In this document: piece by piece, positions 1 through 64,000 of the stretch
Layout of the letters: the number at the start of each line of letters is the position of its first letter
Position numbering within the stretch: position 1 is the stretch's first letter
Origin: a bacterium
Lineage (GTDB): Bacteria > Patescibacteriota > CPR2 > UBA1875 > CAIMLA01
Length of the DNA stretch: 64,000 nucleotides
Direction: 5' to 3'
Assembly: GCA_037129835.1 (NCBI GenBank)
Contig: JBAXUE010000002.1
Location: forward strand, 2,334 to 66,333
The notes under the pieces: generated by a model
What the model saw: the letters and a program-made list of their open reading frames with translations, nothing else
The model's database searches: none
Told to the model about the DNA's origin: nothing
Made by a program: the position numbers and the translations under genes

Positions 1-303
1 TTTAGGGCACTCTCGAGAACGGCAATAAAGAAAATAGTTACACTCCAACTGAATGAGCTATCTCTTAGGCTGGCTAGTAAGAATATTATTTTACAGTTCC
101 CAAACAGTGTTAAAAATTTATTGGTAGAAAAGGGCTATGATGCAGAAAACGGCGCTCGTCCAATGCGTCGGATCATTCAAAGTCTGTTAGAAGACCCACT
201 GGCAAACGGTCTTTTATCGGGAGAATTCAAAGAAGGGGACACAATTTCAATACTCAGAGAGGGTTCGGATATCCGTCTTTATGTTTTACAAACGACAAAA
301 TGA
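1..303 (+). CDS. C-terminal fragment of a Clp/Hsp100 ATPase (ClpC/ClpB-like); the 5' end lies outside the window
   Basis: Frame 1 is open from nt 1. The tail motif ...GARPMRRIIQ...L.DP.A..LL.GE is the conserved C-terminal D2-small domain of Clp ATPases. A yacL-like gene follows, as in Firmicutes clpC loci. Confidence 0.7.
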   Translation, partial: FRALSRTAIKKIVTLQLNELSLRLASKNIILQFPNSVKNLLVEKGYDAENGARPMRRIIQSLLEDPLANGLLSGEFKEGDTISILREGSDIRLYVLQTTK

Positions 304-371
304 TGTCTTGTAATATTGTCCCTACTAGATAATAATATTTATTAGCACATTAGAAACAAAAGGAGTAGTTT

Positions 372-1316
372 GTGAATCCGTTATTATTTATTGTCTTTAT
401 ATTTATCGCACTCCTGCTTGTAGCCATCGCAATTATAGAAGTACACGTAAAGCCGGCTATTAAGCATGTTATTTTAGGGTTAGTGACAATGATATTTGGG
501 CTTATGGTTGGTAGCTTACTAGCTGAACCATTGTCGAAATTACCAGGAATATTTGGACAGTATTTGCCTATTTCTGTCAGTGTATTTCTTGGTGCAGTCG
601 GATTGGTTTTTTATAAAAAGTTAATTCCAATTGTTGATGATAGTTCTAAAAATATTTCTCGACTCTTTAACTCTGTTATATCTCAGCCATTAATGGGTGG
701 TCAGCAAAAGAGTAAAAATTTTGATTCCGTTGTCGTAGATTCCTCGGTCCTTATAGATCGTAGGGTTGTAGATATTGCCAAGGCGGGATTTCTTCCTCAG
801 GTTCTTTTGGTGCCGAGATTTGTTATTAAAGAAATACAAAATATTGCAGACTCAAAAGAAAATGATAGAAGAGAAAAAGGACACCGAGGTTTGGATAGTA
901 TAAATGATCTAAAAAAAATTAAACAAAAAACATTTGAAATAACCACGGAAGAATTTAAGGATATTCCAGAAGTAGACCATAAGTTGATAGCACTCGCAAA
1001 AAAGAAGAATGCGAGCCTTTTAACAACCGATTTCAATTTGAACAAAGTGGCTACCAGTGAGGGCATCAGTGTTTTAAATATCAACGAACTTGCACAGTCG
1101 ATGAGACCAGATTTGCTGCCAGGTCAGGAGCTTATAGTAAAAGTTATTCATCACGGTAAAGATAAAACACAAGGAGTCGGTTATCTAGAAGACGGTACTA
1201 TGATAGTGATAGAGCAAGGCGGTAATAGTCTAAACAAACAGTTAAGGGTTAGGATAACTAGAGCGTTGCAAACCACGGCCGGGAAAATGTATTTTGCCAA
1301 GGTGCTTAATGATTAA
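372..1316 (+). CDS. PIN + TRAM domain membrane-anchored protein (YacL-like)
   Basis: GTG start with an AAAGGAG RBS. N-terminal TM helices, a PIN-like segment (VVDSSVLIDRRVVDIAKAGFL) and a C-terminal TRAM-like barrel. Synteny with clpC. Confidence 0.7.
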   Translation: MNPLLFIVFIFIALLLVAIAIIEVHVKPAIKHVILGLVTMIFGLMVGSLLAEPLSKLPGIFGQYLPISVSVFLGAVGLVFYKKLIPIVDDSSKNISRLFNSVISQPLMGGQQKSKNFDSVVVDSSVLIDRRVVDIAKAGFLPQVLLVPRFVIKEIQNIADSKENDRREKGHRGLDSINDLKKIKQKTFEITTEEFKDIPEVDHKLIALAKKKNASLLTTDFNLNKVATSEGISVLNINELAQSMRPDLLPGQELIVKVIHHGKDKTQGVGYLEDGTMIVIEQGGNSLNKQLRVRITRALQTTAGKMYFAKVLND

Positions 1317-2169
1317 TATTCAAAAAAACATATTACTTTCTAAATACACTACTTTAGGAGTAGGTGGACCGGCTAAATATCTGGTAATCGTAAATACAAC
1401 GGAAGAACTAATCGAGGCGCTTGATTATGCGAGGAACAAACACTTAGAGTTTGCAATTATTGGTGGAGGGAGTAATCTTTTAGTCTCAGATAAGGGTTTT
1501 TATGGCCTTGCGATAATAAATCGTTCTGGCTCTTGGCGTAAAGAGGGGTCTTATATCGTCGCAGATAGTGGCGCCAACCTTACTAAAGTGGCCTATGACG
1601 CTTTAGAGGCTGGTTGGACCGACTTAGCCTTCGCTTCTGGCATTCCCGGAAGTGTTGGAGCCGCAGTAGTTGGTAACGTCGGTGTACCAGATAGTAGTAT
1701 TTCAGATGTATTGGTTTCCACCATAGTGTGGGATGGAGGTCTAATAAAAGAAATTGTGAATTCGGAACTTAATTTTGGCTATCGCACATCAATATTAAAA
1801 CAAAATCGTGATGTTGTAGTAATTTCTGCAAAATTTAAGTTATCAAATGGTAAGATGGACGACACCTTAAAAATAATTCTTGAGGATAAGAAAAGACGGG
1901 CATTTTCTTACGTGGGACGTACTGCGGGAAGCTATTTTAAAAATCCGAAGGGTGATAAATCGGCTGGCGAATTAATAGATTCACTCGGGCTAAAAAGTTA
2001 CTCTATCAGAGGTGCAGAAATCAGCCAAAATCATGCGAATGTTATCCGTAATATGGGCGAAGCAACAGCGGGTGACATATATGACCTAGAAAAATATGTA
2101 ATTGAAAAGGTTAAGGATGGCTATAACATTACTCTTGAGCCAGAGGTCGTTAAACTGGGCAAATTCTAA
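1309..2169 (+). CDS. murB: UDP-N-acetylenolpyruvoylglucosamine reductase MurB
   Basis: FAD-binding motif LGVGGPAKYLV...IIGGGSNLL. Length and domain order fit MurB. The internal ATG at 1309 gives a shorter overlap with the upstream gene than the 1294 ORF start. Confidence 0.85.
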   Translation: MINIQKNILLSKYTTLGVGGPAKYLVIVNTTEELIEALDYARNKHLEFAIIGGGSNLLVSDKGFYGLAIINRSGSWRKEGSYIVADSGANLTKVAYDALEAGWTDLAFASGIPGSVGAAVVGNVGVPDSSISDVLVSTIVWDGGLIKEIVNSELNFGYRTSILKQNRDVVVISAKFKLSNGKMDDTLKIILEDKKRRAFSYVGRTAGSYFKNPKGDKSAGELIDSLGLKSYSIRGAEISQNHANVIRNMGEATAGDIYDLEKYVIEKVKDGYNITLEPEVVKLGKF

Positions 2170-2528
2170 ACAAGAAGCCACCTTGGCATACATATTCGCG
2201 AAAACATATACACTTCAGTGGCTTCACGTTAGAAGTAGAGTGCTTTATTTGGGCAGTCACTACTTTTTGCCTAACGTACTCCTTTGTTAAGACGTAAACC
2301 TATATTGGGGTCCGTAGCTCTCATTACTTTCGCTTTGGCTTTTTTTAATCACCGAAGTTTCTGTAAAAAGTCGAGCACGTAGCTCCAGCCTTGGCAAGTA
2401 TAGGTCACTATCTTAACCGGGAGAGTTGTGGCCTGAAATTATTAAGACACAACTCTCACGATTAACATTAGAATTATATCATGGTTTAGGATTTGACCGT
2501 AATAGCGAATTTTTAATAACCAAAAGTC

Positions 2529-5033
2529 TTACAAAGGAGTAATTGTTGGAGTTGTTGTTGGAGTAATTATTAGTGTTGGGGTCGGGGTTGGAGTAATGGT
2601 CGGTGTGGGTGTTGGTGTGGGGATAATTTCACAAACATCTTGTGGTATTTGGGCTGCGTCTGTAGATAATCCGTTCGCTTGCGCCCAGGCAATGATTGGT
2701 GCAAACCACCTAGAATAAGCACCGTCTGTTGCAGGTATTTCTGCGGTTACGGCACCGATAGTTTTTGTTTCGGTATTTTCTGCAGTGGGAGGGCAGGATG
2801 GGTTTACTTGTTTGCCAGTTAATTTATTTATTTGGATGTCGGATGATTGCCCATTAAAGTCAGGTACTTTGTACCAAGAAGGGAAAATATCGGTAACAGT
2901 TTTTTTGCTATTCGCACTAGGTTTTCTTCCAGTAATTGCATCTAGGGTAACTGTTTTAACGCCGCTTGGTCTTTTGAACTGTTCGACAGCAGTATTAGCC
3001 AGAGCTTTTTCCATAAAGTCATGCCAGATAGGAGCAGCAGCGAAGGCACCACCGCCAGAAGTCATTGGAGTGCCATCATTATTGCCAGACCATACCCCGG
3101 CGACTAAGCTTGGAGTATATCCGACGGTCCAAGCATCTTTATAGCTGTTGGTTGTCCCTGTTTTTGCGGCTGCTGGACGTCCGCCAAGAGAGAGGGCACT
3201 ACCAGCACCGAACGTTTGTGCTCTAGCGGAATCGTCTGAAAGAACATTGCTCATTATGTAGGCAACTTGAGGGTCGAGCACTTGTTTACCTGTTTTGTCT
3301 GTATATTCATCGAGTGTTTTGCCTTTGCTGTCTTGAATTTTTACAAACCAACTCGTATCTTTTTTGACACCTTGATTAGCAAAAACTCCATATGCACTTG
3401 TCATGTCTAATAGTTTTACTTCTCCTGCGCCTAGAACAAGGGATAGACCGTATTGGCTTGGGTCATTAAGCGTAGTAATACCCATAGCGTGAGCAGTATC
3501 GATGGTCTGTGTTAGCCCGGCTAGATAAAGTGTTTTTACTGCAGGGATATTTAATGAATTTTGAAGGGCTGTTCTCATCGATACTGGACCCCAGAAACCA
3601 CCACTATAATTCTGGGGAACATAGCCTGCACCGAAATCTGTCTTCAGGTCATAGAGAATACTTCCAGCGCCAGTGTTGGCGTCTTTCCACGCAGTCGCGT
3701 ATGCAAAAGGTTTAAAGGAGGAACCTGGTTGTCTATCGGATATCGCTATATTTACCTGACCATCAATTTCTTCGTTAAAATAATCTCTACTCCCAACCAT
3801 TGCAAGAATCTGCCCTGTTTTTGGATCTATTGCCACGAGACCTGCGTTTGTGGCGCCATAACGACTTTTGTTTTTATCAACATTCGCGGCTACTGCCTCT
3901 TCGGCGGCTTTTTGTTTTTCGAGGTCAATTGAGGTATAGACTTTTAATCCACCAGTATTTACCAACGTTTCCCCATATTTTTTAACGAGTTGTTCTTTGA
4001 CATACATTACAAAATGAGGCGCCTCTATTGAACCATATGGATTATTTGAAAAAATAAGTTTTTCCTTTTTTGCTGCAACCGCTTCGGCTTTTGTAATATA
4101 CTTTTGATCTGCCATAAGATCGATAATCATGTCTTTTCTTGTCATCAGGTCGGTTACATGATTTCCGAAGGGAGAATAATAAGTGGGCGCGTTTGGTAAC
4201 GCAGCCAGAAGGGCGCTTTCTGCGATCGTTAAGTCTTTCATCTCTTTGTTGAAAAATGTACTTGAAGCTACTTTAATACCATAAGCATTTGAGCCATATG
4301 GGATTTCGTTGAGATACATTTTAAGAATGTCATCTTTTTTATACATTTGTTCGATTTCCATTGAAAGAATTATTTCTTTGGCTTTACGAGTAAGAGAACG
4401 TTCATTTGTTAGGATAGCATTTTTTACAAACTGTTGAGTGATTGTAGAGCCGCCGCCTTTTGATGAGTTCCTGGTGATTATACCCGTGACAGCTCGGCCG
4501 ATACCAAAAATGTCAAAGCCCCCGTGTTTATAGAAATTTTTATCCTCAATAGCAACTGTCGCATTTTTTACATTCTTTGGAATCTCATCCCAGCTTGCAA
4601 GTATGCGGTTTTGATCACCGTGTATTTCGTATAAGATTTTGCCATTTCTGTCGAAAATTTGGGTAGATTGGGCGGAAACCTTGGCATTTATTTTATCGGG
4701 GCTCGGTAAGTCCTTAGCAAACCATAGAAGTAGTAAGCAAAAAATAGCAAAAAGAACTAGCACGACAATACCTACCTTGATTAGTCCTTCTTTCGTCGTA
4801 AAAAGATATTTAAGGTATGCTTTTATATCTTTGAATTTAAAGTTTTTAAAATTTAATTTAATGGCAGTAACAGATGAACCAGATTTTACAACCTTGTTGC
4901 TACGAAAAGGTTTTTTTGAGGTTCCAACAGAGCTAGAAACAGAGGCTGTCCTTTTCCTTTTAGAGCGTGGAGATTTTGGGAAAGTGCTGTATTTCTGCTT
5001 AGAGAATCGTGAACTTTTTTTGCCAAAAGGCAT
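2529..5033 (-). CDS. Class A penicillin-binding protein (transglycosylase + transpeptidase), with a basic N-terminal tail and a C-terminal Pro/Thr repeat
   Basis: GT51 motifs (EDKNFYKHGGFD, RKAKE). Transpeptidase SxxK (GSSFKP), SxN (SLN) and KTG (AAKTGT) motifs. A single TM helix. C-terminal PTPTPTPTITPTPTPT. Confidence 0.9.
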   Translation of the reverse strand: MPFGKKSSRFSKQKYSTFPKSPRSKRKRTASVSSSVGTSKKPFRSNKVVKSGSSVTAIKLNFKNFKFKDIKAYLKYLFTTKEGLIKVGIVVLVLFAIFCLLLLWFAKDLPSPDKINAKVSAQSTQIFDRNGKILYEIHGDQNRILASWDEIPKNVKNATVAIEDKNFYKHGGFDIFGIGRAVTGIITRNSSKGGGSTITQQFVKNAILTNERSLTRKAKEIILSMEIEQMYKKDDILKMYLNEIPYGSNAYGIKVASSTFFNKEMKDLTIAESALLAALPNAPTYYSPFGNHVTDLMTRKDMIIDLMADQKYITKAEAVAAKKEKLIFSNNPYGSIEAPHFVMYVKEQLVKKYGETLVNTGGLKVYTSIDLEKQKAAEEAVAANVDKNKSRYGATNAGLVAIDPKTGQILAMVGSRDYFNEEIDGQVNIAISDRQPGSSFKPFAYATAWKDANTGAGSILYDLKTDFGAGYVPQNYSGGFWGPVSMRTALQNSLNIPAVKTLYLAGLTQTIDTAHAMGITTLNDPSQYGLSLVLGAGEVKLLDMTSAYGVFANQGVKKDTSWFVKIQDSKGKTLDEYTDKTGKQVLDPQVAYIMSNVLSDDSARAQTFGAGSALSLGGRPAAAKTGTTNSYKDAWTVGYTPSLVAGVWSGNNDGTPMTSGGGAFAAAPIWHDFMEKALANTAVEQFKRPSGVKTVTLDAITGRKPSANSKKTVTDIFPSWYKVPDFNGQSSDIQINKLTGKQVNPSCPPTAENTETKTIGAVTAEIPATDGAYSRWFAPIIAWAQANGLSTDAAQIPQDVCEIIPTPTPTPTITPTPTPTLIITPTTTPTITPL

Positions 5034-5153
5034 GATTGCTCCTAATTTATTTTGATTTTATAGCTAAAAAGTGTTTTAATTAACTTGTTAAGTCGTGCTT
5101 ACGACTAAACAGATTATACTTAATTTATATATAAAATGTCAAGGAAGCAAAAG

Positions 5154-6329
5154 ATGAATAAAATTGAAGAAATACTTACTCGCGGCGTTACGGATGTTAT
5201 TGTCAAAGAAGATCTTGAAAAAGTTTTGAAAAGTGACAAAAAGTTACGTATTAAACTAGGTATAGATCCCACTGGCCCAAAACTACATATTGGTCGAGCA
5301 ATTTCCTTGTGGAAGCTACGTGAATTCCAGGACTTAGGACACCAAATAGTTTTGATAATTGGAGATTTTACGGCTCAAACAGGGGACGCCTCTGATAAAA
5401 CAGCAGAAAGACAAATTCTCACACCCGAAGTAATAGCCAAAAATATGAATACATATAAGCAACAAATCGGTATGATTCTCGATATGGATAACGTAGAGAT
5501 ACGCTACAATTCAGAATGGTGGGGTAAGATGAGTGCTGGAGAGTTATTGCAAGAAGCAGCAAATTTCACCGTCAACCAACTAATCAAACGAGATAACTTT
5601 TGGCAAAGATGGGAAAATGATAAACCAATTGGTCTGCATGAAATATTGTACCCGTTGCAACAGGGTTACGACTCTGTTGCCATAAAGGCCGACGTGGAGA
5701 TCGGTGGTAATGATCAGCTGTTTAATCTGCTGGCAGGCCGGACAATGCAAAAAAAATATGGTCAAAAAGAGCAGAATGTAATCACTTTCGAGCTTTTAGA
5801 GGGTACTGACGGACGCAAAATGAGTACTAGTTATGATAATTGTATATATATCGAAGATGAGCCAAATGAAATGTTTGGGAAAATTATGTCGATCAAGGAT
5901 GAATTGATTTTGCGTTATTTGAAGTTAGTTACAGATATACCGATTGGTGAGGTTGAAATGATCAAGCTTGACTTAGAAAATGGGATGAATCCTAGGGATG
6001 CCAAAGTTATTTTAGGTAAAGCACTCGTGTCTAGATATCATGGGGTAGAAAAAGCCGAAGAAGCAAGTCAACATTTTCAGCAAGTTTTCGTTAATAAAGA
6101 AAAACCTACCGCGATTGAAGAGATTGAAATTTTGAAAAAGAAATGGCAGCTTGCAGAACTATTACATTTCGCAGGTTTGGTTTCCTCGAAAACAGACGGA
6201 CGTCGAATAATAGAACAGGGTGGTGTAAAAGTCGATGGAGCCGTGATAGGTGACAGAGAGGCTACCGTTAATTCTACAAGTGGTATGGTCATTCAGGTTG
6301 GCAAGCGAAAATTCATTAAAATAAAATAG
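5154..6329 (+). CDS. tyrS: Tyrosyl-tRNA synthetase
   Basis: Class I HIGH-like motif (P.G..LHIGR), KMSTS (a KMSKS variant) and a C-terminal S4 domain (GRRIIEQGGVKVDG). An AAGGAAG RBS precedes the ATG at 5154; the ORF-track start at 5136 has no RBS. Confidence 0.85.
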   Translation: MNKIEEILTRGVTDVIVKEDLEKVLKSDKKLRIKLGIDPTGPKLHIGRAISLWKLREFQDLGHQIVLIIGDFTAQTGDASDKTAERQILTPEVIAKNMNTYKQQIGMILDMDNVEIRYNSEWWGKMSAGELLQEAANFTVNQLIKRDNFWQRWENDKPIGLHEILYPLQQGYDSVAIKADVEIGGNDQLFNLLAGRTMQKKYGQKEQNVITFELLEGTDGRKMSTSYDNCIYIEDEPNEMFGKIMSIKDELILRYLKLVTDIPIGEVEMIKLDLENGMNPRDAKVILGKALVSRYHGVEKAEEASQHFQQVFVNKEKPTAIEEIEILKKKWQLAELLHFAGLVSSKTDGRRIIEQGGVKVDGAVIGDREATVNSTSGMVIQVGKRKFIKIK

Positions 6330-6337
6330 GTGAAAAT

Positions 6338-6499
6338 ATGAACTCAAAAAAAAGAGAACTTTTAGAACTATTGTGGTTTATTATTGCGACTCTTGGGATA
6401 TATCTAATTATTAAGCTAGAAGGTGACTTTGCCGCTTTGGTTACTATCGGTATTGCGACTGTTTTCGGTTTTTGTATAATCTATTTCAAAAAGAAATAA
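6338..6499 (+). CDS. Small (53 aa) two-TM hydrophobic protein, below the ORF-track size cutoff
   Basis: An AGGTGA RBS lies 4 nt upstream of the ATG. The product MNSKKRELLELLWFIIATLGIYLIIKLEGDFAALVTIGIATVFGFCIIYFKKK has two hydrophobic helices. Its stop TAA abuts the recG ATG (TAAATG), suggesting translational coupling. Confidence 0.4.
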   Translation: MNSKKRELLELLWFIIATLGIYLIIKLEGDFAALVTIGIATVFGFCIIYFKKK

Positions 6500-8650
6500 A
6501 TGAATTTAAAAACTCCGATTATTGAAGTAGAAGGAATTGGTGAAAGCCATTCTAGATTACTCGAAAAGCTTGGAATATGCACAATCGAGGATTTTTTATG
6601 GTATTTACCAAGGCGCTGGGATGATTTTTCGAATATTCTTCTGATAAATCAGATACGACCAGGCGAAAAAGTAAGCATTAAGGCCAAAGTAGCCAGAATA
6701 ACCAATAGAAGAGTCAAAGGAACCCTGAATCTTACTGAGGCGATAGTTGCAGATGAAAGTGGACTCCTCAAGGTAGTCTGGTTTAATCAGCCGTTTTTAA
6801 CAAAAAATATCCATGTAGATGATGAAATATTCCTCTCGGGAGTTGTAGAGTTTTCTTATGGGTCAATTCAGATGACTAGTCCGACTTATGAAAAAGTTTC
6901 TTTTGATGATAATGAAACTATCCATACAGGGAGAATCGTGCCTGTGTATCCTGAAACTGCTGGGATTACATCCAAATGGATTAGGAGTAAGATACAGCCC
7001 CTAATGAAATATATGTATAGTATCAAAGATTACCTGCCAGAAAGTGTTAAAAGCGAAGAGAATTTGATCGACCTTCCGGCTGCAATACGTCAGATGCATT
7101 TCCCCGAAAACGAATCTCAACTAGAAAAAGCAAATGAACGAATGAATTTTGATGAAATGTTTCTTCTGCAAACGGCAGTACTGAATAGTAAGAAACAGCT
7201 CAAGACAGAAAAGGCTATAGCGACTCCGATTAACGATGAATTGATCAAATCATTTGTTCAGAACCTCGGTTTTGACCTTACTGTGGCTCAAAGAAAATCA
7301 GCATGGGATATACTACAGGATTGCGCCAAGGACTCGCCGATGAATCGTTTATTGCAAGGAGATGTTGGTAGCGGGAAGACTGTAGTCGCAGCTATTGCTC
7401 TTTTAAATACCGCGATTAGCGGTTCGCAGGCGGCTTTACTTTGCCCTACAGAAATTTTGGCCAAACAGCATTACGTAAAGGTCGCTGAAATGATGAAACT
7501 CTTTGAAATAGAGTGTGCCATTTTGACTGGTGCGACTCGAAAAGAAGAACGAGACATAATATTAGCTCGACTTAAGGAAGGGGAGATAAAAATAATCATC
7601 GGGACTCACGCCCTATTAGAAAAAAATGTTGAATTTTGGAGATTAGGACTCGCTATAGTGGATGAACAGCACAGATTCGGTGTAGAGCAGAGGGGAGCAC
7701 TACGAAAAGAAAGTATTTCTAGCGGCACGATTCCTCATTTTCTAGCGATGACGGCGACACCAATACCGAGGACCTTATCTCTCACTGTTTATGGCGACCT
7801 CGACATTTCTATCATCTACGAGCTTCCACCGGGAAGACAAAAGATAGTCACCCGCATAGTTCCAGAAGAAAAGAGATTAGACGCTTATGTGTTTATAAAA
7901 AAAGAAATAAACCGTGGCGGTCAAGTTTATGTAGTCTGTACTCTAGTGGAGCAGAAGATACAAGAAGATGAGCTGGTCTCAGAAGATTTAGAACAAGAAA
8001 CTTTGAGCGATATCCAAAAAAAAATTATTATTCATCCTATTAGTAAAACAGAAAGTAGTGAAAACGAAAGAAAATCAGTTCTAGATGAATATGGTCGGTT
8101 AAGCAGAAAGGTTTTTCCAGACGTTGTCGTTGATTATATTCATGGCCAGATGAAGACAAGTGAAAAAGAGCTGGCAATGAGCAAATTTGTAAACGGGACG
8201 ACCAAAGTTTTAGTTTGCTCGTCAATTATCGAGGTTGGCCTAGATGTTCCTAGTGCTACTATTATAATAGTCGAGGATGCTGAAAGATTTGGTCTTGCTC
8301 AACTTCATCAGTTTCGTGGTCGCGTTGGCAGAGGATTAAAACAGTCTTATTGTCTACTTTTTTCTAGTAGTAAAAGCGATACCGCGAAGAAACGATTAGA
8401 AGCTTTAGTATTTACCGATAATGGCTTTAAGCTCGCCGATACCGACCTTGAAATACGTGGACCCGGGGACTTTATCGGGGGTAGACAACATGGACTTCCA
8501 GATATTAAAATGAAAAATATGATGGACATAGAACTCATTAAAAGATGTCGAGAAGCTGCGAAAAGATTTGTGGCAGGATACGAGGTTGCCGACTATCCAT
8601 TACTTGTTAAAAACATAGATAAATATATGGGAGTGTTGACTCTTGAGTAA
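6500..8650 (+). CDS. recG: ATP-dependent DNA helicase RecG
   Basis: Walker A (GDVGSGKTVVA), DEQH box (VDEQHRFG), a helicase C-terminal domain and an N-terminal wedge-domain region. Length is about 716 aa. Confidence 0.9.
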   Translation: MNLKTPIIEVEGIGESHSRLLEKLGICTIEDFLWYLPRRWDDFSNILLINQIRPGEKVSIKAKVARITNRRVKGTLNLTEAIVADESGLLKVVWFNQPFLTKNIHVDDEIFLSGVVEFSYGSIQMTSPTYEKVSFDDNETIHTGRIVPVYPETAGITSKWIRSKIQPLMKYMYSIKDYLPESVKSEENLIDLPAAIRQMHFPENESQLEKANERMNFDEMFLLQTAVLNSKKQLKTEKAIATPINDELIKSFVQNLGFDLTVAQRKSAWDILQDCAKDSPMNRLLQGDVGSGKTVVAAIALLNTAISGSQAALLCPTEILAKQHYVKVAEMMKLFEIECAILTGATRKEERDIILARLKEGEIKIIIGTHALLEKNVEFWRLGLAIVDEQHRFGVEQRGALRKESISSGTIPHFLAMTATPIPRTLSLTVYGDLDISIIYELPPGRQKIVTRIVPEEKRLDAYVFIKKEINRGGQVYVVCTLVEQKIQEDELVSEDLEQETLSDIQKKIIIHPISKTESSENERKSVLDEYGRLSRKVFPDVVVDYIHGQMKTSEKELAMSKFVNGTTKVLVCSSIIEVGLDVPSATIIIVEDAERFGLAQLHQFRGRVGRGLKQSYCLLFSSSKSDTAKKRLEALVFTDNGFKLADTDLEIRGPGDFIGGRQHGLPDIKMKNMMDIELIKRCREAAKRFVAGYEVADYPLLVKNIDKYMGVLTLE

Positions 8651-9074
8651 CCAAGAAGAAGAAAAGAAACAAGAAACCAAAAATAAAATCAGAGAACAAA
8701 TCGGCATCCTACTTATCTGTTTAGTCTTGGTATTAAGCGGGTTTCTTTTGCTTAATCAAAAGAAGGATCAAGGAGAAATTAGCTTTGTAGCGGGAGATAA
8801 TACTGTAGTAGCAAATAAAAGCACAGACTCTACTGTAAGTACCCCGCAGGTTGCTGAGAAAACCACAACGGCTTCTATTTCTGAAAAAATTAATATTAAC
8901 ACTGCTTCTATTGAAGATTTAGATAAGCTTTCTGGGGTTGGTCCAGCGACAGCACAAAAAATCATTGATTACAGGGCTCAAAATGGTGGATTCAAATCGA
9001 TTGAAGAAGTAAAAGAAGTTTCTGGGATTGGAGATGTGAAGTATTCACAAATGAAGGATAATATCACTATTTAG
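8643..9074 (+). CDS. comEA: ComEA-like helix-hairpin-helix DNA-binding competence protein
   Basis: TTG start overlapping the recG stop. An N-terminal TM helix and a C-terminal tandem HhH (INTAS.EDLDKLSGVGPATAQKIIDYR...). No in-frame ATG lies upstream of the TM segment. Confidence 0.7.
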   Translation: MSNQEEEKKQETKNKIREQIGILLICLVLVLSGFLLLNQKKDQGEISFVAGDNTVVANKSTDSTVSTPQVAEKTTTASISEKININTASIEDLDKLSGVGPATAQKIIDYRAQNGGFKSIEEVKEVSGIGDVKYSQMKDNITI

Positions 9075-9079
9075 AGAGC

Positions 9080-9108
9080 TTGAAAAATCGGTTCAAAAGA
9101 TGTAAAAT
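9080..9108 (+). promoter_or_regulatory. Sigma70-type promoter TTGAAA-N17-TAAAAT upstream of tRNA-Leu
   Basis: TTGAAA at 9080-9085, an exactly 17-nt spacer, and TAAAAT at 9103-9108, about 45 nt upstream of the tRNA 5' end. Confidence 0.5.
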
Positions 9109-9154
9109 AGTCAAGTTAACTTTGTGCGAAATGATATCTTCTATAGAAAACCAT

Positions 9155-9239
9155 GGGGATGTGGTGAAACTGGTATACACGCTAGTTTTAGGAACTAGTG
9201 CCGCAAGGCGTGGAGGTTCGATTCCTCTCATCCCCACCA
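9155..9239 (+). tRNA. tRNA-Leu (anticodon TAG), CCA encoded
   Basis: Acceptor GGGGATG/CATCCCC. Anticodon stem CTAGT/ACTAG with loop TTTAGGA. A long 13-nt variable arm, T-loop TTCGATT, discriminator A followed by CCA. Total 85 nt. Confidence 0.9.
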
Positions 9240-9375
9240 CGTCAGCATTCGCTGGCGCATGACGCAGATTGACTAACGTCAACTGTTTTATGCTTTCGCG
9301 ATGCTTCCTCTCCCGACAAAATTAGATAAATTTTGTCGGCAACGAGAAATATTAACGATAAAACTAGGAGGAACT

Positions 9376-9693
9376 ATGTTACACGTAGATGATACAAACT
9401 TTGAAAAGGAAGTAGTAAAAAGTGATATTCCAGTAATAGTGGATTTTTTTGCAGATTGGTGTGGACCTTGTAAAATGATGGGCCCAATCTTTGAGGAAGT
9501 AGGAAAAAAGTTTCATGGTAAAGTTAAATTTGTTAAATTAAATGTCGACGAAGCCCAGAAAACAGCACAAAAATACGGTGTTATGAGTATTCCGACATTG
9601 ATTACCTTTAAGGTCGGTGAGCCAGTTGATACTTTGGTAGGACTTCAGGACGAAGATTCACTGTCAGAAAAAGCAGAAAAACTTTTAAAGTAA
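9376..9693 (+). CDS. trxA: Thioredoxin
   Basis: WCGPCK active site and about 105 aa. An AGGAGG RBS precedes the ATG at 9376. The longer 9301 ORF start has no RBS and would run through a leader hairpin. Confidence 0.85.
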   Translation: MLHVDDTNFEKEVVKSDIPVIVDFFADWCGPCKMMGPIFEEVGKKFHGKVKFVKLNVDEAQKTAQKYGVMSIPTLITFKVGEPVDTLVGLQDEDSLSEKAEKLLK

Positions 9694-9722
9694 AAATATT
9701 AAATAAAATATTCCCCGCCCTC

Positions 9723-9800
9723 TGTCATCCTGAGGAGCGAAATGGAATTTTTGCGACGTGAGGATCTCGGCAGATTGCCGCGCTTCGCTCGCAATGACGG
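9723..9800 (+). repeat. Palindromic intergenic element of the TGTCATCC...GGATCTC...ATGAC family (copy 1)
   Basis: 5' TGTCATCC, internal GAGGATCTC, 3' GCAATGACGG. The outer arms TGTCAT..AGCGAA and TTCGCT..ATGACG are inverted. It lies in the trxA-tig spacer. Confidence 0.5.
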
Positions 9801-9808
9801 AGATAAAT

Positions 9809-11095
9809 ATGAAAATTACACGAGAAGACCTAAAAGATAATAAAATTAAACTAACTATAGAGGTCGAAGCAGCTCGGCTGGCACTCGCTATCGATGAAGT
9901 ATATGCGAAGCTAGCGCCAACTGTGAAAATTTCCGGGTTTCGTCCTGGGAAGGCTCCAAAGAATATCGTCGAAAAAGAAGTCGGTAGTGAACGGTTTCAG
10001 TCTGAAGTTCTTGATATTATATTGCCTCAAACGTACTATGACGCTATCGTTAAAGAAAATTTAGAACCAGTCGGTGCACCAGAAGTAAAAATGATTAGTT
10101 ATGTGCCAAGTGACGGAATAAAATACGAAGCTGTGCTTGAAACAATGCCGAAGGTAACCGTTCCAGACATTACTAAAATCAGTGTCAAAAAAGATAAAAT
10201 CGAAGTAGGCGAAAAGGAAATTCTAGAAGTCCTAGTTGATTTATCTCGTCAATTAGCAAAAACAGTTGAAGTAAAACGACCAGCAAAAGCGGGGGATAAA
10301 CTCGAAATAGATTTCGAGGGGTTTATCGATAATATAGCATTTGATGGTGGTAACGGTGTCATGCAGCCATTAGTTCTCGGTTCTGGCGCTTTTATACCTG
10401 GTTTCGAAGAACAGCTCGAGGGCACAAAAGCTAAAGACGAAAAAGAAGTCGTAGTAACTTTTCCTAAGGAATATCATGCCGATAATTTAAAGGGAAAAGT
10501 AGCCACTTTTAAGGTAAAAGTGAACAAGGTTGAAGAGATAATAATGCCCGAACTTACAGATGCTTTTGCCAAAGAAGTAGGACCTTTTACGGATTTAGCT
10601 ACCCTGAAGGCAGACATAAAGAAGCAATTAATTTTTACCAAAGAAACCCAAGGACGCAGAAAAACTGAGGATGAGATTTTGGCGAAAATTGCCGATAAGG
10701 CAAGCTTTACCGTACCTGAAACTTTAATAGACCAGGAGCAACATAGAATGTTCCACGATGCAGAAAGTGGCTTAGCTCAGCAGGGAATGACTCTAGAGGG
10801 TTATCTTTCGGCAAATAACAAAACGAAAGAAGAGCTAGAAAAAGAAATGAGGCCAGAGGCCGAAAAGCGAGTAAAAATCGGGATGATACTATCCCAGCTT
10901 TCAAAAGACAAGGGCTATAAAGCAGGTGAGATCGAGATTGCTAAATACCTTGAGGACAGAATCGCGTCTACTCCAGAGGAACAAAGAGACGAAGCTAAAA
11001 AATACTACGAATCACACGATGGTAGGCATCAGCTAGAGAATGCGATCATCGGCAATAAAGTTCTAGAGTACATTTACGAAACTTGTACAAAATAA
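9809..11095 (+). CDS. tig: Trigger factor
   Basis: N-terminal MKITREDLKDNKIKLTIEV is the typical TF ribosome-binding domain start. It has a PPIase middle and a C-terminal domain. A GGAGA RBS precedes the ATG at 9809. Confidence 0.85.
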   Translation: MKITREDLKDNKIKLTIEVEAARLALAIDEVYAKLAPTVKISGFRPGKAPKNIVEKEVGSERFQSEVLDIILPQTYYDAIVKENLEPVGAPEVKMISYVPSDGIKYEAVLETMPKVTVPDITKISVKKDKIEVGEKEILEVLVDLSRQLAKTVEVKRPAKAGDKLEIDFEGFIDNIAFDGGNGVMQPLVLGSGAFIPGFEEQLEGTKAKDEKEVVVTFPKEYHADNLKGKVATFKVKVNKVEEIIMPELTDAFAKEVGPFTDLATLKADIKKQLIFTKETQGRRKTEDEILAKIADKASFTVPETLIDQEQHRMFHDAESGLAQQGMTLEGYLSANNKTKEELEKEMRPEAEKRVKIGMILSQLSKDKGYKAGEIEIAKYLEDRIASTPEEQRDEAKKYYESHDGRHQLENAIIGNKVLEYIYETCTK

Positions 11096-11112
11096 AATAA
11101 ATATTTAATAAT

Positions 11113-11142
11113 AAAATAGAGCCTTATTTGAGGCTCTATTTT
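11113..11142. terminator. Bidirectional hairpin terminator between the convergent tig and membrane-protein genes
   Basis: AAAATAGAGCC-ttatttg-AGGCTCTATTTT, an 11-bp stem flanked by A/T runs on both strands. Confidence 0.6.
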
Positions 11143-11154
11143 ATTCGGTATTAA

Positions 11155-11925
11155 TTAACCTTTAATTGAGACAAGATCTTCGTAGATTGAATAAACGTAA
11201 GCGAGTTCCAGTGGAATAATAAAAAAGTCAATAACTAAGCCACTGCCTTGTATTGTTATGCTTAAAATCAAAAATGCCAGGCTGGCTATCAGACCAAATA
11301 GGACAATTCTACCTAGAATAGCCCAGCGATAGCCTTTTGTAAGTTCTGCACTTCGAGAAAAAACGGCGAAGCCTCTTTTACCTTCGGCGATATACACCAT
11401 AGAAATCAGATAGTACATCAGTGCAATAATTATGCCTGGTACAATTAAGAATATTGAACCTATTGTTACCATTACCCACTCCACTATTAGTAAGCCCATA
11501 AGTGGTAGAAAATTCTTTAGCGCAAACAAAATAGAAGCGTTGATATTTTCTTTATCATTACTGGCGGTTTTAATAACAGAACGTTCTATGGCAACAGCCA
11601 TAAACATTTCGACTATTATAAAAAGAACAATCCCAATCAGTAACATCCCAATGTTATTTGTTGGTATCGTTGGAAATAGGTCTTTTCCGTTATATGTAAT
11701 GATCGTCCAAATTATTGGGCCGAAAGTTATTACGCCAATAATAAATAAGACAGCGAACATTATCGCGATTAATACTGAGGTTTGAACCCAGCCCTGTGTA
11801 AAGATTTCCCAAGAACTTTTGATAAGCTCTACAAAACCACGGATTTTTGTTTTTTCGCCAACGGTTTTCGCTGATGCGTGGACCGTTGCATTTTCTGCTT
11901 TCTTTGCTACGACTTTATTAGCCAT
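11155..11925 (-). CDS. Polytopic membrane protein of unknown function
   Basis: An AAGGAG RBS precedes the ATG at 11925 (MANKVVAKK...). There are about 6 predicted TM helices and no recognisable catalytic motif. Confidence 0.55.
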   Translation of the reverse strand: MANKVVAKKAENATVHASAKTVGEKTKIRGFVELIKSSWEIFTQGWVQTSVLIAIMFAVLFIIGVITFGPIIWTIITYNGKDLFPTIPTNNIGMLLIGIVLFIIVEMFMAVAIERSVIKTASNDKENINASILFALKNFLPLMGLLIVEWVMVTIGSIFLIVPGIIIALMYYLISMVYIAEGKRGFAVFSRSAELTKGYRWAILGRIVLFGLIASLAFLILSITIQGSGLVIDFFIIPLELAYVYSIYEDLVSIKG

Positions 11926-12030
11926 AAATTCTCCTTTAATAATATGCTTATTATTAGTTAGTGTCTTTCGCAAGTCAATAGTTATATAAAGCGAATTCTT
12001 TGTATGTTAAAATATATTTACTATAAATTT

Positions 12031-12105
12031 TGTCATCCCTGGTCGCAAACCCAGGGATCTCTCTCGGCCCATCCGAAGGAGATCCTCACTTTCGTAAGGA
12101 TGACA
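12031..12105 (+). repeat. Palindromic intergenic element of the TGTCATCC family (copy 2), in the clpP 5' leader
   Basis: TGTCATCC at the 5' end, an 8-bp hairpin ATCCCTGG/CCAGGGAT, the GGATCTC box, an inverted GAGATCC, and a terminal GGATGACA. An AAGGAG RBS lies immediately downstream. Confidence 0.55.
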
Positions 12106-12126
12106 CTGGAAGAATAAGGAGTAATT

Positions 12127-12756
12127 ATGAACGAAAACCATTCGACGAGCTCAGGTCTTGTCGGCAGTCAAATACTTATCCCCACAGTTATTCAAAAGAC
12201 TCATCTTGGAGAGCGCGCCTATGATATTTATTCAAAGCTACTAGAGGATAGAATAATATTCTTGGGCACTGGAATAGACGATACAGTTGCTAATCTTGTT
12301 ATCGCACAACTCTTATATCTTGAGAGTATTGATACCAAGAAAGATATAACTATGTATATCAATAGTCCTGGCGGAAGTGTTTCTTCGGCAATGGCGATAT
12401 ACGATACAATGCAATATTTGAAGCCAGATGTTTCAACTGTATGTTTGGGGATGTCTGCTAGTGCTGCGGCACTATTATTATCTTCGGGAGCAAAAGGTAA
12501 AAGATTTTCATTACCGAATTCAAGAGTCCTCATTCACCAACCTCTAGTTGAGGGTATGGCAGGACAAGCCACTGATATTGAGATTCATACTAAAGAACTT
12601 TTAAGAATTAAAAAACAGTTAGCAGAAATACTGGCTTCAAATACTGGTCAGAAAATAGAGAAGATTAATAATGATGTTGAACGTGATTACATAATGTCTG
12701 CTGACGAGGCAAAGAAATACGGGATTGTAGATGAGATTATAAGGAAAAGGAAATAA
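12127..12756 (+). CDS. clpP: ATP-dependent Clp protease proteolytic subunit
   Basis: Ser-His-Asp triad context ([15 protein letters not shown]) and about 209 aa. No clpX follows it. Confidence 0.9.
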
Positions 12757-12992
12757 TCACTCTATAAGATTGTCATTCCCGTGAAGGCGGTATTCTAGTA
12801 TCATGAACCCATAGTACTGATTATTTTCCATTTTCTCTTGAAAGAAAATGGAGTTAAGTTCAAGAAAAATCGAACTTCTTCGACTTTGTACGAAATTCGC
12901 TCCGCGTAATTTCTAGCATTCGTCGATAGTCGGGTGCTCGGCACCAAAGCAATTTTTCACAAGAATTAACGATTGATTAATTCATCCTCCAT

Positions 12993-13066
12993 TGTCATCC
13001 CTGGTCACAAACCCAGGGATCTCTCCAGAGCCCCAGAAGAATATTCTCGCTTTTGTGAAAATGATA
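12993..13066 (+). repeat. Palindromic intergenic element of the TGTCATCC family (copy 3), in the leader of the NIF3-like gene
   Basis: The first 34 nt are near-identical to copy 2 (TTGTCATCCCTGGTCaCAAACCCAGGGATCTCTC). The 3' end (AAATGATAAT) is degenerate. Confidence 0.5.
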
Positions 13067-13086
13067 ATAAGAAAGGAAAAAGAAGT

Positions 13087-14040
13087 ATGAAACTGCAAGA
13101 AATATATGAACTATTTGTCAAAAAGGGGATTGAAAACGATCCAAGGGGAAAAGAGCGGATCAAAAAAATCCTTGATAGCGAAAAGAAGAAGTACGAGAAA
13201 CTAGACAAAAAAGATAAGCAATATTACGACAAAGAGAAACTTACAAATCCTTTTGCCGACACCAGAATTCTTTTTGGTGATAAAGATACTGAAGTAAAAA
13301 GAATCCTTGTTGGTGTTGATATGGAAGTCGGAGAAGTCCTACTTGCAGATAGATTATCCGAAAAGGGTAAAAAAATTGATTTGGTTCTCGCTCATCATCC
13401 TGAGGGGATTGCTCTTGCAGGACTCGATGAAGTGATGCATCTACAAGCTGATGTCCTCAGCCAATATGGAGTCCCTATCAATATCGCAGAAGGTGTTATC
13501 GCGGGGAGGATCAAGGAAGTTTCTAGGGGCCTTGCACCAGTAAATCATCAAAGAGCGGTGGATGCTGCCAGAATTTTAGACATTCCGATGATGTGTTCTC
13601 ATACAGTTGCCGATAACATGGTCTACGAATTTGTAAAAGATATTATGGACAAAGAAAAACCAGAGACCGTCGGGGAAGTATTGGATTTGTTACTTACAAT
13701 TCCTGAATATCAGGAAGGTAAGAAACTAGGCGCTGGCCCAAGGTTGTTTACTGGTAGTCCAGAAAACCGGGCTGGTAAAGTCGCAGTAACCGAAATGACC
13801 GGTGGTACTAGTGGAGCCAAGGAAATATTTGAAAAGATGTCTCACGCGGGTATCGGCACTGTTATTGGTATGCACATGAGCGAAGAACATCGCAAAGAAG
13901 CTGAAAAATATCACCTCAATGTCGTCATTGCTGGTCACATGGCCTCAGACTCTCTTGGCATGAATCTACTACTCGATGAAATTGAGAAAAAGAACGTGGA
14001 AATATTACCAGTCAGTGGCCTAATCCGGGTCAAGAGATAA
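13087..14040 (+). CDS. NIF3/YqfO-family dinuclear-metal-centre protein (inferred)
   Basis: An AAGGAAA RBS precedes the ATG at 13087. An MKLQEI start, an HHP motif (LVLAHHPEG) and a C-terminal GHMASD motif (GHYASE-like) are typical of NIF3. There is a central insertion. Confidence 0.5.
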   Translation: MKLQEIYELFVKKGIENDPRGKERIKKILDSEKKKYEKLDKKDKQYYDKEKLTNPFADTRILFGDKDTEVKRILVGVDMEVGEVLLADRLSEKGKKIDLVLAHHPEGIALAGLDEVMHLQADVLSQYGVPINIAEGVIAGRIKEVSRGLAPVNHQRAVDAARILDIPMMCSHTVADNMVYEFVKDIMDKEKPETVGEVLDLLLTIPEYQEGKKLGAGPRLFTGSPENRAGKVAVTEMTGGTSGAKEIFEKMSHAGIGTVIGMHMSEEHRKEAEKYHLNVVIAGHMASDSLGMNLLLDEIEKKNVEILPVSGLIRVKR

Positions 14041-14043
14041 TCG

Positions 14044-14072
14044 TTGACAAAAACATTATTTTAGTATAGATT
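14044..14072 (+). promoter_or_regulatory. Possible promoter (TTGACA plus a weak -10) upstream of rpoB
   Basis: A perfect TTGACA at 14044-14049. The best -10 candidates (TAGATT at 17 nt, TATAGA at 15 nt) are imperfect. Confidence 0.3.
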
Positions 14073-14210
14073 TATTACTACAGCTTAACGGAATAAGCAA
14101 AAAACGAGGGAAATATTTCTCGCTTTTGCTTGTTTTAGCTCAAAAACAAAGGAATTAAGAACAAACCCTTAGTAATTTTATTAAAAATAATATAAGGAGC
14201 GAGTATTTTT

Positions 14211-17200
14211 ATGGCCAAAAAATCGCTTGATTTCGTATCAGAGTCCAAGACTGGACGCAAATATTTTAACCCATCACCGGATGTTTTAGCACTTCCAAAT
14301 CTTACGGAAGTACAAACAGACAGTTTCAAATGGTTTCTGAGAGAGGGACTCGCAGAGCTTTTTGAAGAAGTTTCTCCGATAGAGGATTATACAGGAAAGA
14401 TTCTTTCCATTGACTTCAAAGATTATAATATCGGCGAAGCAAAATATACTGAAAAAATTGCTAAAGAAAAAAAGGTAACCTACGAAGCTCCTCTTAAGGC
14501 AAACGTAGAGATACTTAGCAAAGAAACTGGCAAGAAAAAAATCCAAGAAGTTTTTCTTGGTGATATGCCTGTTATGACAGAACGTGGAACATTTATTATC
14601 AACGGTGTTGAGCGTGTTGTAGTATCTCAGCTGGTTCGTTCTCCTGGAGTGTACTTTACTTCTGAAGAGACAAATAACGGAACTGTATTTGGCGCAAAAG
14701 TAATACCTGGCCGTGGCGCTTGGCTCGAAATCGAGACTTCACCTCAAGATGGCATTTACGCAAAGATTGATAGAAAAAGAAAAATTCCTATCACTACACT
14801 TCTTCGTGCTTTTGGATATTCTACCGATGAAGAAATCAAAAAACTTTTCCATGATGTAAATACAAACAAAGAGCGCGATTTTATCGCCATCACCCTAGAA
14901 AAAGATCCTGCCAGAACTCAAGGCGAGGCTTTTGTAGAGGTTTATAAACGTATCAGACCTGGCGATCTAGCTACTGTAGAAAATGCTCGTAGTTTTATCG
15001 AAGGTATTTTCTTTGATGTAAAGAAATATGACATCTCAAGAGTTGGCCGTTATAAAATGAATAAACGACTTGGTGAAGAAATCAAAAATACCCGTGCAAA
15101 CAGGATTTTTAGACGCGAAGACTTAGTTCACATTATTCACGAAATTATTCGTTTAAATAATGAGGGCGGCGTAGCAGATGATATTGATCACATGGGAAAT
15201 CGTCGTGTCAGAACTGTTGGTGAGCTAATTCAACAAAAATTTAGAATCGGTCTAGCTAGAACTGAAAGAAACATAAAAGACAGAATGTCTATCTATGAGC
15301 CAGAAACAGTTACTGCTAGTCAGCTGATCAACGTTCGTCCAATAGTTGCATCTGTTCGAGAGTTTTTCGCAAGCTCTCAGCTTTCTCAATTTATGGATCA
15401 AACTAATCCACTAACAGAACTAGCACACAAAAGACGTCTATCCTCTCTAGGGCCGGGCGGACTTTCTCGTGAAAGAGCTGGCTTCGAAGTACGTGACGTA
15501 CACAAAACACATTACGGCAGAATTTGCCCGATTGAAACTCCAGAAGGACCAAATATCGGACTTGTGAATTCACTCGCATCTTTTGCAAAAATAAATAGTT
15601 ATGGTTTTATTGAAACACCTTATCGTGTTGTTGAAAAAGATAAAAAAGGTATCCCATTTGCTACTACTAAGATTGAATATTTGGCTGCTGATGATGAAGA
15701 AAAAATGATCATTGCTCAGGCGAATACACCAGTTGATGAAAAAGGATATTTCTTGACCAAAACAGCGATAGCTCGTAGAAATGGTGAAGCAGATGAAGTA
15801 AAAGTAGAAGAACTCGACTACACAGACGTTGCGACTGAGCAACCAGTGAGTATTTCCACTTCTCTTATTCCTTTTGTCGAACATGATGATGCTCGTCGTG
15901 CACTTATGGGCGCGAACATGCAACGTCAGGCTGTTTCTGTTATCAAACCACAAGCTCCTATAGTCGGTACTGGTAACGAAGCTCGCTCGGCGCAAGATTC
16001 CGGACAAATTATCCTTGCCAAAGCGGCTGGAGAAGTTCTTTCTTCTACTGCAGACATGATAAAAGTCAAATACGCTGACGACAAAGAAGATATATATGTT
16101 TTAAACAAATTTAAACAAACCAACAGTGATACATGTATTAACCAACATCCTGTCGTAAATAAAGGTGATAAATTCAAAAAAGGCGATTTGCTTGTAGATG
16201 GTACAGCTACTGAAGGTGGTGAGCTAGCACTTGGACAAAATGTCTTAGTTGGCTTTATGTGTTGGGGCGGTAACAACTATGAGGACGCTATTATATTGTC
16301 TCAGCGTTTAGTAGAAGATGACCGTTATACCTCTATTCATCTAGACGAATTCCATATCGATGTGCGCGATACCAAGCTAGGGCCAGAGCTTATTACAAGA
16401 GATATTCCAAACGTTGGTGATGAAGCTTTACGCGATCTTGACGAAGGCGGAGTTATTAGAACTGGTGCTGAAGTGGTCGCTGGAGATATCCTTGTTGGTA
16501 AGATTACACCAAAGGGTGAAACCGAGCTAACTGCCGAGGAAAGACTACTTAGAGCTATTTTCGGTGAAAAAGCTAGAGATGTAAAAGACAGTTCTCTAAG
16601 AGTTCCACCTGGAGTTCATGGAAAAATTGTAAACATCAAAACCAAGAGCAGAGATAAGGGTGACGAATTACAAGCAGGCGTAATAATGCAGGTTTATGTA
16701 ATGGTTGCTCAAATGCGTAAGATTGCAGTCGGCGATAAAATGGCCGGGCGTCATGGTAATAAAGGTGTTATTGCGAAGATACTACCGATAGAAGATATGC
16801 CGTATCTAGAAGATGGTACTCCGATGGACGTACTTCTAAATCCTCAAGGTACTTCACAGCGTCTAAACTTCGGTCAGGTTCTAGAGACTCATCTAGGTTG
16901 GGCTGCAGCTGCACTGGGAATCAAAGTAGCGTCGCCAGTATTCAACGGAGTCAAGGTTGAACAAATCAAGGCACTTCTTAAAGAGGCTGGTCTTCCAGAA
17001 GACGGAAGAGCGCAATTGTATGATGGAAGAACTGGTGAGCCTTTTGCTGAAAGAACCGTTGTTGGATATAAATATTTTCTTAAACTATTGCATCTTGTCG
17101 AAGACAAGATCCACGCTCGTTCTATAGGGCCGTACGCGATGGTTACCCAGCAACCACTTGGTGGTAAGGCTCAGTTTGGTGGTCAGAGATTCGGTGAAAT

Positions 17201-17594
17201 GGAAGTTTGGGCACTCGAAGCTTATGGTGCCGCTCATACTCTCCAAGAAATTCTAACTATTAAATCGGATGACGTAATTGGTCGTTCAAAGGCTTATGAA
17301 TCTACTATAAAAGGCGAAGATATCAAAGAGCCTAGAGTTCCTGAGTCATTCAACGTACTTGTTAAGGAGCTTCAGGGCCTTGGTCTCGCAGTAGACCTTA
17401 TTGCCGAAGAAGCAGAGGGTGAAGTTGTAATCGAGGCAGAAAAAGTAATTGAAGAGAGTTATGAGGAAAATATCGAAGAACTAAAGGGCGATAAGCTTAT
17501 AATAGGCGATAGTGCAGAACAAATGTTGCCGACAATTGATGTAGACGCAGATGGCGCGATCGATGAGTTCGAAGTGCTAGAGGAGAATAAATAA
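14211..17594 (+). CDS. rpoB: DNA-directed RNA polymerase subunit beta
   Basis: Unmistakable beta-subunit conserved regions along about 1127 aa. Confidence 0.97.
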
Positions 17595-20500
17595 TGATAA
17601 TTAGCGAAACAAAAAACGATCATTTCAAAGCAATTAAACTATCTATCGCATCACCAAAACATATTTTGGATTGGTCTCATGGAGAGGTAACAAAACCAGA
17701 AACGATAAACTATCGTACTTTAAAGCCAGAAAAAGATGGTCTGTTTTGTGAGAAAATATTTGGCCCCGCGAAAGACTGGGAATGTTATTGCGGCAAATAT
17801 AAGAGAATCCGATATAAGGGCGTTATTTGTGACCGTTGTGGAGTAGAGGTTACTCGTTCTATAGTTCGAAGAGAACGAATGGGACACATCAAGCTCGCGG
17901 TTCCTGTCACTCATATCTGGTTCCTACGTGGCGTTCCTAGCTCAATAGGTTTAACATTAAACCTATCTGCAAGAGATTTAGAAAAAGTTGCTTATTTTGC
18001 TAATTACATCATTTTGTCAGTTGACGAGGATGCAAAAATAGCTTCAAAAAAGAAGATAGATGAAGAATTTAAGGCTAGAAAAACTGAAATAGAGGCAACT
18101 GTAAAAGATGCCGAAGAGAGACAATCTCAGGTAGAAGATTTAGAGCAATACCGCGCTGCTGCTCGCGATGATCTAAATCAGATTAATAAGTTAGAAATTA
18201 TTTCCGAGTCAAAATATCGTGATTTTTCACTAAAATATGGCGAAGTATTTTCTGCGGGCATTGGTGCAGAGGCAATTCAATCTCTACTTGAGGGAATTGA
18301 CCTAGAACAGCTTGTCACTTCTCTAAGAACAGAAGTTGAAACAGCTCAAGGTGTCAAAAGAAAGAAATCAATCAAGAGACTCAAACTTATTGAGGGATTC
18401 GTAGCCGCACAAATTCGACCTGAGTGGATGATAACAACGATTTTACCTGTTATCCCACCAGATCTTCGACCAATGGTACAGCTTGATGGTGGTAGATTCG
18501 CTACTTCAGACTTAAATGATCTATATCGAAGGGTTATAAACAGAAATACTCGTCTCAAGAAATTACTTGATATGGACGCACCAGAAGTTATCTGCAGAAA
18601 TGAAAAACGTATGCTGCAAGAAGCTGTTGACGCTCTTATTGATAACAATGCCCGAAGAGACAAAAACGTTTCAATGGCATCAAGTCGTAAGAAACTCCGT
18701 TCAATCGCAGATATGTTGAAGGGCAAACAAGGTAGATTTAGACAGAACTTACTCGGTAAACGTGTTGACTACTCTGGACGTTCAGTTATTGTGGTTGGTC
18801 CATATTTGAAACTAGATCAATGTGGTCTTCCTAAGATGATGGCTCTTGAGCTTTTCAAACCTTTTGTTATCTCGAAATTAATAACTGATGGCATCGCTCA
18901 TAATGTAAAGAGCGCCAGCAGAATGATTGAAAGAGGCAGAAACGAAGTTTGGGATGCGCTTGATGATGTTATTAAGGGCAAATATGTTCTATTGAATCGT
19001 GCTCCAACTCTTCATAGACTTGGTATACAAGCTTTTAAACCAGTACTTATCGAGGGTAAGGCAATTCAGATTCACCCATTAGTATGTTCGGCTTTCAACG
19101 CCGACTTTGATGGTGATCAAATGGCTGTTCATGTGCCACTTTCAGTTCAGGCACAAAAAGAAGCTGCAGAAATAATGCTTTCTACTAAAAATCTACTTAA
19201 ACCAGCCGCTGGTGAACCAGTGGTTAAGGCTTCACAGGATATTATCTTAGGTATCTATTGGATGACAGTTATCCCAGAAACAAAAGAAACCAAGGATTCA
19301 AAGGATATGAAGGCTTATTCAACTAAAGAAGAAGCTATTATGTCTTATGATCTAGGCTATATAAGCGTTCGTGAGCAAATTAAGGCTCCAGTAGAAGGAG
19401 TGTTAATCGAAACTACGGTAGGAAGACTGCTATTCAATGAAATTCTTCCTGAAGGTTACGGTTATATCAATAACGAGCTCACTTCAAAGAAATTAACAGC
19501 TATTATTGAAACCATATTCCGTGATTTTGGTGATGTAGAAACTGTTAAATTTGTAGATAAAATGAAGGACCTAGGTTTCGAATTTTCTACACTTTCTGGT
19601 TTGTCACTTTCTATGGACGATTTCAAAATTCCTTCTGATAAAGCGGAAATATTAGCTAAATTTGGTCTAAAAGAAGAACATACAGCGACCCAATACAACG
19701 AAGGTTTGATCACTAGTGACGAAAAATATGCCAAGACTTTGGAAATTTGGATGGAAGCTCGTGACGAAGTAATGAATTCAATGGCCAGAGAGATGGATCC
19801 GAATTCTTCAGCTGCTATTATGATGAACTCAGGAGCTCGTGGTAATCTATCGCAAATGGCGCAGATGGCTGGAATGAAGGGCTTGGTAGTTAATGCTTCG
19901 GGCAGAACTATTGAGTTCCCAATCAAATCAAACTACAAAGAAGGTTTATCATCACTAGAATACTTCTCATCAACTCACGGCGCACGTAAAGGACTTTCAG
20001 ATACAGCCCTAAAGACTTCTGACTCTGGCTACCTTACTCGTCGTCTTGTAGACGTTGCTCAAGAGGTGATCGTTACCGAAAAAGATTGTGGTACCAAAAG
20101 AGGTACTGTTATTACTCGTGGCGATAGCTCAAAGATCGGTGAAGATTTTGCAGCTCGCGTCATCAGCCGGGTACTTGCCAAAGATGTCGTAGTCGAAAAA
20201 ACTGGCGAAATTATCCTAAAAAAGGGTGTTCTAGTTGGTACAGAAGAATTTGCAAAGATAGAAGATGCGAAAATCGACGAAGTTACCATCCGTTCTGCTC
20301 TTACCTGTGAATCGGTTTGGGGTATTTGTCAGCATTGTTATGGTTCAGACTTAGCCAGAGGCGGAATGATCGCTCTAGGTGAGGCAGTTGGTATTATCGC
20401 TGCTCAATCTATTGGTGAGCCAGGTACTCAGCTAACGATGAGAACTTTCCATGCTGGTGGTATCGCGGGTATCGATATTACTCAGGGTCTACCTCGTGTT

Positions 20501-21355
20501 GAGGAACTTTTCGAAGCTCGTCAGCCAAAAGGTCAGGCAATCCTTGCAGAGATGTCAGGTATTGTTAGAGTCGAAAGTGCTAACGGAAAACACAAGATTG
20601 ATATTGTCTCAGATGTTCTTTCTGAAGATGTCTATGACATCACTGGACTTACTGCTTCAGTGAAAAATAACCAATTTGTTGAAATGAAAGACGTTTTAGC
20701 ATCAAAAGATGGCAAAAAGCAGATGAAGGCAAAGAACAGCGGTACTGTGAAGATAAAAGACGGAGCAATCCGTGTGATTCGTGAAGCAGAAGTAAAGAGC
20801 TATTCAGTGCTTAACCAAGTTGGTCTCTATGTTAAAGACGGAGATGTTGTCGAAGTCGGAACACAGATCACCGAGGGTTCATGGAATCTTCAGGACGCTC
20901 TCAAATTGATGGGTGAAAACGCAGTTGAGCGATATATTATGACCGAAGTTCAACAAACTTATGCTTCTCAAGGACAATCAATCAACGACAAACACATCGA
21001 AATAATCATTCGTCAGATGTTTTCTCGTTGTCGTATTGATGAAGCTAGCGGAACACCATTTATCGCTGGTGAAATTGTTTCTCGTTCTTCATTGCAAAGA
21101 GAAAACAATCTTACCAAAAAGGCAAAAACAAAGCCTGCTGAATTCACAAACTTGCTACTTTCAATCACTAAAGTATCTATCACAACTGATAGTTTCTTAT
21201 CTGCAGCTTCATTCCAAGAAACAAGCAGAGTGCTTATAGGCGCAGCGGTCGCAGGTAAGGTCGACGATCTTAGGGGTCTTAAAGAAAATGTAATTATTGG
21301 CAAACTAATACCTGCAGGTACGGGTTTTGCTAAATCATTGACCAGAAGCAAATAA
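17594..21355 (+). CDS. rpoC: DNA-directed RNA polymerase subunit beta'
   Basis: NADFDGDQM catalytic motif, a zinc-binding CX2C...CX2C N-terminus, about 1253 aa. Its ATG overlaps the rpoB stop (ATAATGA). Confidence 0.97.
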   Translation: MIISETKNDHFKAIKLSIASPKHILDWSHGEVTKPETINYRTLKPEKDGLFCEKIFGPAKDWECYCGKYKRIRYKGVICDRCGVEVTRSIVRRERMGHIKLAVPVTHIWFLRGVPSSIGLTLNLSARDLEKVAYFANYIILSVDEDAKIASKKKIDEEFKARKTEIEATVKDAEERQSQVEDLEQYRAAARDDLNQINKLEIISESKYRDFSLKYGEVFSAGIGAEAIQSLLEGIDLEQLVTSLRTEVETAQGVKRKKSIKRLKLIEGFVAAQIRPEWMITTILPVIPPDLRPMVQLDGGRFATSDLNDLYRRVINRNTRLKKLLDMDAPEVICRNEKRMLQEAVDALIDNNARRDKNVSMASSRKKLRSIADMLKGKQGRFRQNLLGKRVDYSGRSVIVVGPYLKLDQCGLPKMMALELFKPFVISKLITDGIAHNVKSASRMIERGRNEVWDALDDVIKGKYVLLNRAPTLHRLGIQAFKPVLIEGKAIQIHPLVCSAFNADFDGDQMAVHVPLSVQAQKEAAEIMLSTKNLLKPAAGEPVVKASQDIILGIYWMTVIPETKETKDSKDMKAYSTKEEAIMSYDLGYISVREQIKAPVEGVLIETTVGRLLFNEILPEGYGYINNELTSKKLTAIIETIFRDFGDVETVKFVDKMKDLGFEFSTLSGLSLSMDDFKIPSDKAEILAKFGLKEEHTATQYNEGLITSDEKYAKTLEIWMEARDEVMNSMAREMDPNSSAAIMMNSGARGNLSQMAQMAGMKGLVVNASGRTIEFPIKSNYKEGLSSLEYFSSTHGARKGLSDTALKTSDSGYLTRRLVDVAQEVIVTEKDCGTKRGTVITRGDSSKIGEDFAARVISRVLAKDVVVEKTGEIILKKGVLVGTEEFAKIEDAKIDEVTIRSALTCESVWGICQHCYGSDLARGGMIALGEAVGIIAAQSIGEPGTQLTMRTFHAGGIAGIDITQGLPRVEELFEARQPKGQAILAEMSGIVRVESANGKHKIDIVSDVLSEDVYDITGLTASVKNNQFVEMKDVLASKDGKKQMKAKNSGTVKIKDGAIRVIREAEVKSYSVLNQVGLYVKDGDVVEVGTQITEGSWNLQDALKLMGENAVERYIMTEVQQTYASQGQSINDKHIEIIIRQMFSRCRIDEASGTPFIAGEIVSRSSLQRENNLTKKAKTKPAEFTNLLLSITKVSITTDSFLSAASFQETSRVLIGAAVAGKVDDLRGLKENVIIGKLIPAGTGFAKSLTRSK

Positions 21356-21389
21356 TTTGGTAAAATCTATTAGATTTTGAAGGGAAAAA

Positions 21390-21797
21390 ATGCCAACAAT
21401 TAATCAACTTATTAGAAAACCAAGAAAAAGTCCAAAGTCGAAGAGCAAATCACCAGCACTTCAACGTGGTTTTAACGCTCTCAAAAACAGAGCAACAATA
21501 TTACCTTCACCACAAAAGAGGGGAGTATGCGTTAAAGTTACTACCACTACACCAAAGAAGCCGAATTCGGCTCTTCGTAAAATAGCTCGTGTTAGACTTA
21601 CAAACGGCATGGAAGTAACTGCATATATTCCAGGGATTGGTCACAATCTTCAGGAGCACAGCGTGGTTATGATTCGTGGCGGTCGAGTAAAGGATCTTCC
21701 TGGTGTTAGATATCATATTGTCAGAGGTACCTTGGATACGGCAGGAGTTGCAAATCGAAAACAAGGGCGCAGTAAATACGGCGCTAAGAAAGCGTAA
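21390..21797 (+). CDS. rpsL: 30S ribosomal protein S12
   Basis: [10 protein letters not shown]... with conserved S12 residues throughout. Confidence 0.95.
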
Positions 21798-21809
21798 GGG
21801 AGTAATAAA

Positions 21810-22286
21810 ATGCCAAGAAATCCAAAAAAAGTAGAAAAAAGAATTCTGTTACCAGATGCAAAATATAATAGTGTTTTGGTAACTAAATTTATAAACAAAA
21901 TTATGTTAGACGGCAAAAAAAGTCTTGCACAGCGACTAGTTTATAGCGCTATTGACGAAGCCGGCAAAAAAGTAAACAAAGAAGGCCTTGAGGTCTTCGA
22001 AACAGCAATCAAAAATGTTTCTCCAGTTCTTCAGGTTAAATCACGTAGAATCGGTGGGGCAACTTATCAAGTTCCTATGGAAGTTAAGGGAGACCGACGT
22101 CTTCATTATGCTTTCGCATGGGTTCGTGACGCCGCTAGAAAGCGAAGTGGTCTTTCTTTTGATAAAGCGCTCGCTATCGAGCTTGCAGATTCTTACAACA
22201 ACGTTGGAACAGCAATCAAGAAAAGAGAAGACACCCACAAGATGGCAGAAGCCAACAAAGCCTTTGCTCATTTCGCAAGATACTAA
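21810..22286 (+). CDS. rpsG: 30S ribosomal protein S7
   Basis: MPR.PKK...DAKY.S..V.KFIN..M.DGKKS signature. Confidence 0.95.
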   Translation: MPRNPKKVEKRILLPDAKYNSVLVTKFINKIMLDGKKSLAQRLVYSAIDEAGKKVNKEGLEVFETAIKNVSPVLQVKSRRIGGATYQVPMEVKGDRRLHYAFAWVRDAARKRSGLSFDKALAIELADSYNNVGTAIKKREDTHKMAEANKAFAHFARY

Positions 22287-22312
22287 ACAATTAATAATTT
22301 AAAATTCCTTTT

Positions 22313-22371
22313 CGTCATCCTGAACTAGATTCAGGATCTCACGAGATTTCGAAATGATTTCGGAATGACGG
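22313..22371 (+). repeat. Palindromic intergenic element of the TGTCATCC family (copy 4), in the rpsG-fusA spacer
   Basis: CGTCATCC, an 8-bp hairpin ATCCTGAA/TTCAGGAT, the GGATCTC box, and a terminal GGAATGACGG. Confidence 0.5.
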
Positions 22372-22394
22372 CGGGGTCAGGGGGACGGGTTTTT

Positions 22395-24485
22395 ATGCCT
22401 AGAGAATATTCATTAGACAATACAAGAAACATCGGAATCGCCGCGCACATTGATGCAGGTAAGACTACAGTTACTGAGCGTATTTTATACTACACCGGCA
22501 AAACACATAAAATCGGTGAAGTTCATGAAGGCGCAGCCACTATGGACTGGATGGAACAAGAACAGGAGAGGGGAATTACTATCACTTCTGCTGCTACTAC
22601 TTGTTTTTGGAAAAAACATCGAATCAATATTATCGACACACCCGGACACGTTGACTTTACCGTTGAGGTAGAGCGTTCTTTACGCGTTTTGGATGGTGCT
22701 GTTGTAGTTTTTGATGGTAAAAACGGCGTAGAGCCTCAATCGGAGACTGTTTGGCGTCAAGCTGATAAATACAGTGTTCCTAGGATCGCTTTTGTTAACA
22801 AGCTAGACGCTATCGGTGGGGACTTCTACATGTCTCTTGAATCGATCAAGGATAGACTTGGCGCGAATGCAGTTGCAATGCAGCTGCCTATAGGCATGGA
22901 GTCTGGTTTTTCCGGCGTTGTAGATCTCATGGAAATGAAATCTATCAATTATGGTAATGAAGATATGGGCAAGGAACAGAAAATCGAAGAAATTCCTGCG
23001 GATATGCTAGAAAAAGCCCAAGAATATAGGGCTACTATGGTAGAAAAAATTTCTGAAACTGACGATGGACTTCTAGAGAAATTTTTCGAAGGCGTCGAAC
23101 CTACAATACCAGAGCTAAAGAAAGCTCTTAGGGCTGCCACTATCGCTAATAAAATCGTAGGTGTTTTTGCAGGTACTGCTCTTAAGAATAAAGGCGTTCA
23201 GCCGATGCTGGATGCTGTTATTGATTATTTGCCAAATCCGCTAGAAGTTCCAGCTGCAAAGGGCGAAGATCCAAAGACTGGAGAAGAGATAGCTGTTGAG
23301 AGTACTGATGATGGCCCATTCTGTGGCTTAGTATTCAAGATTGCTGCTGACCCATTTGTCGGAAAGCTTGCTTTCTTACGTGTTTATCGCGGTAAACTGA
23401 CTTCTGGAAGCTATGTTTTAAACGTAGCTACTGGTGAGAAAGAACGCATCGGACGTATTGTTCGGATGCACTCAAATACTCGTGAAGAAGTTTCCGAGGT
23501 ATTTGCTGGTGAAATCGCTGCTGCTGTAGGGCTGAAGAATACTCTGACTGGTAACACCATATGTGATCCAGCTCATCCAGTTCTTCTTGAGAATATTACC
23601 TTCCCAGAGCCAGTTATCCAGGTTGCTATTGAGCCAAAGACCAAAGCAGACCAAGAGAAAATGGGTATCGCACTTTCTAGACTTGCCGAAGAGGATCCTA
23701 CTTTCCGTGTTCATACTGACGAAGAGACCAGCCAGACAATTATTGCTGGAATGGGTGAGCTTCACCTAGATATCCTAGTCGAAAGAATGAAACGTGAATT
23801 CAAGGTAGAAGCTAATGTTGGTAAGCCTCAAGTTGCTTATCGTGAAAGTATCAAATCTTCTGTCAAACAAGAAGGTAAATTTGTTCGTCAATCAGGTGGA
23901 CGCGGACAATATGGTCATGTTTGGATCGAAGTTGAGCCGAACGAAGAAGGCGGCGGTTTCGAATTCATCAACAAAATTGTTGGTGGAACGATTCCAAAAG
24001 AATATATCAATCCCGTACAGAACGGTATCAGAGAAGCGCTTGATAATGGTGTTATTGCCGGATATCCAGTAGTAGATGTCAAAGTGACTTTATACGACGG
24101 TTCTTTCCACGAAGTCGATTCAAATGAAATGGCCTTTAAAATTGCTGGTTCTATGGCGCTTCAAGAAGCTGTCCGTAAGGCAACTCCGATTATCCTTGAG
24201 CCTATTATGAAGGTAGAAGTTACTGTCCCAGAAGAATATATGGGTGATATTATGGGAGATCTCAATTCAAAACGCGGTAAGATACAGCAAATGTCAGATA
24301 GGGGAAATGCCAAGATTGTTGACGCATTTGTACCTCTTGCTGAGATGTTTGGTTATGCTACAAACTTGCGTTCTATGACCCAAGGTCGCGGTACAAGTAC
24401 TATGGAATTTGATCATTATGAGGAAGTTCCTAGAAATGTTGCCGAAGAAATTATCGCTAAACGTGGTAAAAAACAAGCAGAATAA
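22395..24485 (+). CDS. fusA: Elongation factor G
   Basis: Start [25 protein letters not shown] matches the canonical EF-G N-terminus. G1-G5 motifs and domains II-V are present. Confidence 0.95.
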
Positions 24486-24515
24486 TAATCATATAAAAGT
24501 ATAAGACATAATTCA

Positions 24516-24543
24516 AAAAGAGTCCGAAAGGGCTCTTTTTGTA
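24516..24543 (+). terminator. Rho-independent terminator after fusA
   Basis: GAGTCC-gaaa-GGGCTC stem with a GNRA-type loop, followed by TTTTT. Confidence 0.6.
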
Positions 24544-24602
24544 TGGCTAAATTAGTATATATTTATTACAATATAACCAAAGAGTTTAATAAGGGAGATA
24601 AT

Positions 24603-25499
24603 ATGGAACCAGATTCAAGCGAAGAGAACATCGAAGTAGAAACAAATGAAGTAAGTACGGAAAGTATGGAACAACCAGCAGAAGATGTGAGGCCAGAAGA
24701 ACCTGTAGTGCGGGAAATGCCAAACCAGCCAGCACCAGTAGTAGAAGAACCGGCACCACAGCAAGCAACTCCGGCAGTACAAGCACCAAGAGCCACTGCT
24801 AGTGTTTCTGGTGATAAAGTAAGTGTGTCTGGCTATCTGGGCAGTCTGAAGAAACTTTTTACAAATCCGACTGAATTCATCAAGGAGCTTTCGGCCAAAA
24901 TTGACAACACGATAATATTTGTTTTAATAAATGTCGCATTTATGGTTTTGGCTTATTTTATAACATCTATAATTGGTTCTCTAAGCGCGGAGATAGATAT
25001 TACTGGCCAGCTTTTTTGGGAAATAATAAAAGTTCAATTTTTTACAGTTATATCAGGAATTGGTTTTCTCGCTATCGTTGCCTTGATCGCCTTTTTGTCG
25101 GGTAAAATTAGTCAAAAACAAGCTACTTTTGCAGATAATTTGGCAGTGAGCTCTGTCTTTTCACTTAATTTCTTGGCAATCGGTGTTAGCTCCTTTTTCG
25201 GACTTTTTTACATTTGGTTTCCTAGTATTGCTCAATTTGTCTTACTTTTACAAACAGTGATACCAAGCCTAGCATTGGTCTATTCAACCGTAATTTTGAT
25301 TCAAGCACTCGTCGAATTGTACCAATATTCATATCTCAGAGCAGTCTTGATATATGTTACATCAAGCATAGTAATATTGTTTATAGTGGGGCAACTATTT
25401 ACGTCTTTTGACTTATATTTTAATGTAGACTTCGGCTCAGTAGGTGGGGGCATCAGTGGAATCAGTTTAGTTAGTATGATGAACAATCTTAGTTTCTAA
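24603..25499 (+). CDS. Membrane protein with an acidic/Pro-rich N-terminal region and a C-terminal multi-TM domain (unknown function)
   Basis: An AAGGGAGA RBS precedes the ATG at 24603. The N-terminal ~90 aa are E/P/A/V-rich (EEPAPQQATPAVQAP), followed by about 5 TM helices. Confidence 0.55.
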   Translation: MEPDSSEENIEVETNEVSTESMEQPAEDVRPEEPVVREMPNQPAPVVEEPAPQQATPAVQAPRATASVSGDKVSVSGYLGSLKKLFTNPTEFIKELSAKIDNTIIFVLINVAFMVLAYFITSIIGSLSAEIDITGQLFWEIIKVQFFTVISGIGFLAIVALIAFLSGKISQKQATFADNLAVSSVFSLNFLAIGVSSFFGLFYIWFPSIAQFVLLLQTVIPSLALVYSTVILIQALVELYQYSYLRAVLIYVTSSIVILFIVGQLFTSFDLYFNVDFGSVGGGISGISLVSMMNNLSF

Positions 25500-25540
25500 A
25501 TTTCCTGGGTTATTAACTCAAAAACAATCATTAAAAGTAT

Positions 25541-25569
25541 TGCACAAAATAGTTATTTATAGTAATATT
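25541..25569 (+). promoter_or_regulatory. Sigma70-type promoter TTGCAC-N17-TAATAT upstream of tuf
   Basis: -35 TTGCAC at 25541-25546, a 17-nt spacer, and -10 TAATAT at 25564-25569. Confidence 0.5.
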
Positions 25570-25654
25570 TGTAGGCAAAATGAATAGCAAACCACCACGC
25601 CGTAGGGCGCGGATGGTTTAAATGTGTAAAGTAACAAAATAAAAAAAGACAAAA

Positions 25655-25700
25655 TAATCCGCCTACGTTAGCAGCGACGGACGGACAAGAAGGAGACAAA
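25655..25700 (+). promoter_or_regulatory. Conserved 5' leader segment immediately upstream of tuf; duplicated upstream of rplC
   Basis: AATCCGCCTACGTTAGCAGCGACGGACGGACAAGAAGGAGACAAAATG shares about 35/45 nt with 30322-30369. Confidence 0.45.
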
Positions 25701-26876
25701 ATGGCTGAAGTTTATAAGAGAAACAAACCCCATGTAAACGTTGGTACTATCGGACACGTAGATCATGGTAAAACTACCCTTACAGCAGCAATTACATCTG
25801 TACTTGCAAAAAAAGGCCTAGCTACTGCTAGAAAATTTTCTGATATTGATAATGCTCCAGAAGAGCGAGAACGTGGTATTACTATTGCGACTTCTCATCA
25901 AGAGTACGAAACAGAGAAACGTCACTATGCGCACGTTGATTGTCCTGGACATGCCGATTATGTAAAGAATATGATCACTGGTGCTGCACAGATGGACGGC
26001 GCGATTTTGGTTGTAGCTGCTACTGACGGTCCTATGCCTCAGACTCGTGAGCATATCCTACTTGCTAAACAAGTTGGTGTTCCAAAGATCGTTGTTTATA
26101 TGAACAAATGCGACATGGTTGATGACGCAGAGATGCTTGACCTTGTTGAGATGGAAATTCGTGAACTTCTTACTAAATACGAATTTGATGGTGACAATGC
26201 TCCTATCATTCGTGGTTCAGCATTAAAGGCTTTAGAAGGCGACGCCAAATACGAAGAGTCTATCATGGAGCTAATGAACGCACTTGACGAATACATCCCA
26301 GAGCCTATTCGTGACACTGACAAACCATTTATGATGGCTATCGAAGATGTTTTCTCGATCAAGGGTCGTGGAACAGTTGCTACTGGCCGTATCGATCGTG
26401 GTATTGTCAAAATCAATGATGAAGTTGAAATCGTCGGAATCAAACCTACTCGCAAGACTGTTGTTACTGGAATAGAAATGTTCAAGAAACAGCTCGAGCA
26501 AGGTCAAGCTGGCGACAACGCTGGTGTACTACTACGTGGTATTGAGAAAAATGACATCGAACGTGGTATGGTACTTGCTAAATCTGGTTCAGTTACTCCT
26601 CATACCGAATTTGAAGCACAAGTTTATGTCCTTACCAAAGAAGAAGGTGGACGTCACACTCCATTCTTCAAGGGTTATAAACCTCAATTCTATATCCGAA
26701 CAACTGATGTTACTGGCGAAATTGAATTTGAAGGTGAAATGATTATGCCTGGCGATGACGTCAAGATGATCGTTAAACTTATCCAACCAATCGCTATCGA
26801 AGAAGGTCTTCGTTTCGCTATCCGCGAAGGTGGCCGTACAGTTGGCGCCGGTGTTGTAACCAAGATCAACAAGTAA
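25701..26876 (+). CDS. tuf: Elongation factor Tu
   Basis: [15 protein letters not shown] and NKCD GTPase motifs, about 391 aa. Confidence 0.97.
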
Positions 26877-26888
26877 TAAAGGTATATA

Positions 26889-27209
26889 ATGGCAGAAAAG
26901 ACTGAAAAACAAAGAATCCGAATCAAGCTAAAGGCGTATGATAACAAAATCATCGATCAGTCTACGGCTCAAATCATTGAAACAGCTGTTCGCAGTGGTG
27001 CTAAAGTAGCGGGTCCAATCCCATTACCCACCGATAGAACACCGATAACGGTTCAGAGTGCTAGTTTTGTCAACAAGAATGCAAGAGAGCAGTTTGAGAT
27101 GAGAGTTCACAAGAGACTCCTTGATATTACTGATTTTTCTGCAAAAACAGTTGATAGTCTAATGAGTTTATCCCTACCTGCCGGAGTTGATATCGAAATC
27201 AAGATGTAA
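26889..27209 (+). CDS. rpsJ: 30S ribosomal protein S10
   Basis: [11 protein letters not shown]...LD..T..IV...K..GA.V.GP.PLPT signature. Confidence 0.95.
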
Positions 27210-27210
27210 T

Positions 27211-27241
27211 AAAATCCCCCGAGAAATCGGGGGATTTTTTA
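27211..27241 (+). terminator. Strong rho-independent terminator immediately after rpsJ
   Basis: AATCCCCCGA-gaaa-TCGGGGGATT stem followed by TTTTTT. Confidence 0.8.
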
Positions 27242-27310
27242 ATATTATCAAAGTGATATTTTGTCAAAGTTGGATAATAAATAGTTTATGACAAATAAAG
27301 GATTTGAATT

Positions 27311-28129
27311 ATGTACCGCGCTTGTAAAATGAATGTAAATACAATTGATAAAAAAGTGATAGTCGAGATAACTAGGGTATGTAATCTCAATTGTGAACAT
27401 TGTTTGTACTCGGAGTTTTTAAATACACCAACTTTATATATGCCGATGGAGAAATATATCGAAATTATTGAGACATTTGCCTCCAAAGGATTTTCTAGAG
27501 TGGTTCTTACGGGAGGGGAGCCTACATTGCACCCTCAGCTGATTAAAATGTCGAAATACGCACGAGCTAGAGGCTTTACGGTTTCTATATGTACAAATGG
27601 TGTTATAAATATGGATGAAGAAATGCTCATAGCATTTCCTTTTGCAACCTTTACAATTAGTCTGGATTCGCATATACCCGAGGTTCACGACTTATTTCGT
27701 GGTCGCAAGGGAGCATTTAAGAAAACTATACTTTTCATAGAAAAGCTTAAACAAAAAGGTAAGAATGTTTCTATACACATAGCCCTCGGGGAGTTTAATA
27801 TAGATCGGATAGATGAAACTATTACATACGCTCTGGAGTTTAGCCGTGAGGTAGTCCTCGCTACTGTATATCTAAAGAATCAAAATGATAATATCGAATA
27901 TCAATCGAAGCTTCAAGCAGTAAAAAAACGTTATTTATTATCACAAGAAGTGATTTTGGTCGGTTTTGCGGAATATTGTGAAAACCCAGATTGTCTTTAT
28001 GGGAAAAATATTGTATTTATTAATAAAGATGGAAACAGTGTTGATTGTTATTGGAAGAAAAACGGTGGTAAGATAATATCAATAGATTCAGCATTAACTA
28101 GGAAAGTCGTAGGCATTGAAGAGAATTAG
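27311..28129 (+). CDS. Small radical SAM enzyme (272 aa)
   Basis: CX3CX2C motif (C24-N-L-N-C28-E-H-C31), a glycine-rich GGEP SAM motif at 68-71, and three further Cys near the C-terminus (C223, C228, C246) that could hold an auxiliary cluster. An AAAGGA RBS is present. Confidence 0.8.
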   Translation: MYRACKMNVNTIDKKVIVEITRVCNLNCEHCLYSEFLNTPTLYMPMEKYIEIIETFASKGFSRVVLTGGEPTLHPQLIKMSKYARARGFTVSICTNGVINMDEEMLIAFPFATFTISLDSHIPEVHDLFRGRKGAFKKTILFIEKLKQKGKNVSIHIALGEFNIDRIDETITYALEFSREVVLATVYLKNQNDNIEYQSKLQAVKKRYLLSQEVILVGFAEYCENPDCLYGKNIVFINKDGNSVDCYWKKNGGKIISIDSALTRKVVGIEEN

Positions 28130-29201
28130 CGATAAATATCAAATATTTGATAAGAATGAGGTTGAGATACTAGCAGAACAGCTAGAATCTGGGAAATTGT
28201 CCGGTACCAGTGTAGCTATTCAAGATTATGAAGATGATTTGTCTCAATTCTTTGATGCAAAGTTTGCCGTTGCTGTATCGTCTGGTACTGCCGCTATTCA
28301 AGTTGCACTATTTTCGCTCGGGCTTTCGAAAGGGGATAAAGTCATGTTAACACCGACTTGTCCAATGATGACAGTGTATCCGATAATTTTTGCAGGTTTA
28401 GTGCCGGTATTTGTTGATACTGAAGCAGATTCATTCGGTTTTGATATTGAAGATGTGGTTAAAAAGTTTGATTCTAAAGTAAGGGCGGTTATAGATATCC
28501 CAATGTGGGGTTATCCAATGGACGTGAAGAAGCGTCAGGAATTTTGTCATAGTCATGACTTGTTATATATCTTAGACTTAGCGCAAGCTCATGGCAGCAA
28601 ATTCGGAGGCAAATATCTATCAAAATATTGTGACGTCGCTTGCTTTAGCACGCACGATAGAAAGATACTTTCCACGGGGGAGGGTGGATTTATATTAACT
28701 GACGATAGGCAGACTGCTGAATCGGCAAAGTCTTTCACTCAATTTGGTTTCATGAAAGGTGTTGATTTCGGGTTAAATTATAAATTGGGTGCGTTGCAAG
28801 CAACCATAGGAAAAAACAGATTGAAACAGGTAAATAGTCAATTAGTAAAACGTAAAGAAAATTCAGATTTACTAAGATCCCTTATTAAAAATAATTCAGT
28901 TAGTGAATTTAAGATAACAGAAAGGGGAACTGCCAACTATTATACATATTTACTTAGTTTAAGGTTTAAGGATAATCTGGGTTTTATCAAATATCTTGAA
29001 GAGAAAGGTATCCCATCAGATATTACGAGGTATTCATATCTTCCTTTGTATGAATTGCCAGCATTTTTAGAATATGGGACGGTTTGTGCAAATGCCGAAC
29101 TCTTATCAAAAACGATAACTACCATCCCGGTTCACCCGGGGATTACAGTGGATGATATCCAATATATAGCAGAGTGTATTAATTTATATGAGGAGAGATA
29201 A
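28116..29201 (+). CDS. DegT/DnrJ/EryC1/StrS-family PLP-dependent aminotransferase
   Basis: Family motifs AVAVSSGTAAIQVAL, GDKVMLTPT, PVFVD, ILDLAQAHG, and FSTHDRK-ILSTGEGG with the catalytic Lys in the canonical position. TTG start overlapping the upstream gene by 14 nt. Confidence 0.8.
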   Translation: MKRISDKYQIFDKNEVEILAEQLESGKLSGTSVAIQDYEDDLSQFFDAKFAVAVSSGTAAIQVALFSLGLSKGDKVMLTPTCPMMTVYPIIFAGLVPVFVDTEADSFGFDIEDVVKKFDSKVRAVIDIPMWGYPMDVKKRQEFCHSHDLLYILDLAQAHGSKFGGKYLSKYCDVACFSTHDRKILSTGEGGFILTDDRQTAESAKSFTQFGFMKGVDFGLNYKLGALQATIGKNRLKQVNSQLVKRKENSDLLRSLIKNNSVSEFKITERGTANYYTYLLSLRFKDNLGFIKYLEEKGIPSDITRYSYLPLYELPAFLEYGTVCANAELLSKTITTIPVHPGITVDDIQYIAECINLYEER

Positions 29202-29659
29202 TGGAGAAACATTTTACAGCTTCGGCTTTAGTATTTAATTCGGCTGGACATATATTACTATTAAAACATAAAAAGTTAGGCGTTTGGCTTGACCCGGGTG
29301 GGCATATTGAATCTGACGAAACGCCAGATGACGCCATAGTACGAGAAGTAAAGGAAGAAACAGGGCTTGATGTAGAGATAATTTCTGAAATCGACACCAA
29401 CCTTTCTGACCCAATCAATGATATAACTCCGCTAGCAAAACCATATACTATTCTTTCCGAACTGATTAGTAAGGGTGATGAATCTCATTATCATATAGAC
29501 TTATTCTATATTTGTAAGATAGTAGGTGGTGAAACATTGTCTGCAGGTGAAGGGGAGTCAGTAGAAGTAGGGTTTTTCTCTGAAAAAGAGATTGGGGAAC
29601 TCGAATTATTCCCTAATTTTAGAAAACTGCTCGAGAAAGTATTTTTAGAACGCGGATAG
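29201..29659 (+). CDS. Nudix hydrolase
   Basis: Nudix box GGHIESDETPDDAIVREVKEETGL (GX5EX7REUXEEXGU). The ATG shares an A with the aminotransferase stop (TAATG). A GGAGAG RBS is present. Confidence 0.8.
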   Translation: MEKHFTASALVFNSAGHILLLKHKKLGVWLDPGGHIESDETPDDAIVREVKEETGLDVEIISEIDTNLSDPINDITPLAKPYTILSELISKGDESHYHIDLFYICKIVGGETLSAGEGESVEVGFFSEKEIGELELFPNFRKLLEKVFLERG

Positions 29660-29698
29660 TTTTTAATAAGTGTGATTCGCATCAAAGTTATTGTTAAT

Positions 29699-29730
29699 AA
29701 GCGCTCTGCATAGAGCGTTTATTATTTTTG
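29699..29730 (+). terminator. Hairpin plus T-run terminator after the Nudix gene
   Basis: CGCTCT-gcat-AGAGCG stem followed by TTTATTATTTTT. Confidence 0.5.
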
Positions 29731-29744
29731 TATCTCAGATAACG

Positions 29745-29773
29745 TTGACATATCTTGTTTCTGGTAGTAAAAT
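29745..29773 (+). promoter_or_regulatory. Consensus sigma70 promoter TTGACA-N17-TAAAAT driving the GC-rich small ORF
   Basis: TTGACA at 29745-29750, an exactly 17-nt spacer, and TAAAAT at 29768-29773. A GGAGGG RBS follows about 35 nt downstream. Confidence 0.55.
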
Positions 29774-29813
29774 TACCAAGTTTTGTACCCTAGTCCCGTA
29801 GGAGGGATGCAAC

Positions 29814-30134
29814 ATGGCAAGACCACGAAAGCGGCTTGACCCAACGTTGGCTGGCAATCTGATATTCTCTATTGCCGGTATCTCCGATGATCACAACTTG
29901 GTGGAAATCGCTGACATCGTCAAAGAAGAGATCGGATTGTGGCAAGCTTGCATCGATCACCCCGAAAGGCGCAACTACCGACTCCATGTAGTCGGCGGCT
30001 CGGACCAGAAACTCCCAGATTTCGTCCTTGAGCACAAAGATGAGACATATACGTCTGCAGTTGCAGACGTATGGGACCTCGACGTAGAGGTTCTGGACGA
30101 AGATTCTCACCTTCGGGTGACCTGTCGTCTCTGA
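29814..30134 (+). CDS. 106-aa hypothetical protein in a compositionally foreign (about 50% GC) island
   Basis: A GGAGGG RBS lies 5 nt before the ATG, with its own promoter upstream. The acidic product has no recognisable motif. Overlapping antisense ORFs exist because of the high GC. Confidence 0.4.
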   Translation: MARPRKRLDPTLAGNLIFSIAGISDDHNLVEIADIVKEEIGLWQACIDHPERRNYRLHVVGGSDQKLPDFVLEHKDETYTSAVADVWDLDVEVLDEDSHLRVTCRL

Positions 30135-30205
30135 ACGAGAAGTAGGTACAAAAGGGTGTCGTCGCTAACAAGCGGCGGCACCCAGTGTCTTTTCTTGAAA
30201 TATCG

Positions 30206-30234
30206 TTGACAAAAGACTATATATTTACTATACT
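30206..30234 (+). promoter_or_regulatory. Consensus sigma70 promoter TTGACA-N17-TATACT for the rplC operon
   Basis: TTGACA at 30206-30211, a 17-nt spacer, and TATACT at 30229-30234. Confidence 0.55.
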
Positions 30235-30321
30235 TATTCATGCGTAAAAAAATACGTTAAACCGTCGAGGGATGGGCAAGTCCAAAGGATACTGTCTATC
30301 TGTCGAAATATATTTTGTTGA

Positions 30322-30369
30322 TTAAAATCCGCCTATGCAAAAAGCTACGGACGGACAAGAAGGCGAACA
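30322..30369 (+). promoter_or_regulatory. Leader segment upstream of rplC that duplicates the tuf leader
   Basis: AAAATCCGCCTATGCAAAAAGCTACGGACGGACAAGAAGGCGAACAATG versus the tuf leader. The shared core is ATCCGCCTAYG..GC.ACGGACGGACAAGAAGG.GA. Confidence 0.45.
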
Positions 30370-30999
30370 ATGAAGGCATTAATAGGTAAGAAAGTTGGAA
30401 TGACCCACATCTTTGATGAAAAGGGTAATGTAGTTCCTGTGACCGTCGTACAGGCGGGACCTTGTACTGTTGTTCAAGTTAAAACTGTAGAAATTGATGG
30501 CTATTCTGCCGTTCAGCTCGGTTTTGGCTTAAATAAAAGAATTAATAAACCGCTTGCCGGGCATGTAAAAGATTCAGGAGCAGTACCACGTACTTTGCGA
30601 GAATTTGAGATGACTGAGGATATCGCAAGCGAAAACGAAGAAACACCTTCTGCTATAAAAGTTGGTGATACATTTGACGTTTCTGTTTTCAGCGAAGGGG
30701 ATCAGCTCCAAGTAACTGGTACTTCCAAGGGTAAAGGATTTGCAGGTACTATAAAGCGTCATAATTTTACAACTGGTCCAAAGACACACGGATCACATAA
30801 TTATCGACAACCAGGCTCTATAGGTTCTGGCTATCCACAGCACGTCATGAAAGGCAAAAAGATGGCGGGTCAGATGGGCGCTGAACAAGTAAGCGTCAAA
30901 AACTTAAAAATTGTTAAAATTGATTTAGCCAACAATACCGTTGCGATAAAGGGTGCAGTACCCGGCCCTCGTAAAGGTTTAGTGATTTTGAGAGGTTAA
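30370..30999 (+). CDS. rplC: 50S ribosomal protein L3
   Basis: MKALIGKKVGMTHIFDEKG... canonical L3. Confidence 0.95.
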   Translation: MKALIGKKVGMTHIFDEKGNVVPVTVVQAGPCTVVQVKTVEIDGYSAVQLGFGLNKRINKPLAGHVKDSGAVPRTLREFEMTEDIASENEETPSAIKVGDTFDVSVFSEGDQLQVTGTSKGKGFAGTIKRHNFTTGPKTHGSHNYRQPGSIGSGYPQHVMKGKKMAGQMGAEQVSVKNLKIVKIDLANNTVAIKGAVPGPRKGLVILRG

Positions 31000-31000
31000 T

Positions 31001-31618
31001 GTGAAAGTTTCTGTATACAATCAAAAAGGTGAAGCAAAAGAATCTCGCGAAGTTAAGGCTCCGGTTTTTAACGTAGCGGTAAATCCTGCGCTTATTCATG
31101 AAGTAGTAGTATCTCAACAGGCCGATAGACGCCTCGCACCAGCAAAAGTAAAGACTAGAGCTGAAGTTCGTGGTGGCGGTAAAAAACCATATAAACAAAA
31201 GGGGACAGGTAGAGCCAGAACTGGTTCAATCAGAAATCCAATTTGGCGTGGTGGTGGTATCACTTTCGGTCCTACAGGGATTCAAAATTTTGCGTTAAAA
31301 GTACTTAAAAAGAAAAGACGAGGAGCTATTGTTTCTTCTCTCGCTTCAAGAAAAGACAATGTCGCCATTGTTGAGTCATTTGACTTTGAAAAAACTAAAG
31401 ACGTGGCTAATCTAGTTCCAAAAATACTGGAAAGAGGCCACATCCTTTTTGTTACAAATGTTATGACCGAAAAAACCATCCTTTCTACCAGAAATATTAA
31501 TAACGTTAGAGTCTGTGATTATAGAAATCTAAATGTTTATGACATTCTCTGGTCAGATAAGTTGGTATTCGTAGCAGATGCACTAGAATTGACCAATGAA
31601 TTTTGGGGGACAAAATAA
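31001..31618 (+). CDS. rplD: 50S ribosomal protein L4
   Basis: GTG start with a GAGAGG RBS. L4 signature KQKGTGRAR.GS.R.P.WRGGG..FGP. Confidence 0.93.
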   Translation: MKVSVYNQKGEAKESREVKAPVFNVAVNPALIHEVVVSQQADRRLAPAKVKTRAEVRGGGKKPYKQKGTGRARTGSIRNPIWRGGGITFGPTGIQNFALKVLKKKRRGAIVSSLASRKDNVAIVESFDFEKTKDVANLVPKILERGHILFVTNVMTEKTILSTRNINNVRVCDYRNLNVYDILWSDKLVFVADALELTNEFWGTK

Positions 31619-31902
31619 TGGAAATGTTAAAAGTATTAAAGCAACCAGTGATTTCAGAAAAAAGTTTCGCTTCTGCTGATGCTGGAAAATATGTTTTTGT
31701 TGTAGATAAAAAAGCGACTAAAACTGAGATCAAAAACGCGATTGAGAAATCATTTTCAGTAAACGTGACAGCTATCAATACCTTAATAGTTTCTGGAAAA
31801 GTTAAAAGATTCGGTAAATCATTTGGTAAAAGAAGCGACTTTAAAAAAGCGATTGTTACTCTCAAAAAGGGTCAGACAATCGAAGATTTTAAGGGGATAT
31901 AG
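31618..31902 (+). CDS. rplW: 50S ribosomal protein L23
   Basis: L23 fold signature (..P.ISEKS......KYVF.VD..A.K.EIK.A.E). The ATG overlaps the rplD stop (TAATG). Confidence 0.9.
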   Translation: MEMLKVLKQPVISEKSFASADAGKYVFVVDKKATKTEIKNAIEKSFSVNVTAINTLIVSGKVKRFGKSFGKRSDFKKAIVTLKKGQTIEDFKGI

Positions 31903-31905
31903 AAA

Positions 31906-32745
31906 ATGGGTATAAGATTAATCAAACCAACTAGTAACGCTCGCAGAGGAATGTCTGTTGACGATTTTGCTGATATCACAAAGAAAAGCCCAGAAAAGTC
32001 ACTCACTTTCCCTCTAAAGAGTCAGGCAGGCCGTAATTCACAAGGCAAGATAACTGTACGTCACCGTGGTGGTGGAGTAAAAAGACAGTATCGTTTAATC
32101 GATTTCAAGATGCTTGGAAATCAGACTGTTACTATTGAATCTATTGAATATGATCCAAATAGATCTGCTCGTATCGCACTTGTCGTAAAAGAAGATGGCA
32201 CAAAGGCTTACATCGTCTCTCCAATCGGAGCGAAGGTTGATGCAAAGTTTTCTTTCGGCACAGACGCTGAAATACGTCCAGGTAATCGAAAAATTCTAAA
32301 AGACATTCCAGTCGGAACAATTATTCACGCAGTTGAGCTACAGCCTAACAAGGGAGCACAAATGGCCCGTTCTGCAGGAACAAAGGCACAGCTTATGGCC
32401 AAAGAAGGTGGAATGATTCAGGTTAAGCTTCCTTCGGGAGAAATTCGTATTGTTAGCGAGGATTGTTCAGCTTCTATAGGTATAGTTTCAAATCCAGAGC
32501 ATGGTAACATAAAAATAGGTAAAGCTGGTCGCGTCCGGATGATGGGCTTCAGACCAACTGTACGTGGTAAAGCCATGAACCCAGTAGACCATCCACATGG
32601 TGGTGGTGAAGGTGGTACTTCCATCGCTCTTATGGGCGGTCCGAAGACACCATGGGGTAAACCAGCCTTGGGTAAGAAAACTAGAAACAAAAAGAAATTG
32701 TCTAGTAAGTATATTGTTAAAGGCCGTAAAAAGGGCCGCAGGTAG
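31906..32745 (+). CDS. rplB: 50S ribosomal protein L2
   Basis: Conserved L2 C-terminus (MNPVDHPHGGGEGG) and about 279 aa. Confidence 0.95.
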   Translation: MGIRLIKPTSNARRGMSVDDFADITKKSPEKSLTFPLKSQAGRNSQGKITVRHRGGGVKRQYRLIDFKMLGNQTVTIESIEYDPNRSARIALVVKEDGTKAYIVSPIGAKVDAKFSFGTDAEIRPGNRKILKDIPVGTIIHAVELQPNKGAQMARSAGTKAQLMAKEGGMIQVKLPSGEIRIVSEDCSASIGIVSNPEHGNIKIGKAGRVRMMGFRPTVRGKAMNPVDHPHGGGEGGTSIALMGGPKTPWGKPALGKKTRNKKKLSSKYIVKGRKKGRR

Positions 32746-32790
32746 GAATGTTAGTAGAGTATTTTACTCGCTAACGATTAAGGAGATAAT

Positions 32791-33063
32791 ATGTCACGAT
32801 CACTAAAAAAAGGACCATACATAGATGAACGACTTGTAAAAAAAGTCGATGCTCTTGGAAATGACAAAAAAGTTATCAAGACATGGTCCAGAGCCGCAGT
32901 AATAATTCCTGAGTTCGTCGGTCATACATTCGCAGTTCATAACGGAAAAGAACATATCCCAGTATTTGTATCAGAAAATATGGTAGGACATAAACTAGGT
33001 GAGTTTTCATTAACTAGAAAATTCCGTGGTCATGGCGGAAAACTTGCTAAGGGAAAGAAATAA
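32791..33063 (+). CDS. rpsS: 30S ribosomal protein S19
   Basis: [15 protein letters not shown]...N......IKTWSR...I.PE.VGHT.AVHNG signature. Confidence 0.95.
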
Positions 33064-33064
33064 G

Positions 33065-33514
33065 ATGGAAGTAAAGGCAGTAGAAAAATATATAAGGATT
33101 TCACCGAAAAAGGCTAGATTGGTCGCTGATGTTGTTCGTGGTGACAACGCTGTTAGTGCGCTTACTTCTCTTAAATTTATACCAAAGAAAGCAGCTCAGA
33201 TCATTTACAAGGCATTAGCATCAGCGGTCGCAAATGCCGAAAATAATTATAATTTAGATAAGTCAAAGCTAGTTATTTCTAAAATTACAATCGACAAAGG
33301 GCCAAGTCTCAAAAGATTTCGACCAAGATCAAAAGGTATGGCTTCAGCTCTACTTAAAAGGACTAGTCATATTACTGTAGTAGTTTCAGATTTGGGCAAA
33401 GACGTAGCGCCTGTCAAAAAGGTGGTTAAGCCAGTTGTTGAAGATAAAATAGCTAAAACAGAAGTAAAAAAGCCAGCGGCTAAGCCTGCTAAAAAAGCAG
33501 AGGAGAGCAAGTAA
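33065..33514 (+). CDS. rplV: 50S ribosomal protein L22 with a Lys/Ala-rich C-terminal extension
   Basis: MEVKAVEKYIRISPKKARLVADVVRG is the canonical L22 start. The extension is VKKPAAKPAKKAEESK. Confidence 0.9.
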   Translation: MEVKAVEKYIRISPKKARLVADVVRGDNAVSALTSLKFIPKKAAQIIYKALASAVANAENNYNLDKSKLVISKITIDKGPSLKRFRPRSKGMASALLKRTSHITVVVSDLGKDVAPVKKVVKPVVEDKIAKTEVKKPAAKPAKKAEESK

Positions 33515-34182
33515 TGGGTCATAAAGTAAATCCAATTAGTTTCAGACTGCAGGTTAATAAAAACTGGGCATCTCGTTGGTTTTCTAAAAAAGACTACGCT
33601 AAGATGCTTCACGAAGATATCAAAATTCGCCGATTTATACTTTCTGAACTAGGTATGCGAGCAGGTATTTCTACAGTTGAAATCGATCGTAATGCAAATC
33701 AAATCAGTATTACTATAAATACAGCTAAACCAGGGGTAGTTATTGGCCGAGGTGGAGCTGGAGCGACTGAGTTGCGCGCAAAACTAGGAAAACTTACAGA
33801 AGGTAAGATCAAGGATATTAATGTCTTTGAAGTAAAAAATCCTGATACAAATGCTCAGATTATTGCTGATAACATTTCTCAACAGTTAGAGCGTCGTATT
33901 GCATTTAAACGTGCTATGCGTCAAGCAATTGAAAAAGCACAGAAGGCGGGCGCTAAGGGTGTTAAGGTAATGGTTGGCGGACGTCTAAACGGTGCAGAAA
34001 TCGCTAGAAGCGAATTCGCCATTAAGGGCAAGATTCCTCTAGCTACAATTGATGCAGATATCCAATACGGCACAAGCCGTGCAAAAACTACTTATGGTAT
34101 TATAGGCGTAAAAGTTTGGGTATTTAACGGTATGAACGAAACCAAGAAGAAAAAGGTGGAGGTTGTCGATGTTGATGCCTAA
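33514..34182 (+). CDS. rpsC: 30S ribosomal protein S3
   Basis: [12 protein letters not shown]...W.S.WF KH domain followed by the S3 C-terminal domain. Confidence 0.95.
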
Positions 34183-34600
34183 GAAAACTAAATATCGCAA
34201 AATGCAAAAAAATCCACAAACTGGCAAGGCAACACGCGGCACCGAAATTGATTTCGGTAAGTATGCCATAAAGGCCTTGCAACCTGCGCTTATCACATCT
34301 CGTCAGATTGAGGCAGCTCGTCGAGCGATGACCAGATACGTAAAACGTGGTGGTAAGATCTGGATCAGGATTTTTCCTGACAAACCAATAACCAAGAAGC
34401 CTAACGAAGTTCGTATGGGTAGTGGTAAGGGAAATATCGATCATTATGCAGCAGTTGTTAAGCCAGGTAGGATATTGTTTGAAATGGACGGAGTAACACC
34501 GGAAATTGCCAAAGAAGCCTTGCGACTTGCAGCACATAAACTACCGATCAAGACAAAAATATTAGTCAAAGATCATGGGGGAGAAACAGATGAAAGCTAA
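34169..34600 (+). CDS. rplP: 50S ribosomal protein L16
   Basis: [11 protein letters not shown]... canonical L16 start. The ORF-track start at 34163 adds 2 aa. Confidence 0.93.
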
Positions 34601-34841
34601 AGAATTAACCGAAAAAGATAACAAAAGTCTTCTGAAGCTACTCGCTGACACTCAGACAAAATTATTGAAAGATAGATTTGCGATAGCAGGTAAAGAGCTT
34701 AACAAAGTAACCGAAATAGCATCTAGCCGTAAGCTTATTGCACAGATAAAGACAGTAATGAGAGAAAAAGAGATTTTTGAGGCCGAAAAATTGACAACTG
34801 CGACGAAACCAAAAGCAGCAGATGTACAGGGAGAAAAGTAA
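34590..34841 (+). CDS. rpmC: 50S ribosomal protein L29 with a C-terminal extension
   Basis: The MKAKEL.EK....L..LL start matches L29, followed by an extra roughly 20-aa tail. Confidence 0.85.
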
Positions 34842-35092
34842 TGAAAAGAGTACTTAAGGGTACGGTTGTTTCAGACAAGATGACAAAGACTATTGTAGTT
34901 CTAGTTGAGCGAGTCAAAGAACATCCGTTATACAAGAAAAAATATAAAGTTACGACAAAGTTTAGTGTTCATGATGAAAACAATGAAGCAAAAATGAATG
35001 ACAAAGTTGAAATAGAAGAATCAAGACCGCTATCTGCTACAAAGCGTTGGACGCTCAAAAAAGTTTTAACCGCTAAGGATTTGGAGAAATAA
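34841..35092 (+). CDS. rpsQ: 30S ribosomal protein S17
   Basis: [17 protein letters not shown]...HPLYKK S17 signature. Confidence 0.93.
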
Positions 35093-35093
35093 G

Positions 35094-35462
35094 ATGATCC
35101 AACATATGACAAGAATGAAAGTTGCCGATAATACGGGCGCCAAAGAAGTGCTCTGTATTAAGGTACTTGGTGGTTCAAAACGACGTTATGCGAGCTTGGG
35201 TGATATTATAGTCTGCTCAGTAAAGTCAGCGATGCCAGGTGGTAATGCAAAGAAAAAAGAGGTGGCTAGAGCAGTGGTTGTAAGAACGGCTCAAGAATTT
35301 TCCCGCAAAGACGGTTCGACAATAAAATTTGATGATAATGCAGTTGTCTTGATTGACAAAAATAATCAGCCCAGGGGAACTCGTATCTTCGGTCCTGTTG
35401 CGCGTGAATTACGTGAAAAAGGCTATATGAAGATAGTTTCTCTTGCGCCGGAGGTACTATAG
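35094..35462 (+). CDS. rplN: 50S ribosomal protein L14
   Basis: MIQ..T...VADN.GAK...CIKVLGG signature. Confidence 0.95.
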
Positions 35463-35469
35463 GATAGTT

Positions 35470-35784
35470 ATGAAGATATTAAAGAATGACAAAGTATATA
35501 TAATCTCAGGTAAAGACAAAGGCAAGACTGGTGAAGTGTCTAGAGCACTTCCGAAATCTGGTCAAGTAATTGTCGCCGGTCTTAATATTGTGAAAAAAGC
35601 CGTTAAGCCAAGCAAGAAAAATCCTGCCGGCGGTATCATTGAAGTAGCAAAGCCATTGCCAATATCAAATGTAGCACTTGTCTGTGCCAAATGTGGTAAA
35701 CCAACAAGAGTAGCTTATTTAATAGCAAAAGATGGCAAAAAATCACGGGTATGCAAAAAATGCCAAGCGGTAGTGAAGGAGTAA
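35470..35784 (+). CDS. rplX: 50S ribosomal protein L24
   Basis: KOW motif (KVYIISGKDKGKTGEV). ATG at 35470. Confidence 0.9.
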   Translation: MKILKNDKVYIISGKDKGKTGEVSRALPKSGQVIVAGLNIVKKAVKPSKKNPAGGIIEVAKPLPISNVALVCAKCGKPTRVAYLIAKDGKKSRVCKKCQAVVKE

Positions 35785-35788
35785 TGTA

Positions 35789-36334
35789 ATGGCAAGAATG
35801 AAAGATTACTACAAAGAAAAAGTCGCCGCAGAGCTTCAATCTGAGTTTGGATACAAAAATATATTTCAGATTCCTAAGATTACAAAAGTGGTAGTAAACG
35901 CTGGAGTAGGCAGAGCTATCGTAGATTCAAAGAAACTTGATGAGGTAGTCGCCGGGATCGCTAAGTTAACCGCACAAGCACCTGTAGTAACCAAGGCTAG
36001 AAAATCAATAGCTGGATTTAAACTTCGTGAAGAGATGAATATTGGCGCAACGGTAACTCTAAGAGGCGATATAATGTATGAATTTCTAGATCGACTCGTA
36101 AACATTACATTACCTAGAGTCAGGGATTTCCGTGGGCTTAAGCCAAACGCGTTTGATGGTCATGGTAATTACAGTTTAGGGATTAAAGAACATGGTGTTT
36201 TTTCAGAAATCAGTTTTGAAGAAGCAATGAGTCCATTCGGTTTACAAGTCAACATTGCTACGACAGCGAAAACTGACGATGAAGGTAGAGCATTACTTAA
36301 AAAATTAGGATTTCCTTTTAAGGATCAGGGGTAG
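35789..36334 (+). CDS. rplE: 50S ribosomal protein L5
   Basis: L5 signature across about 181 aa. Confidence 0.95.
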
Positions 36335-36336
36335 AG

Positions 36337-36522
36337 ATGGCAAAAAAATCATTAATTGCAAAAGCAAAAAAAACACCAAAGTTTTCAAGCAGACAATATA
36401 ACCGTTGTGCACTATGTGGTCGAGCACACGGGTATCTGCGCAAGTTCGATATGTGCCGTATATGTTTTAGGGAACTAGCAAATAAGGGAGAAATCCCAGG
36501 TGTCACGAAGTCTAGCTGGTAA
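36337..36522 (+). CDS. rpsZ: 30S ribosomal protein S14 type Z (zinc-binding)
   Basis: 61 aa with CALCGR...CRIC (two CxxC pairs). Confidence 0.93.
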
Positions 36523-36546
36523 CAGCACTTTGATTAAGGAGAAAAG

Positions 36547-36924
36547 ATGTCAATAACAGATCCAATAGCAGATATGCTAACAAGAATCAGAAATGCCAGG
36601 CTTGTTCAAAAGAACAACGTTATTATTCCTGCTTCCAAAATCAAAGTCGAAATTCTTAAGGTTCTTAAGAAAGAAGGCTATATCGGTGATTTTGTTTTAG
36701 AGAATAGCGGGGCAACCATCCTAGCTAATTTAGAAAATACTGAAATGCAAAAAGCCATCCGCGTTTCAAAACCAGGCCGTAGAGTTTACGCAGGTAAAGA
36801 GGAAATTCCAAGCATCCTTCAGGGGCAAGGCTTGGTAATTATCTCAACATCTAAGGGTGTTATGAGCGGCAAAGAAGCTAAGAAGCTTGGTCTCGGTGGT
36901 GAATTAATTTGTAAGGTGTGGTAG
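36547..36924 (+). CDS. rpsH: 30S ribosomal protein S8
   Basis: MSITDPIADMLTRIRNA canonical S8 start. Confidence 0.95.
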   Translation: MSITDPIADMLTRIRNARLVQKNNVIIPASKIKVEILKVLKKEGYIGDFVLENSGATILANLENTEMQKAIRVSKPGRRVYAGKEEIPSILQGQGLVIISTSKGVMSGKEAKKLGLGGELICKVW

Positions 36925-36933
36925 GAGAATAAG

Positions 36934-37470
36934 ATGTCAAGAATTGGAAAATTACCTATTATAATACCGTCAGGAGTCACCACGACTATTGTTGATCAAG
37001 AGATAACAGTCACGGGTCCAAAAGGTGAGTTAAAATATATTTTCAACCCAAAGATCACTGTTGTGGAGAGCGAAGGCGCTTTGAAGATTGGCAGAACAGT
37101 AGAAGATGTAGAATCAGCTGAACTTCATGGTTTATCCAGAACACTTATAAACAATATGGTTTTAGGTGTTTCAACTCCTTTCAAAAAAGAGCTCGAGATT
37201 AACGGTATCGGTTATAGAGCAGCAGTTTCAGGGAAGAAACTTACTTTGAACCTTGGTTATTCTCATCCTATAGATTATATTGCCCCAGAAGGAATAAATA
37301 TTTCTGTAGAAAAGAATGTGATTACAGTAAGCGGTGTCGATAAGCAACTTGTCGGTCAAGTATCTGCTGATATCAGAGCATTCAGAAAACCAGAGCCTTA
37401 TAAAGGTAAGGGTATCAAATATATGACAGAACATATCAGAAGGAAAGCCGGTAAAACGGGTAGTAAGTAG
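36934..37470 (+). CDS. rplF: 50S ribosomal protein L6
   Basis: MSRIGK.PI.IP.GV two-domain L6. Confidence 0.95.
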   Translation: MSRIGKLPIIIPSGVTTTIVDQEITVTGPKGELKYIFNPKITVVESEGALKIGRTVEDVESAELHGLSRTLINNMVLGVSTPFKKELEINGIGYRAAVSGKKLTLNLGYSHPIDYIAPEGINISVEKNVITVSGVDKQLVGQVSADIRAFRKPEPYKGKGIKYMTEHIRRKAGKTGSK

Positions 37471-37479
37471 GAGCATTAG

Positions 37480-37824
37480 ATGTTAGAAAGATTCGCAAAA
37501 AAAGAACGTAGACAGAATAGGATTAGAAGTAAGGTGTCTGGCACTGAATCTAGGCCTAGGCTTTCTGTTAGTGTTAGTAATTTACATATAATTGCTCAAA
37601 TAATTGATGATGTAAACGGTAAGACACTTGCATACACTGATGATATCACGACAAAAATGGTCGGTACCAAAACAGTCAAGGCAGCAAAAGTGGGTGAAAA
37701 TATTGCTGAGCTTGCCTTGAAACAAAAAGTAAATGAAGTGGTCTTTGACCGAGGTGGAAAGCTTTATCACGGTCGGGTTAAAGCACTTGCAGAAGCTGCG
37801 AGAGCAAAAGGACTTAAATTTTAG
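37480..37824 (+). CDS. rplR: 50S ribosomal protein L18
   Basis: L18 signature (R.R...K..GT..RPRL.V..SN.HI.AQ.IDD). Confidence 0.93.
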   Translation: MLERFAKKERRQNRIRSKVSGTESRPRLSVSVSNLHIIAQIIDDVNGKTLAYTDDITTKMVGTKTVKAAKVGENIAELALKQKVNEVVFDRGGKLYHGRVKALAEAARAKGLKF

Positions 37825-37829
37825 GAGTT

Positions 37830-38426
37830 ATGATGAGAGACAATTTTAGCAGAGACAACAGAGGAATAGACCAAGAACCTCCAGAATTTGAGGAAAAAGT
37901 TATTCAAATTGATAGAGTTACTCGTGTGGTTAAGGGCGGACGTAGAATGAGATTTAGAGCTACCGTAGTTGTTGGTAATAAAAAAGGCAAAGTCGGAGTT
38001 GGTGTCGAAAAGGGCAACGAAGTAATGACAGCGGTCCAAAAAGCCACAAATAGGGCTAAAAGTAATATAGTTACTATTAACCTAAACGGAACTACTATTT
38101 TACACGAAGTTTCCGCAAGGCTTGCTGGCGCATATGTTTTCTTGAAACCAGCCTCTGAAGGAACTGGCGTTATCGCTGGTGGAGCAGTTAGAGCAGTACT
38201 CGAAGCAGCCGGCGTCAAAGACATACTATCAAAGATGATTGGATCAAACTCCAAGATTAATAATGCATATGCCACCGTGGCAGCACTCGAGAGTCTTAAA
38301 AAGGCTCCAGAAGTGACCGCAGTGGTAGAGAAAAAGACTACAAAAAAAGTAGAAGTAGAGACAGCCGAAGTTAAAAAACCAGAAGCCAAAAAAACCAAAA
38401 AAGAATTAGTGGAAGAGGCTAAATAA
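37830..38426 (+). CDS. rpsE: 30S ribosomal protein S5 with a Lys-rich C-terminal extension
   Basis: S5 dsRBD-like domain plus C-terminal domain ([22 protein letters not shown]). The extension is about 40 aa. Confidence 0.93.
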
Positions 38427-38872
38427 TGAAATTAGAAAATTTATTTGGAAATGTTAAAAAAGATGCCAAGAGGGTTGGCCGTGGTATCGGCTCAGGAAAA
38501 GGCAAAACTGCAGGCAGGGGAACCAAGGGGCAACTTTCACGTACTGGTAAAAAGATTCGACCTGGATTTGAAGGTGGTCAATTACCTTTAGCTCAAAGAG
38601 TTCCAAAGAAGCCTGGATTCAAGTCATTATCTCCTAAAGCTGTTACGATTACTTTAGATAAATTAAATGGTATTAAAGCTGGAAGCAAAATCAACTCAGC
38701 AAAGTTATTCGAGATGGGCCTAATAAGTACACTAACCGAAAAGTTTAAGATAGTTGCAAATGATAAATATGACAACAGTCTGGTCCTCGATACTCTAGCA
38801 ATTTCTGAAGGTGCTAAAAAAATAGTAGAAAAAACAGCAAAAAAGACAGAAACCATAGTAGAGACTAAATAA
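38426..38872 (+). CDS. rplO: 50S ribosomal protein L15
   Basis: MKLENL......[21 protein letters not shown] signature. It directly follows rpsE with no L30 gene between them. Confidence 0.93.
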
Positions 38873-38886
38873 TCCGGGAGGCACAA

Positions 38887-40200
38887 TTGGGCTATTTGAA
38901 GAGAATTTTTGCTAGTAAAGACCTTTTAAAGAAGATTTTATTTGTAGTCGGTCTTTTATTTGTCTATAGATTTATCTCACACATACCAATTCCTGGACCA
39001 GACCCTAAACTAGTTAAAGATTTCTTGAGCAGTAATATTTTGGGTAACAATCAGGTATTGTCATTTTTGGACATTTTTTCTGGAGGCAGTATCAGCCGGT
39101 TTTCTATTGCTATGCTTGCAGTCGGACCGTATATTACCGCCAGTATTATTACCCAGTTGCTTACTATAGTGGTACCAAGTTTTGAGAGTTTGAATAAAGA
39201 AGGCGAGCAGGGAAGAAATAAAATCAACCAGTACTCTAGATTAATGGCTATTCCGATAGCGTTAGTAGAAGGTTTTGGCATGATTAGACTACTCCAGTCC
39301 GCCAGCTCGGGCGCGAATATGACCTTTTTAAATAATCTTTCTATTTGGCAATGGGCCGTAATGCTTTCTAGTATTACTGCTGGGACAATGATTTTGATGT
39401 GGCTTGGTGAGCTGATTACAGAAAAGGGAATCGGGAATGGTATCAGTATCATCATTTTTTCCGGAATTATAGCTAAATTACCACAAACTATTGGTCAGAC
39501 AATGCAGAAACTATTTATAGGTGACTTCGAGGCAACCGAGCTAATTAAGGTTGTATTAATAGCCGGCCTTACAGTACTAGTGATTAGCCTTATCGTATTT
39601 ATCACCGAGGCAATGAGAAAAATACCTATTTCTTATGCAAAGAAAATAAGAGGGGATAAGCTCTACGGTGGAATTGACACATTTCTTCCCCTTAAGCTTA
39701 ATATGTCCGGAGTAATCCCGATTATCTTCGCAAGTGCCTTTATGAACATCCCTTCATTTATTGGCTTCTTGAGTACCGCGAAGACACAGTGGATTGCGAA
39801 CGCCTCGAAGTTTATCCAAACTACATTTGCTCCCACTGCAAACGCTTATGGTATAGCTTTGTTTGTATTGGTATTCACTTTTACTTTTTTCTCTACTTAT
39901 ATCTATTTCAAGCCGAACGAAGTAGCGGAGAATCTTCAAAAACAAGGCGGATTTATCCCAGGTATTAGGCCAGGAACACAAACCGAGAAATATTTAAATT
40001 TCTTAATTAACAGAATTACTCTATGGGGTGCAATATTTTTGAGCATGATTGCTGTATTGCCATTCCTTTTGAAACCAATTACAAACGACCCTAATCTCGT
40101 GGTTGGTGGGACAAGTATGCTTATCGTTGTTGGGGTAGCAATTGAGATCAAAAGTCAGTTGGACGCACAGTTAATAACAAGAAGTTATGAAGAGTTCTAA
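38887..40200 (+). CDS. secY: Preprotein translocase subunit SecY
   Basis: 10-TM topology with SecY signature segments. TTG start. Confidence 0.93.
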   Translation: MGYLKRIFASKDLLKKILFVVGLLFVYRFISHIPIPGPDPKLVKDFLSSNILGNNQVLSFLDIFSGGSISRFSIAMLAVGPYITASIITQLLTIVVPSFESLNKEGEQGRNKINQYSRLMAIPIALVEGFGMIRLLQSASSGANMTFLNNLSIWQWAVMLSSITAGTMILMWLGELITEKGIGNGISIIIFSGIIAKLPQTIGQTMQKLFIGDFEATELIKVVLIAGLTVLVISLIVFITEAMRKIPISYAKKIRGDKLYGGIDTFLPLKLNMSGVIPIIFASAFMNIPSFIGFLSTAKTQWIANASKFIQTTFAPTANAYGIALFVLVFTFTFFSTYIYFKPNEVAENLQKQGGFIPGIRPGTQTEKYLNFLINRITLWGAIFLSMIAVLPFLLKPITNDPNLVVGGTSMLIVVGVAIEIKSQLDAQLITRSYEEF

Positions 40201-40272
40201 AATAACTCTTGTAAATAGAAAGTATTTTGTGTATAATTTATTATTGTCCAAGAAGGGATATATTTACAGATA

Positions 40273-40512
40273 ATGAGTGGTACAAAGGAAGTAATCGAAT
40301 TAATGGGAACCGTCCTTGAAACTCTACCAAACGCAATGTTTCGCGTAGAGCTAGAGAACGGACATGTTATTTTAGCTCATATTTCCGGGAAAATGAGAAT
40401 GCATTATATCAAGATTCTCCCTGGTGATAAGGTAACGGTTGAGATGACTCCATATGACCTTACAAAAGGTCGTGTAGTCTTCCGCCACAAGGAAGTTCGT
40501 AATGAAGGTTAG
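40273..40512 (+). CDS. infA: Translation initiation factor IF-1
   Basis: S1-like OB fold ([27 protein letters not shown]...I.ILPGD.V.VE..PYDL.KGR...R). Confidence 0.93.
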
Positions 40513-40618
40513 ACCATCAGTCAAAAAAATTTGTATGAAATGTAAAGTTATCAAACGCGAGGGAGTCCTTCGTGTGATTTGTGAAAATCCAAAACACAAG
40601 CAAAGACAAGGTAATTAG
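40502..40618 (+). CDS. rpmJ: 50S ribosomal protein L36
   Basis: 38-aa product [38 protein letters not shown] with a C..C...C..H zinc ribbon. Overlaps the infA 3' end and is not in the ORF track. Confidence 0.9.
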
Positions 40619-40626
40619 GAGATATC

Positions 40627-41010
40627 GTGGCCAGAATAGCAGGAGTAAATGTCCCAACAGAAAAAAGAGTAGTGATATCACTTACTTATATTTATGGAAT
40701 CGGACCAACTAGAAGCCAGAAAATTCTTACGCAGGCTAATATTGATCAGAATATCCGAGTAAAAGATCTTACTGAATCAGAAATCAATCGAATTCGTGAA
40801 ATTCTTGAAAAGAATTATAAAATCGAAGGTGATTTAAAAAGAGAAGTTACCCAAAATATTAGCCGTCTTAAAGAAGTGGCTTCATATAGAGGAATCCGTC
40901 ATAAGTTAAATCTTCCAGTAAAAGGCCAGAGAACAAAAACTAATTCTAGAACCAAAAGAGGTAAAAGAATTACAATGGGGTCTGGTAAGAAAAAAGTTTC
41001 CAAGACATAG
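40627..41010 (+). CDS. rpsM: 30S ribosomal protein S13
   Basis: GTG start. [10 protein letters not shown] canonical S13 start. Confidence 0.93.
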
Positions 41011-41051
41011 AATATTAATTATTAATTTTATAATAAAGAACAAAGAGAATT

Positions 41052-41435
41052 ATGGCAAAAGTAGTAAAGAAAAAAAAGATAAAGAAAGTTGTAAATTATG
41101 GGCAAGCTCATATTCAGGCAACTTTTAACAATACTATTATTACAATAACTGACAACGACGGAAATGTACTTTCTTGGGCAACATCAGGAGCTAGTGGCTT
41201 TAAAGGCTCGAGAAAATCTACTCCATACGCTGCACAAATAGCATCAGAAATTGCAGTCGAAAAAGCCAAGGCCTTTGGTCTAGAAAAAGTAGATGTATTT
41301 ATCAAGGGGATCGGTACGGGTAGAGATTCTGCCGTAAGAGCATTTAATGCCTCTGGTATTTATGTCAATTCAATCAAAGATGTTACCCCAATTCCTCATA
41401 ACGGTTGTAGACCGCCAAAAGCAAGAAGAGTTTAA
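41052..41435 (+). CDS. rpsK: 30S ribosomal protein S11
   Basis: S11 signature ([21 protein letters not shown]). Confidence 0.95.
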
Positions 41436-41456
41436 TTAAGTTAGAGATAGATAAAA

Positions 41457-42092
41457 ATGGCAAGAATTTTAACAGCACAATGTAAACTATGTCGTAGAGA
41501 AGGTACCAAACTTATGCTCAAGGGAGAAAAGTGTCTTGGACCAAAATGTACGATGATTAAACGTAACTATATCCCAGGTCAGCACGGACTTAGTAGGAGA
41601 AGGGGTAAGCCCAGTGACTACCTCCTGCAGTTACGTGAAAAACAGAAAGTAAAAAGAACTTATGGAGTTCTCGAAGCTCAATTCAGGAATTATTTTGAAA
41701 AGGCTGACAAGAAACAGGGTGTCACCGGTGAAATACTTTTGCAGTTACTCGAGTTGCGTCTAGACAATATAGTTTATCGACTGGGTTTTGCACCGTCTAG
41801 GAAAATGGCGAGACAGTTAGTTGGCCACGATCACCTGACAGTTAATGGCAAAAAGGTCAACATTCCTTCATACCAAGTAAAAGCAGGGGACAAGATCACT
41901 TTCATTAAAGAGAGCGAACAAAGTAGTTATTATAAGGAGATTTTGCCAAATGCAATTGTAAAAGCCTCATCGCCAAGTTGGTTGAAGCTAGATACAAAAA
42001 AAGTTCAAGGTGAGCTAATATCCATCCCAACTAGAGAAGAACTAGACCCAGAAATAAATGAACAACTTATCGTCGAGTTATACTCGAAATAA
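41457..42092 (+). CDS. rpsD: 30S ribosomal protein S4
   Basis: N-terminal zinc-ribbon-like CKLCRREG...C.GPKC and an S4 domain. Confidence 0.95.
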   Translation: MARILTAQCKLCRREGTKLMLKGEKCLGPKCTMIKRNYIPGQHGLSRRRGKPSDYLLQLREKQKVKRTYGVLEAQFRNYFEKADKKQGVTGEILLQLLELRLDNIVYRLGFAPSRKMARQLVGHDHLTVNGKKVNIPSYQVKAGDKITFIKESEQSSYYKEILPNAIVKASSPSWLKLDTKKVQGELISIPTREELDPEINEQLIVELYSK

Positions 42093-42113
42093 TAACCCAA
42101 AGTAGGAGTAAAA

Positions 42114-43043
42114 ATGTTATACGAAATTCATCTACCCGAAATTAAAAAGGTCAGCGAAGAAGGCAATGTAACCACATTTGCCATCGAGCCGCTTTTCCCA
42201 GGATATGGTATGACCCTAGGAAACTCTCTTCGTAGAGTGATTCTATCAAGTCTGCCAGGTGCAGCCGTAACAGCTGTTAAAATTGAAGGTGCAAGTCATG
42301 AATTTTCAACACTTAAAAATGTCAAAGAAGATGTCGTTGAGATTATCTTGAATCTTAAAAAGCTTTGCGTAAGATCATTCTCGGATGATGTTGTAGAGCT
42401 GAAGTTAACCGCTAACGGAGAAGGTGTCGTTACTGCAAAAAGTTTTGAGAAAAACGCTGATGTTGAAATCGTAAACAAAGACCAGATAATAGCTACTTTA
42501 GATGGCAAAAGTGCCAGCTTAGAGTTAAATATTTTTATAGAGCAGGGTCGTGGGTACGTTCCAGTAGAAAAAAGAGACGGTGGCAAGCTAGGTATCGGAG
42601 TTATCGCTATAGACGCTCTGTATAGCCCTATACGAAGAGTTAGATACAACGTAGAAAGTACCCGTGTCGGACAAATGACTGATTTGGACAAACTTGTAAT
42701 CGAAATTGAAACAAACGGTGTTGTTTCTGCTGAAGATGCTATCAAGCAAGCTTCAGAAATCGTAGTGGACCACTTCTCAGTTCTAGCTGGGCGAAAAGCA
42801 GCCGTTAAAGCTGATTGTGAAGAGACGGTTTCAACCGATCAGGGCGGCGATATTCTGATAGAAGAAATCAATTTATCACCTAGAACTACTAACGCTTTAT
42901 TAAATAATGATATTAAGAACGTCGGAGATATCCTTAAACTCGATGATAATGAACTGAAGACACTCAAGGGATTCGGGAGCAAGGCATATGATGAAGTGCG
43001 AGATAAAATTGCAGAGCTCGGTTTTGAGGCATCGGTAGAGTAG
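42114..43043 (+). CDS. rpoA: DNA-directed RNA polymerase subunit alpha
   Basis: Alpha NTD motifs (G.[25 protein letters not shown]..HEFS) and a CTD. Confidence 0.95.
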   Translation: [309 protein letters not shown]

Positions 43044-43047
43044 TAAT

Positions 43048-43521
43048 ATGCATAGACACAGTTATACTAATCGAAAATTATCCAGAAAAGTGGGACCAAG
43101 AAAGGCGTTATTGCGCTCACTTGTAACTTCTTTAGTTCTCTATGAAAAAATAAGAACCACTACACCAAAAGCTAAAGAGATTCGTCCAATTATTGAAAAG
43201 CTTATTACTACAGCCAAAAAAGGCGACCTCACAGCTATCAGAAAGCTTAATACCTATATCTACGGCGATAATGCTGTTAAGAAGTTAGTGACCGAGATCG
43301 CACCTATTTATAAAGATAGGAATGGCGGATACACTCGAATAGTAAGTGTGGGTCCTAGGACTGGCGACAATGCTCCAATGTCCATTATCGAACTTGTAGA
43401 TATTGATAAGCTAGATAAGAAAATTATTGAGAAAGAAGCTAAAACCGTTGATACTACCAATACCAAGAAGGCAGCAACAAAAGCACCGGTGAAGAAAATT
43501 GCCAAAAAGGAATCAAAATAA
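43048..43521 (+). CDS. rplQ: 50S ribosomal protein L17 with a C-terminal extension
   Basis: L17 core (RKL.R....RKALLR.LVTSL) plus a Lys/Ala-rich tail. Confidence 0.93.
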   Translation: MHRHSYTNRKLSRKVGPRKALLRSLVTSLVLYEKIRTTTPKAKEIRPIIEKLITTAKKGDLTAIRKLNTYIYGDNAVKKLVTEIAPIYKDRNGGYTRIVSVGPRTGDNAPMSIIELVDIDKLDKKIIEKEAKTVDTTNTKKAATKAPVKKIAKKESK

Positions 43522-43952
43522 TGAAAACATCTGTAACAAAAAAAGCTGATATTGAGAGAAAATGGTATCTAATCGACGCTGACGGCGCCACTCTTGGAAG
43601 AATGGCGACTGTTATTGCTGACTTATTAAGAGGCAAGAAAAAAGCATGTTTTTCGCCAGCCGTAGATTGCGGTGATTATGTTGTCGTTATAAACACTGGT
43701 AAGATTGTGGTCACTGGTAATAAGCTTGTAGACAAAAAGTATTATCGTCATAGTGGATATCCTGGTGGTCTTACTGAGATTTCTTTAGAACAGCTTCTTG
43801 AGAAAGATTCAAATAAAGTTATATTTCAGGCTGTAAAGGGGATGTTACCAAAGAATAAGCTTTCGGATGAAAGTATTGGTAAATTAAAGTTATTTAAGGG
43901 AACAGAGCATGAACATACAGCTCAAAAGCCTGTAATAGTTAAAGTAAAGTAG
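43521..43952 (+). CDS. rplM: 50S ribosomal protein L13
   Basis: KWYLIDA.G..LGR.A...A..LRGK signature. Confidence 0.95.
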   Translation: MKTSVTKKADIERKWYLIDADGATLGRMATVIADLLRGKKKACFSPAVDCGDYVVVINTGKIVVTGNKLVDKKYYRHSGYPGGLTEISLEQLLEKDSNKVIFQAVKGMLPKNKLSDESIGKLKLFKGTEHEHTAQKPVIVKVK

Positions 43953-43964
43953 CGGGAGAGTATA

Positions 43965-44369
43965 GTGTCTGAAAAAACAACTTTAAAATATACTTACGGT
44001 CTAGGCCGACGTAAAGAAGCAACCGCAAAGGTTCGTCTTTTTGCAAACAAAGAAGTCTCGATGGTTAACGGTAAAACTGTGGAAGACTATTTTGGCGATA
44101 TAAATTTAGTGAGAGATGTTTTTTCCCCTTTTAAACTTATTGGAAGCATGGAAAAGCTATCATTTACTGCAATGGTTGATGGTGGTGGAAAATCTTCTCA
44201 GGCCGAGGCCATTAGATTGGGCATTTCACGCGCTTTAGTTGAAATAGATGAAGACAACAAGCTTACACTTCGCAAGTCAGGGTTTTTAACTCGTGATCCT
44301 AGAGAAAAGGAACGAAAGAAACCAGGATTAAAGAAGGCACGCAAGGCGCCACAGTTTAGTAAGCGTTAA
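43965..44369 (+). CDS. rpsI: 30S ribosomal protein S9
   Basis: GTG start. Conserved C-terminus ...RDPREKERKKPGLKKARKAPQFSKR. Confidence 0.93.
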   Translation: MSEKTTLKYTYGLGRRKEATAKVRLFANKEVSMVNGKTVEDYFGDINLVRDVFSPFKLIGSMEKLSFTAMVDGGGKSSQAEAIRLGISRALVEIDEDNKLTLRKSGFLTRDPREKERKKPGLKKARKAPQFSKR

Positions 44370-44402
44370 TTATATTCTAAGTGTATTTATATAAGTGCTG
44401 GA

Positions 44403-44440
44403 ATTTTTACCAGCACTTATTTATTTATTAGTAAGCTTGT
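44403..44440 (+). terminator. Rho-independent terminator after rpsI
   Basis: AGTGCTGG-aattttta-CCAGCACT stem followed by a T-rich tail. Confidence 0.65.
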
Positions 44441-44467
44441 GCTAAGATAGTATCAGTCGGAGGGAAT

Positions 44468-45460
44468 TTGAACGATAATAATATTACAAAAAAACTGATT
44501 ATTCTTTCAGTATTAATGATTATCCTTGGGACTGTATGCTATATGTACTTTGGCCATCTTGATCCATGGCTGGCTTTTTATACTACAGTTATTTTTTCTT
44601 TAAGCCACGTTAAACACGGACAAGAATACGATTTATGGGAACAAATATTATCAATAATATTAATATTAGGAAGCTATGTAGCCGTTGCCTATATACTTAG
44701 ATGGGCAGCTGACTACTTTATGGGTGGTCAATTTAAAGAGAGTAGGAGAAAGGGAAAAATAATGGCTAATATAAAGAAAATGGAAAAACACTATATTGTC
44801 TGCGGCTATGGAAGGGTTGGGACTCAAGTAGCAGATGAGCTTGCGCATGACTCTGCTGACTTTGTAATCATAGACAGAGATCAAAATGAGATCAAGAAAG
44901 CCATAGAGAAGGGTTATAACGCTTTATGTTGTGATCCGACTCAAGAAGAGAGTTTGCTAAAAGGGAATATAACAGCAGCAAAGGCCCTTATTACTTGCCT
45001 TGGCCAAGATACAGACAACCTTTTTGTTACTTTAACCGCTCGCTCACTAAACCCGGATTTGTATATTGTTGCGAGAGCGAACTATGAAGAGAATATTCCT
45101 AAATTCGAAAAAGGTGGGGCTAACAGGGTGGCTACTCCATACCAAATAGGTGGATACCATATGGCCACGATGGCGCTACGGCCTGGTGTTCTTGATTTCC
45201 TTGACGTCATTGTTGACTCTAGGCACGACGAGCTTGAAGTAGAAGAGATAGAGATACCCAGAACTTCTTTCTTGGTTGGGAAAACTATTGCTGGAGCCAT
45301 ATCAAGAGATAAAACAGGGGTGACTATTTTAGCTATTAATCATAAAGACAATACCACTAGAATAAATCCACTTGGTGACGAAGTTTTACATCAAGGAGAT
45401 AAATTAATAGTTATGGGCAACAGGAGCCAGCTTAATTCTGTTCTTGATTTAATAACATAA
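44468..45460 (+). CDS. Membrane protein with a 2-TM/pore-like N-terminus and RCK (TrkA-N / TrkA-C) domains; K+-channel-like with a non-canonical filter
   Basis: TTG start after a GGAGGGA RBS. Two TM helices flank a re-entrant segment (YTTVIFSLSHVKHG) where TVGYGD would sit. Rossmann RCK motif IVCGYGRVG. Confidence 0.6.
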   Translation: MNDNNITKKLIILSVLMIILGTVCYMYFGHLDPWLAFYTTVIFSLSHVKHGQEYDLWEQILSIILILGSYVAVAYILRWAADYFMGGQFKESRRKGKIMANIKKMEKHYIVCGYGRVGTQVADELAHDSADFVIIDRDQNEIKKAIEKGYNALCCDPTQEESLLKGNITAAKALITCLGQDTDNLFVTLTARSLNPDLYIVARANYEENIPKFEKGGANRVATPYQIGGYHMATMALRPGVLDFLDVIVDSRHDELEVEEIEIPRTSFLVGKTIAGAISRDKTGVTILAINHKDNTTRINPLGDEVLHQGDKLIVMGNRSQLNSVLDLIT

Positions 45461-46342
45461 TTGAATAAATATATTATGCAAAAATTAAAAGTTGAAAAAA
45501 ATATTTCAAAAGCTAGACTTGATATATATTTGCAAAAAAAACTCAATATTTCTCGCAGTCAAATACAAAAAAACATTACTGGTGGCTTGATTATTGTAGA
45601 TGGTGATAAGGTAAAACCCTCATATGTTCTAATGGGTGGAGAAATAATCACTATCAAAGAGTCGGAAAAGAATAAATATCGTACAGAGATACCTACAATA
45701 ATCTATCAGGATAATGATATCTTGGTAATTGATAAACCTTCCGGTATCACAGTTCATGAGGCACCAGGCGAAAAAGAAGTAACCATAAATGAAATTTTTA
45801 AGGATAGTTACTCTGGTGATAATACTGTGCGCGGTATGATCGTCCATCGTTTGGATAAGGGTACATCGGGAGTGATGATTCTAGCAAAGAATAAATTAGC
45901 AGCCGAAAACCTTAAAAAAGAATTTGCTAGTAGGCGAGTTGAAAAGGAATACATCGCTCTTGTTAATGGTTTTCCAGAGGGTGGAACTATTAATATACCA
46001 CTAGGCAGGAATGGTCAAACGAGCGGTAGGATTATTGCCTTAAACGAAGGCAGACCATCTCGAACAGATTTTACGATAATTGAAAAATATGTAGGTTATT
46101 CCTTGGTACTTGCAAAACCTAAGACAGGCAGGACTCATCAGATCCGGGTCCACTTTTCTGCTATCGGACATCCAGTTTATGGTGACAAAAAATACGGTTT
46201 TCCAAAAGAAAATAGTGACAGAATCTTTTTACACGCTAGTAATATTCGTTTTATTCACCCCATTACTGGCAAAAAGGTTAAGTTTAACTCGAAAATGCCA
46301 GTAGCACTTCAGGCAGTTATAGATACTCTTGTGATTGAGTAA
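45461..46342 (+). CDS. RluA/RluD-family pseudouridine synthase with an S4 domain
   Basis: Catalytic motif HRLDKGTSGVM. N-terminal S4 RNA-binding region. Confidence 0.85.
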   Translation: MNKYIMQKLKVEKNISKARLDIYLQKKLNISRSQIQKNITGGLIIVDGDKVKPSYVLMGGEIITIKESEKNKYRTEIPTIIYQDNDILVIDKPSGITVHEAPGEKEVTINEIFKDSYSGDNTVRGMIVHRLDKGTSGVMILAKNKLAAENLKKEFASRRVEKEYIALVNGFPEGGTINIPLGRNGQTSGRIIALNEGRPSRTDFTIIEKYVGYSLVLAKPKTGRTHQIRVHFSAIGHPVYGDKKYGFPKENSDRIFLHASNIRFIHPITGKKVKFNSKMPVALQAVIDTLVIE

Positions 46343-46371
46343 AACACAGTTCAAATGTATAATGTAACAGT

Positions 46372-47280
46372 ATGAAAAATTTGATTGGGAACAAAAATAC
46401 ATTAGCCAAACTAACAGATTCTGCAAGAAGTGGCTCACTCGGGCATGCTTATTTATTTGCAGGACCAGAAAACATTGGTAAAACAACTTTAGCCGAGCAG
46501 CTCGCTAAGATTATTTTGTGTTCATCTTCGAGTCAGGGCGAGTGCGAATGTCAAAATTGTAAACTTGTAAATATTTTGCAGCATCCAGACTTACATATTT
46601 TTGATGGCTATGACGCTAATATTGAAGAAATTCGCGAGCTGAGTCAGTCTTTAGAGTTAAAGCCATATCAATCAAAAAGCCGGGTTGCTATCGTATCTCA
46701 TATAGACAGATTGTCTGTGCAGGCTCTAAATTCATTTCTAAAGACTCTGGAGGAACCAAACGATAACACAGTAATTATTCTGACGGCAGAAAATAAATCA
46801 AATGTTCTTAGTACAATATTATCAAGAGTAAGAACCGTGGACTTATATCCAGCCACGGCAAAAGAAGTTTTTGAATTCTTAAATCTTGAGTCTGGGGTAA
46901 AAAAGGATTTAGCTAATGAAATTTCTAAAATCTGCGGTGGCAGGGTTGGTTTAGCCTTATATTACAATGAAAATCCAGAAAAAGTGGCGGCGGCCTATAA
47001 GGATTCTGAAGAATTTTACCGTAGATATATATCAAAAAATATTTCTGATCAAATCATTTTTGGCGATACGTTAGCAGCTAAAAAAGAACAAATAGAAGAA
47101 AAACTGAATTATTATATTAACTTTTTATATGCTAAAATGAACGAATCGCGCGATTACCCAAAAGGAATAGAGAATATTATCAGTCTTCTAGATGGAATAG
47201 CGAGAGCGAAAATATTACTAAGAAAGAATGTTAATACAAAAATAGTGTTGGAATCATTAATGCTTGGGAGTTTAAAATGA
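46372..47280 (+). CDS. holB: DNA polymerase III delta' subunit
   Basis: AAA+ clamp-loader motifs (HAYLFAGPENIGKTT), a Cys cluster (CxxC...C..C) and an SRV-like motif. Confidence 0.8.
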   Translation: MKNLIGNKNTLAKLTDSARSGSLGHAYLFAGPENIGKTTLAEQLAKIILCSSSSQGECECQNCKLVNILQHPDLHIFDGYDANIEEIRELSQSLELKPYQSKSRVAIVSHIDRLSVQALNSFLKTLEEPNDNTVIILTAENKSNVLSTILSRVRTVDLYPATAKEVFEFLNLESGVKKDLANEISKICGGRVGLALYYNENPEKVAAAYKDSEEFYRRYISKNISDQIIFGDTLAAKKEQIEEKLNYYINFLYAKMNESRDYPKGIENIISLLDGIARAKILLRKNVNTKIVLESLMLGSLK

Positions 47281-47927
47281 ATGTTGTCGGAATAAAATTT
47301 AATTCAGCGGTGAAGATATATGATTTTCTTCCTGGAACTACTAAACCAGAAATAAATAATTGGGTTCTTGTAGATACCACTCAGGGAAAAGAGATGGGTC
47401 GCGTTGTTTATATTAACAAGGAAGTTCAGGATAATACTGAAGGTGAATTTAAAGAGATTATTAAAATAGCCGATGAAAAAGATATTGATAGATATAATAG
47501 AATGATAGCAGAAGGTGAGGTACATTTTCCTCGCTACCAAGAGTGTGTAAAAGAAATGGCTTTGGATATGAAACCAGTTAAGACAGAGGTCTCCTTTGAT
47601 GGAGAAAGAGTTGTTTGCTATTTTACCGCCGAGAATAGAGTCGACTTCCGTGAACTTATTCGTGAGTTATCACGTGATTTTAAGAAAAGTATTATCATGA
47701 GACAAATCGGACCCAGAGATGAGGCAAAACTTCTCGATGGTTATGGGATTTGCGGCCAGCGAGTTTGTTGTAAAAGATTTTTAACAAAAACAGAAAGCAT
47801 TACAATGGACATGGCGAGAGAACAATTTGAAAATAATATCAATGCGAATAAAGTGACGGGTCTTTGTGGCAGGCTTATGTGTTGTTTGGCTTTTGAAGTC
47901 GACCCCTCAAAGACTAAAAGGAAATAG
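47277..47927 (+). CDS. PSP1 C-terminal domain protein (YaaT/RicT-like)
   Basis: PSP1 domain pattern (V.....N......Y.F.......G.WV.VDT..G.E.G.VV). Conserved holB-yaaT adjacency. A C-terminal Cys pair. Confidence 0.7.
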   Translation: MNVVGIKFNSAVKIYDFLPGTTKPEINNWVLVDTTQGKEMGRVVYINKEVQDNTEGEFKEIIKIADEKDIDRYNRMIAEGEVHFPRYQECVKEMALDMKPVKTEVSFDGERVVCYFTAENRVDFRELIRELSRDFKKSIIMRQIGPRDEAKLLDGYGICGQRVCCKRFLTKTESITMDMAREQFENNINANKVTGLCGRLMCCLAFEVDPSKTKRK

Positions 47928-47929
47928 AT

Positions 47930-48661
47930 ATGTGGTCTTTTGTATTTATAGTCATAGTAGCCCTAGTAGTATTATATTTTTCGGCTAAATCCAAGAATAA
48001 CGATACCGAAATTATTATTGGCCAAAAAAAGGAAGTTAAAAAAATAGGGGACCGGATACAGGAAGTTCTTGACATAGAGGAAACAGAGAAGAAGACCGAA
48101 AAAGAGCATAGAGGTATTATCTCTGAGGCAAATAAGCTAGTTCGTGGCAAAAGATTAAAACAGGCAGAAAAAAAGTATCTTTCAATATTAATTAAAGATC
48201 ATAAGAATTCAAAAGCCTATCTTGGTCTTGGTAATATATATCTAGAACAAGAAGAATATTCTGGGGCGGCAGAGGCTTTTAAAAAAGTGACGGAACTTGA
48301 GCCGACAAATGATATTGCCTTTAATAATTTGGGAATGGCATTAATGAAAACAAAGAATTATCTAGAAGCAGTTACGGCCTACGAGCATGCAGTCGCTTTG
48401 GGTTCAAAGCTTTCTCATAGATATATAAACCTTGCTTTGGCAGCGGAAAAGGCAGGGGAGACAAAAAAGCAAATTAGTGCCCTTGAGCACGCCGTATCTC
48501 TTGAGCCAGACAAAACAGAATATTTGGTGGCTCTCTCTAATGTGGCTATATCTGCAGATGATAATTCAGCAGCTAAGAAAGCGCTAGAAAAACTTGTAGA
48601 AATTGAGCCGGGTAATCTGGATGCACAACGAAAGCTAGCTAGACTCCAGGGTGACAGTTAG
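47930..48661 (+). CDS. Tetratricopeptide-repeat protein with an N-terminal TM anchor
   Basis: Multiple TPR-like units (AY.GLGNIYLEQEEY..A.EAFKK...L.P.N..A.NNLG.A). Confidence 0.65.
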   Translation: MWSFVFIVIVALVVLYFSAKSKNNDTEIIIGQKKEVKKIGDRIQEVLDIEETEKKTEKEHRGIISEANKLVRGKRLKQAEKKYLSILIKDHKNSKAYLGLGNIYLEQEEYSGAAEAFKKVTELEPTNDIAFNNLGMALMKTKNYLEAVTAYEHAVALGSKLSHRYINLALAAEKAGETKKQISALEHAVSLEPDKTEYLVALSNVAISADDNSAAKKALEKLVEIEPGNLDAQRKLARLQGDS

Positions 48662-48666
48662 TTTCA

Positions 48667-48695
48667 TTGACTTTTGGCCTTTATTTTACTATAAT
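48667..48695 (+). promoter_or_regulatory. Consensus sigma70 promoter TTGACT-N17-TATAAT upstream of the tRNA-Thr/Tyr/Thr cluster
   Basis: TTGACT at 48667-48672, a 17-nt spacer, and a perfect TATAAT at 48690-48695, about 40 nt before the tRNA-Thr 5' end. Confidence 0.6.
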
Positions 48696-48736
48696 ATTCT
48701 AGTTTATTGGCTCGCAGTTAGGCTCTTTTTTTATTA

Positions 48737-48811
48737 GCCGCCTTAGCTCAGTGGTAGAGCAACTGTTTTGTAAACAGTCGGTCGTCGGTTCAAGTCCGAC
48801 AGGCGGCTCCA
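48737..48811 (+). tRNA. tRNA-Thr (anticodon TGT), CCA encoded
   Basis: Acceptor GCCGCCT/AGGCGGC. Anticodon stem ACTGT/ACAGT with loop TTTGTAA. T-loop TTCAAGT. 75 nt. Confidence 0.9.
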
Positions 48812-48910
48812 CGTCGCAATTCGTTATCTGGTTTCGCGGATAAACTAAAGTTTACCGCTTCACCATTTTACGATTGCTCCTTTCCGAGAAAAATCTACAA
48901 TTTTCCTCGG
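48812..48910 (+). ncRNA. Conserved structured trailer element downstream of tRNA-Thr(TGT) (copy A); function unknown
   Basis: Hairpin 1 GCGG[A]TAAAC-taaa-GTTTACCGC, then TTCACCA..CGATT, then hairpin 2 CCGAG[A]AAAA..TTTTCCTCGG. About 75% identical to the copy at 49211-49309, with compensatory stem changes. Confidence 0.4.
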
Positions 48911-48931
48911 CACCTAGGGATTACAACTTGA

Positions 48932-49017
48932 GGGGAGTTACCGAAGCGGTCAAACGGAGCAGACTGTAAATCTGTTGGCATACGCCTTCGGGGGTTCGAA
49001 TCCCTCACTCCCCACCA
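48932..49017 (+). tRNA. tRNA-Tyr (anticodon GTA), long variable arm, CCA encoded
   Basis: Acceptor GGGGAGT/ACTCCCC. Anticodon stem GCAGA/TCTGT with loop CTGTAAA. 86 nt. Confidence 0.9.
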
Positions 49018-49134
49018 TTATTCGCTAAAGCTACGAATGGCAAGCCAAGAGTAGATTTTGCGAATAATTTCCGTCCGAAGCTATAAGTGCGAAGGAGGAC
49101 CGAAACAAAATAACATTAAAATGTGCGCCCACGC

Positions 49135-49210
49135 GCCCACCTAGCTCAGTCGGTAGAGCGCATCCATGGTAAGGATGAGGTCATCGGTTCAATCCCGATG
49201 GTGGGCTCCA
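49135..49210 (+). tRNA. tRNA-Thr (anticodon GGT), CCA encoded
   Basis: Acceptor GCCCACC/GGTGGGC. Anticodon stem CATCC/GGATG with loop ATGGTAA. 76 nt. Confidence 0.9.
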
Positions 49211-49309
49211 CGTCATAATGCATTAGCTGGTTACGCGGATTAGCTGGAACTAACCGCTTCACCATATCACGATTACTCTTTTCCGAGAAAAACTTACGTT
49301 TTTCCTCGG
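49211..49309 (+). ncRNA. Conserved structured trailer element downstream of tRNA-Thr(GGT) (copy B); function unknown
   Basis: Hairpin 1 GCGG[A]TTAG-ctggaa-CTAACCGC (the stem sequence differs from copy A but pairing is preserved), TTCACCA..CGATT, and hairpin 2 identical in its stem to copy A. Confidence 0.4.
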
Positions 49310-49343
49310 TCATGAGGGAATAAATATAAGAATAGGAGATAAA

Positions 49344-49514
49344 ATGGCATCAAAGAAAAAAGATATCCGTCCAGTGATCACCCTTGAGTGTACTGAGTGT
49401 AAGGAGCGTAATTATGCTACTACTAAAAACACTCGGAATACCACAGCCCGCGTAGAACTTAAAAAGTTCTGTAAACGTGAGCACATTCACACATTGCACC
49501 GCGAAACAAAATAA
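49344..49514 (+). CDS. rpmG: 50S ribosomal protein L33
   Basis: 56 aa with a C..C...C..C zinc ribbon (CTECKERNY...FCKREH). A GGAGA RBS is present. Confidence 0.9.
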
Positions 49515-49519
49515 ATGGT

Positions 49520-49630
49520 TTGTCATCCTTGTCATTCGACTCTGAGGTGAGAGACACCTCATCGCTCAGACTCGAAGAGCGGAAGCAAGGATCTCTTTCA
49601 CCAGAGATTCCTGCCTTCGCAGGAATGACA
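49520..49630 (+). repeat. Palindromic intergenic element of the TGTCATCC family (copy 5, longest), between rpmG and tRNA-Trp
   Basis: TGTCATCC at the 5' end, a long internal hairpin (CGACTCTGAGGTG..CACCTCA.CGCTCAGACTCG), the GGATCTC box, a hairpin CCTGC-cttc-GCAGG, and a terminal GAATGACAG. Confidence 0.5.
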
Positions 49631-49743
49631 GTATAGTTTCTTCACAGTGGGGTCCCCGAAATCTGCAGGATTTAAGGGGAAGAGGAAGAGTCGCGAAAAG
49701 TTATAGCAACAAAGTTGCGAATACTGACAGCGGACTCTGACGA

Positions 49744-49817
49744 AGGGGCGTAGTTAAACGGTATAACGTAGGTCTCCAAAACCTTTGTTGAGGGTTCGAT
49801 TCCTTCCGCCCCTGCCA
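49744..49817 (+). tRNA. tRNA-Trp (anticodon CCA)
   Basis: Acceptor AGGGGCG/CGCCCCT. Anticodon loop CTCCAAA. T-loop TTCGATT. Discriminator G followed by CCA. 74 nt. Confidence 0.85.
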
Positions 49818-49925
49818 GATTGAGCGCCAGTTAATACCACTGGCGACCGAGGTGCCTAGGTCACCACGGAATATAACCAAGACCAACAAAAAATCTCTTA
49901 AATCTTTACGGTTTAGGGGATTTTT

Positions 49926-51197
49926 TTAGATTTCGACTACTTTACGATCACGAACCGCTAGTTTGACGTTTAAGTTTCGAATTAATTGGGTCTTTTCGGA
50001 CTCAGAACCCTTTTCGAGCACATATTTGGCATAACCTTTGATTACCTCTGTTTTGGAATATTTTTTGTTGGGATTCATGGTTTCGAGCATGTTCTCGAAC
50101 TTTTTAATGGCTTTGGCCAGTCCTGGCTCAATCGATATCTTCTTAACCGTCAGTCTACTGGAAATGATTAGTAGCTGTTCCACTAGGTCCCTTTCGGTTA
50201 TATACGGCTCGTGGCATTCATCTTTGGCGTGTCTGACACAGTGATAGTAAACATGACGGTTTTTATCCCCATTTTTAAGTTTCTTGAACTTTTCTTCACC
50301 AACCATCATTGCACCGCAACTGTAGCAGGTCAAAAATCTCCGAAATGTAAATTCCCTGGAACCCCATTTAACTCTTTTAGGGGCTACGATCTGTTTTTGG
50401 GCTTCGTCAAACAGCTCTTTGGTCACTAATGGTTCATGGGAACCTTTATACCATTTCCCGCTACCGATCGGATATTCAAACATTCCATAGTAGAAAGGAT
50501 TCTTTAGCATTAAATATATTGAGCTTAGGTTCACAAGCTTTCCTTTTCTTGAAGTGGCTCCAATGATGTCTAACCAGACTTTGAGAGTGCGGCCACTCTC
50601 ACCTTTAGCCGCTCGTTTGAACATCTCTGTGACAAACGGTCCACGTTCGGGATCAATGACAATATCATGAACCCCGGCCATCACTCGATTGTAATAACCG
50701 ATTGGCGGCATACACGGTCTCCAGCCCATCTCACATTTAGCCCTGATGCCTCTTTTTACGCTCTCGCCTCTGTTGTCGTTTTCAAGCTTGGCTTGAGAGC
50801 AGAGAATCATCAGCATAAACTTCTCGCTCGGAGTGTTTGTAAAGCTTTGGGTGAAGGTTCTGATTTTAAGAAGTTTCTTATCGTCCATCAGATCCACTAG
50901 CGAACCCAAGTCGCCAGCATTTCTTGAAAGTCGGTCGGGTGCCCAGGTAAGTAGGCTATTTACCTCGCCGCTCCTTAAATCGGTCAGTAACTGCATAAAA
51001 ACTGGTCGTTGTCCCGATTGTTTGGCGGAATAGCTTTCCTGAAGAACTTTGACGACATTAATGCCTTCTTTGACTGCTAACTCCTTCATTTCTTTGATTT
51101 GAGAATCAATTGACATCGCTTGCCGCTCATCAGACTCGGATGATTTTCTGGCGTAAAGGCAGTACTTTAATTCGACTTTATCTGCTGTATTTTCCAT
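49926..51197 (-). CDS. Large serine recombinase (resolvase/integrase family)
   Basis: N-terminal resolvase catalytic domain (YARKSSESDERQ..SIDSQ.....V.E), a recombinase domain, and a C-terminal zinc-ribbon-like CYSCG...YYHC. 423 aa. Confidence 0.8.
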   Translation of the reverse strand: MENTADKVELKYCLYARKSSESDERQAMSIDSQIKEMKELAVKEGINVVKVLQESYSAKQSGQRPVFMQLLTDLRSGEVNSLLTWAPDRLSRNAGDLGSLVDLMDDKKLLKIRTFTQSFTNTPSEKFMLMILCSQAKLENDNRGESVKRGIRAKCEMGWRPCMPPIGYYNRVMAGVHDIVIDPERGPFVTEMFKRAAKGESGRTLKVWLDIIGATSRKGKLVNLSSIYLMLKNPFYYGMFEYPIGSGKWYKGSHEPLVTKELFDEAQKQIVAPKRVKWGSREFTFRRFLTCYSCGAMMVGEEKFKKLKNGDKNRHVYYHCVRHAKDECHEPYITERDLVEQLLIISSRLTVKKISIEPGLAKAIKKFENMLETMNPNKKYSKTEVIKGYAKYVLEKGSESEKTQLIRNLNVKLAVRDRKVVEI

Positions 51198-51322
51198 CGG
51201 GGACGATGGTATCGCTGATTTGAGAGGAATGTAAGTAGAAAATTTGATTATCTTAGGTACAAAAGTGTTTATTTTCTAATCTTTTTGCTATATATTGAAG
51301 ATAGTTTAAAAAAGGAGCAAAT

Positions 51323-52528
51323 ATGCCAGGAGAAGCACCAGCACCATATGAACCAGATTATAAAGAGCACGAAGAAGTTTATGAGACTATGACGGATGAG
51401 CAGGAAAAGCTTACTAGAGAACGAGAAGCTGAACAGTTTAATCGGGAGAATGATCCCAGTATAGCGTTCGAAATGGCGCGACAGGAAGACTACGGCTACA
51501 CTCAAGTAGAGTATCTTACTCGACTTGGGGAAATTTTGGATAAAAGTGACGATGAGATAAATAAGTATGAAGCTACCCATGCTTTAGTTGACGAATATCG
51601 TGAGAAAGTGGACGAGGGGCATAGATTTGGAAGAAGTATACGCTTTAAAGACTTTGCACTGGGTAATAGCTTTACCGAAGATAGGGACAGAAGAGTATCT
51701 AAGGTAGAAACTCCAAAAGACCTTGAAGAGGCGAAGGATTGGACAAAACGACAAGCAGAAGACGCGGCTGAATATTACCAAAGAAGAGGAAGACAAGAAA
51801 AGTTTCTCCAACAGGTCGGGGATCAGCTTTATGAAGAAATAGGGCTTGAGAAAGGTCAGCCATTATCGGCGGCCGAAAATACAGAGTTTCAAAAAGAGCT
51901 TAAGGATAGAGTAGAGAAAGCGAGAGAGGAATATTCATATTCAGACCTTCTTGCGGAGGTCCACTCAATATGGGCAACATACAATGTCTTATGGGGTAGG
52001 ATTACGAATATATTGGAAGATGAAAGAGCAAAATCTCATGTTAAGGGAAGGGAGTCCAGGGATCAAGACGTTGAGCGGTTCGATCTACCATCGCTAGATG
52101 ACAGAGATACTGGCGATGCCCTTGGTGGGAAAATCGAGTATATGTACCCAGAATCTGTTGGGAATGTGATGGGAAGGCTAATCTTACGAAAAATGGACAT
52201 CACAAAGGGCAAATACGCCGGCAACCTTGTTGTTAAGGAAGAGTCTCCACTTCAAGGAAAAATCGATTCATGGGTGGAGCAATATAAGGATCTGGCTGGA
52301 CTTGGCTTTAATTTCGATAGCAAATATGGGCTTCTGGACGCTACGCTATCGAAATTACTCGAAGAAGAATTAATACAACGCTCGCTTACGCCTGAAGCTT
52401 ATAAAGATAAAGATAAGAGGGCTAAGCTTATTAGCCAAATTGGAAATGAGTATAACGCACCCAAAATGCTCGCTGGTGTAGCGGAAAACGAGCTTAAGCG
52501 TAGATTTAATAAGGAAGAGACGATATAA
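51323..52528 (+). CDS. Highly charged 401-aa hypothetical protein (cargo of the integrative element)
   Basis: An AAAGGAG RBS is present. E/K/R/D-rich and probably coiled-coil, with no recognisable catalytic motif. Divergent from the recombinase gene. Confidence 0.5.
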   Translation: MPGEAPAPYEPDYKEHEEVYETMTDEQEKLTREREAEQFNRENDPSIAFEMARQEDYGYTQVEYLTRLGEILDKSDDEINKYEATHALVDEYREKVDEGHRFGRSIRFKDFALGNSFTEDRDRRVSKVETPKDLEEAKDWTKRQAEDAAEYYQRRGRQEKFLQQVGDQLYEEIGLEKGQPLSAAENTEFQKELKDRVEKAREEYSYSDLLAEVHSIWATYNVLWGRITNILEDERAKSHVKGRESRDQDVERFDLPSLDDRDTGDALGGKIEYMYPESVGNVMGRLILRKMDITKGKYAGNLVVKEESPLQGKIDSWVEQYKDLAGLGFNFDSKYGLLDATLSKLLEEELIQRSLTPEAYKDKDKRAKLISQIGNEYNAPKMLAGVAENELKRRFNKEETI

Positions 52529-52556
52529 AGGCGCGATAACGCTACTAATACAATAA

Positions 52557-52592
52557 TAAAGAGGCGGGATAAAGTATCCTGCCTCTTTATTT
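52557..52592 (+). terminator. Strong rho-independent terminator after the 401-aa ORF
   Basis: AGAGGCGGGATA-aag-TATCCTGCCTCT (12-bp stem with one G.U) followed by TTATTTT. Confidence 0.75.
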
Positions 52593-52895
52593 TGGCTAAG
52601 CTAGGGGATACTCGATGTACCCCGCTAGCCAGTGAGACAATTACAAAACTCTTTTTATAGTGTTCCAACTGTTCCAGTCCCACACATTTACGCTTAAAAA
52701 TGAGACACTGACACAAATACGCTTAATAACTGTCTCATTTGTCTCATTTTGTGCTTAAATCTTTAAAAAAATGGTACAGTCCGAAATGTCGTAGGGTGTG
52801 TACCATTTTGTACCAATTTGTACTAAAATAGCCTATGGGTTCTTGAGCGAAGTGCTCTGCCAAAATATAACAAAATAAATGAATCATTTAAAAGA

Positions 52896-52924
52896 TTGAC
52901 AAAAAGCCTAAATTTGAGTAGAAT
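52896..52924 (+). promoter_or_regulatory. Consensus sigma70 promoter TTGACA-N17-TAGAAT for secE-nusG
   Basis: TTGACA at 52896-52901, a 17-nt spacer, and TAGAAT at 52919-52924, about 50 nt upstream of the secE ATG. Confidence 0.55.
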
Positions 52925-52973
52925 ATTATTGTATTAAGAAGCCGAGAGGCTTTTTTAAAATCCAGAGGAATTT

Positions 52974-53174
52974 ATGAAAAAGTTTTTTGGACATATCATC
53001 GGATATTTTAGAGAGTCACTTGTCGAGTTGTCGAAGGTCGTTTGGCCTACTCGAAAACAAGTATTAGAAATGACTTTAGCTGTGTTGATTTTAGCGGCCT
53101 TTATAGCTACACTGCTTGGGGTTTTCGATTATGGTCTGCAGGAAGCATTGAAACAGTTGCTTAAGTTGAAATAA
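52974..53174 (+). CDS. secE: Preprotein translocase subunit SecE
   Basis: 66 aa with the SecE motif ELSKVVWPTRKQ followed by a single TM helix. Confidence 0.85.
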   Translation: MKKFFGHIIGYFRESLVELSKVVWPTRKQVLEMTLAVLILAAFIATLLGVFDYGLQEALKQLLKLK

Positions 53175-53188
53175 TAGGAGTATATACT

Positions 53189-53731
53189 ATGTCAAAACAA
53201 GTTAATGAAGGTCGTAATTGGTACGTAATCCATACTTACTCTGGATATGAAGAAAAGGTAGCAGAAAATCTAAAACAGAGAATTAAGTCTTTGAACATGG
53301 ATGACAAGATTTTTGATGTTATTGTACCCAAAGAAAAGACTATCGAGATAAAAAATGGTAAACGAAAAACAGTAGAAAAGCGGATATTTCCTGGTTATGT
53401 AATGGTAGAAATGATTGTTACAGATGATAGTTGGTATGTTGTCAGGAATACACCACAAGTTACAGGCTTTATTGGTTCGGGTACAAATCCTATTCCAATG
53501 AGCGAACCAGAAGTTTCCTTGATTCAGAGAAGAATGGGCATCGAAGAACCTAAGTTCCAAATCGATTTAGCCAAAGGAGACCTAGTTAATATAAATGACG
53601 GTCCTTTCAAGGGATTTGATGGCGTAGTAGATAATGTAGACCAAGATAAGGGTAAAATAAAGGTTATGGTCAACATGTTTGGTAGAGAAACTCCGGTGGA
53701 GCTAGATTCATTACAAGTAAAAAAGGTATAA
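53189..53731 (+). CDS. nusG: Transcription termination/antitermination factor NusG
   Basis: NGN domain (WYVIHTYSGYEEKV) and a C-terminal KOW (GDLVNINDGPFKGFDGVV). Confidence 0.93.
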   Translation: MSKQVNEGRNWYVIHTYSGYEEKVAENLKQRIKSLNMDDKIFDVIVPKEKTIEIKNGKRKTVEKRIFPGYVMVEMIVTDDSWYVVRNTPQVTGFIGSGTNPIPMSEPEVSLIQRRMGIEEPKFQIDLAKGDLVNINDGPFKGFDGVVDNVDQDKGKIKVMVNMFGRETPVELDSLQVKKV

Positions 53732-53809
53732 ATATATGTGGGAGAGCGGAAGCTCGTTATGACCACAAACCCGCCTCCGCTAATAGCTACGGCAGGGTAA
53801 AGGAGAAAA

Positions 53810-54235
53810 ATGGCTAAAAAAATTATGAAAAAGGTAAAAGTAGAAATCCGAGGCGGACAGGCTAACCCAGCGCCACCGATCGGAACTGCTCTAGGGCCGA
53901 CAGGCGTTAATATTATGGACTTCTGTAACCAGTTTAACGACAAGACCAAAGATAAAATGGGTGTCGTTATTCCTTGTGCAATTAACATTTACGAAGACAG
54001 AACTTTCGATTTTATCATGAAACAGCCACCGGCTGCTGTTCTTATCAAGGCAGAAATAGGCCTAGCAAAGGGTTCTGCAAATTCTAAAAAAGACAAAGTA
54101 GCAACAATGACTAGAGCGCAACTTCGGTCTGTCGCAGAAAAAAAGATGGAAGATTTGAATGCACACAGTATCGAACAAGCCGAAAAGGTTATTGCTGGAA
54201 CAGCGCGTTCAATGGGAATAGAAGTAGAGAAATAA
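53810..54235 (+). CDS. rplK: 50S ribosomal protein L11
   Basis: L11 N-terminal signature (V...GGQANPAPPIG.ALG..GVNIM.FC..FN). Confidence 0.95.
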   Translation: MAKKIMKKVKVEIRGGQANPAPPIGTALGPTGVNIMDFCNQFNDKTKDKMGVVIPCAINIYEDRTFDFIMKQPPAAVLIKAEIGLAKGSANSKKDKVATMTRAQLRSVAEKKMEDLNAHSIEQAEKVIAGTARSMGIEVEK

Positions 54236-54250
54236 TAAACTAACACCACG

Positions 54251-54301
54251 CTGTCATCCTTGCGAAAGCGAGGATATCCTCAGTCAAGCTAAGGATGACA
54301 G
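54251..54301 (+). repeat. Palindromic intergenic element of the TGTCATCC family (copy 6, shortest), in the rplK-rplA spacer
   Basis: CTGTCATCC, a hairpin TCCTTGC-gaaa-GCGAGGA, GGATATCCTC (a variant of the GGATCTC box), and a terminal GGATGACAG that is the exact inverse of the 5' end. Confidence 0.5.
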
Positions 54302-54350
54302 TGAGGCGACTGTGGGAGCTTGAAAGGCGTTATTACCACGAAAGGACATC

Positions 54351-55253
54351 ATGGCCGAAAAGAAAATTGTAAAAAAAGTAGCGAAAGCAAAAAAAGAAGT
54401 AGAGATAGTAGAAGTACTTGAAACTACTGAGGTTGCTACAGTAGTCGAAGAAAAAAAGACTATAAAAAAAGCTACTACCAAGACAAAGACAAATTCACCC
54501 CGTGAAATCTCACATAGTGAGTCTGCTAAAAGCAGAATTTCACAGGGCAAGAAGAAATTAAGTGCTGAAGAAAAAAATCATTCACGTAAATATCGTGAAG
54601 TGATGGGTCTTATTGATAAAACTAAAGAATATAGCATCGAAGAAGCTGTTGGTTTAGCACAAAAAACTGCAACTACCAAGTTTGATTCTAGTGTTGAGGT
54701 TCATATCAGACTTAATGTTGACCCGCAGAATTCTGAGCAGCAAGTTCGTGGTTCTTTGGTTCTACCAAATGGTACAGGGAAGAGTAAAAAAGTTCTCGCC
54801 ATTGTTCCTCCAGAAAAAGAGAAAGAAGCTATTGATGCCGGGGCTGACTTTGCTGGCGGGGAAGATATGATTGCCAAAATAGAAAAAGGTTGGCTTGACT
54901 TCGAGGTTGTAGTAGCTTCACCAGATATGATGCCAAAACTAGGTAAGATTGGTAAAATTTTGGGCACTAAGGGACTAATGCCGAATCCAAAGGTTGGTAC
55001 TGTTACTGCTAATGTTGGTAAGGTCGTTACTGATATTAAGAAAGGCATGATCGAATATCGCGTTGATAAGAACAGTATTATTCATGTTATTATCGGCAAA
55101 GTTTCATTCGATTCAAAAAAATTAGTTGAAAACTATAATGAACTATTTACTACAATTGTTAAGGTTAAGCCAAACGGAGTAAAAGGGACATACATAAAAG
55201 GTATTTCTCTCGCAACTACTATGGGGCCAGGGGTAAAAGTAGTTACAAAATAA
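54351..55253 (+). CDS. rplA: 50S ribosomal protein L1 with a roughly 75-aa Lys-rich N-terminal extension
   Basis: L1 core from about residue 78 (YSIEEAVGLAQKTATTKFDSSVEVHIRLNVDP...VRGSLVLPNGTGK). The N-terminal extension is KKVAKAKKEV... 300 aa total. Confidence 0.9.
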   Translation: MAEKKIVKKVAKAKKEVEIVEVLETTEVATVVEEKKTIKKATTKTKTNSPREISHSESAKSRISQGKKKLSAEEKNHSRKYREVMGLIDKTKEYSIEEAVGLAQKTATTKFDSSVEVHIRLNVDPQNSEQQVRGSLVLPNGTGKSKKVLAIVPPEKEKEAIDAGADFAGGEDMIAKIEKGWLDFEVVVASPDMMPKLGKIGKILGTKGLMPNPKVGTVTANVGKVVTDIKKGMIEYRVDKNSIIHVIIGKVSFDSKKLVENYNELFTTIVKVKPNGVKGTYIKGISLATTMGPGVKVVTK

Positions 55254-55269
55254 TTCTATATTATATTAA

Positions 55270-55297
55270 AAAAGGAAGCCTCGGGGCTTCTTTTTTT
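55270..55297 (+). terminator. Rho-independent terminator after rplA
   Basis: GAAGCC-tcgg-GGCTTC stem followed by TTTTTTT. Confidence 0.75.
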
Positions 55298-55361
55298 ATA
55301 TGAGATATTATATATTATTCACACAAGTGGTATTATTAATCTTGTATAAGAAGGAGTAATC

Positions 55362-55745
55362 ATGGACAAGATAGCCAATATATATAAATGTGATGTTTGT
55401 AATAAAGTAGTCGAGATCATCGGTGCAGGTGATGGTGAACTTTACTGTGATAATAAACCGATGGCACTACAATTGCCAAAAACTGGAGACGGGGCCGTAG
55501 AGAAGCATGTTCCTGTCGTAGAAAAAACCAACCAAGGCTATTTGGTTAAAGTAGGTTCTATCGCTCATCCAATGGAAGAGGCTCATTATATTCAGTGGAT
55601 TCAGTTAGAAGTGGCAGGCGTTCTGTATAGAAAAAATCTTCAACCAGGATATAAACCAGAATTTGAATTTGTTGTAGAAGGTGAGGACAATGAAATTGTT
55701 GCTACAGCATACTGTAATATCCATGGCTTGTGGAATAACTTATAA
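55362..55745 (+). CDS. Desulfoferrodoxin-type superoxide reductase (2Fe-SOR)
   Basis: N-terminal desulforedoxin-like CDVCNKVV...CDNKP (Cys4 centre I). C-terminal centre II ligands (HVP...H...CNIHGLW). An AAGGAG RBS is present. Confidence 0.8.
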   Translation: MDKIANIYKCDVCNKVVEIIGAGDGELYCDNKPMALQLPKTGDGAVEKHVPVVEKTNQGYLVKVGSIAHPMEEAHYIQWIQLEVAGVLYRKNLQPGYKPEFEFVVEGEDNEIVATAYCNIHGLWNNL

Positions 55746-55790
55746 TATAATCATAAATCATCATTATTAATAACTTCAAAGGAGGGGGAT

Positions 55791-56303
55791 ATGGTCGAAG
55801 TAAAAAAGGAAGAAAAGAAAAATAATAATATACTAATTGTTTTATTGGCAATATTACTGACCACTCTATTGGTCGGTGGCACCACTTGGTATTTTATGGA
55901 CCAAAATGCAAAAAATGAAAAAATCACAACAGATGCGGCGATTTCAAAATTAAACAAAAAAATCACCACTTCTGAGAAAAACAATAAAAATACGGTTACG
56001 CCAACTCCTACTGTTTCGGCTGCGTTGACCCCAACACCGACCACCGCCAAAGACACCGTAGAAGCGCTAAGAACCTTCTGCCAGGCTAATGGAGCCCAAA
56101 ATGCCGTTACGGGTGGGATTAGTTACATGGAGTCAGCAAATGGGATTTATGGCAATTGTAGTTTGGAAAATGCAATGTTAATTTCAACAAACGTTAATGG
56201 AACCTGGACGAAGATTTATACAGGTAACGGCGTTATCGAGACCGCCCTTTGTGACCAATATAAGATCCCAAATAAAATGAGCGGTGGTACTTGCAATTAC
56301 TAG
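55791..56303 (+). CDS. Membrane-anchored secreted protein, paralog 1 (TM anchor, Thr/Pro linker, C-terminal 4-Cys domain)
   Basis: N-terminal TM helix, a TPTPT-rich linker, and a C-terminal domain with 4 Cys ending ...YKIPNKMSGGTCNY. An AAGGAGGGGG RBS is present. Paralogous to 56322-56858. Confidence 0.7.
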   Translation: MVEVKKEEKKNNNILIVLLAILLTTLLVGGTTWYFMDQNAKNEKITTDAAISKLNKKITTSEKNNKNTVTPTPTVSAALTPTPTTAKDTVEALRTFCQANGAQNAVTGGISYMESANGIYGNCSLENAMLISTNVNGTWTKIYTGNGVIETALCDQYKIPNKMSGGTCNY

Positions 56304-56321
56304 AGAAAAAATAGGAGTATT

Positions 56322-56858
56322 ATGACCAAAGAACTAGAAACTACAAAAAAAATAATAGATAGACGTAAAATGACTGTTGTTGTAGGAATAACTACAGTAG
56401 CGGTGGCTTTAGTTTGTGGTGCAGTTTGGTATTATATGGCACAGCAAGAAAATTTTTCTACCGAAAAAACTAAAAAAGAAACAGTCATTTCGAAAGATAG
56501 CATAATAGTAACAGCGTCGGTAACACCTACAACTACAATATCTCCTTCAGGTACTCCGTCGCCAACACCAACGATTAAAACAAATACTAATAGCGCTCAA
56601 GCGTTAAAAGCATTTTGCCAAGAGAATGGTGGTTCAAGTGATGCGACGGATGGAATAAGTTATATGGAGACGGCAAATGGTGTTTATGGTATCTGTACTA
56701 TGGTAAATGGGAAAACCTTAGAAAGCACAACATTTATAGCCGCTGAGATAAGTGGTGTATGGACTAAGGTTTGGAATGGGAATGGTGTGATTGATCTTAC
56801 TACTTGTAATAAATATAAGATCCCAAATAAAATGAGCGGTGGGGCCTGTAACTACTAA
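56322..56858 (+). CDS. Membrane-anchored secreted protein, paralog 2
   Basis: Same architecture as paralog 1. The C-terminal domain aligns (AFCQENGG...ISYMETANGVYG.C......CNKYKIPNKMSGGACNY). Confidence 0.7.
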   Translation: MTKELETTKKIIDRRKMTVVVGITTVAVALVCGAVWYYMAQQENFSTEKTKKETVISKDSIIVTASVTPTTTISPSGTPSPTPTIKTNTNSAQALKAFCQENGGSSDATDGISYMETANGVYGICTMVNGKTLESTTFIAAEISGVWTKVWNGNGVIDLTTCNKYKIPNKMSGGACNY

Positions 56859-56875
56859 AAAATATAGGGGGAATT

Positions 56876-57436
56876 ATGCTAAAAGTAAAAGATACTTCAA
56901 AAAATAAAATTAACTGGCGAATAATCGTCATAACTGTAGTGGTTGCCTTAGTAACTGCTGGCGCAGTAGGTGGCGGTGTCTGGTATAATATGGACCAAAA
57001 TGAAAAAAATGCTAAGACGGCAAACGAAAAAGAATTAGCAACTCTTAAAAGTCAAATTAAAGACACTCCTACGATTACGCCAACTTCTAACCCGACACCT
57101 ACTTCAACATCAAAAGCCGATATCGTTCTTACTGATAGTGATTATTTAAATTTTTTAACTATAAATAAATCAGGATGGGTAAAGACAGATTCTTATGTTG
57201 CGCCTATTATATCGAAAAATGATGGAACTTGGGCTATTACATCTCCGTTGCCAATTTTATATGACACCACGAGCGGGTATCACATTCCTGGCATGGGTGG
57301 TTCTATCTATGTTTGGCATAAAGTAAGTGGTTCATGGGAATTTGTTGGACAAGGGGGAGAGGGTGGATATGATGATGCAGTAAAGGCAGTTTATTCCCAA
57401 ATTCCCATCACTGTCATTCCAGAAAGTAGTCGCTAG
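56876..57436 (+). CDS. Membrane-anchored secreted protein, paralog 3 (same anchor and linker, different Cys-free C-terminal domain)
   Basis: TM anchor and a TPT linker (DTPTITPTSNPTPTSTSK), followed by a distinct Gly/Trp/Tyr-rich domain. An AGGGGGAAT RBS is present. Confidence 0.65.
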   Translation: MLKVKDTSKNKINWRIIVITVVVALVTAGAVGGGVWYNMDQNEKNAKTANEKELATLKSQIKDTPTITPTSNPTPTSTSKADIVLTDSDYLNFLTINKSGWVKTDSYVAPIISKNDGTWAITSPLPILYDTTSGYHIPGMGGSIYVWHKVSGSWEFVGQGGEGGYDDAVKAVYSQIPITVIPESSR

Positions 57437-57463
57437 AATATAGTCTGAATCTGTTCATAACTA

Positions 57464-57490
57464 GAGCCACTGCGGTGGCTCTTTTTTATT
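57464..57490 (+). terminator. Rho-independent terminator after the paralog array
   Basis: AGAGCCAC-tgcg-GTGGCTCT stem followed by TTTTTT. Confidence 0.75.
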
Positions 57491-57597
57491 ATAAAATATT
57501 TCTCATCTGTGGATAAGTGTACAGCATTATTAACAAACGGGGGATTTCTTTTAATAGATAAAAGCCATAATAAGCCATAAAAGAATGAATTGATCAC

Positions 57598-57680
57598 ATG
57601 GTGGGGGAAAATACGTAAAAATATAGACAAGTGGTGTACAGGTGGTGTAAAATGGTGACACGTGGGGAATAGTGGGGAAA
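57598..57680 (+). promoter_or_regulatory. Putative MraZ operator: phased direct repeats (G/A)TGG(T/G)G upstream of mraZ
   Basis: GTGG at 57600, 57631, 57642, (ATGG) 57652, 57662 and 57672 give a 10-11 bp periodicity, immediately upstream of the mraZ start at 57721. Confidence 0.5.
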
Positions 57681-57720
57681 CGGAGGGTTTTCCCCCTACT
57701 CCGCGAAAGGGGCAAAAAAG

Positions 57721-58143
57721 ATGTTTATCGGTGAATACCAACACAATTTGGATGATAAAGGAAGACTAGCTATCCCAGCGAAGTTTCGTGGACAGCTCTC
57801 AGAGGGTGCTGTAGTTACGAAGGGTTTGGATAATTGTCTTTCTTTGTTCACAAAAGAGGGCTGGGACTTTGAAGCCGAAAGACTGATGAACCTACCGCTA
57901 ACACAGGCTAAGGCTCGTGCCTACGCTCGTTTCATGCTCTCTAGTGCGTTTCCAGTAGAAATAGATAAGCAGGGTAGGGTTAACGTACCACAAGCGCTTA
58001 GAAGCTTTGCGGGGATTTCAGGAAGCACAGTAGTTACCGGACTCGGAGACCATGTTGAAATCTGGGCTCCAGAGGCTTGGGAAGAATATCGATCGCACAT
58101 TGAAAAAGATAGCGGCAATATTGCCGAAGAATTAGGAATTTAA
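57721..58143 (+). CDS. mraZ: Transcriptional regulator MraZ
   Basis: Tandem MraZ/SpoVT-AbrB-like halves (LDDKGRLAIPAKFR ... IDKQGRVNVPQALR). Confidence 0.9.
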   Translation: MFIGEYQHNLDDKGRLAIPAKFRGQLSEGAVVTKGLDNCLSLFTKEGWDFEAERLMNLPLTQAKARAYARFMLSSAFPVEIDKQGRVNVPQALRSFAGISGSTVVTGLGDHVEIWAPEAWEEYRSHIEKDSGNIAEELGI

Positions 58144-58323
58144 TAGTTTATAGTCTCCCTGCATAGGCAGAAATCTCCAAAGTAGATAGCTAGCAGCCAG
58201 CAAGCACCTTTCTATTTAAACATCCACCTCAAATTTAGCCCAACTAAATTAATTCGAAAAACTATAAGTTTTAGTCACGAACTCTACGTTCACTGACTGC
58301 TAGCTACTTGCCAAGGAGAAAAA

Positions 58324-59253
58324 ATGACAGACAAGCACATTCCGGTTCTTTTACATGAAGTTATCGAGCTTCTTGATCCAAAGCCAGGCAAAAACTACAT
58401 AGATGCCACTTTGGGTTTTGGGGGTCATAGCGAAGCTATATTATCGGCTATTTCACCAAATGGGAAATTACTAGGTATCGACCAAGATGAAGACGTGATG
58501 AAGTATACCAAAGAACGTTTGCAGAAATTTGGAGATAGATTCAGTACAGTTATAGGGAATTTCTCACAAATTGACGAAATAGGCCGGCAGATAAAGGTTA
58601 CGGGGGGAATTCTCGCAGATATCGGCGTGTCTAGTTACCAGCTCGATACACCAGAGAGAGGTTTTTCGTTTCGTGACAAAGGCCCGCTAGACATGAGGAT
58701 GGATCAAAGTTCGGAATTGACTGCTTCTATCATAGTAAATACTTATACAGAGCAAGAAATTTCGAAAATTATCAGAGATTTTGGTGAAGAGAGATTCGCG
58801 AAAAGAATCGCAACGAGAATTGTCGAGGCAAGAAAGACAAAGCACCTTGAGACCACAAAAGAGCTAGCCGAAATAGTCTCGGCAGCAATACCGAGAAAGT
58901 TTTGGCCCGACAGAATAAGTCCGGCGACCAAAACATTTCAAGCTATCAGAATGGCTGTAAACGATGAATTAGGTTCACTAGAGATGTTTTTACCAGCTGC
59001 TGTAGAGATATTACAGCCCGGAGCCAGACTAGCAGTAATAACCTTTCACTCTTTGGAAGACAAGATAGTAAAGGGATTTATGACAAAATCAGCGAGGCCA
59101 TGTACGTGTCCTCCAGAGTTTCCAAAATGCATCTGTGAGAAAAAGGCCAAAATCGTATTGGTAACTAGAAAGCCGGTGATAGCAGCAGCAAAAGAAATAA
59201 TAGATAATCCGCGTAGTCGTAGCGCGAAACTAAGAGTAATAGAAAAAATTTAA
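58324..59253 (+). CDS. rsmH: 16S rRNA (cytosine1402-N4)-methyltransferase RsmH
   Basis: HIPVLL.EV...L.PK..G.Y.D.T.G.GGHS and D.GVSS.Q.D...RGFSF motifs. Confidence 0.9.
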   Translation: MTDKHIPVLLHEVIELLDPKPGKNYIDATLGFGGHSEAILSAISPNGKLLGIDQDEDVMKYTKERLQKFGDRFSTVIGNFSQIDEIGRQIKVTGGILADIGVSSYQLDTPERGFSFRDKGPLDMRMDQSSELTASIIVNTYTEQEISKIIRDFGEERFAKRIATRIVEARKTKHLETTKELAEIVSAAIPRKFWPDRISPATKTFQAIRMAVNDELGSLEMFLPAAVEILQPGARLAVITFHSLEDKIVKGFMTKSARPCTCPPEFPKCICEKKAKIVLVTRKPVIAAAKEIIDNPRSRSAKLRVIEKI

Positions 59254-59274
59254 ATATAAAACGGAGGGGGACAA

Positions 59275-59616
59275 GTGAGGGACAGGAACAAAAGACGTAA
59301 ATATAACAAAGGATATAAGGCTACTTTCAAGCTTTCAAAAGTAGGAGTAATGATTTCGTTATTTTCTTTGGTACTAGTCATGGGTCTACTCTTTCTCTCA
59401 CAATCCAATCAAATGGCTACGTCTGGATATGACATAGCGAAGTTGAAAGAAGATGCAAAAGAACTCAAATCACAAAACGAACAGCTACAGATACAAGCAT
59501 CAAGGCTTCAGTCTATTCAAAATATTGATGGTGGAATCAAAAATTCTGGCATGGTTCCAGTTGGCCAAATTAATTATTTACCAGGAAATACAAACGTCGC
59601 GACAAGCATAAAATAA
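59275..59616 (+). CDS. ftsL: FtsL-like cell-division protein (single TM plus coiled coil)
   Basis: GTG start with a GGAGGGGGA RBS. A basic N-terminus, one TM helix and a coiled-coil segment. It sits between rsmH and ftsI. Confidence 0.6.
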   Translation: MRDRNKRRKYNKGYKATFKLSKVGVMISLFSLVLVMGLLFLSQSNQMATSGYDIAKLKEDAKELKSQNEQLQIQASRLQSIQNIDGGIKNSGMVPVGQINYLPGNTNVATSIK

Positions 59617-59662
59617 GTAAATCGGGGGGTGTTTGTAGTATAATATACGCAAGCACAAAAAT

Positions 59663-61375
59663 ATGAGAAATTACCAACACTCAGATATCCAAAGAGATAG
59701 AACCCCGATAGTAATAATTCTGTTCGTAATCCTTACAGCAGTAATTGCTGCAAGGCTTTTTTATTTACAAGTTATTGAGCACAAAACTTATGTAGCGCTT
59801 GCATCGTCTCAACATTCGCTTAAAGACACTATATATGCTAAAAGGGGGCAAATATTTGTTGACGACAGTATTTCTGATACAAGCTATGTTGTCGCCAGCA
59901 ATCAATCACTAGATTTGGTTTATATAAATCCCCATGAAATCGAAAATAAGAAAGACACGATTGCTAAGCTTTCCTCAATAATAAGCGTCAGTTTAGCCGA
60001 TATAGAGGCTAAGTATGATGAAAAATTGATGTATATCAGGATAAAACATCGTTTGACTCCGGCAGAAAGTAAAGCAATCGAGTCGGCTGAAATGAAGGGG
60101 GTAGGCCTGCAAAATGAGAATTGGAGGTATTATCCAGAAAATTCCTTAGCTTCATCTGTCCTGGGATTTGTAAATGATGAGTCTGTAGGGACATATGGTA
60201 TCGAGCAACATTATAATGATAGTCTTGAGGGAGTTAATGGATATCTTAATGAAGAAGTAGATCCATATGGTAATAAAATAGCTTTCGGTAAGGATATTTC
60301 AAAGCCTGCGGTAAACGGTTCTGATATTTATCTTACGATAGATCGGTATATTCAGCAAAAAGCAGAAACTTTTTTAGCTGACGCAATAAAGAAATACTCA
60401 GCAAAGAGTGGCTCGGTAATAGTGATGGATAAAACAACTGGTAAGATAACTGCACTTGCTAATTTTCCTACCTTTGATCCTAATAAATTTACTGAAGTAA
60501 AAGATAACGCGGCTTTTAGAAACAAAGCGATCAGCGATGTCTATGAGCCAGGCTCGGTATTTAAGGCGGTCACCATGGCTGCAGGCATTGATTCTGGCAA
60601 AATAACACCAGATTCCACGTTTACAGATACAGGTTCAATTGTTTTAAATGATAACTCGATAAAAAATTCTGATCTCAAGGCTCATGGTGTTTGTACTATG
60701 ACTACAGTACTTTCAAAATCTTTGAATACTGGGACGACATATGTAGAGCAACTTATGGGTAAAAATGTTTTTTATGATTATATCAAGAAGTTCGGTTTTG
60801 GTACCCAGACCGGTATCGAACTTGGTGACGAAGAGGTAGGATTTTTTAATAAACCAGAAAATTTTAATGACCATGGATACGCCACTATGAGCTTCGGTCA
60901 AAGTATCTCGACGACCCCAATACAAATGGTTCAAAGCTTCGCAACACTTGCCAACAACGGTGTTATGATGAAACCTTATATTATAGATAAGGTAGTACAG
61001 CCAGATGGCAAAGAGACTGTAACTAAGCCCAAAGAAGTAAGGCGGGTCGTTTCAGAAAAAACCGCTTTGCAATTACAGACTATGCTTGTAGATGTTGTTG
61101 TCAACGGTCATGGGTTTCAGGCCAAGATAAAAGGCTATAAAATAGCCGGTAAAACTGGCACAGCCCAGGTTATTGATCCTAATGGTGGATATCTTGACGG
61201 CAAAAACATCGGCACTTTTATTGGTTTCCCGGTAGCAGAGAACGCGAACTTCGTTGTTCTTGCGAAGATAGACGAACCAACCGGTGTGCCTTGGGCAGAA
61301 GAATCAGCGGCGCCCCTAGTAGCACAAATGCTAGATTTCTTACTAAAGTATTATCAGATACCACCTACGGAGTAA
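59663..61375 (+). CDS. ftsI: Class B penicillin-binding protein (FtsI/PBP2-type transpeptidase)
   Basis: N-terminal TM helix and dimerisation domain. Transpeptidase motifs SVFK (SxxK), SKSLN (SxN) and KTGTAQ (KTG). Confidence 0.88.
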   Translation: MRNYQHSDIQRDRTPIVIILFVILTAVIAARLFYLQVIEHKTYVALASSQHSLKDTIYAKRGQIFVDDSISDTSYVVASNQSLDLVYINPHEIENKKDTIAKLSSIISVSLADIEAKYDEKLMYIRIKHRLTPAESKAIESAEMKGVGLQNENWRYYPENSLASSVLGFVNDESVGTYGIEQHYNDSLEGVNGYLNEEVDPYGNKIAFGKDISKPAVNGSDIYLTIDRYIQQKAETFLADAIKKYSAKSGSVIVMDKTTGKITALANFPTFDPNKFTEVKDNAAFRNKAISDVYEPGSVFKAVTMAAGIDSGKITPDSTFTDTGSIVLNDNSIKNSDLKAHGVCTMTTVLSKSLNTGTTYVEQLMGKNVFYDYIKKFGFGTQTGIELGDEEVGFFNKPENFNDHGYATMSFGQSISTTPIQMVQSFATLANNGVMMKPYIIDKVVQPDGKETVTKPKEVRRVVSEKTALQLQTMLVDVVVNGHGFQAKIKGYKIAGKTGTAQVIDPNGGYLDGKNIGTFIGFPVAENANFVVLAKIDEPTGVPWAEESAAPLVAQMLDFLLKYYQIPPTE

Positions 61376-61379
61376 TATT

Positions 61380-62660
61380 GTGAAAAAAATTTTATTAAAA
61401 ATATTAAAAAAATTAGCGAAAGACTATCTGCTTCGAAATAAAATAGAAGTAATCGCTATCACTGGTAGTGCAGGTAAAACAACTACTAAAGTCGCTTTAG
61501 GGCATATATACAAAGATGATAGTTCTGTATTTGTGCCGACTCTTGGTTACAATACGGAAAGTGGCGTACCTCTTGCTATTTTTGACCTAAAATCACCCAA
61601 AAATCCCAAAAATCCAATATCTTGGGTGTTTATAGTTATTAAAGTTTATTTAAGAAGCTTGGGCAAACCAATCTATAAGACAATTGTCTTAGAATATGGC
61701 GCCGATGCGCCGGGGGATATTGATTATCTCGTTGATCTGGCGAGTCCTCACATAGGTGTTATAACGACAATTTTACCAGTTCATATAGAGGGATTCGTTA
61801 ATATAAAAAATATCTGCAAAGAAAAAAGTAAGATTTTTTCCAAGATGACAGAAGACGACTTCGCGATTATGAATTTTGATAATAAATATATTAAAGAAAT
61901 GGCAAATAATACAAAAGCAAAGATAATTTCATATGGAAGTGAAATAACAGATTCTATCTATTTAAAGGATATATTAGCGAGAGAAACTGGTCTAAGCGGG
62001 GATTTGGTTTGGCAAGACAATTTAGAGCATTTTAGAACAAAAGTAATAGCAACTCAACTTACACCAAGTATTATCGGAGCTGTTGGCGTGGCTTTGGCAA
62101 GAAACGGGGATATAAAAGAAATATTAAAAGCACTCGAGGATTTCTATCCAGAAAAGGGAAGAGTTAACCTTTTAGAGGGGTTGCACGACAGTGTAATAAT
62201 AGATGATAGCTACAATTCAAACCCTGAATCTGCAAGAGCCGCTCTTGAGGTGTTAGAATTATTTAAAAACAAACGTAAGATCGCCGTTCTGGGTTCGATG
62301 AATGAGCTGGGTGGTTATGCTAAAGTGGGGCACGAAGAGGTGGCCATGAAGGCACTGATGTGTGCAGATATTATAGTTACAGTAGGAGATTTGTCTGGTA
62401 AATTTATATATCCAAAGGCATTAGAGAAAAAAGATAATACTAGGTGCTATAAATTTGATGATTTTATCGGCGCAGGTGTTTTCTTAAAGGGCTTTATAAA
62501 GGAGAATGATGTGATACTATTTAAGGGCTCACAGAATGGCGTTCTTCTCGAGGAAGCAATTAAGTATATTATGAAAGAACCGGAACGAGCACAGGATTTA
62601 TTAGTTCGTCAGACACCAATGTGGCAACAAAAAAAATCTTTAATAAAAAAGGGGAAATAG
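61380..62660 (+). CDS. murF: Mur ligase, most consistent with UDP-MurNAc-pentapeptide synthetase MurF
   Basis: GTG start. ATP-binding AITGSAGKTTTK and a MurF-like DDSYNSNPESARAAL motif. It lies between ftsI and mraY. No separate murE is in the window. Confidence 0.7.
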   Translation: MKKILLKILKKLAKDYLLRNKIEVIAITGSAGKTTTKVALGHIYKDDSSVFVPTLGYNTESGVPLAIFDLKSPKNPKNPISWVFIVIKVYLRSLGKPIYKTIVLEYGADAPGDIDYLVDLASPHIGVITTILPVHIEGFVNIKNICKEKSKIFSKMTEDDFAIMNFDNKYIKEMANNTKAKIISYGSEITDSIYLKDILARETGLSGDLVWQDNLEHFRTKVIATQLTPSIIGAVGVALARNGDIKEILKALEDFYPEKGRVNLLEGLHDSVIIDDSYNSNPESARAALEVLELFKNKRKIAVLGSMNELGGYAKVGHEEVAMKALMCADIIVTVGDLSGKFIYPKALEKKDNTRCYKFDDFIGAGVFLKGFIKENDVILFKGSQNGVLLEEAIKYIMKEPERAQDLLVRQTPMWQQKKSLIKKGK

Positions 62661-62661
62661 A

Positions 62662-63723
62662 ATGATTTCAGTCTCACCGTTTATCAGCTTAAATAACGAA
62701 GTAATATTACCTCAATTAGTTAGGATATTAAGTTTTGCGGGACTTAGTTTTGTCCTCGCGATGTTGGTAACCCCAGTGTTCACATATTTTGCCTACAAGT
62801 TTCAGTGGTGGAAACAGGTTAAAGACACGGCTTGGATCGGTGGCGGCAAAGAAAAAGCGCCAGTTTTCCATAAGTTACATGCGGCCAAACATAAAAGAAA
62901 AATTCCAACTATGGCGGGAATAATAATTTGGTCAGTAGTCGCCATTATAACTATATTCTTCAACTTAGATCGTTCTCAAACTTGGTTACCCCTTTTTACC
63001 TTAATATCAATTGGTATATTGGGTCTTTTTGATGATTATATTAATATTCGTTCTGACGGCGGAATAGCGGGTTTAAAGGCTAAAGTAAAATTTAGTTGGT
63101 TGCTATTGTTTGCTGGAGCTGGTGCCTGGTGGTTTTATGCAAAACTTGGTACTAACTTTATTCACGTTCCTGGTATGGGAGATTATACGATAGGTTGGTT
63201 ATATATCCCTTTATTTATCCTCGTCGTAGTATCTACTGCCAGCGCCGTAAATATTACTGATGGCCTAGATGGTCTTTCCGGGGGACTATTATCTGCTGCC
63301 TTTGGAGCTTATGCTATAATTGCATTTTTTCAAGGTAATTTCGGATTAGCTATATTTTGTGGCACGGTAGTAGGCGCAGTTCTTGCTTATACTTGGTTTA
63401 ATATATACCCAGCTAGATTCTTTATGGGGGATACGGGTGCAGTCTCTCTGGGGGCAACCCTCGGCGTTGTTGCTATGCTTACAAATACTGCCCTTGTTTT
63501 GCCAGTTATTGGAATTGTTTTCGTTATAGAGACCATGTCAGATATCATCCAGCTCTTTTCTAAAAAGTTTTTTGGACGGAAGGTCTTTCTTTCAGCGCCG
63601 ATTCATCATCATTTTGAAGCCAAAGGTTGGCCGGAGACAAAGGTAACGATGCGTTTTTGGATTATCGGAGCAATTGCAGCCTTTATGGGCGTAGTATTGG
63701 CTCTCGTTGGAAGGGGAATGTAA
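62662..63723 (+). CDS. mraY: Phospho-N-acetylmuramoyl-pentapeptide transferase MraY
   Basis: 10-TM protein with DD.D, NITDGLDGL and HHHFE motifs. Confidence 0.93.
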   Translation: MISVSPFISLNNEVILPQLVRILSFAGLSFVLAMLVTPVFTYFAYKFQWWKQVKDTAWIGGGKEKAPVFHKLHAAKHKRKIPTMAGIIIWSVVAIITIFFNLDRSQTWLPLFTLISIGILGLFDDYINIRSDGGIAGLKAKVKFSWLLLFAGAGAWWFYAKLGTNFIHVPGMGDYTIGWLYIPLFILVVVSTASAVNITDGLDGLSGGLLSAAFGAYAIIAFFQGNFGLAIFCGTVVGAVLAYTWFNIYPARFFMGDTGAVSLGATLGVVAMLTNTALVLPVIGIVFVIETMSDIIQLFSKKFFGRKVFLSAPIHHHFEAKGWPETKVTMRFWIIGAIAAFMGVVLALVGRGM

Positions 63724-64000
63724 GTGGCATTACGCCGAAGCCAAATTAAAACAGGTCAAAATCGTGGAGGAAGTGGAAAAGTTGACTATGTAATGCTTTT
63801 TTTAATTCTTGGGCTAACGCTTTTCGGATTGGTTATGGTTTCTTCGGCATCAGTTGTGATGAGTAAGACTGGAATAGGCGAAGAAAATCATTATCTCTTT
63901 TCTCAGCTTGCTAGCGGTTTTATTGGTTTAGTTGCGATGTTCATAGCGGCAAAAATCGATTATCAGGTTTGGAAGAAGGTCGCCCCATTAATGTTTATTG
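63724..64000 (+). CDS. ftsW: FtsW/RodA (SEDS) family protein; the 3' end lies outside the window
   Basis: GTG start immediately after the mraY stop. The N-terminal TM helices are typical of SEDS proteins. dcw-cluster synteny. Confidence 0.7.
   Translation, partial: MALRRSQIKTGQNRGGSGKVDYVMLFLILGLTLFGLVMVSSASVVMSKTGIGEENHYLFSQLASGFIGLVAMFIAAKIDYQVWKKVAPLMFI

Follow-up and report, generated by a model that had tools for sequence, protein, structure and literature searches.

Targeting of tRNA genes by serine integrases has been regarded as not known (PMC4383910, PMC7192596), and tRNA is not mentioned in a large survey of large serine recombinases (LSRs) (PMC10083194). PMC7192596 also lists 14 of 297 cases, computational and called previously unreported, and leaves the question open pending proof. 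For phiRSM, a filamentous phage of Ralstonia with a serine recombinase, the core common to attP and attB is the reversed 3' end of a tRNA-Ser gene, starting with TGG (PMC3816273). A search of the literature returned neither an account of large serine integrases that target tRNA genes nor one of the Patescibacteria islands described here.

We analyzed the region between tRNA-Trp and secE in a 64,000-nucleotide stretch of contig JBAXUE010000002.1 (the window, to which all coordinates refer). The best named matches of the host RpoA are to Patescibacteria (70%), Saccharimonadia (66%) and CPR2 (65%), and in an Rfam scan of 48500-53500 nothing passed besides four tRNAs. An earlier note, made from the letters of the window, had proposed that about 3.1 kb is interposed between tRNA-Trp and secE as a small integrative element carrying an LSR. 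The empty sites of sibling strains and an attP-type junction in a relative, L021, bear this out, and we conclude that 49818-52862 is very probably a 3,045-bp site-specific integrative element (mini genomic island) of Patescibacteria, belonging to a clade of serine-integrase elements found at tRNA ends. The features of the region are as follows.

49344-49514, rpmG, present in the window
49744-49817, plus strand, tRNA-Trp (anticodon CCA) with its 3' CCA encoded, the target gene (ARAGORN; Rfam tRNA, 63.3 bits)
49812-49817, plus strand, left core copy CTGCCA (last two acceptor bases, discriminator and CCA), the attL junction, from comparison with L010 and L016
49818-52862, no strand, inserted element of 3,045 bp with one core copy, from the empty-site comparison and the colinearity of L021 with the circularised element
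49818-49860, plus strand, P' arm next to the tRNA, from the family consensus
49888-49926, no strand, weak A/T-flanked hairpin past the recombinase stop codon, a possible two-way terminator
49926-51197, minus strand, LSR of 423 aa with catalytic motif YARKS (Ser19), from Pfam, PHROG and structure alignment
51198-51322, no strand, divergent intergenic region
51323-52528, plus strand, ORF401, a 401-aa, highly charged, predicted all-helical orphan with no family match
52555-52591, plus strand, strong hairpin followed by a T-run, the terminator of ORF401
52682-52823, no strand, repeats just inside the right end, from a repeat search and conserved in comparison with L021
52837-52856, minus strand, P arm at the right end
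52857-52862, plus strand, right core copy CTGCCA, the attR junction, from the empty-site comparison
52896-52924, plus strand, native secE promoter, outside the element (11 of 12 consensus matches)
52974-53174, secE, present in the window
53189-53731, nusG, present in the window

That the segment is an insertion is established by contigs of sibling strains (98-99% identical) that join the tRNA 3' end directly to the region upstream of secE, the empty junction that the earlier note had proposed looking for. Contig L010 (sample ERZ27300176, 99.2% identical) opens on the final 20 nt of tRNA-Trp and continues with window 52863 onward, the junction reading ...GATTCCTTCCGCCCCTGCCA joined straight to AAATATAAC..., and contig L016 (ERZ27300140, 98% identical) holds the full tRNA followed by AAATA, ending in ...CCCCTGCCAAAATA. 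The empty site is read from contig ends, with 20 nt on the tRNA side in L010 and 5 nt on the secE side in L016, and the two agree, overlapping without difference across 25 nt. The insertion point lies directly 3' of the encoded CCA end of tRNA-Trp (49817/49818); the tRNA is intact and the same in filled and empty strains, with 0 mismatches to L016 within the tRNA. The filled site is present in five independent assemblies (ERZ27300174, ERZ27300165, ERZ27299960, SRR7053572 and JGI 3300021601). The extent first proposed, 49818-52895, was exact at its start and overshot the true end, 52862, by 33 nt of native chromosome. The consensus promoter that had been assigned to secE (TTGACA-17-TAGAAT) is indeed its own; it belongs to this native chromosome, is already present at the empty site in contigs L009 and L010, and is not supplied by the element. 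With a GC content of 42.0%, compared with 39.2% (sd 1.6%) for the window, the element gives a weak compositional signal. Breaks in Logan contigs occur at 49520 and 52726-52755, neither of which coincides with the junctions.

The attP-type junction was found in L021, a contig from another metagenome (JGI 3300040967) whose recombinase is 90% identical to that of the window. Here the recombinase gene, left-end sequence, TGGCAG and right-end sequence follow one another, colinear with a circularised window element from 51237 down to 49818 and then from 52862 down to 52736. As read from these assemblies, attL, attR and attB (the empty site) in the window strain and its siblings and attP in the relative all carry the 6-bp core CTGCCA. 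The ends of L021 have no overlap of 15 nt or more; a closed circle is thus unproven, and a tandem array would produce the same junction. No attP junction was found for the exact window element, and the 28-nt attP junction had no match in IMG/VR. In contig L004 the left-end 49 nt are divergent and found nowhere else; the contig ends of L004 and L013, which run into Nextera adapter sequence, were treated as unreliable.

The recombinase had been described beforehand as a minus-strand LSR with three domains, ending 108 nt from the 3' end of tRNA-Trp, and Pfam supports this reading: the Resolvase domain (PF00239) covers residues 14-158 with an E value of 6e-25, the Recombinase domain (PF07508) covers residues 183-270 with an E value of 1.3e-12, and the zinc ribbon (Zn_ribbon_recom, PF13408) scores 25.6 bits, barely above its cut-off of 25.3. 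Residues 340-423 provide sufficient length for a coiled coil. The protein matches the integrase family PHROG 95 (E 4e-62), its residues 15-380 align with the structure of the SPbeta integrase (9dxh) with YARKS opposite YLRRS, and it has more than 8,000 homologues. Its best NCBIfam match is CcrB (E 5.6e-32), at 111 bits against a 900-bit cut-off. We also considered an IS607-family serine transposon, a kind that has a small transposase with a MerR-like DNA-binding domain at its N terminus and low target specificity, and rejected it, as the match reaches 36.9 bits against a 110-bit cut-off and covers the catalytic domain only, and the clade is specific for tRNA ends.

Divergent from the recombinase lies ORF401, which the earlier note had rightly called a charged orphan with a strong terminator: it has no match in Pfam, PHROG, PADLOC or NCBIfam, and the terminator hairpin, with 17-nt arms that are 94% complementary, has a folding energy of -25.8 kcal/mol (z -7.1). 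Word-indexed and exhaustive searches (5.8 and 1.84 billion proteins) returned only two homologues, P0002 (81%) and P0123 (31%). The AlphaFold model (pLDDT 58) gave nothing below an E value of 0.9 in Foldseek searches of PDB and BFVD, a result that is uninformative at this model quality. At the cargo position L021 carries an unrelated 196-aa ORF (ORF196) instead of ORF401. Homology to L021 stops at 51237 and homology of contig L018 to the cargo gene begins at 51277, and we assign 51198-51237 of the divergent intergenic region to the backbone and the rest to the cargo module. ORF401 would be an accessory gene, dispensable for integration. The backbone would then be made up of the two att arms, the repeats inside the right end, and the recombinase gene together with some 40 nt upstream of it, and a cargo slot of about 1.5 kb would be occupied by ORF401, its start region and its terminator.

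The P' arm consists of GATTGAGC followed by the inverted repeat GCGCCAGT-N7-ACTGGCG (49824-49845), and at the same place in relatives the family consensus reads, after the CCA, (A/G)(T/A)T(T/A)GAGCACCAAAGGTG.... The hairpin that had been noticed right after the tRNA is real (-12.3 kcal/mol, z -4.65), although its coordinates had been given one base off, and it is preserved in L021 through paired changes (CCAGT/ACTGG to CTAGT/ACTAG). The P arm (in the direction leading away from the core, AGCACTTCGCTCAAGAACCC) is unique in the window; nine relatives (L019, L023, L027, L104, L108, L119, L126, L038 and L131) agree with it at 16-20 of its 20 positions, immediately beyond the 6-mer that matches the tRNA. 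Just inside the right end are two 19-nt direct repeats (52682-52729), the motifs AATGAGACA/TGTCTCATT at 52699, 52731 and 52740, and tandem units of the GTACAAATTGGTAC type at 52800-52823. Identity to L021 is 90% over 52736-52862, compared with 82% over the recombinase gene, and both subclades have tandem AAATG(G/A)(T/G)ACA units at 30-60 nt inside the arm. The right-end repeats are probably binding sites for an accessory protein. Dyad symmetry between the arms is slight, being limited to GTGCT-N11-AGCGC in the window (AGCAC in the family consensus) at an odd spacing, so that the crossover dinucleotide cannot be placed and the crossover is confined, from sequence, to the 6-bp block and no finer. 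The weak hairpin past the recombinase stop codon (-5.6 kcal/mol, z -1.9) holds in its loop the left copy of a 12-bp repeat, CTTAAATCTTTA, and its sequence differs in L004 and L021.

The association with tRNA genes extends across the family. Relatives of the recombinase (n = 161) come nearly all from Patescibacteria genomes, and a tRNA lies within 2.5 kb of the recombinase stop codon in 71 of the 111 that have at least 2.5 kb of downstream sequence; every one of these 71 tRNAs is convergent, with no same-strand case, and a search of the upstream 2.5 kb yielded a tRNA in 0 of 106. For about one third of the relatives whose flank is long enough, the 2.5 kb examined contain no tRNA. The targets among the 71 are tRNA-Gln (40), Ser (17), Asn (5), Met (2), Gly (2), Trp (2), Arg (2) and Glu (1). 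Ten related elements could be delimited, measuring 2.7-10 kb, with conserved arms and a 6-nt core identical to the last 6 nt of the target tRNA. Close relatives (75-78% identical) have the same arms at Trp, Gln, Asn or Met tRNAs and differ by a 3-nt core change to match, and switching between tRNA species appears to proceed via only the three attP-core bases before CCA. The GGTTC of the tRNA T-arm is mirrored in the same register by GAACC in the element arm. The cargo of relatives includes Fic, methyltransferase, cation-efflux, DsbA-like and ParB-methylase genes. Repeats of 18-22 nt derived from tRNA fragments were considered as boundaries of the relatives and rejected, because inspection of the sequences placed them some 150 nt beyond the true, conserved P arm, as relics left by earlier events.

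We infer that the insertion was catalysed by the element's own recombinase, with the crossover in or beside CCA, and that the element is still excisable. The LSR would have recombined attP (P arm, CTGCCA, P' arm) on a circular form with the chromosomal attB, in which the acceptor and T-arm of tRNA-Trp are the B half-site, and strand exchange would take place inside the 6 bp common to both sites, namely the two last acceptor-stem bases, the discriminator and CCA. Exchange within this shared block would leave the tRNA intact and the secE promoter untouched, with CTGCCA flanking the element. As the element has no transfer, replication or capsid genes, host DNA uptake or a helper element is assumed for its movement from cell to cell. 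The clade as a whole, a large one of Patescibacteria, would use the 3' ends of tRNA genes as entry points for small cargo islands (2.7-10 kb), keeping its arms conserved while the three core bases before CCA follow the targeted tRNA.

Among other explanations, the one that survives best, although we consider it improbable, is an integrative plasmid whose excised circle replicates itself, with ORF401 as an initiator binding the right-end tandem repeats. The repeats are helically phased, lie near one end and are conserved family-wide more than the recombinase gene, and the attP-type junction of L021 is as expected from a free circle. However, L021 is not demonstrably circular and retains the repeats though ORF196 takes the place of ORF401, which is itself unlike any replication protein family or fold, and the smallest relative, L019 (2.7 kb), has besides its recombinase only ORFs of 74, 84 and 132 aa.

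Slightly less probable still is that ORF401 is a recombination directionality factor enabling excision and not cargo. It is the only other gene of the element and is divergent from the recombinase, it has an N-terminal MPGE-P-Y-PD motif in common with ORF196 of L021, and the directionality factors of serine integrases are generally known to be diverse and often without a family (see PMC12286644). Nevertheless, recombinases that are 90% identical adjoin proteins that are otherwise unrelated (BLASTP E 0.045), the 81% homologue of ORF401 in L018 stands beside a GGDEF gene with no recombinase within its 3.6-kb contig, and 401 aa is large for such a factor. The MPGE motif also failed as a family-wide cargo signature, being absent from ORFs of at least 100 aa at the loci of other relatives with comparable downstream sequence. 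No candidate directionality factor was picked out for the element.

The earlier note had also allowed for a prophage remnant, and a decayed prophage or conjugative element, reduced to its integrase and one gene and now fixed, could account for the very small size, for the missing transfer, replication and capsid genes and for the match of the recombinase to a phage integrase family (PHROG 95). The two-gene element has no virion structural, packaging or lysis genes, and this integrase match is its sole PHROG match. We regard the remnant as very unlikely, because presence and absence differ among strains that are 98-99% identical and the empty site is scar-free, the recombinase ORF and both arms are intact, and the relatives are equally small: L021, with its attP-type junction, comprises at least 2.26 kb with a recombinase and ORF196, and the ten delimited elements of 2.7-10 kb have intact arms. 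No phage structural family was matched among the scanned proteins of relatives, and 2.9 million viral contigs contained only 2 recombinase relatives.

Delimitation of the element by the exact 12-bp direct repeat CTTAAATCTTTA (49897-49908 and 52754-52765), as first proposed, has practically nothing left in its favor: the repeat does occur at those two places and nowhere else in the window, which is moderately unusual given a flank-against-flank control rate of 1.1% (in 13% of 3.3-kb window tiles, two copies of some exact direct repeat, 12 nt or longer, are separated by 2 kb or more), but it lies inside the element, 80 and 97 nt from the true junctions that the empty site puts at 49817/49818 and 52862/52863, it is not conserved in L021 or L004 and is neither a boundary marker nor the att core, and the region also holds an unrelated and longer exact repeat of 13 nt (49505/52869).

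Beyond the site-specific integrative element, which remains the preferred reading, we take one further step for the clade only tentatively, with slightly more doubt than confidence. In this extension the family would be the first LSR clade dedicated to tRNA genes, with CCA and the T-arm GGTTC of tRNA genes that encode their CCA end as the common docking site and the three bases before CCA in the attP core as the target switch. The tandem repeats beside one arm may be accessory direction-control sites, steering direction without a classical directionality factor. The clade shows the opposite of the generalisation, explicit in PMC4383910, that tRNA genes are for tyrosine and not serine integrases, and all four kinds of att junction can be seen in public data.

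The recombination module is compact, comprising a 423-aa enzyme with attP and attB of known sequence. Patescibacteria are a huge, mostly uncultured phylum with very few genetic tools, and serine integrases are usually independent of host factors; the module is therefore a plausible integration tool for these bacteria. If real, the 3-nt core rule would provide a simple retargeting usable by integrase engineers. Few self-contained integrative elements are smaller, and these ones show gene movement in extremely reduced genomes. Should the clade prove dedicated to tRNA genes, cassettes of 3-10 kb would be a main route of gene gain in Patescibacteria, and their enzymes a naturally retargetable integrase platform for the phylum.

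Among known systems, the integrases of phiC31, Bxb1, A118, TP901-1 and SPbeta (SprA) have the same layout of catalytic serine, recombinase and zinc-ribbon domains, followed by a C-terminal region that here too is probably helical. As with LSR integrases, a simple attP lies beside the integrase gene, with a short identity core and no long arm-type junction sites. Several features set it apart from the known LSR integrases: this element targets the 3' end of a tRNA gene rather than a protein-coding gene, the enzyme has a short chain of 423 aa, cargo islands of 2.7-10 kb take the place of phages, the stretch of identity always measures 6 nt and follows the target tRNA, and there are conserved tandem repeats 30-60 nt inside one arm. 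The tRNA 3'-end core and the position of attP beside the recombinase gene are common to this element and phiRSM, but the phiRSM enzyme, a small resolvase-like serine recombinase, lacks the Recombinase and zinc-ribbon domains that are both present here, and phiRSM is a filamentous phage with a core of 13 nt, whereas here the core is 6 nt and there are no virion genes.

In organization the element resembles Islander-type islands (PMC4383910) and the tycheposons of Prochlorococcus (bioRxiv 10.1101/2020.12.28.424599), which are likewise small, tRNA-adjacent cargo islands of streamlined genomes with the integrase at the tRNA end and variable cargo. Both use a tyrosine integrase, an enzyme that differs in family and chemistry from the serine recombinase here. 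Integration of a tyrosine-type island interrupts the tRNA gene, which is made whole again by a copy of its missing part, tens of bases long, carried on the island; in the present case only 6 nt are duplicated and the tRNA body is native. The staphylococcal cassette chromosome (SCC) elements, moved by CcrA/B/C, are also transfer-gene-free cargo cassettes carried by an LSR to the 3' end of a conserved housekeeping gene. Their target is rlmH, in contrast to tRNA-Trp here, and the score of the present enzyme, far below the CcrB cut-off, shows that it is not a Ccr; SCC elements are about ten times larger, reside in another host phylum and employ a recombinase pair, whereas a single recombinase is present here.

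The region between rpmG and secE carries an insertion directly after the tRNA-Trp gene, laid out as follows.

49344-49514, rpmG
49515-49743, spacer between rpmG and tRNA-Trp (229 nt)
49744-49817, tRNA-Trp(CCA) gene, with its CCA end encoded
49926-51197, minus strand, 423-aa open reading frame (the recombinase)
51323-52528, divergent from the recombinase, 401-aa open reading frame (ORF401)
52974-53174, secE, reached through a 334-nt non-coding stretch and followed by nusG, rplK and rplA

The window lies in a 372-kb metagenome contig (ENA ERZ27300174 k141_20016), and because the named proteins closest to its RpoA come from the Patescibacteria group (70%), Saccharimonadia (66%) and CPR2 (65%), we assign the host to the Patescibacteria (CPR). 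We compared the window with contigs that encode exactly identical rpmG, secE and NusG proteins. The insert is present in five independent assemblies and absent from two contigs of sibling strains. One of these (L010, ERZ27300176; 99.2% identical over 1.3 kb) starts with GATTCCTTCCGCCCCTGCCA joined to AAATATAACAAAATAAATG, which is the last 20 nt of tRNA-Trp fused to window position 52863 onward. The other (L016, ERZ27300140; 98% identical) contains the whole tRNA-Trp gene, and the contig ends in CCCCTGCCA followed by AAATA. Both empty-site junctions sit at contig ends, where they are mutually consistent, with an identical overlap of 25 nt. A third contig, L009, begins at TGCCAAAATAT, consistent with an empty site. 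The comparison therefore delimits the insertion to 49818-52862, a length of 3,045 bp. It is flanked by a 6-bp direct repeat, CTGCCA, at 49812-49817 and 52857-52862, comprising the last two acceptor bases of tRNA-Trp, the discriminator and CCA. The tRNA-Trp sequence is the same in filled and empty strains, and a near-consensus secE promoter (52896-52924) lies outside the insert and is also found at the empty site. The earlier note, which had proposed an integrative element between tRNA-Trp and secE, was thus right in substance, and the insertion is real on evidence that is computational throughout; its boundaries are corrected here.

The note had described the recombinase and cargo as bracketed by an exact 12-bp repeat, CTTAAATCTTTA, which occurs exactly twice (49897-49908 and 52754-52765), with both copies inside the element. 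The left copy lies in the loop of a weak hairpin past the recombinase gene, and neither copy is conserved in the related contig L021 or in the variant L004. Being internal and unconserved, the repeat was rejected as an att core. A comparable repeat is found in 13% of the window's 3.3-kb tiles, and in 1.1% under a stricter flank-against-flank control. The same region also contains an exact 13-nt direct repeat, AACAAAATAAATG, at 49505-49517 (overlapping the rpmG stop codon) and 52869-52881. It is irrelevant to the element. Both copies belong to the native chromosome, the second one, which begins 7 nt past the right junction, also occurs at the empty site, and the repeat is probably due to chance in A-rich DNA. 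The first 49 nt of L004 match nothing else. Nextera adapter sequence (CTGTCTCTTATACACATCT...) ends two public metagenome contigs (the last 16 nt of L004 and the last 33 nt of L013); adapters had been left untrimmed before assembly, and some contig ends are therefore artefacts.

The closest homologue of the recombinase (P0003, 90% identical) is encoded on the 2,264-bp contig L021, which comes from an unrelated metagenome. Past the recombinase stop codon L021 reads left-end sequence, TGGCAG and then right-end sequence, exactly the junction predicted from a circularised window element (...GAGCGAAGTGCT CTGCCA GATTGAGCGC...). BLAST against the circularised element gave a single colinear match at L021 718-2264 (83% overall), corresponding to window 51237 down to 49818 and then 52862 down to 52736. 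Identity is 82% over the recombinase gene and higher, at 90%, over the 129 nt beyond the core. No terminal overlap was found in L021, which would represent either a free circle or a tandem array, and either would require site-specific joining of the two ends. Taken together, the left and right junctions (attL and attR, in the window), the empty site (attB, in sibling strains) and the joined ends (attP, in a relative) have all been observed.

The 423-aa protein contains the Resolvase (E 6e-25) and Recombinase (E 1.3e-12) domains of large serine recombinases (LSRs), together with a Zn_ribbon_recom match of 25.6 bits against a cut-off of 25.3, and it matches the phage integrase family PHROG 95 (E 4e-62). 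Residues 15-380 align with the solved SPbeta integrase, placing YARKS opposite the catalytic YLRRS. No curated equivalog was reached (CcrB, 111 versus 900 bits; XisF, 76 versus 375; IS607, 37 versus 110). By domain content and att logic, the enzyme is predicted to be an LSR.

Scans of metagenome and GTDB genome contigs yielded 160 related loci and, with L019, a set of 161 relatives. Those with names are nearly all Patescibacteria (Saccharibacteria, Microgenomates, Peregrinibacteria, Paceibacterota, Doudnabacteria and others). Just 2 relatives turned up in the IMG/VR viral collection, and the attP 28-mer was absent there. A tRNA gene lies no more than 2.5 kb past the recombinase stop codon in 71 of the 111 loci with at least 2.5 kb of sequence after it. 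None of these 71 has the tRNA on the recombinase strand, and no tRNA was found within 2.5 kb upstream in any of the 106 loci with enough upstream sequence. The targets are tRNA-Gln (40), Ser (17), Asn (5), Met, Gly, Trp and Arg (2 each) and Glu (1). For two different recombinases of the family, P0006 (77% identical to the query) and P0016 (74%), the longest contig is given as 506,976 bp in each case. A single genome may therefore hold two such elements, each at its own tRNA; the inspection covered the P0006 locus alone (L019, JGI contig of 506,899 bp).

In the relatives of 54% identity or more, the stretch directly next to the tRNA end has the consensus CCA followed by (A/G)(T/A)T(T/A)GAGCACCAAAGGTG(A/T)(G/C)CGTA. 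The palindrome within it, CACC-AAA-GGTG, corresponds to a longer inverted repeat in the window, GCGCCAGT-N7-ACTGGCG (49824-49845), which L021 retains through paired changes. The hairpin that the earlier note had seen after the tRNA is therefore real and a conserved part of the arm. Two or three tandem units of AAATG(G/A)(T/G)ACA occur inside the arm at the opposite end of the element, 30-60 nt from the core, in both subclades.

Far ends were sought as the last 6 nt of the target tRNA followed directly by the arm AGCACTYCGCTCAAGAACCC; the background for the arm score was 690 of 230,225 positions, prior to the 6-mer requirement. Ten elements were delimited, the window element (3,045 bp) included.

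Sizes of the elements delimited in relatives, by locus
L019, 2,703 bp
L027, 3,197 bp
L126, 3,568 bp
L104, 4,108 bp
L108, 5,229 bp
L023, 6,078 bp
L038/L122, 6,137 bp
L131, 9,085 bp
L119, 10,236 bp

Identity to the tRNA ends after exactly 6 nt in all cases checked by eye (the window, L019, L104, L108 and L038). The core 6-mer follows the target: CTGCCA for Trp; GAACCA, GAGCCA or CAGCCA for Gln; GAGCCA for Asn; and CTACCA for Met. The arms stay constant while the 6-mer varies, even between recombinases that are 75-78% identical.

Longer repeats of the tRNA 3' end (18-22 nt) were considered as far ends and rejected, as they lie ~150 nt outside the conserved arm homologous to the right end of the window. 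Several elements have such a copy of the target-tRNA 3' end, with GC-rich DNA after it, at a distance of ~110-190 nt beyond the true right end (L027 4775-4930; L038 1731-1885; L131 147-335; L144 6662-6775). The copies resemble remnants left by past integrations at the same tRNA, so the sites would be in repeated use. In L030, whose junction at the tRNA-Gln 3' end is ~1.35 kb past the recombinase stop codon, a partial second copy of that 3' end, TTCGAATCCCTCATCCCCAGCCA, stands between the full tRNA, which ends 11 nt before it, and the element arm; this arrangement suggests a tandem or successive insertion.

The build of the element is modular. Homology with L021 spans the recombinase gene with ~40 nt upstream, the tRNA-side arm and the core and, at the far end, the second arm with the repeats just within it. 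The space between these conserved parts is filled in the window by ORF401 on the opposite strand and in L021 by an unrelated 196-aa open reading frame on the same strand. ORF401 has no match in Pfam, PHROG, PADLOC or NCBIfam. Its one close homologue among 5.8 billion proteins is P0002 (81%), and an exhaustive search of 1.84 billion representatives added one distant homologue, P0123 (31%). P0002 lies beside a GGDEF-domain gene on a 3.6-kb contig that encodes no recombinase (L018, JGI 3300040967; homology at 147-1383), and the homology (81% amino acid, 78% nucleotide) is confined to the open reading frame and ~45 nt upstream. The cargo gene would therefore move independently of the recombinase. 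By eye, the L018 DNA around the homologue is more GC-rich; its metagenome is also the source of the attP-bearing L021. An AlphaFold model of ORF401, built on a three-sequence alignment, is all-helical and of low confidence (pLDDT 58), a quality at which the lack of a fold match in PDB and BFVD is uninformative. A strong terminator follows the gene (52555-52591; -25.8 kcal/mol, z -7.1). Because the slot differs in L021 and ORF401 is an orphan, we treat it as putative exchangeable cargo with its own start region and strong terminator.

ORF401 (at 51323-51364) and the 196-aa frame of L021 (at 46-87) have in common an N-terminal MPGE-P-Y-PD and the first 11 coding nt, and P0123 begins MPHEG. The MPGE motif is absent from open reading frames of at least 100 aa in all other relatives' loci with comparable downstream sequence; chance, a common translation start region or a recombination joint are possible origins. 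Cargo scanned in the delimited relatives included Fic/DOC, a SAM methyltransferase, a cation-efflux protein, a DsbA-like thioredoxin, a ParB-DNA methylase fusion, DUF4268 and DUF5655, and none of it matched a phage structural family.

Under the mechanism we propose, the element's own serine integrase recombines a circular copy of it with a chromosomal site that consists of the tRNA 3' end plus the spacer behind it. Strand exchange would have to fall within the 6 common bases, since attP and attB have different bases on either side of them. Two crossover positions are plausible. One is in CCA, whose terminal A is the centre of a weak dyad, GTGCT-N11-AGCGC (AGCAC in the family consensus). In the other, exchange would take place at the block's first two bases and the discriminator and CCA would come from the element, which would explain the constant target match of four further bases. 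The arm at the right end of the element (the P arm) has GAACC at the register of the tRNA T-arm, on the complementary strand. These sequences suggest that the enzyme may read features common to tRNA genes, easing jumps between tRNA species. Nothing is disrupted, so the effect on the host is expected to be nearly neutral. Genes for transfer, replication or packaging are absent from the element, and we would guess that it moves between cells through DNA uptake by the host or with a helper element.

Further features of the window lie on either side of the element. The spacer at 49515-49743 has a strong predicted fold (-82.2 kcal/mol, z -3.6; equalled by 0 of 200 shuffles), and no Rfam match, and neither the window nor the fetched loci contain a second copy. 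Strains 92-98% identical keep it up to their contig limits (whole in L016; to 49647 and 49628 in L012 and L015), and it may represent a structured leader or an RNA not yet described. Ribosomal protein L1 (54351-55253; 300 aa) begins with ~70-100 additional residues, in which Lys, Glu, Thr and Val are abundant, ahead of the canonical-L1-like region. Downstream of a desulfoferrodoxin gene, three consecutive open reading frames (170, 178 and 186 aa) without Pfam hits contain two 95-nt segments (56257-56350 and 56812-56904) that are 80% identical; the frames look like tandem paralogues.

We found no published description of this recombinase clade or of these islands in Patescibacteria. In function these elements resemble the tRNA islands with tyrosine integrases and the SCC cassettes, but the traits that define each of those two groups are missing from them. 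The largest LSR survey dealt with protein-coding targets alone and never mentions tRNA (PMC10083194). In the TIGER paper, t(m)RNA genes were the sites of 14 of the 297 serine-integrase islands, a result described there as not reported before and as requiring experimental proof (PMC7192596). Among small resolvase-like serine recombinases there is a precedent in phage phiRSM, whose 13-nt integration core is formed by the 3' end of tRNA-Ser (PMC3816273); that enzyme is without the Recombinase and zinc-ribbon domains, and phiRSM, unlike this element, is a filamentous phage. The wider clade of tRNA-targeting serine integrases is of more interest than the single locus. In domain content and att logic the enzyme agrees with known large serine recombinases; the class of its target is what sets it apart.

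Follow-up and report, generated by a model that had tools for sequence, protein, structure and literature searches.

Predicted envelope proteins with a common membrane-anchored module and different heads between rplA and mraZ of a Patescibacteria genome

The window analysed here, a stretch of 64,000 nucleotides, contains between rplA and mraZ three consecutive genes, P1, P2 and P3, which sequence comparisons and structure modelling predict to encode single-pass envelope proteins on one chassis, each with a globular head outside the membrane. In the model, the chassis would consist of a short Lys-rich cytoplasmic N-terminus, a membrane helix, a continuous α-helical stalk and a disordered spacer of 20–27 residues. 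As the best explanation of the data as a whole, which we regard as probable if well short of certain, we suggest that this is a wall-spanning display chassis carrying exchangeable binding heads.

In a passage of PMC11623550, all cultivated Patescibacteria are described as living attached to other microbes, with host recognition little understood. The rplA–mraZ locus provides a few candidate surface-exposed modules, including an uncharacterised, predicted disulfide-locked domain with a confident structure model, and its gene content differs between close strains. If the chassis-plus-head reading is true, sequence alone would be enough to find surface proteins of these organisms, and their differences between strains could be related to host range; if it is false, P1–P3 would be ordinary lineage-specific envelope proteins.

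Genes and transcription unit

The three open reading frames coincide exactly with those described in a previous reading of the letters (hereafter the sequence-only reading), and the strong ribosome-binding sites ascribed to them are present, with a Shine-Dalgarno sequence 3–5 nt 5' of each ATG. P1, P2 and P3 are real genes: orthologues are found in other metagenomes, and dN/dS of the head is 0.03. The features of the locus are:

55275–55299 (+), hairpin and T-run after rplA (GAAGCCTCGGGGCTTC, then TTTTTTT), predicted upstream boundary of the transcription unit
55362–55745 (+), superoxide reductase (SOR), desulfoferrodoxin type, 127 aa, first gene of the unit
55791–56303 (+), P1, 170 aa; Shine-Dalgarno AGGAGG at 55780–55785
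56322–56858 (+), P2, 178 aa; Shine-Dalgarno AGGAG at 56313–56317
56876–57436 (+), P3, 186 aa; Shine-Dalgarno AGGGGGA at 56866–56872
57463–57492 (+), intrinsic terminator 3' of P3 (8-bp stem with 5 GC pairs, then TTTTTTATTAT), predicted downstream boundary of the unit

SOR, identified by its Pfam matches (Desulfoferrodox, 8e-22; Desulfoferrod_N, 9e-9), P1, P2 and P3 are separated by gaps of 45, 18 and 17 nt, and the only terminators in this region are those at 55275–55299, which the terminator scan also picked up on the minus strand, and at 57463–57492. SOR-P1-P2-P3 is therefore probably a single transcription unit with a terminator at either end. The terminator 3' of P3 is kept in the related contigs L006, L010 and L001, and together with a separate promoter/operator region it lies between P3 and mraZ.

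The common anchor, stalk and linker

The predicted parts of the three proteins, and two nucleotide repeats that encode shared segments, are:

55791–55829 (+), K-rich tail of P1
55830–55898 (+), membrane helix of P1 (aa 14–36)
55899–55979 (+), helical stalk of P1
55980–56048 (+), Thr/Pro linker of P1 (aa 64–86)
56049–56300 (+), four-Cys head of P1 (aa 87–170)
56370–56441 (+), membrane helix of P2 (aa 17–40)
~56508–56585 (+), Thr/Pro/Ser linker of P2
56586–56855 (+), four-Cys head of P2 (aa 89–178)
56921–56992 (+), membrane helix of P3 (aa 16–39)
56993–57061 (+), stalk of P3
57062–57127 (+), Thr/Pro linker of P3
57128–57433 (+), head of P3 (aa 85–186), Cys-free and Gly/Trp/Tyr-rich
55872–55917 (+), 46-nt repeat D1, encoding the common GGxxWYxMDQ end of the membrane helix; copies at 56412–56457 and 56966–57011
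56249–56307 (+), 59-nt repeat D2, encoding C-x-x-YKIPNKMSGG(T/A)CNY and the stop codon; copy at 56804–56862

A single strongly hydrophobic segment is present in each protein (residues 14–36 in P1, 17–40 in P2 and 16–39 in P3; best 19-residue Kyte–Doolittle window 2.35–2.46 across the three), which is preceded by 4–6 Lys/Arg and followed by the motif G-G-x-x-W-Y-x-M-D/A-Q. In the AF2 model of P1, based on 31 homologues and with a mean pLDDT of 80.7, residues 12–63 form one continuous helix and residues 66–84, within the Thr/Pro run that all three proteins possess, have pLDDT <50 and are predicted to be disordered. Hydropathy, charge bias and the model agree with the proposal of the sequence-only reading that all three combine an anchor, a TPTPT-type linker and a small ectodomain. 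Aligned along their full length, P1 and P2 have 41% identity (E 5e-45), and P3 aligns to P1 and P2 over the N-terminal ~90 residues only (E 5e-11 and 6e-10), as expected if P3, as had been noticed, retains the anchor and linker with a different head. Relative to the copy in P1, the D1 copies are 78% (P3) and 61% (P2) identical. The full pattern (K/R-rich N-terminus, hydrophobic helix ending in GGxxWYxM(D/N)Q, helical segment and T/P/S-rich spacer) is found in P1, P2 and P3 as well as in the P3 orthologues, the protein P0009, a 219-aa protein of L010 and paralogues on contig L018. The class A PBP of the window (2529–5033, − strand; Transgly and Transpeptidase domains) likewise has the PT-repeat style attributed to it, with PTPTPTPTITPTPTPT at its C-terminal end.

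N-terminally tethered (signal-anchor) surface proteins of monoderm bacteria have Pro/Thr-rich wall-spanning or inter-domain linkers, such as the PT boxes of Cellulomonas cellulases. P1–P3 resemble such proteins in their N-terminal membrane helix, disordered Thr/Pro spacer and small distal module; however, their heads match no described family and their anchor-stalk-linker part is a conserved, reusable module under unrelated heads.

The hydrophobic segment could instead be a cleavable Sec signal peptide, in which case the mature proteins would begin near WYxMDQ and be set free as soluble exoproteins. Small residues do occupy −3/−1 before the conserved WY (A-G-A|V in P3, V-G-G|T in P1 and C-G-A|V in P2), a pattern that persists throughout the family alignment, and the hydrophobic cores are just 15–19 residues long when the G-rich end is assigned to a c-region. 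However, the uncharged stretch spans 23–24 residues, the AF2 helix of P1 runs through the site uninterrupted, and the segment together with WYxMDQ is kept between paralogues with unrelated heads. Moreover, purifying selection acts on the anchor (dN/dS 0.12–0.26, with anchor-only dS estimated from ~32 codons), which is unusual for a disposable signal peptide. We therefore consider secretion in soluble form unlikely and favour a retained anchor.

Other modes of attachment were rejected. P1 and P3 have no Cys in their N-terminal 90 residues, and in P2 the context (A-L-V-C) of a fifth Cys, Cys32 within the membrane helix, misfits the lipobox [LVI][ASTVI][GAS]C, arguing against lipoproteins. Sortase anchoring was discarded because the proteins have neither LPXTG nor a hydrophobic C-terminus, ending in ...GGTCNY (P1), ...GGACNY (P2) and ...VIPESSR (P3).

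Head domains and their relatives

The head of P1 and P2 is predicted to comprise 85–90 aa folded as a helix, a four-stranded sheet and two short helices (in the AF2 model of P1, H87-100/E106-115/E118-125/E129-135/E138-145/H151-157/H161-164, with a pLDDT of 92–95 in every block except one loop block at 77). It has four cysteines (97, 123, 154 and 168 in P1; 99, 125, 162 and 176 in P2) and the common tail YKIPNKMSGG(T/A)CNY, just as the sequence-only reading had described; the D2 copies that encode this tail are 83% identical, including a perfect run of ~30 nt. The near-identical tail of P1 and P2 is a motif kept throughout a subclade of relatives (P0010, P0011 and P0054–58). Over the full 85–90-aa profile, P1 and P2 share with the family the pattern FC...NGxYGxC...W...GNG...C..YKIP...C (profile scores 6.9e-44 and 7.2e-50, with independent members down to 1e-22). 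The first and second cysteines are invariant in 31/31 relatives, while the third and fourth occur together in 20, are missing together in 9 and have both shifted in 2. Because cysteines are gained and lost in pairs, we infer that two disulfides, as previously suspected, lock the head, C1–C2 joining helix to strand and C3–C4 closing the C-terminal loop.

Alternatively, the four cysteines could be metal ligands or redox-active thiols in an oxidative-stress unit with the co-transcribed SOR, which heads the same unit and recurrently adjoins P1 in the same and close strains (L013, L014 and L024). Against this, a CxxC spacing is missing, the distances between the cysteines are 26 and 14 residues and losses occur strictly in pairs, head homologues elsewhere do not adjoin SOR, the head is predicted to lie across the membrane helix from SOR, which has no secretion signal, and P3 has no Cys at all. 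We conclude that a metal or redox role is very improbable indeed, and that the cysteines most likely serve as structural disulfides.

In an exhaustive HMMER search of 1.84 billion representative proteins, the head profile had 46 matches at E<=1e-3, most of them 150–200 aa long with the same anchor-linker-head layout and one named 'Patescibacteria group bacterium'; one set among these matches is made up of tandem-repeat lipoproteins. A word-indexed protein search returned 11 proteins with the domain profile and P2 itself alone with P2 as the query; because the latter missed even P1, this search under-reports. Searches of P1–P3 against Pfam, NCBIfam and PHROGs gave sub-threshold matches on the membrane helix only, as did a sequence search of the PDB with the head profile, and for the P1 model Foldseek retrieved nothing from PDB or BFVD at E<=1e-3, the top matches being generic beta-meanders. 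The idea that the head might be a known conserved housekeeping domain finds no counterpart in these four sequence collections. GTDB species genomes scanned with the P1/P2 head and with P3 yielded no confirmed relative, a metagenome scan with P3 returned known contigs again and nothing further, and a literature search turned up no description of the four-Cys head family. By these searches, the P1/P2 head belongs to a hitherto undescribed α/β family, found in Patescibacteria-type contigs and scarce in public data. Elsewhere, members of the family are located in heterogeneous gene contexts, including trkA/rpsI, gyrA, HSP20 and pilB.

Comparison of profiles links the four-Cys head to tandem-repeat lipoproteins (hhalign probability 97.6%, E 4.7e-12, 81 columns), which contain a unit homologous to it; these distant relatives have lipobox-like N-termini. 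For the P3 family, hhalign gave a probability of 0.7% (E 0.076) with the four-Cys family and 13.5% (E 0.0021) with the lipoprotein repeats; both alignments cover the same G-x-W-x-x-V-x-x-G hairpin, and the AF2 model of P3 (pLDDT 49.4) is too poor for the folds to be compared.

We also considered type IV pilins and pseudopilins, to which P1 is similar in its long N-terminal hydrophobic helix, four-stranded antiparallel sheet and C-terminal disulfide-bounded loop. Additionally, one member of the head family adjoins pilB-pilC-pilin genes, and a few relatives have N-termini that look prepilin-like by eye (P0025, QKG|MAALE). Unlike in pilins, however, a disordered linker of 20–27 residues lies between the N-terminal helix and the head, and the sheet has a separate helix packed against it. 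P1–P3 lack a Gly before the hydrophobic helix and a Glu at +5, i.e. the class III signal G(−1)/F(+1)/E(+5) is missing, and on this basis they were rejected as type IV pilins; N_methyl (PF07963) matched neither P1–P3 nor the pilin-like relatives. DUF333 (PF03891), a small Cys-containing lipoprotein domain, has a weak local match at FCxxNGG...NGxYGxC in P2, which we treated as chance (19 bits against a cut-off of 25 bits, E 0.0018, 43 residues, 1/31 members). Separately, the thioredoxin encoded at 9301–9693 was discarded as a candidate extracytoplasmic oxidase, having no convincing membrane segment.

Gene content and selection at the rplA–mraZ slot

The order L1-P3-MraZ is syntenic in the related contigs L001–L003, L001 having neither SOR, P1 nor P2, and in every relative found the P3 orthologue (85, 84, 78, 57 and 38% identity) is syntenic with mraZ. 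By contrast, P1 orthologues were seen in L015 (85%) and as P0056 (90%), and P2 only in contigs of this strain (L012 and L013). By these comparisons, P3 is the conserved gene that resides between rplA and mraZ throughout this lineage, and SOR, P1 and P2 are strain-variable extras; an insertion between rplA and the dcw cluster, as proposed in the sequence-only reading, thus holds for SOR, P1 and P2 but not for P3. The same reading placed the array where rplJ-rplL would be expected. These two genes are not present within the 64-kb window; because L001, without SOR, P1 and P2, lacks them at this position too, the array did not displace them. A recent local expansion is also contradicted: P1 and P2 have diverged to synonymous saturation, and in L015 P1 directly precedes P3 (84% identical) with P2 missing between them. 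Copy number did prove variable on comparison of strains, related strains holding 0, 1 or 2 four-Cys genes, or other heads, in the slot. The slot directly 5' of P3 holds different chassis-bearing genes in different strains: L006 and L010 have other genes there, that of L010 having a third kind of head on the same anchor. P0009 has the same anchor and a fourth kind of head.

The constant position of P3 next to mraZ, its constraint, which equals that of mraZ, and the Thr/Pro-style end of the class A PBP could also indicate that P1–P3 are accessory proteins of envelope biogenesis or cell division, functionally linked to the neighbouring mraZ-rsmH-ftsL-ftsI-mur cluster, and not outward-facing binders. 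However, the terminator and promoter/operator region part P3 from mraZ, P1/P2-type genes elsewhere occupy the unrelated neighbourhoods listed above, and their presence or absence between close strains is unexpected for core division factors. Matches to FliL/RodZ/MapZ-type models were rejected, being confined to the membrane helix (residues ~4–67 only) at 16–21 bits, far under the cut-offs of 131–208. A division role is therefore quite improbable in our view, and we return to display of binding heads as the preferred explanation.

Both heads have a dN/dS of 0.03 (range 0.03–0.09 for the P3 head), compared with ~0.2 for stalk and linker and 0.05 for mraZ. In our working model, P1–P3 would be inserted N-in/C-out via Sec, and stalk and spacer would place the heads at a distance from the membrane, within or beyond the cell wall. 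Because purifying selection on the heads is as strong as on mraZ, each head may bind a fixed ligand, and diversity would arise by recombination that alters the number of genes and the choice of heads on the chassis, not by mutation of heads. A bolder version, which we see as possible but doubtful, is that the chassis acts as a recombination handle in Patescibacteria, with conserved heads swapped, duplicated and deleted at hot spots such as rplA–mraZ, that the resulting surface repertoires set host or substrate specificity, and that the four-Cys head is a fold absent from solved structures.

Variable surface (lipo)protein loci, such as the Vlp/Vsp type of mycoplasmas, also combine a conserved N-terminal module with exchangeable C-terminal parts. 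As a functional analogy only, the clustered paralogues described here similarly share a 5' module and have unrelated 3' parts and strain-variable content; however, no lipobox, repeat-driven phase-variation tract or invertible promoter was seen, and the heads, far from being hypervariable, are strongly conserved.

When nucleotide identity is compared with three strains, the maximum chi-square breakpoints lie at 57124–57133, exactly at the P3 linker/head junction (57128); in the case of L010, identity steps up from 65% left of the breakpoint to 97% right of it. In part, this step could be due to the low-complexity 5' module evolving faster and aligning less well, as opposed to recombination. On the independent contig L018, three clustered paralogues have 78–85% nucleotide identity over their first 150 nt and heads, one of them a four-Cys head, with 10–24% amino-acid identity.

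The gene array and its common chassis

The tandem array claimed in the sequence-only reading is real: three ORFs (P1, P2, and P3) are present at exactly the positions it assigned to them, each with a Shine-Dalgarno site before its ATG, as it had also proposed.

55275-55299, hairpin and T-run terminator after rplA
55780-85, Shine-Dalgarno AGGAGG upstream of the P1 ATG
55791-56303, P1 ORF, 170 aa, same strand as P2 and P3
56249-56307 and 56804-56862, repeat D2, ~30 identical nt in the 3' ends of P1 and P2
56313-17, Shine-Dalgarno AGGAG upstream of the P2 ATG
56322-56858, P2 ORF, 178 aa, same strand as P1 and P3
56866-72, Shine-Dalgarno AGGGGGA upstream of the P3 ATG
56876-57436, P3 ORF, 186 aa, same strand as P1 and P2
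57463-57492, hairpin and T-run terminator after P3

The database entries for P1-P3 are hypothetical proteins (MEI6266587-89; locus tags WCP14_01745-55). Because the intergenic gaps are short (45 nt between the upstream superoxide reductase (SOR) gene and P1, 18 nt between P1 and P2, and 17 nt between P2 and P3) and terminators around these four genes were found only after rplA and after P3, with none between, SOR-P1-P2-P3 would most simply form one transcription unit.

Each protein has one strongly hydrophobic stretch (best Kyte-Doolittle 19-residue mean 2.35-2.46) of 23-24 uncharged residues (P1 aa 14-36, P2 aa 17-40, P3 aa 16-39), which is preceded by four to six Lys/Arg and closed by the common motif GGxxWYxM(D/A)Q, confined to P1-P3 among the ORFs of the window. 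Based on the positive-inside rule, the N-terminus is predicted to be cytoplasmic and the remainder outside. In an AlphaFold2 model of P1 (31 homologues in the alignment, mean pLDDT 80.7), residues 12-63 form a single unbroken helix comprising membrane span and stalk, residues 66-84, the Thr/Pro run, are disordered, and residues 87-170 form a compact head (block pLDDT mostly 92-95) with a helix (87-100), four antiparallel strands (106-115, 118-125, 129-135, and 138-145), and two short helices at its end (151-157 and 161-164). Hydropathy and the P1 model thus bear out the proposed order of anchor, Thr/Pro linker, and small domain. P1 and P2 share 41% identity along their whole length (E 5e-45) and 55% in the head; P3 aligns to them (E 5e-11 and 6e-10) only in anchor, stalk, and linker, in agreement with the proposal that it joins the same anchor and linker to another domain. 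The Pro/Thr-style end ascribed to the class A PBP (2529-5033, minus strand) is also present (PTPTPTPTITPTPTPT), and overall the earlier structural reading was largely right.

These data show that P1-P3 are bitopic or secreted with their heads beyond the membrane, and that a conserved chassis of Lys-rich N-terminus, hydrophobic helix, helical stalk, and Thr/Pro spacer is common to genes with differing heads. We also considered that a signal peptide is cleaved and P1-P3 are released, which the small residues before WY would fit. In the arrangement that we propose, the helix and Thr/Pro spacer would keep the heads off the membrane, within or past the wall, a design like that of N-terminally tethered monoderm surface proteins with Pro/Thr spacers.

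The four-cysteine head and its relatives

Scans of Pfam, NCBIfam, and PHROGs gave zero models at cut-off, all weak matches being to the membrane helix, and P1-P3 are outside every named family tested. DUF333 as the identity of the P2 head was dropped (19 bits, seen in one of 31 relatives). With a P1/P2 head profile, HMMER was run exhaustively against 1.84 billion cluster representatives and recovered 46 relatives at E<=1e-3, of which 10 reach E<=1e-10. Most four-Cys relatives are 150-200 aa long and run from an anchor, frequently bearing GGxxWYxM, through a coiled segment and a spacer rich in T/P/S/E to the head; the sole one assigned to a named organism belongs to a "Patescibacteria group bacterium". 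A second set comprises lipoprotein-like proteins with two to three tandem units each, the profile of which (25 units) aligned with that of the head family across 81 columns (hhalign 97.6%, E 4.7e-12); of the four head cysteines (C1-C4), these proteins retain the C3-C4 pair and not C1-C2. The four-Cys head and the reusable chassis appear undescribed; proteins of this general kind are well known. Negatives from a word-indexed protein search call for caution because the P2 query missed P1, though P1 is in the collection and the two have a 10-residue exact word in common.

All 31 aligned members have C1 and C2; 20 of them also have both C3 and C4, and nine lack both; in the remaining two, a Cys a few residues off stands in for C3 and the tail Cys is kept. 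That the cysteines are lost in pairs, are widely spaced (26 and 14 residues), and sit outside the cytoplasm makes two structural disulfides likelier than a metal site, and the likely disulfides of the sequence-only reading, which we also infer, agree with this pattern. The Cys pattern and the topology likewise speak against a redox or metal role together with SOR. The tail YKIPNKMSGG(T/A)CNY is kept throughout one subclade, which comes from other samples (P0010, P0011, P0054-58), and its near-identity in P1 and P2 therefore reflects constraint. Atop this protein-level constraint, local gene conversion may have acted in D2. The identical run of ~30 nt in D2 lies in two genes whose synonymous sites are elsewhere saturated.

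A pilin-like role would be compatible with one relative, P0043, adjoining a pilus operon on contig L022, and is opposed by the absence of a class III signal and of an N_methyl match. In L022 (5001-9368), P0043 lies directly upstream of a prepilin gene (MNNQKG/ISVIE), pilB, pilC, and an N_methyl pilin gene, the only pilus-linked context among those seen for the family. Separately, P0015, P0019, P0025, and P0029, a subclade of the four-Cys family, have a short leader ending in Gly and then F/M and a hydrophobic helix; these leaders (e.g. QKG/MAALE) are prepilin-like by eye and have no N_methyl Pfam match.

The model of P3 is of low confidence (pLDDT 49) and has a helix and then strands in the same order as the four-Cys head. 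Profile comparisons of P3 gave E 0.076 with the four-Cys head family and E 0.0021 (probability 13.5%) with the lipoprotein repeats, a G-x-W-x-x-V-x-x-G hairpin being aligned in both. This is suggestive of the P3 head being a distant relative of the four-Cys head.

Strain variation and probable module exchange between rplA and mraZ

P3 orthologues were found at 85, 84, 78, 57, and 38% identity. In the 57% relative (contigs L001-L003), the order is NusG-L11-L1-P3-MraZ without SOR, P1, and P2, and the claimed insertion of the array between rplA and the dcw cluster thus does not hold for P3. Contig L015 has a P1 orthologue (85%) and then directly a P3 orthologue (84%), without P2; L024 has SOR, a P1 orthologue (90%), and a start resembling that of P3; in L006, P3 is preceded by an unrelated C-terminal fragment with two Cys; in L010, a protein of 219 aa joins this anchor and linker to a third kind of head; and same-strain contigs reproduce the array. 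These differing states show that the gene content is strain-dependent, with zero, one, or two four-Cys genes, or other heads. From synteny, P3 is the resident gene and the remainder is variable. Because synonymous divergence between P1 and P2 has reached saturation, P2 is an old paralogue gained or lost; of the proposed expanding family, the strain-dependent copy number stands and the fresh duplication does not.

The array had also been placed where rplJ-rplL belong. Both genes are nowhere in the whole window (1-64000) and also missing in the 57% relative, so the array did not displace them; together with the rplA-P3-mraZ order of that relative, this makes the rplKA/rplJL split a lineage feature. 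ClpP and a NIF3-like gene precede rpoB, and in L001 (1540-3934) rplA is immediately upstream of the P3 orthologue and then mraZ. A function connected with the dcw cluster, for which the synteny of P3 speaks, is countered by the terminator after P3, the scattered gene contexts of the family elsewhere, and the strain variability.

Nei-Gojobori estimates of dN/dS were low for the heads (P1, 0.03; P3, 0.03-0.09) and for mraZ (0.05) and were 0.12-0.26 for the anchor and about 0.2 for stalk and linker. Therefore, the heads, being under strong purifying selection, are conserved functional modules rather than diversifying antigens, and we propose that each would bind one fixed ligand.

In sliding-window comparisons with three strains, nucleotide identity was 52-83% over most of anchor, stalk, and linker and 92-100% just after the linker/head junction. 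Maximum chi-square breakpoints fell at 57133, 57128, and 57124, with the P3 junction at 57128; for L010, identity was 65% on the left-hand side (n=246) and 97% on the right-hand side (n=578), and 100% through the mraZ upstream region. Because the head has also diverged less at synonymous sites (0.26-0.44) than the 5' module has (0.56-1.5), the comparison favours recombination where the modules join over a mere difference in rates, with the proviso that codon counts are small and the short contigs possibly chimeric. On an independent metagenomic contig, L018 (1567-5495), four chassis-bearing genes cluster within 4 kb; in three, the first 150 nt are 78-85% identical while the heads, one of them four-Cys, share only 10-24% amino-acid identity. 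This cluster lends independent support to module exchange. The repertoire would shift via recombination in the common 5' module, and the locus behaves like variable surface-protein loci whose 5' module is conserved. A 'WK-x-Y...F-x-YP-x-W' head occurs on two of the four L018 genes and also in L010 and P0047.

Neighbouring features

49926-52528 (within), minus strand, large serine recombinase, 423 aa, PHROG integrase 4e-62
49926-52528 (within), acidic ORF without family match, 401 aa, adjoining the recombinase
54351-55253, ribosomal protein L1, 300 aa, Pfam L1 domain only at residues 104-293
57624-57690 (within), promoter-like TAGACA-18-TAAAAT upstream of mraZ (ATG 57721)

The recombinase and acidic ORF, flanked by the tRNA-Trp/rpmG region and secE-nusG, may be what is left of an integrated element. 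The N-terminus of L1 is extended by about 100 aa rich in Lys/Glu/Thr, and the L001 orthologue of L1 has 302 aa. GTGGTG/GTGGGG/GGAGGG direct repeats, about 10-11 nt apart, overlap the promoter-like element and look like MraZ operator boxes; they are kept in relatives down to L001.
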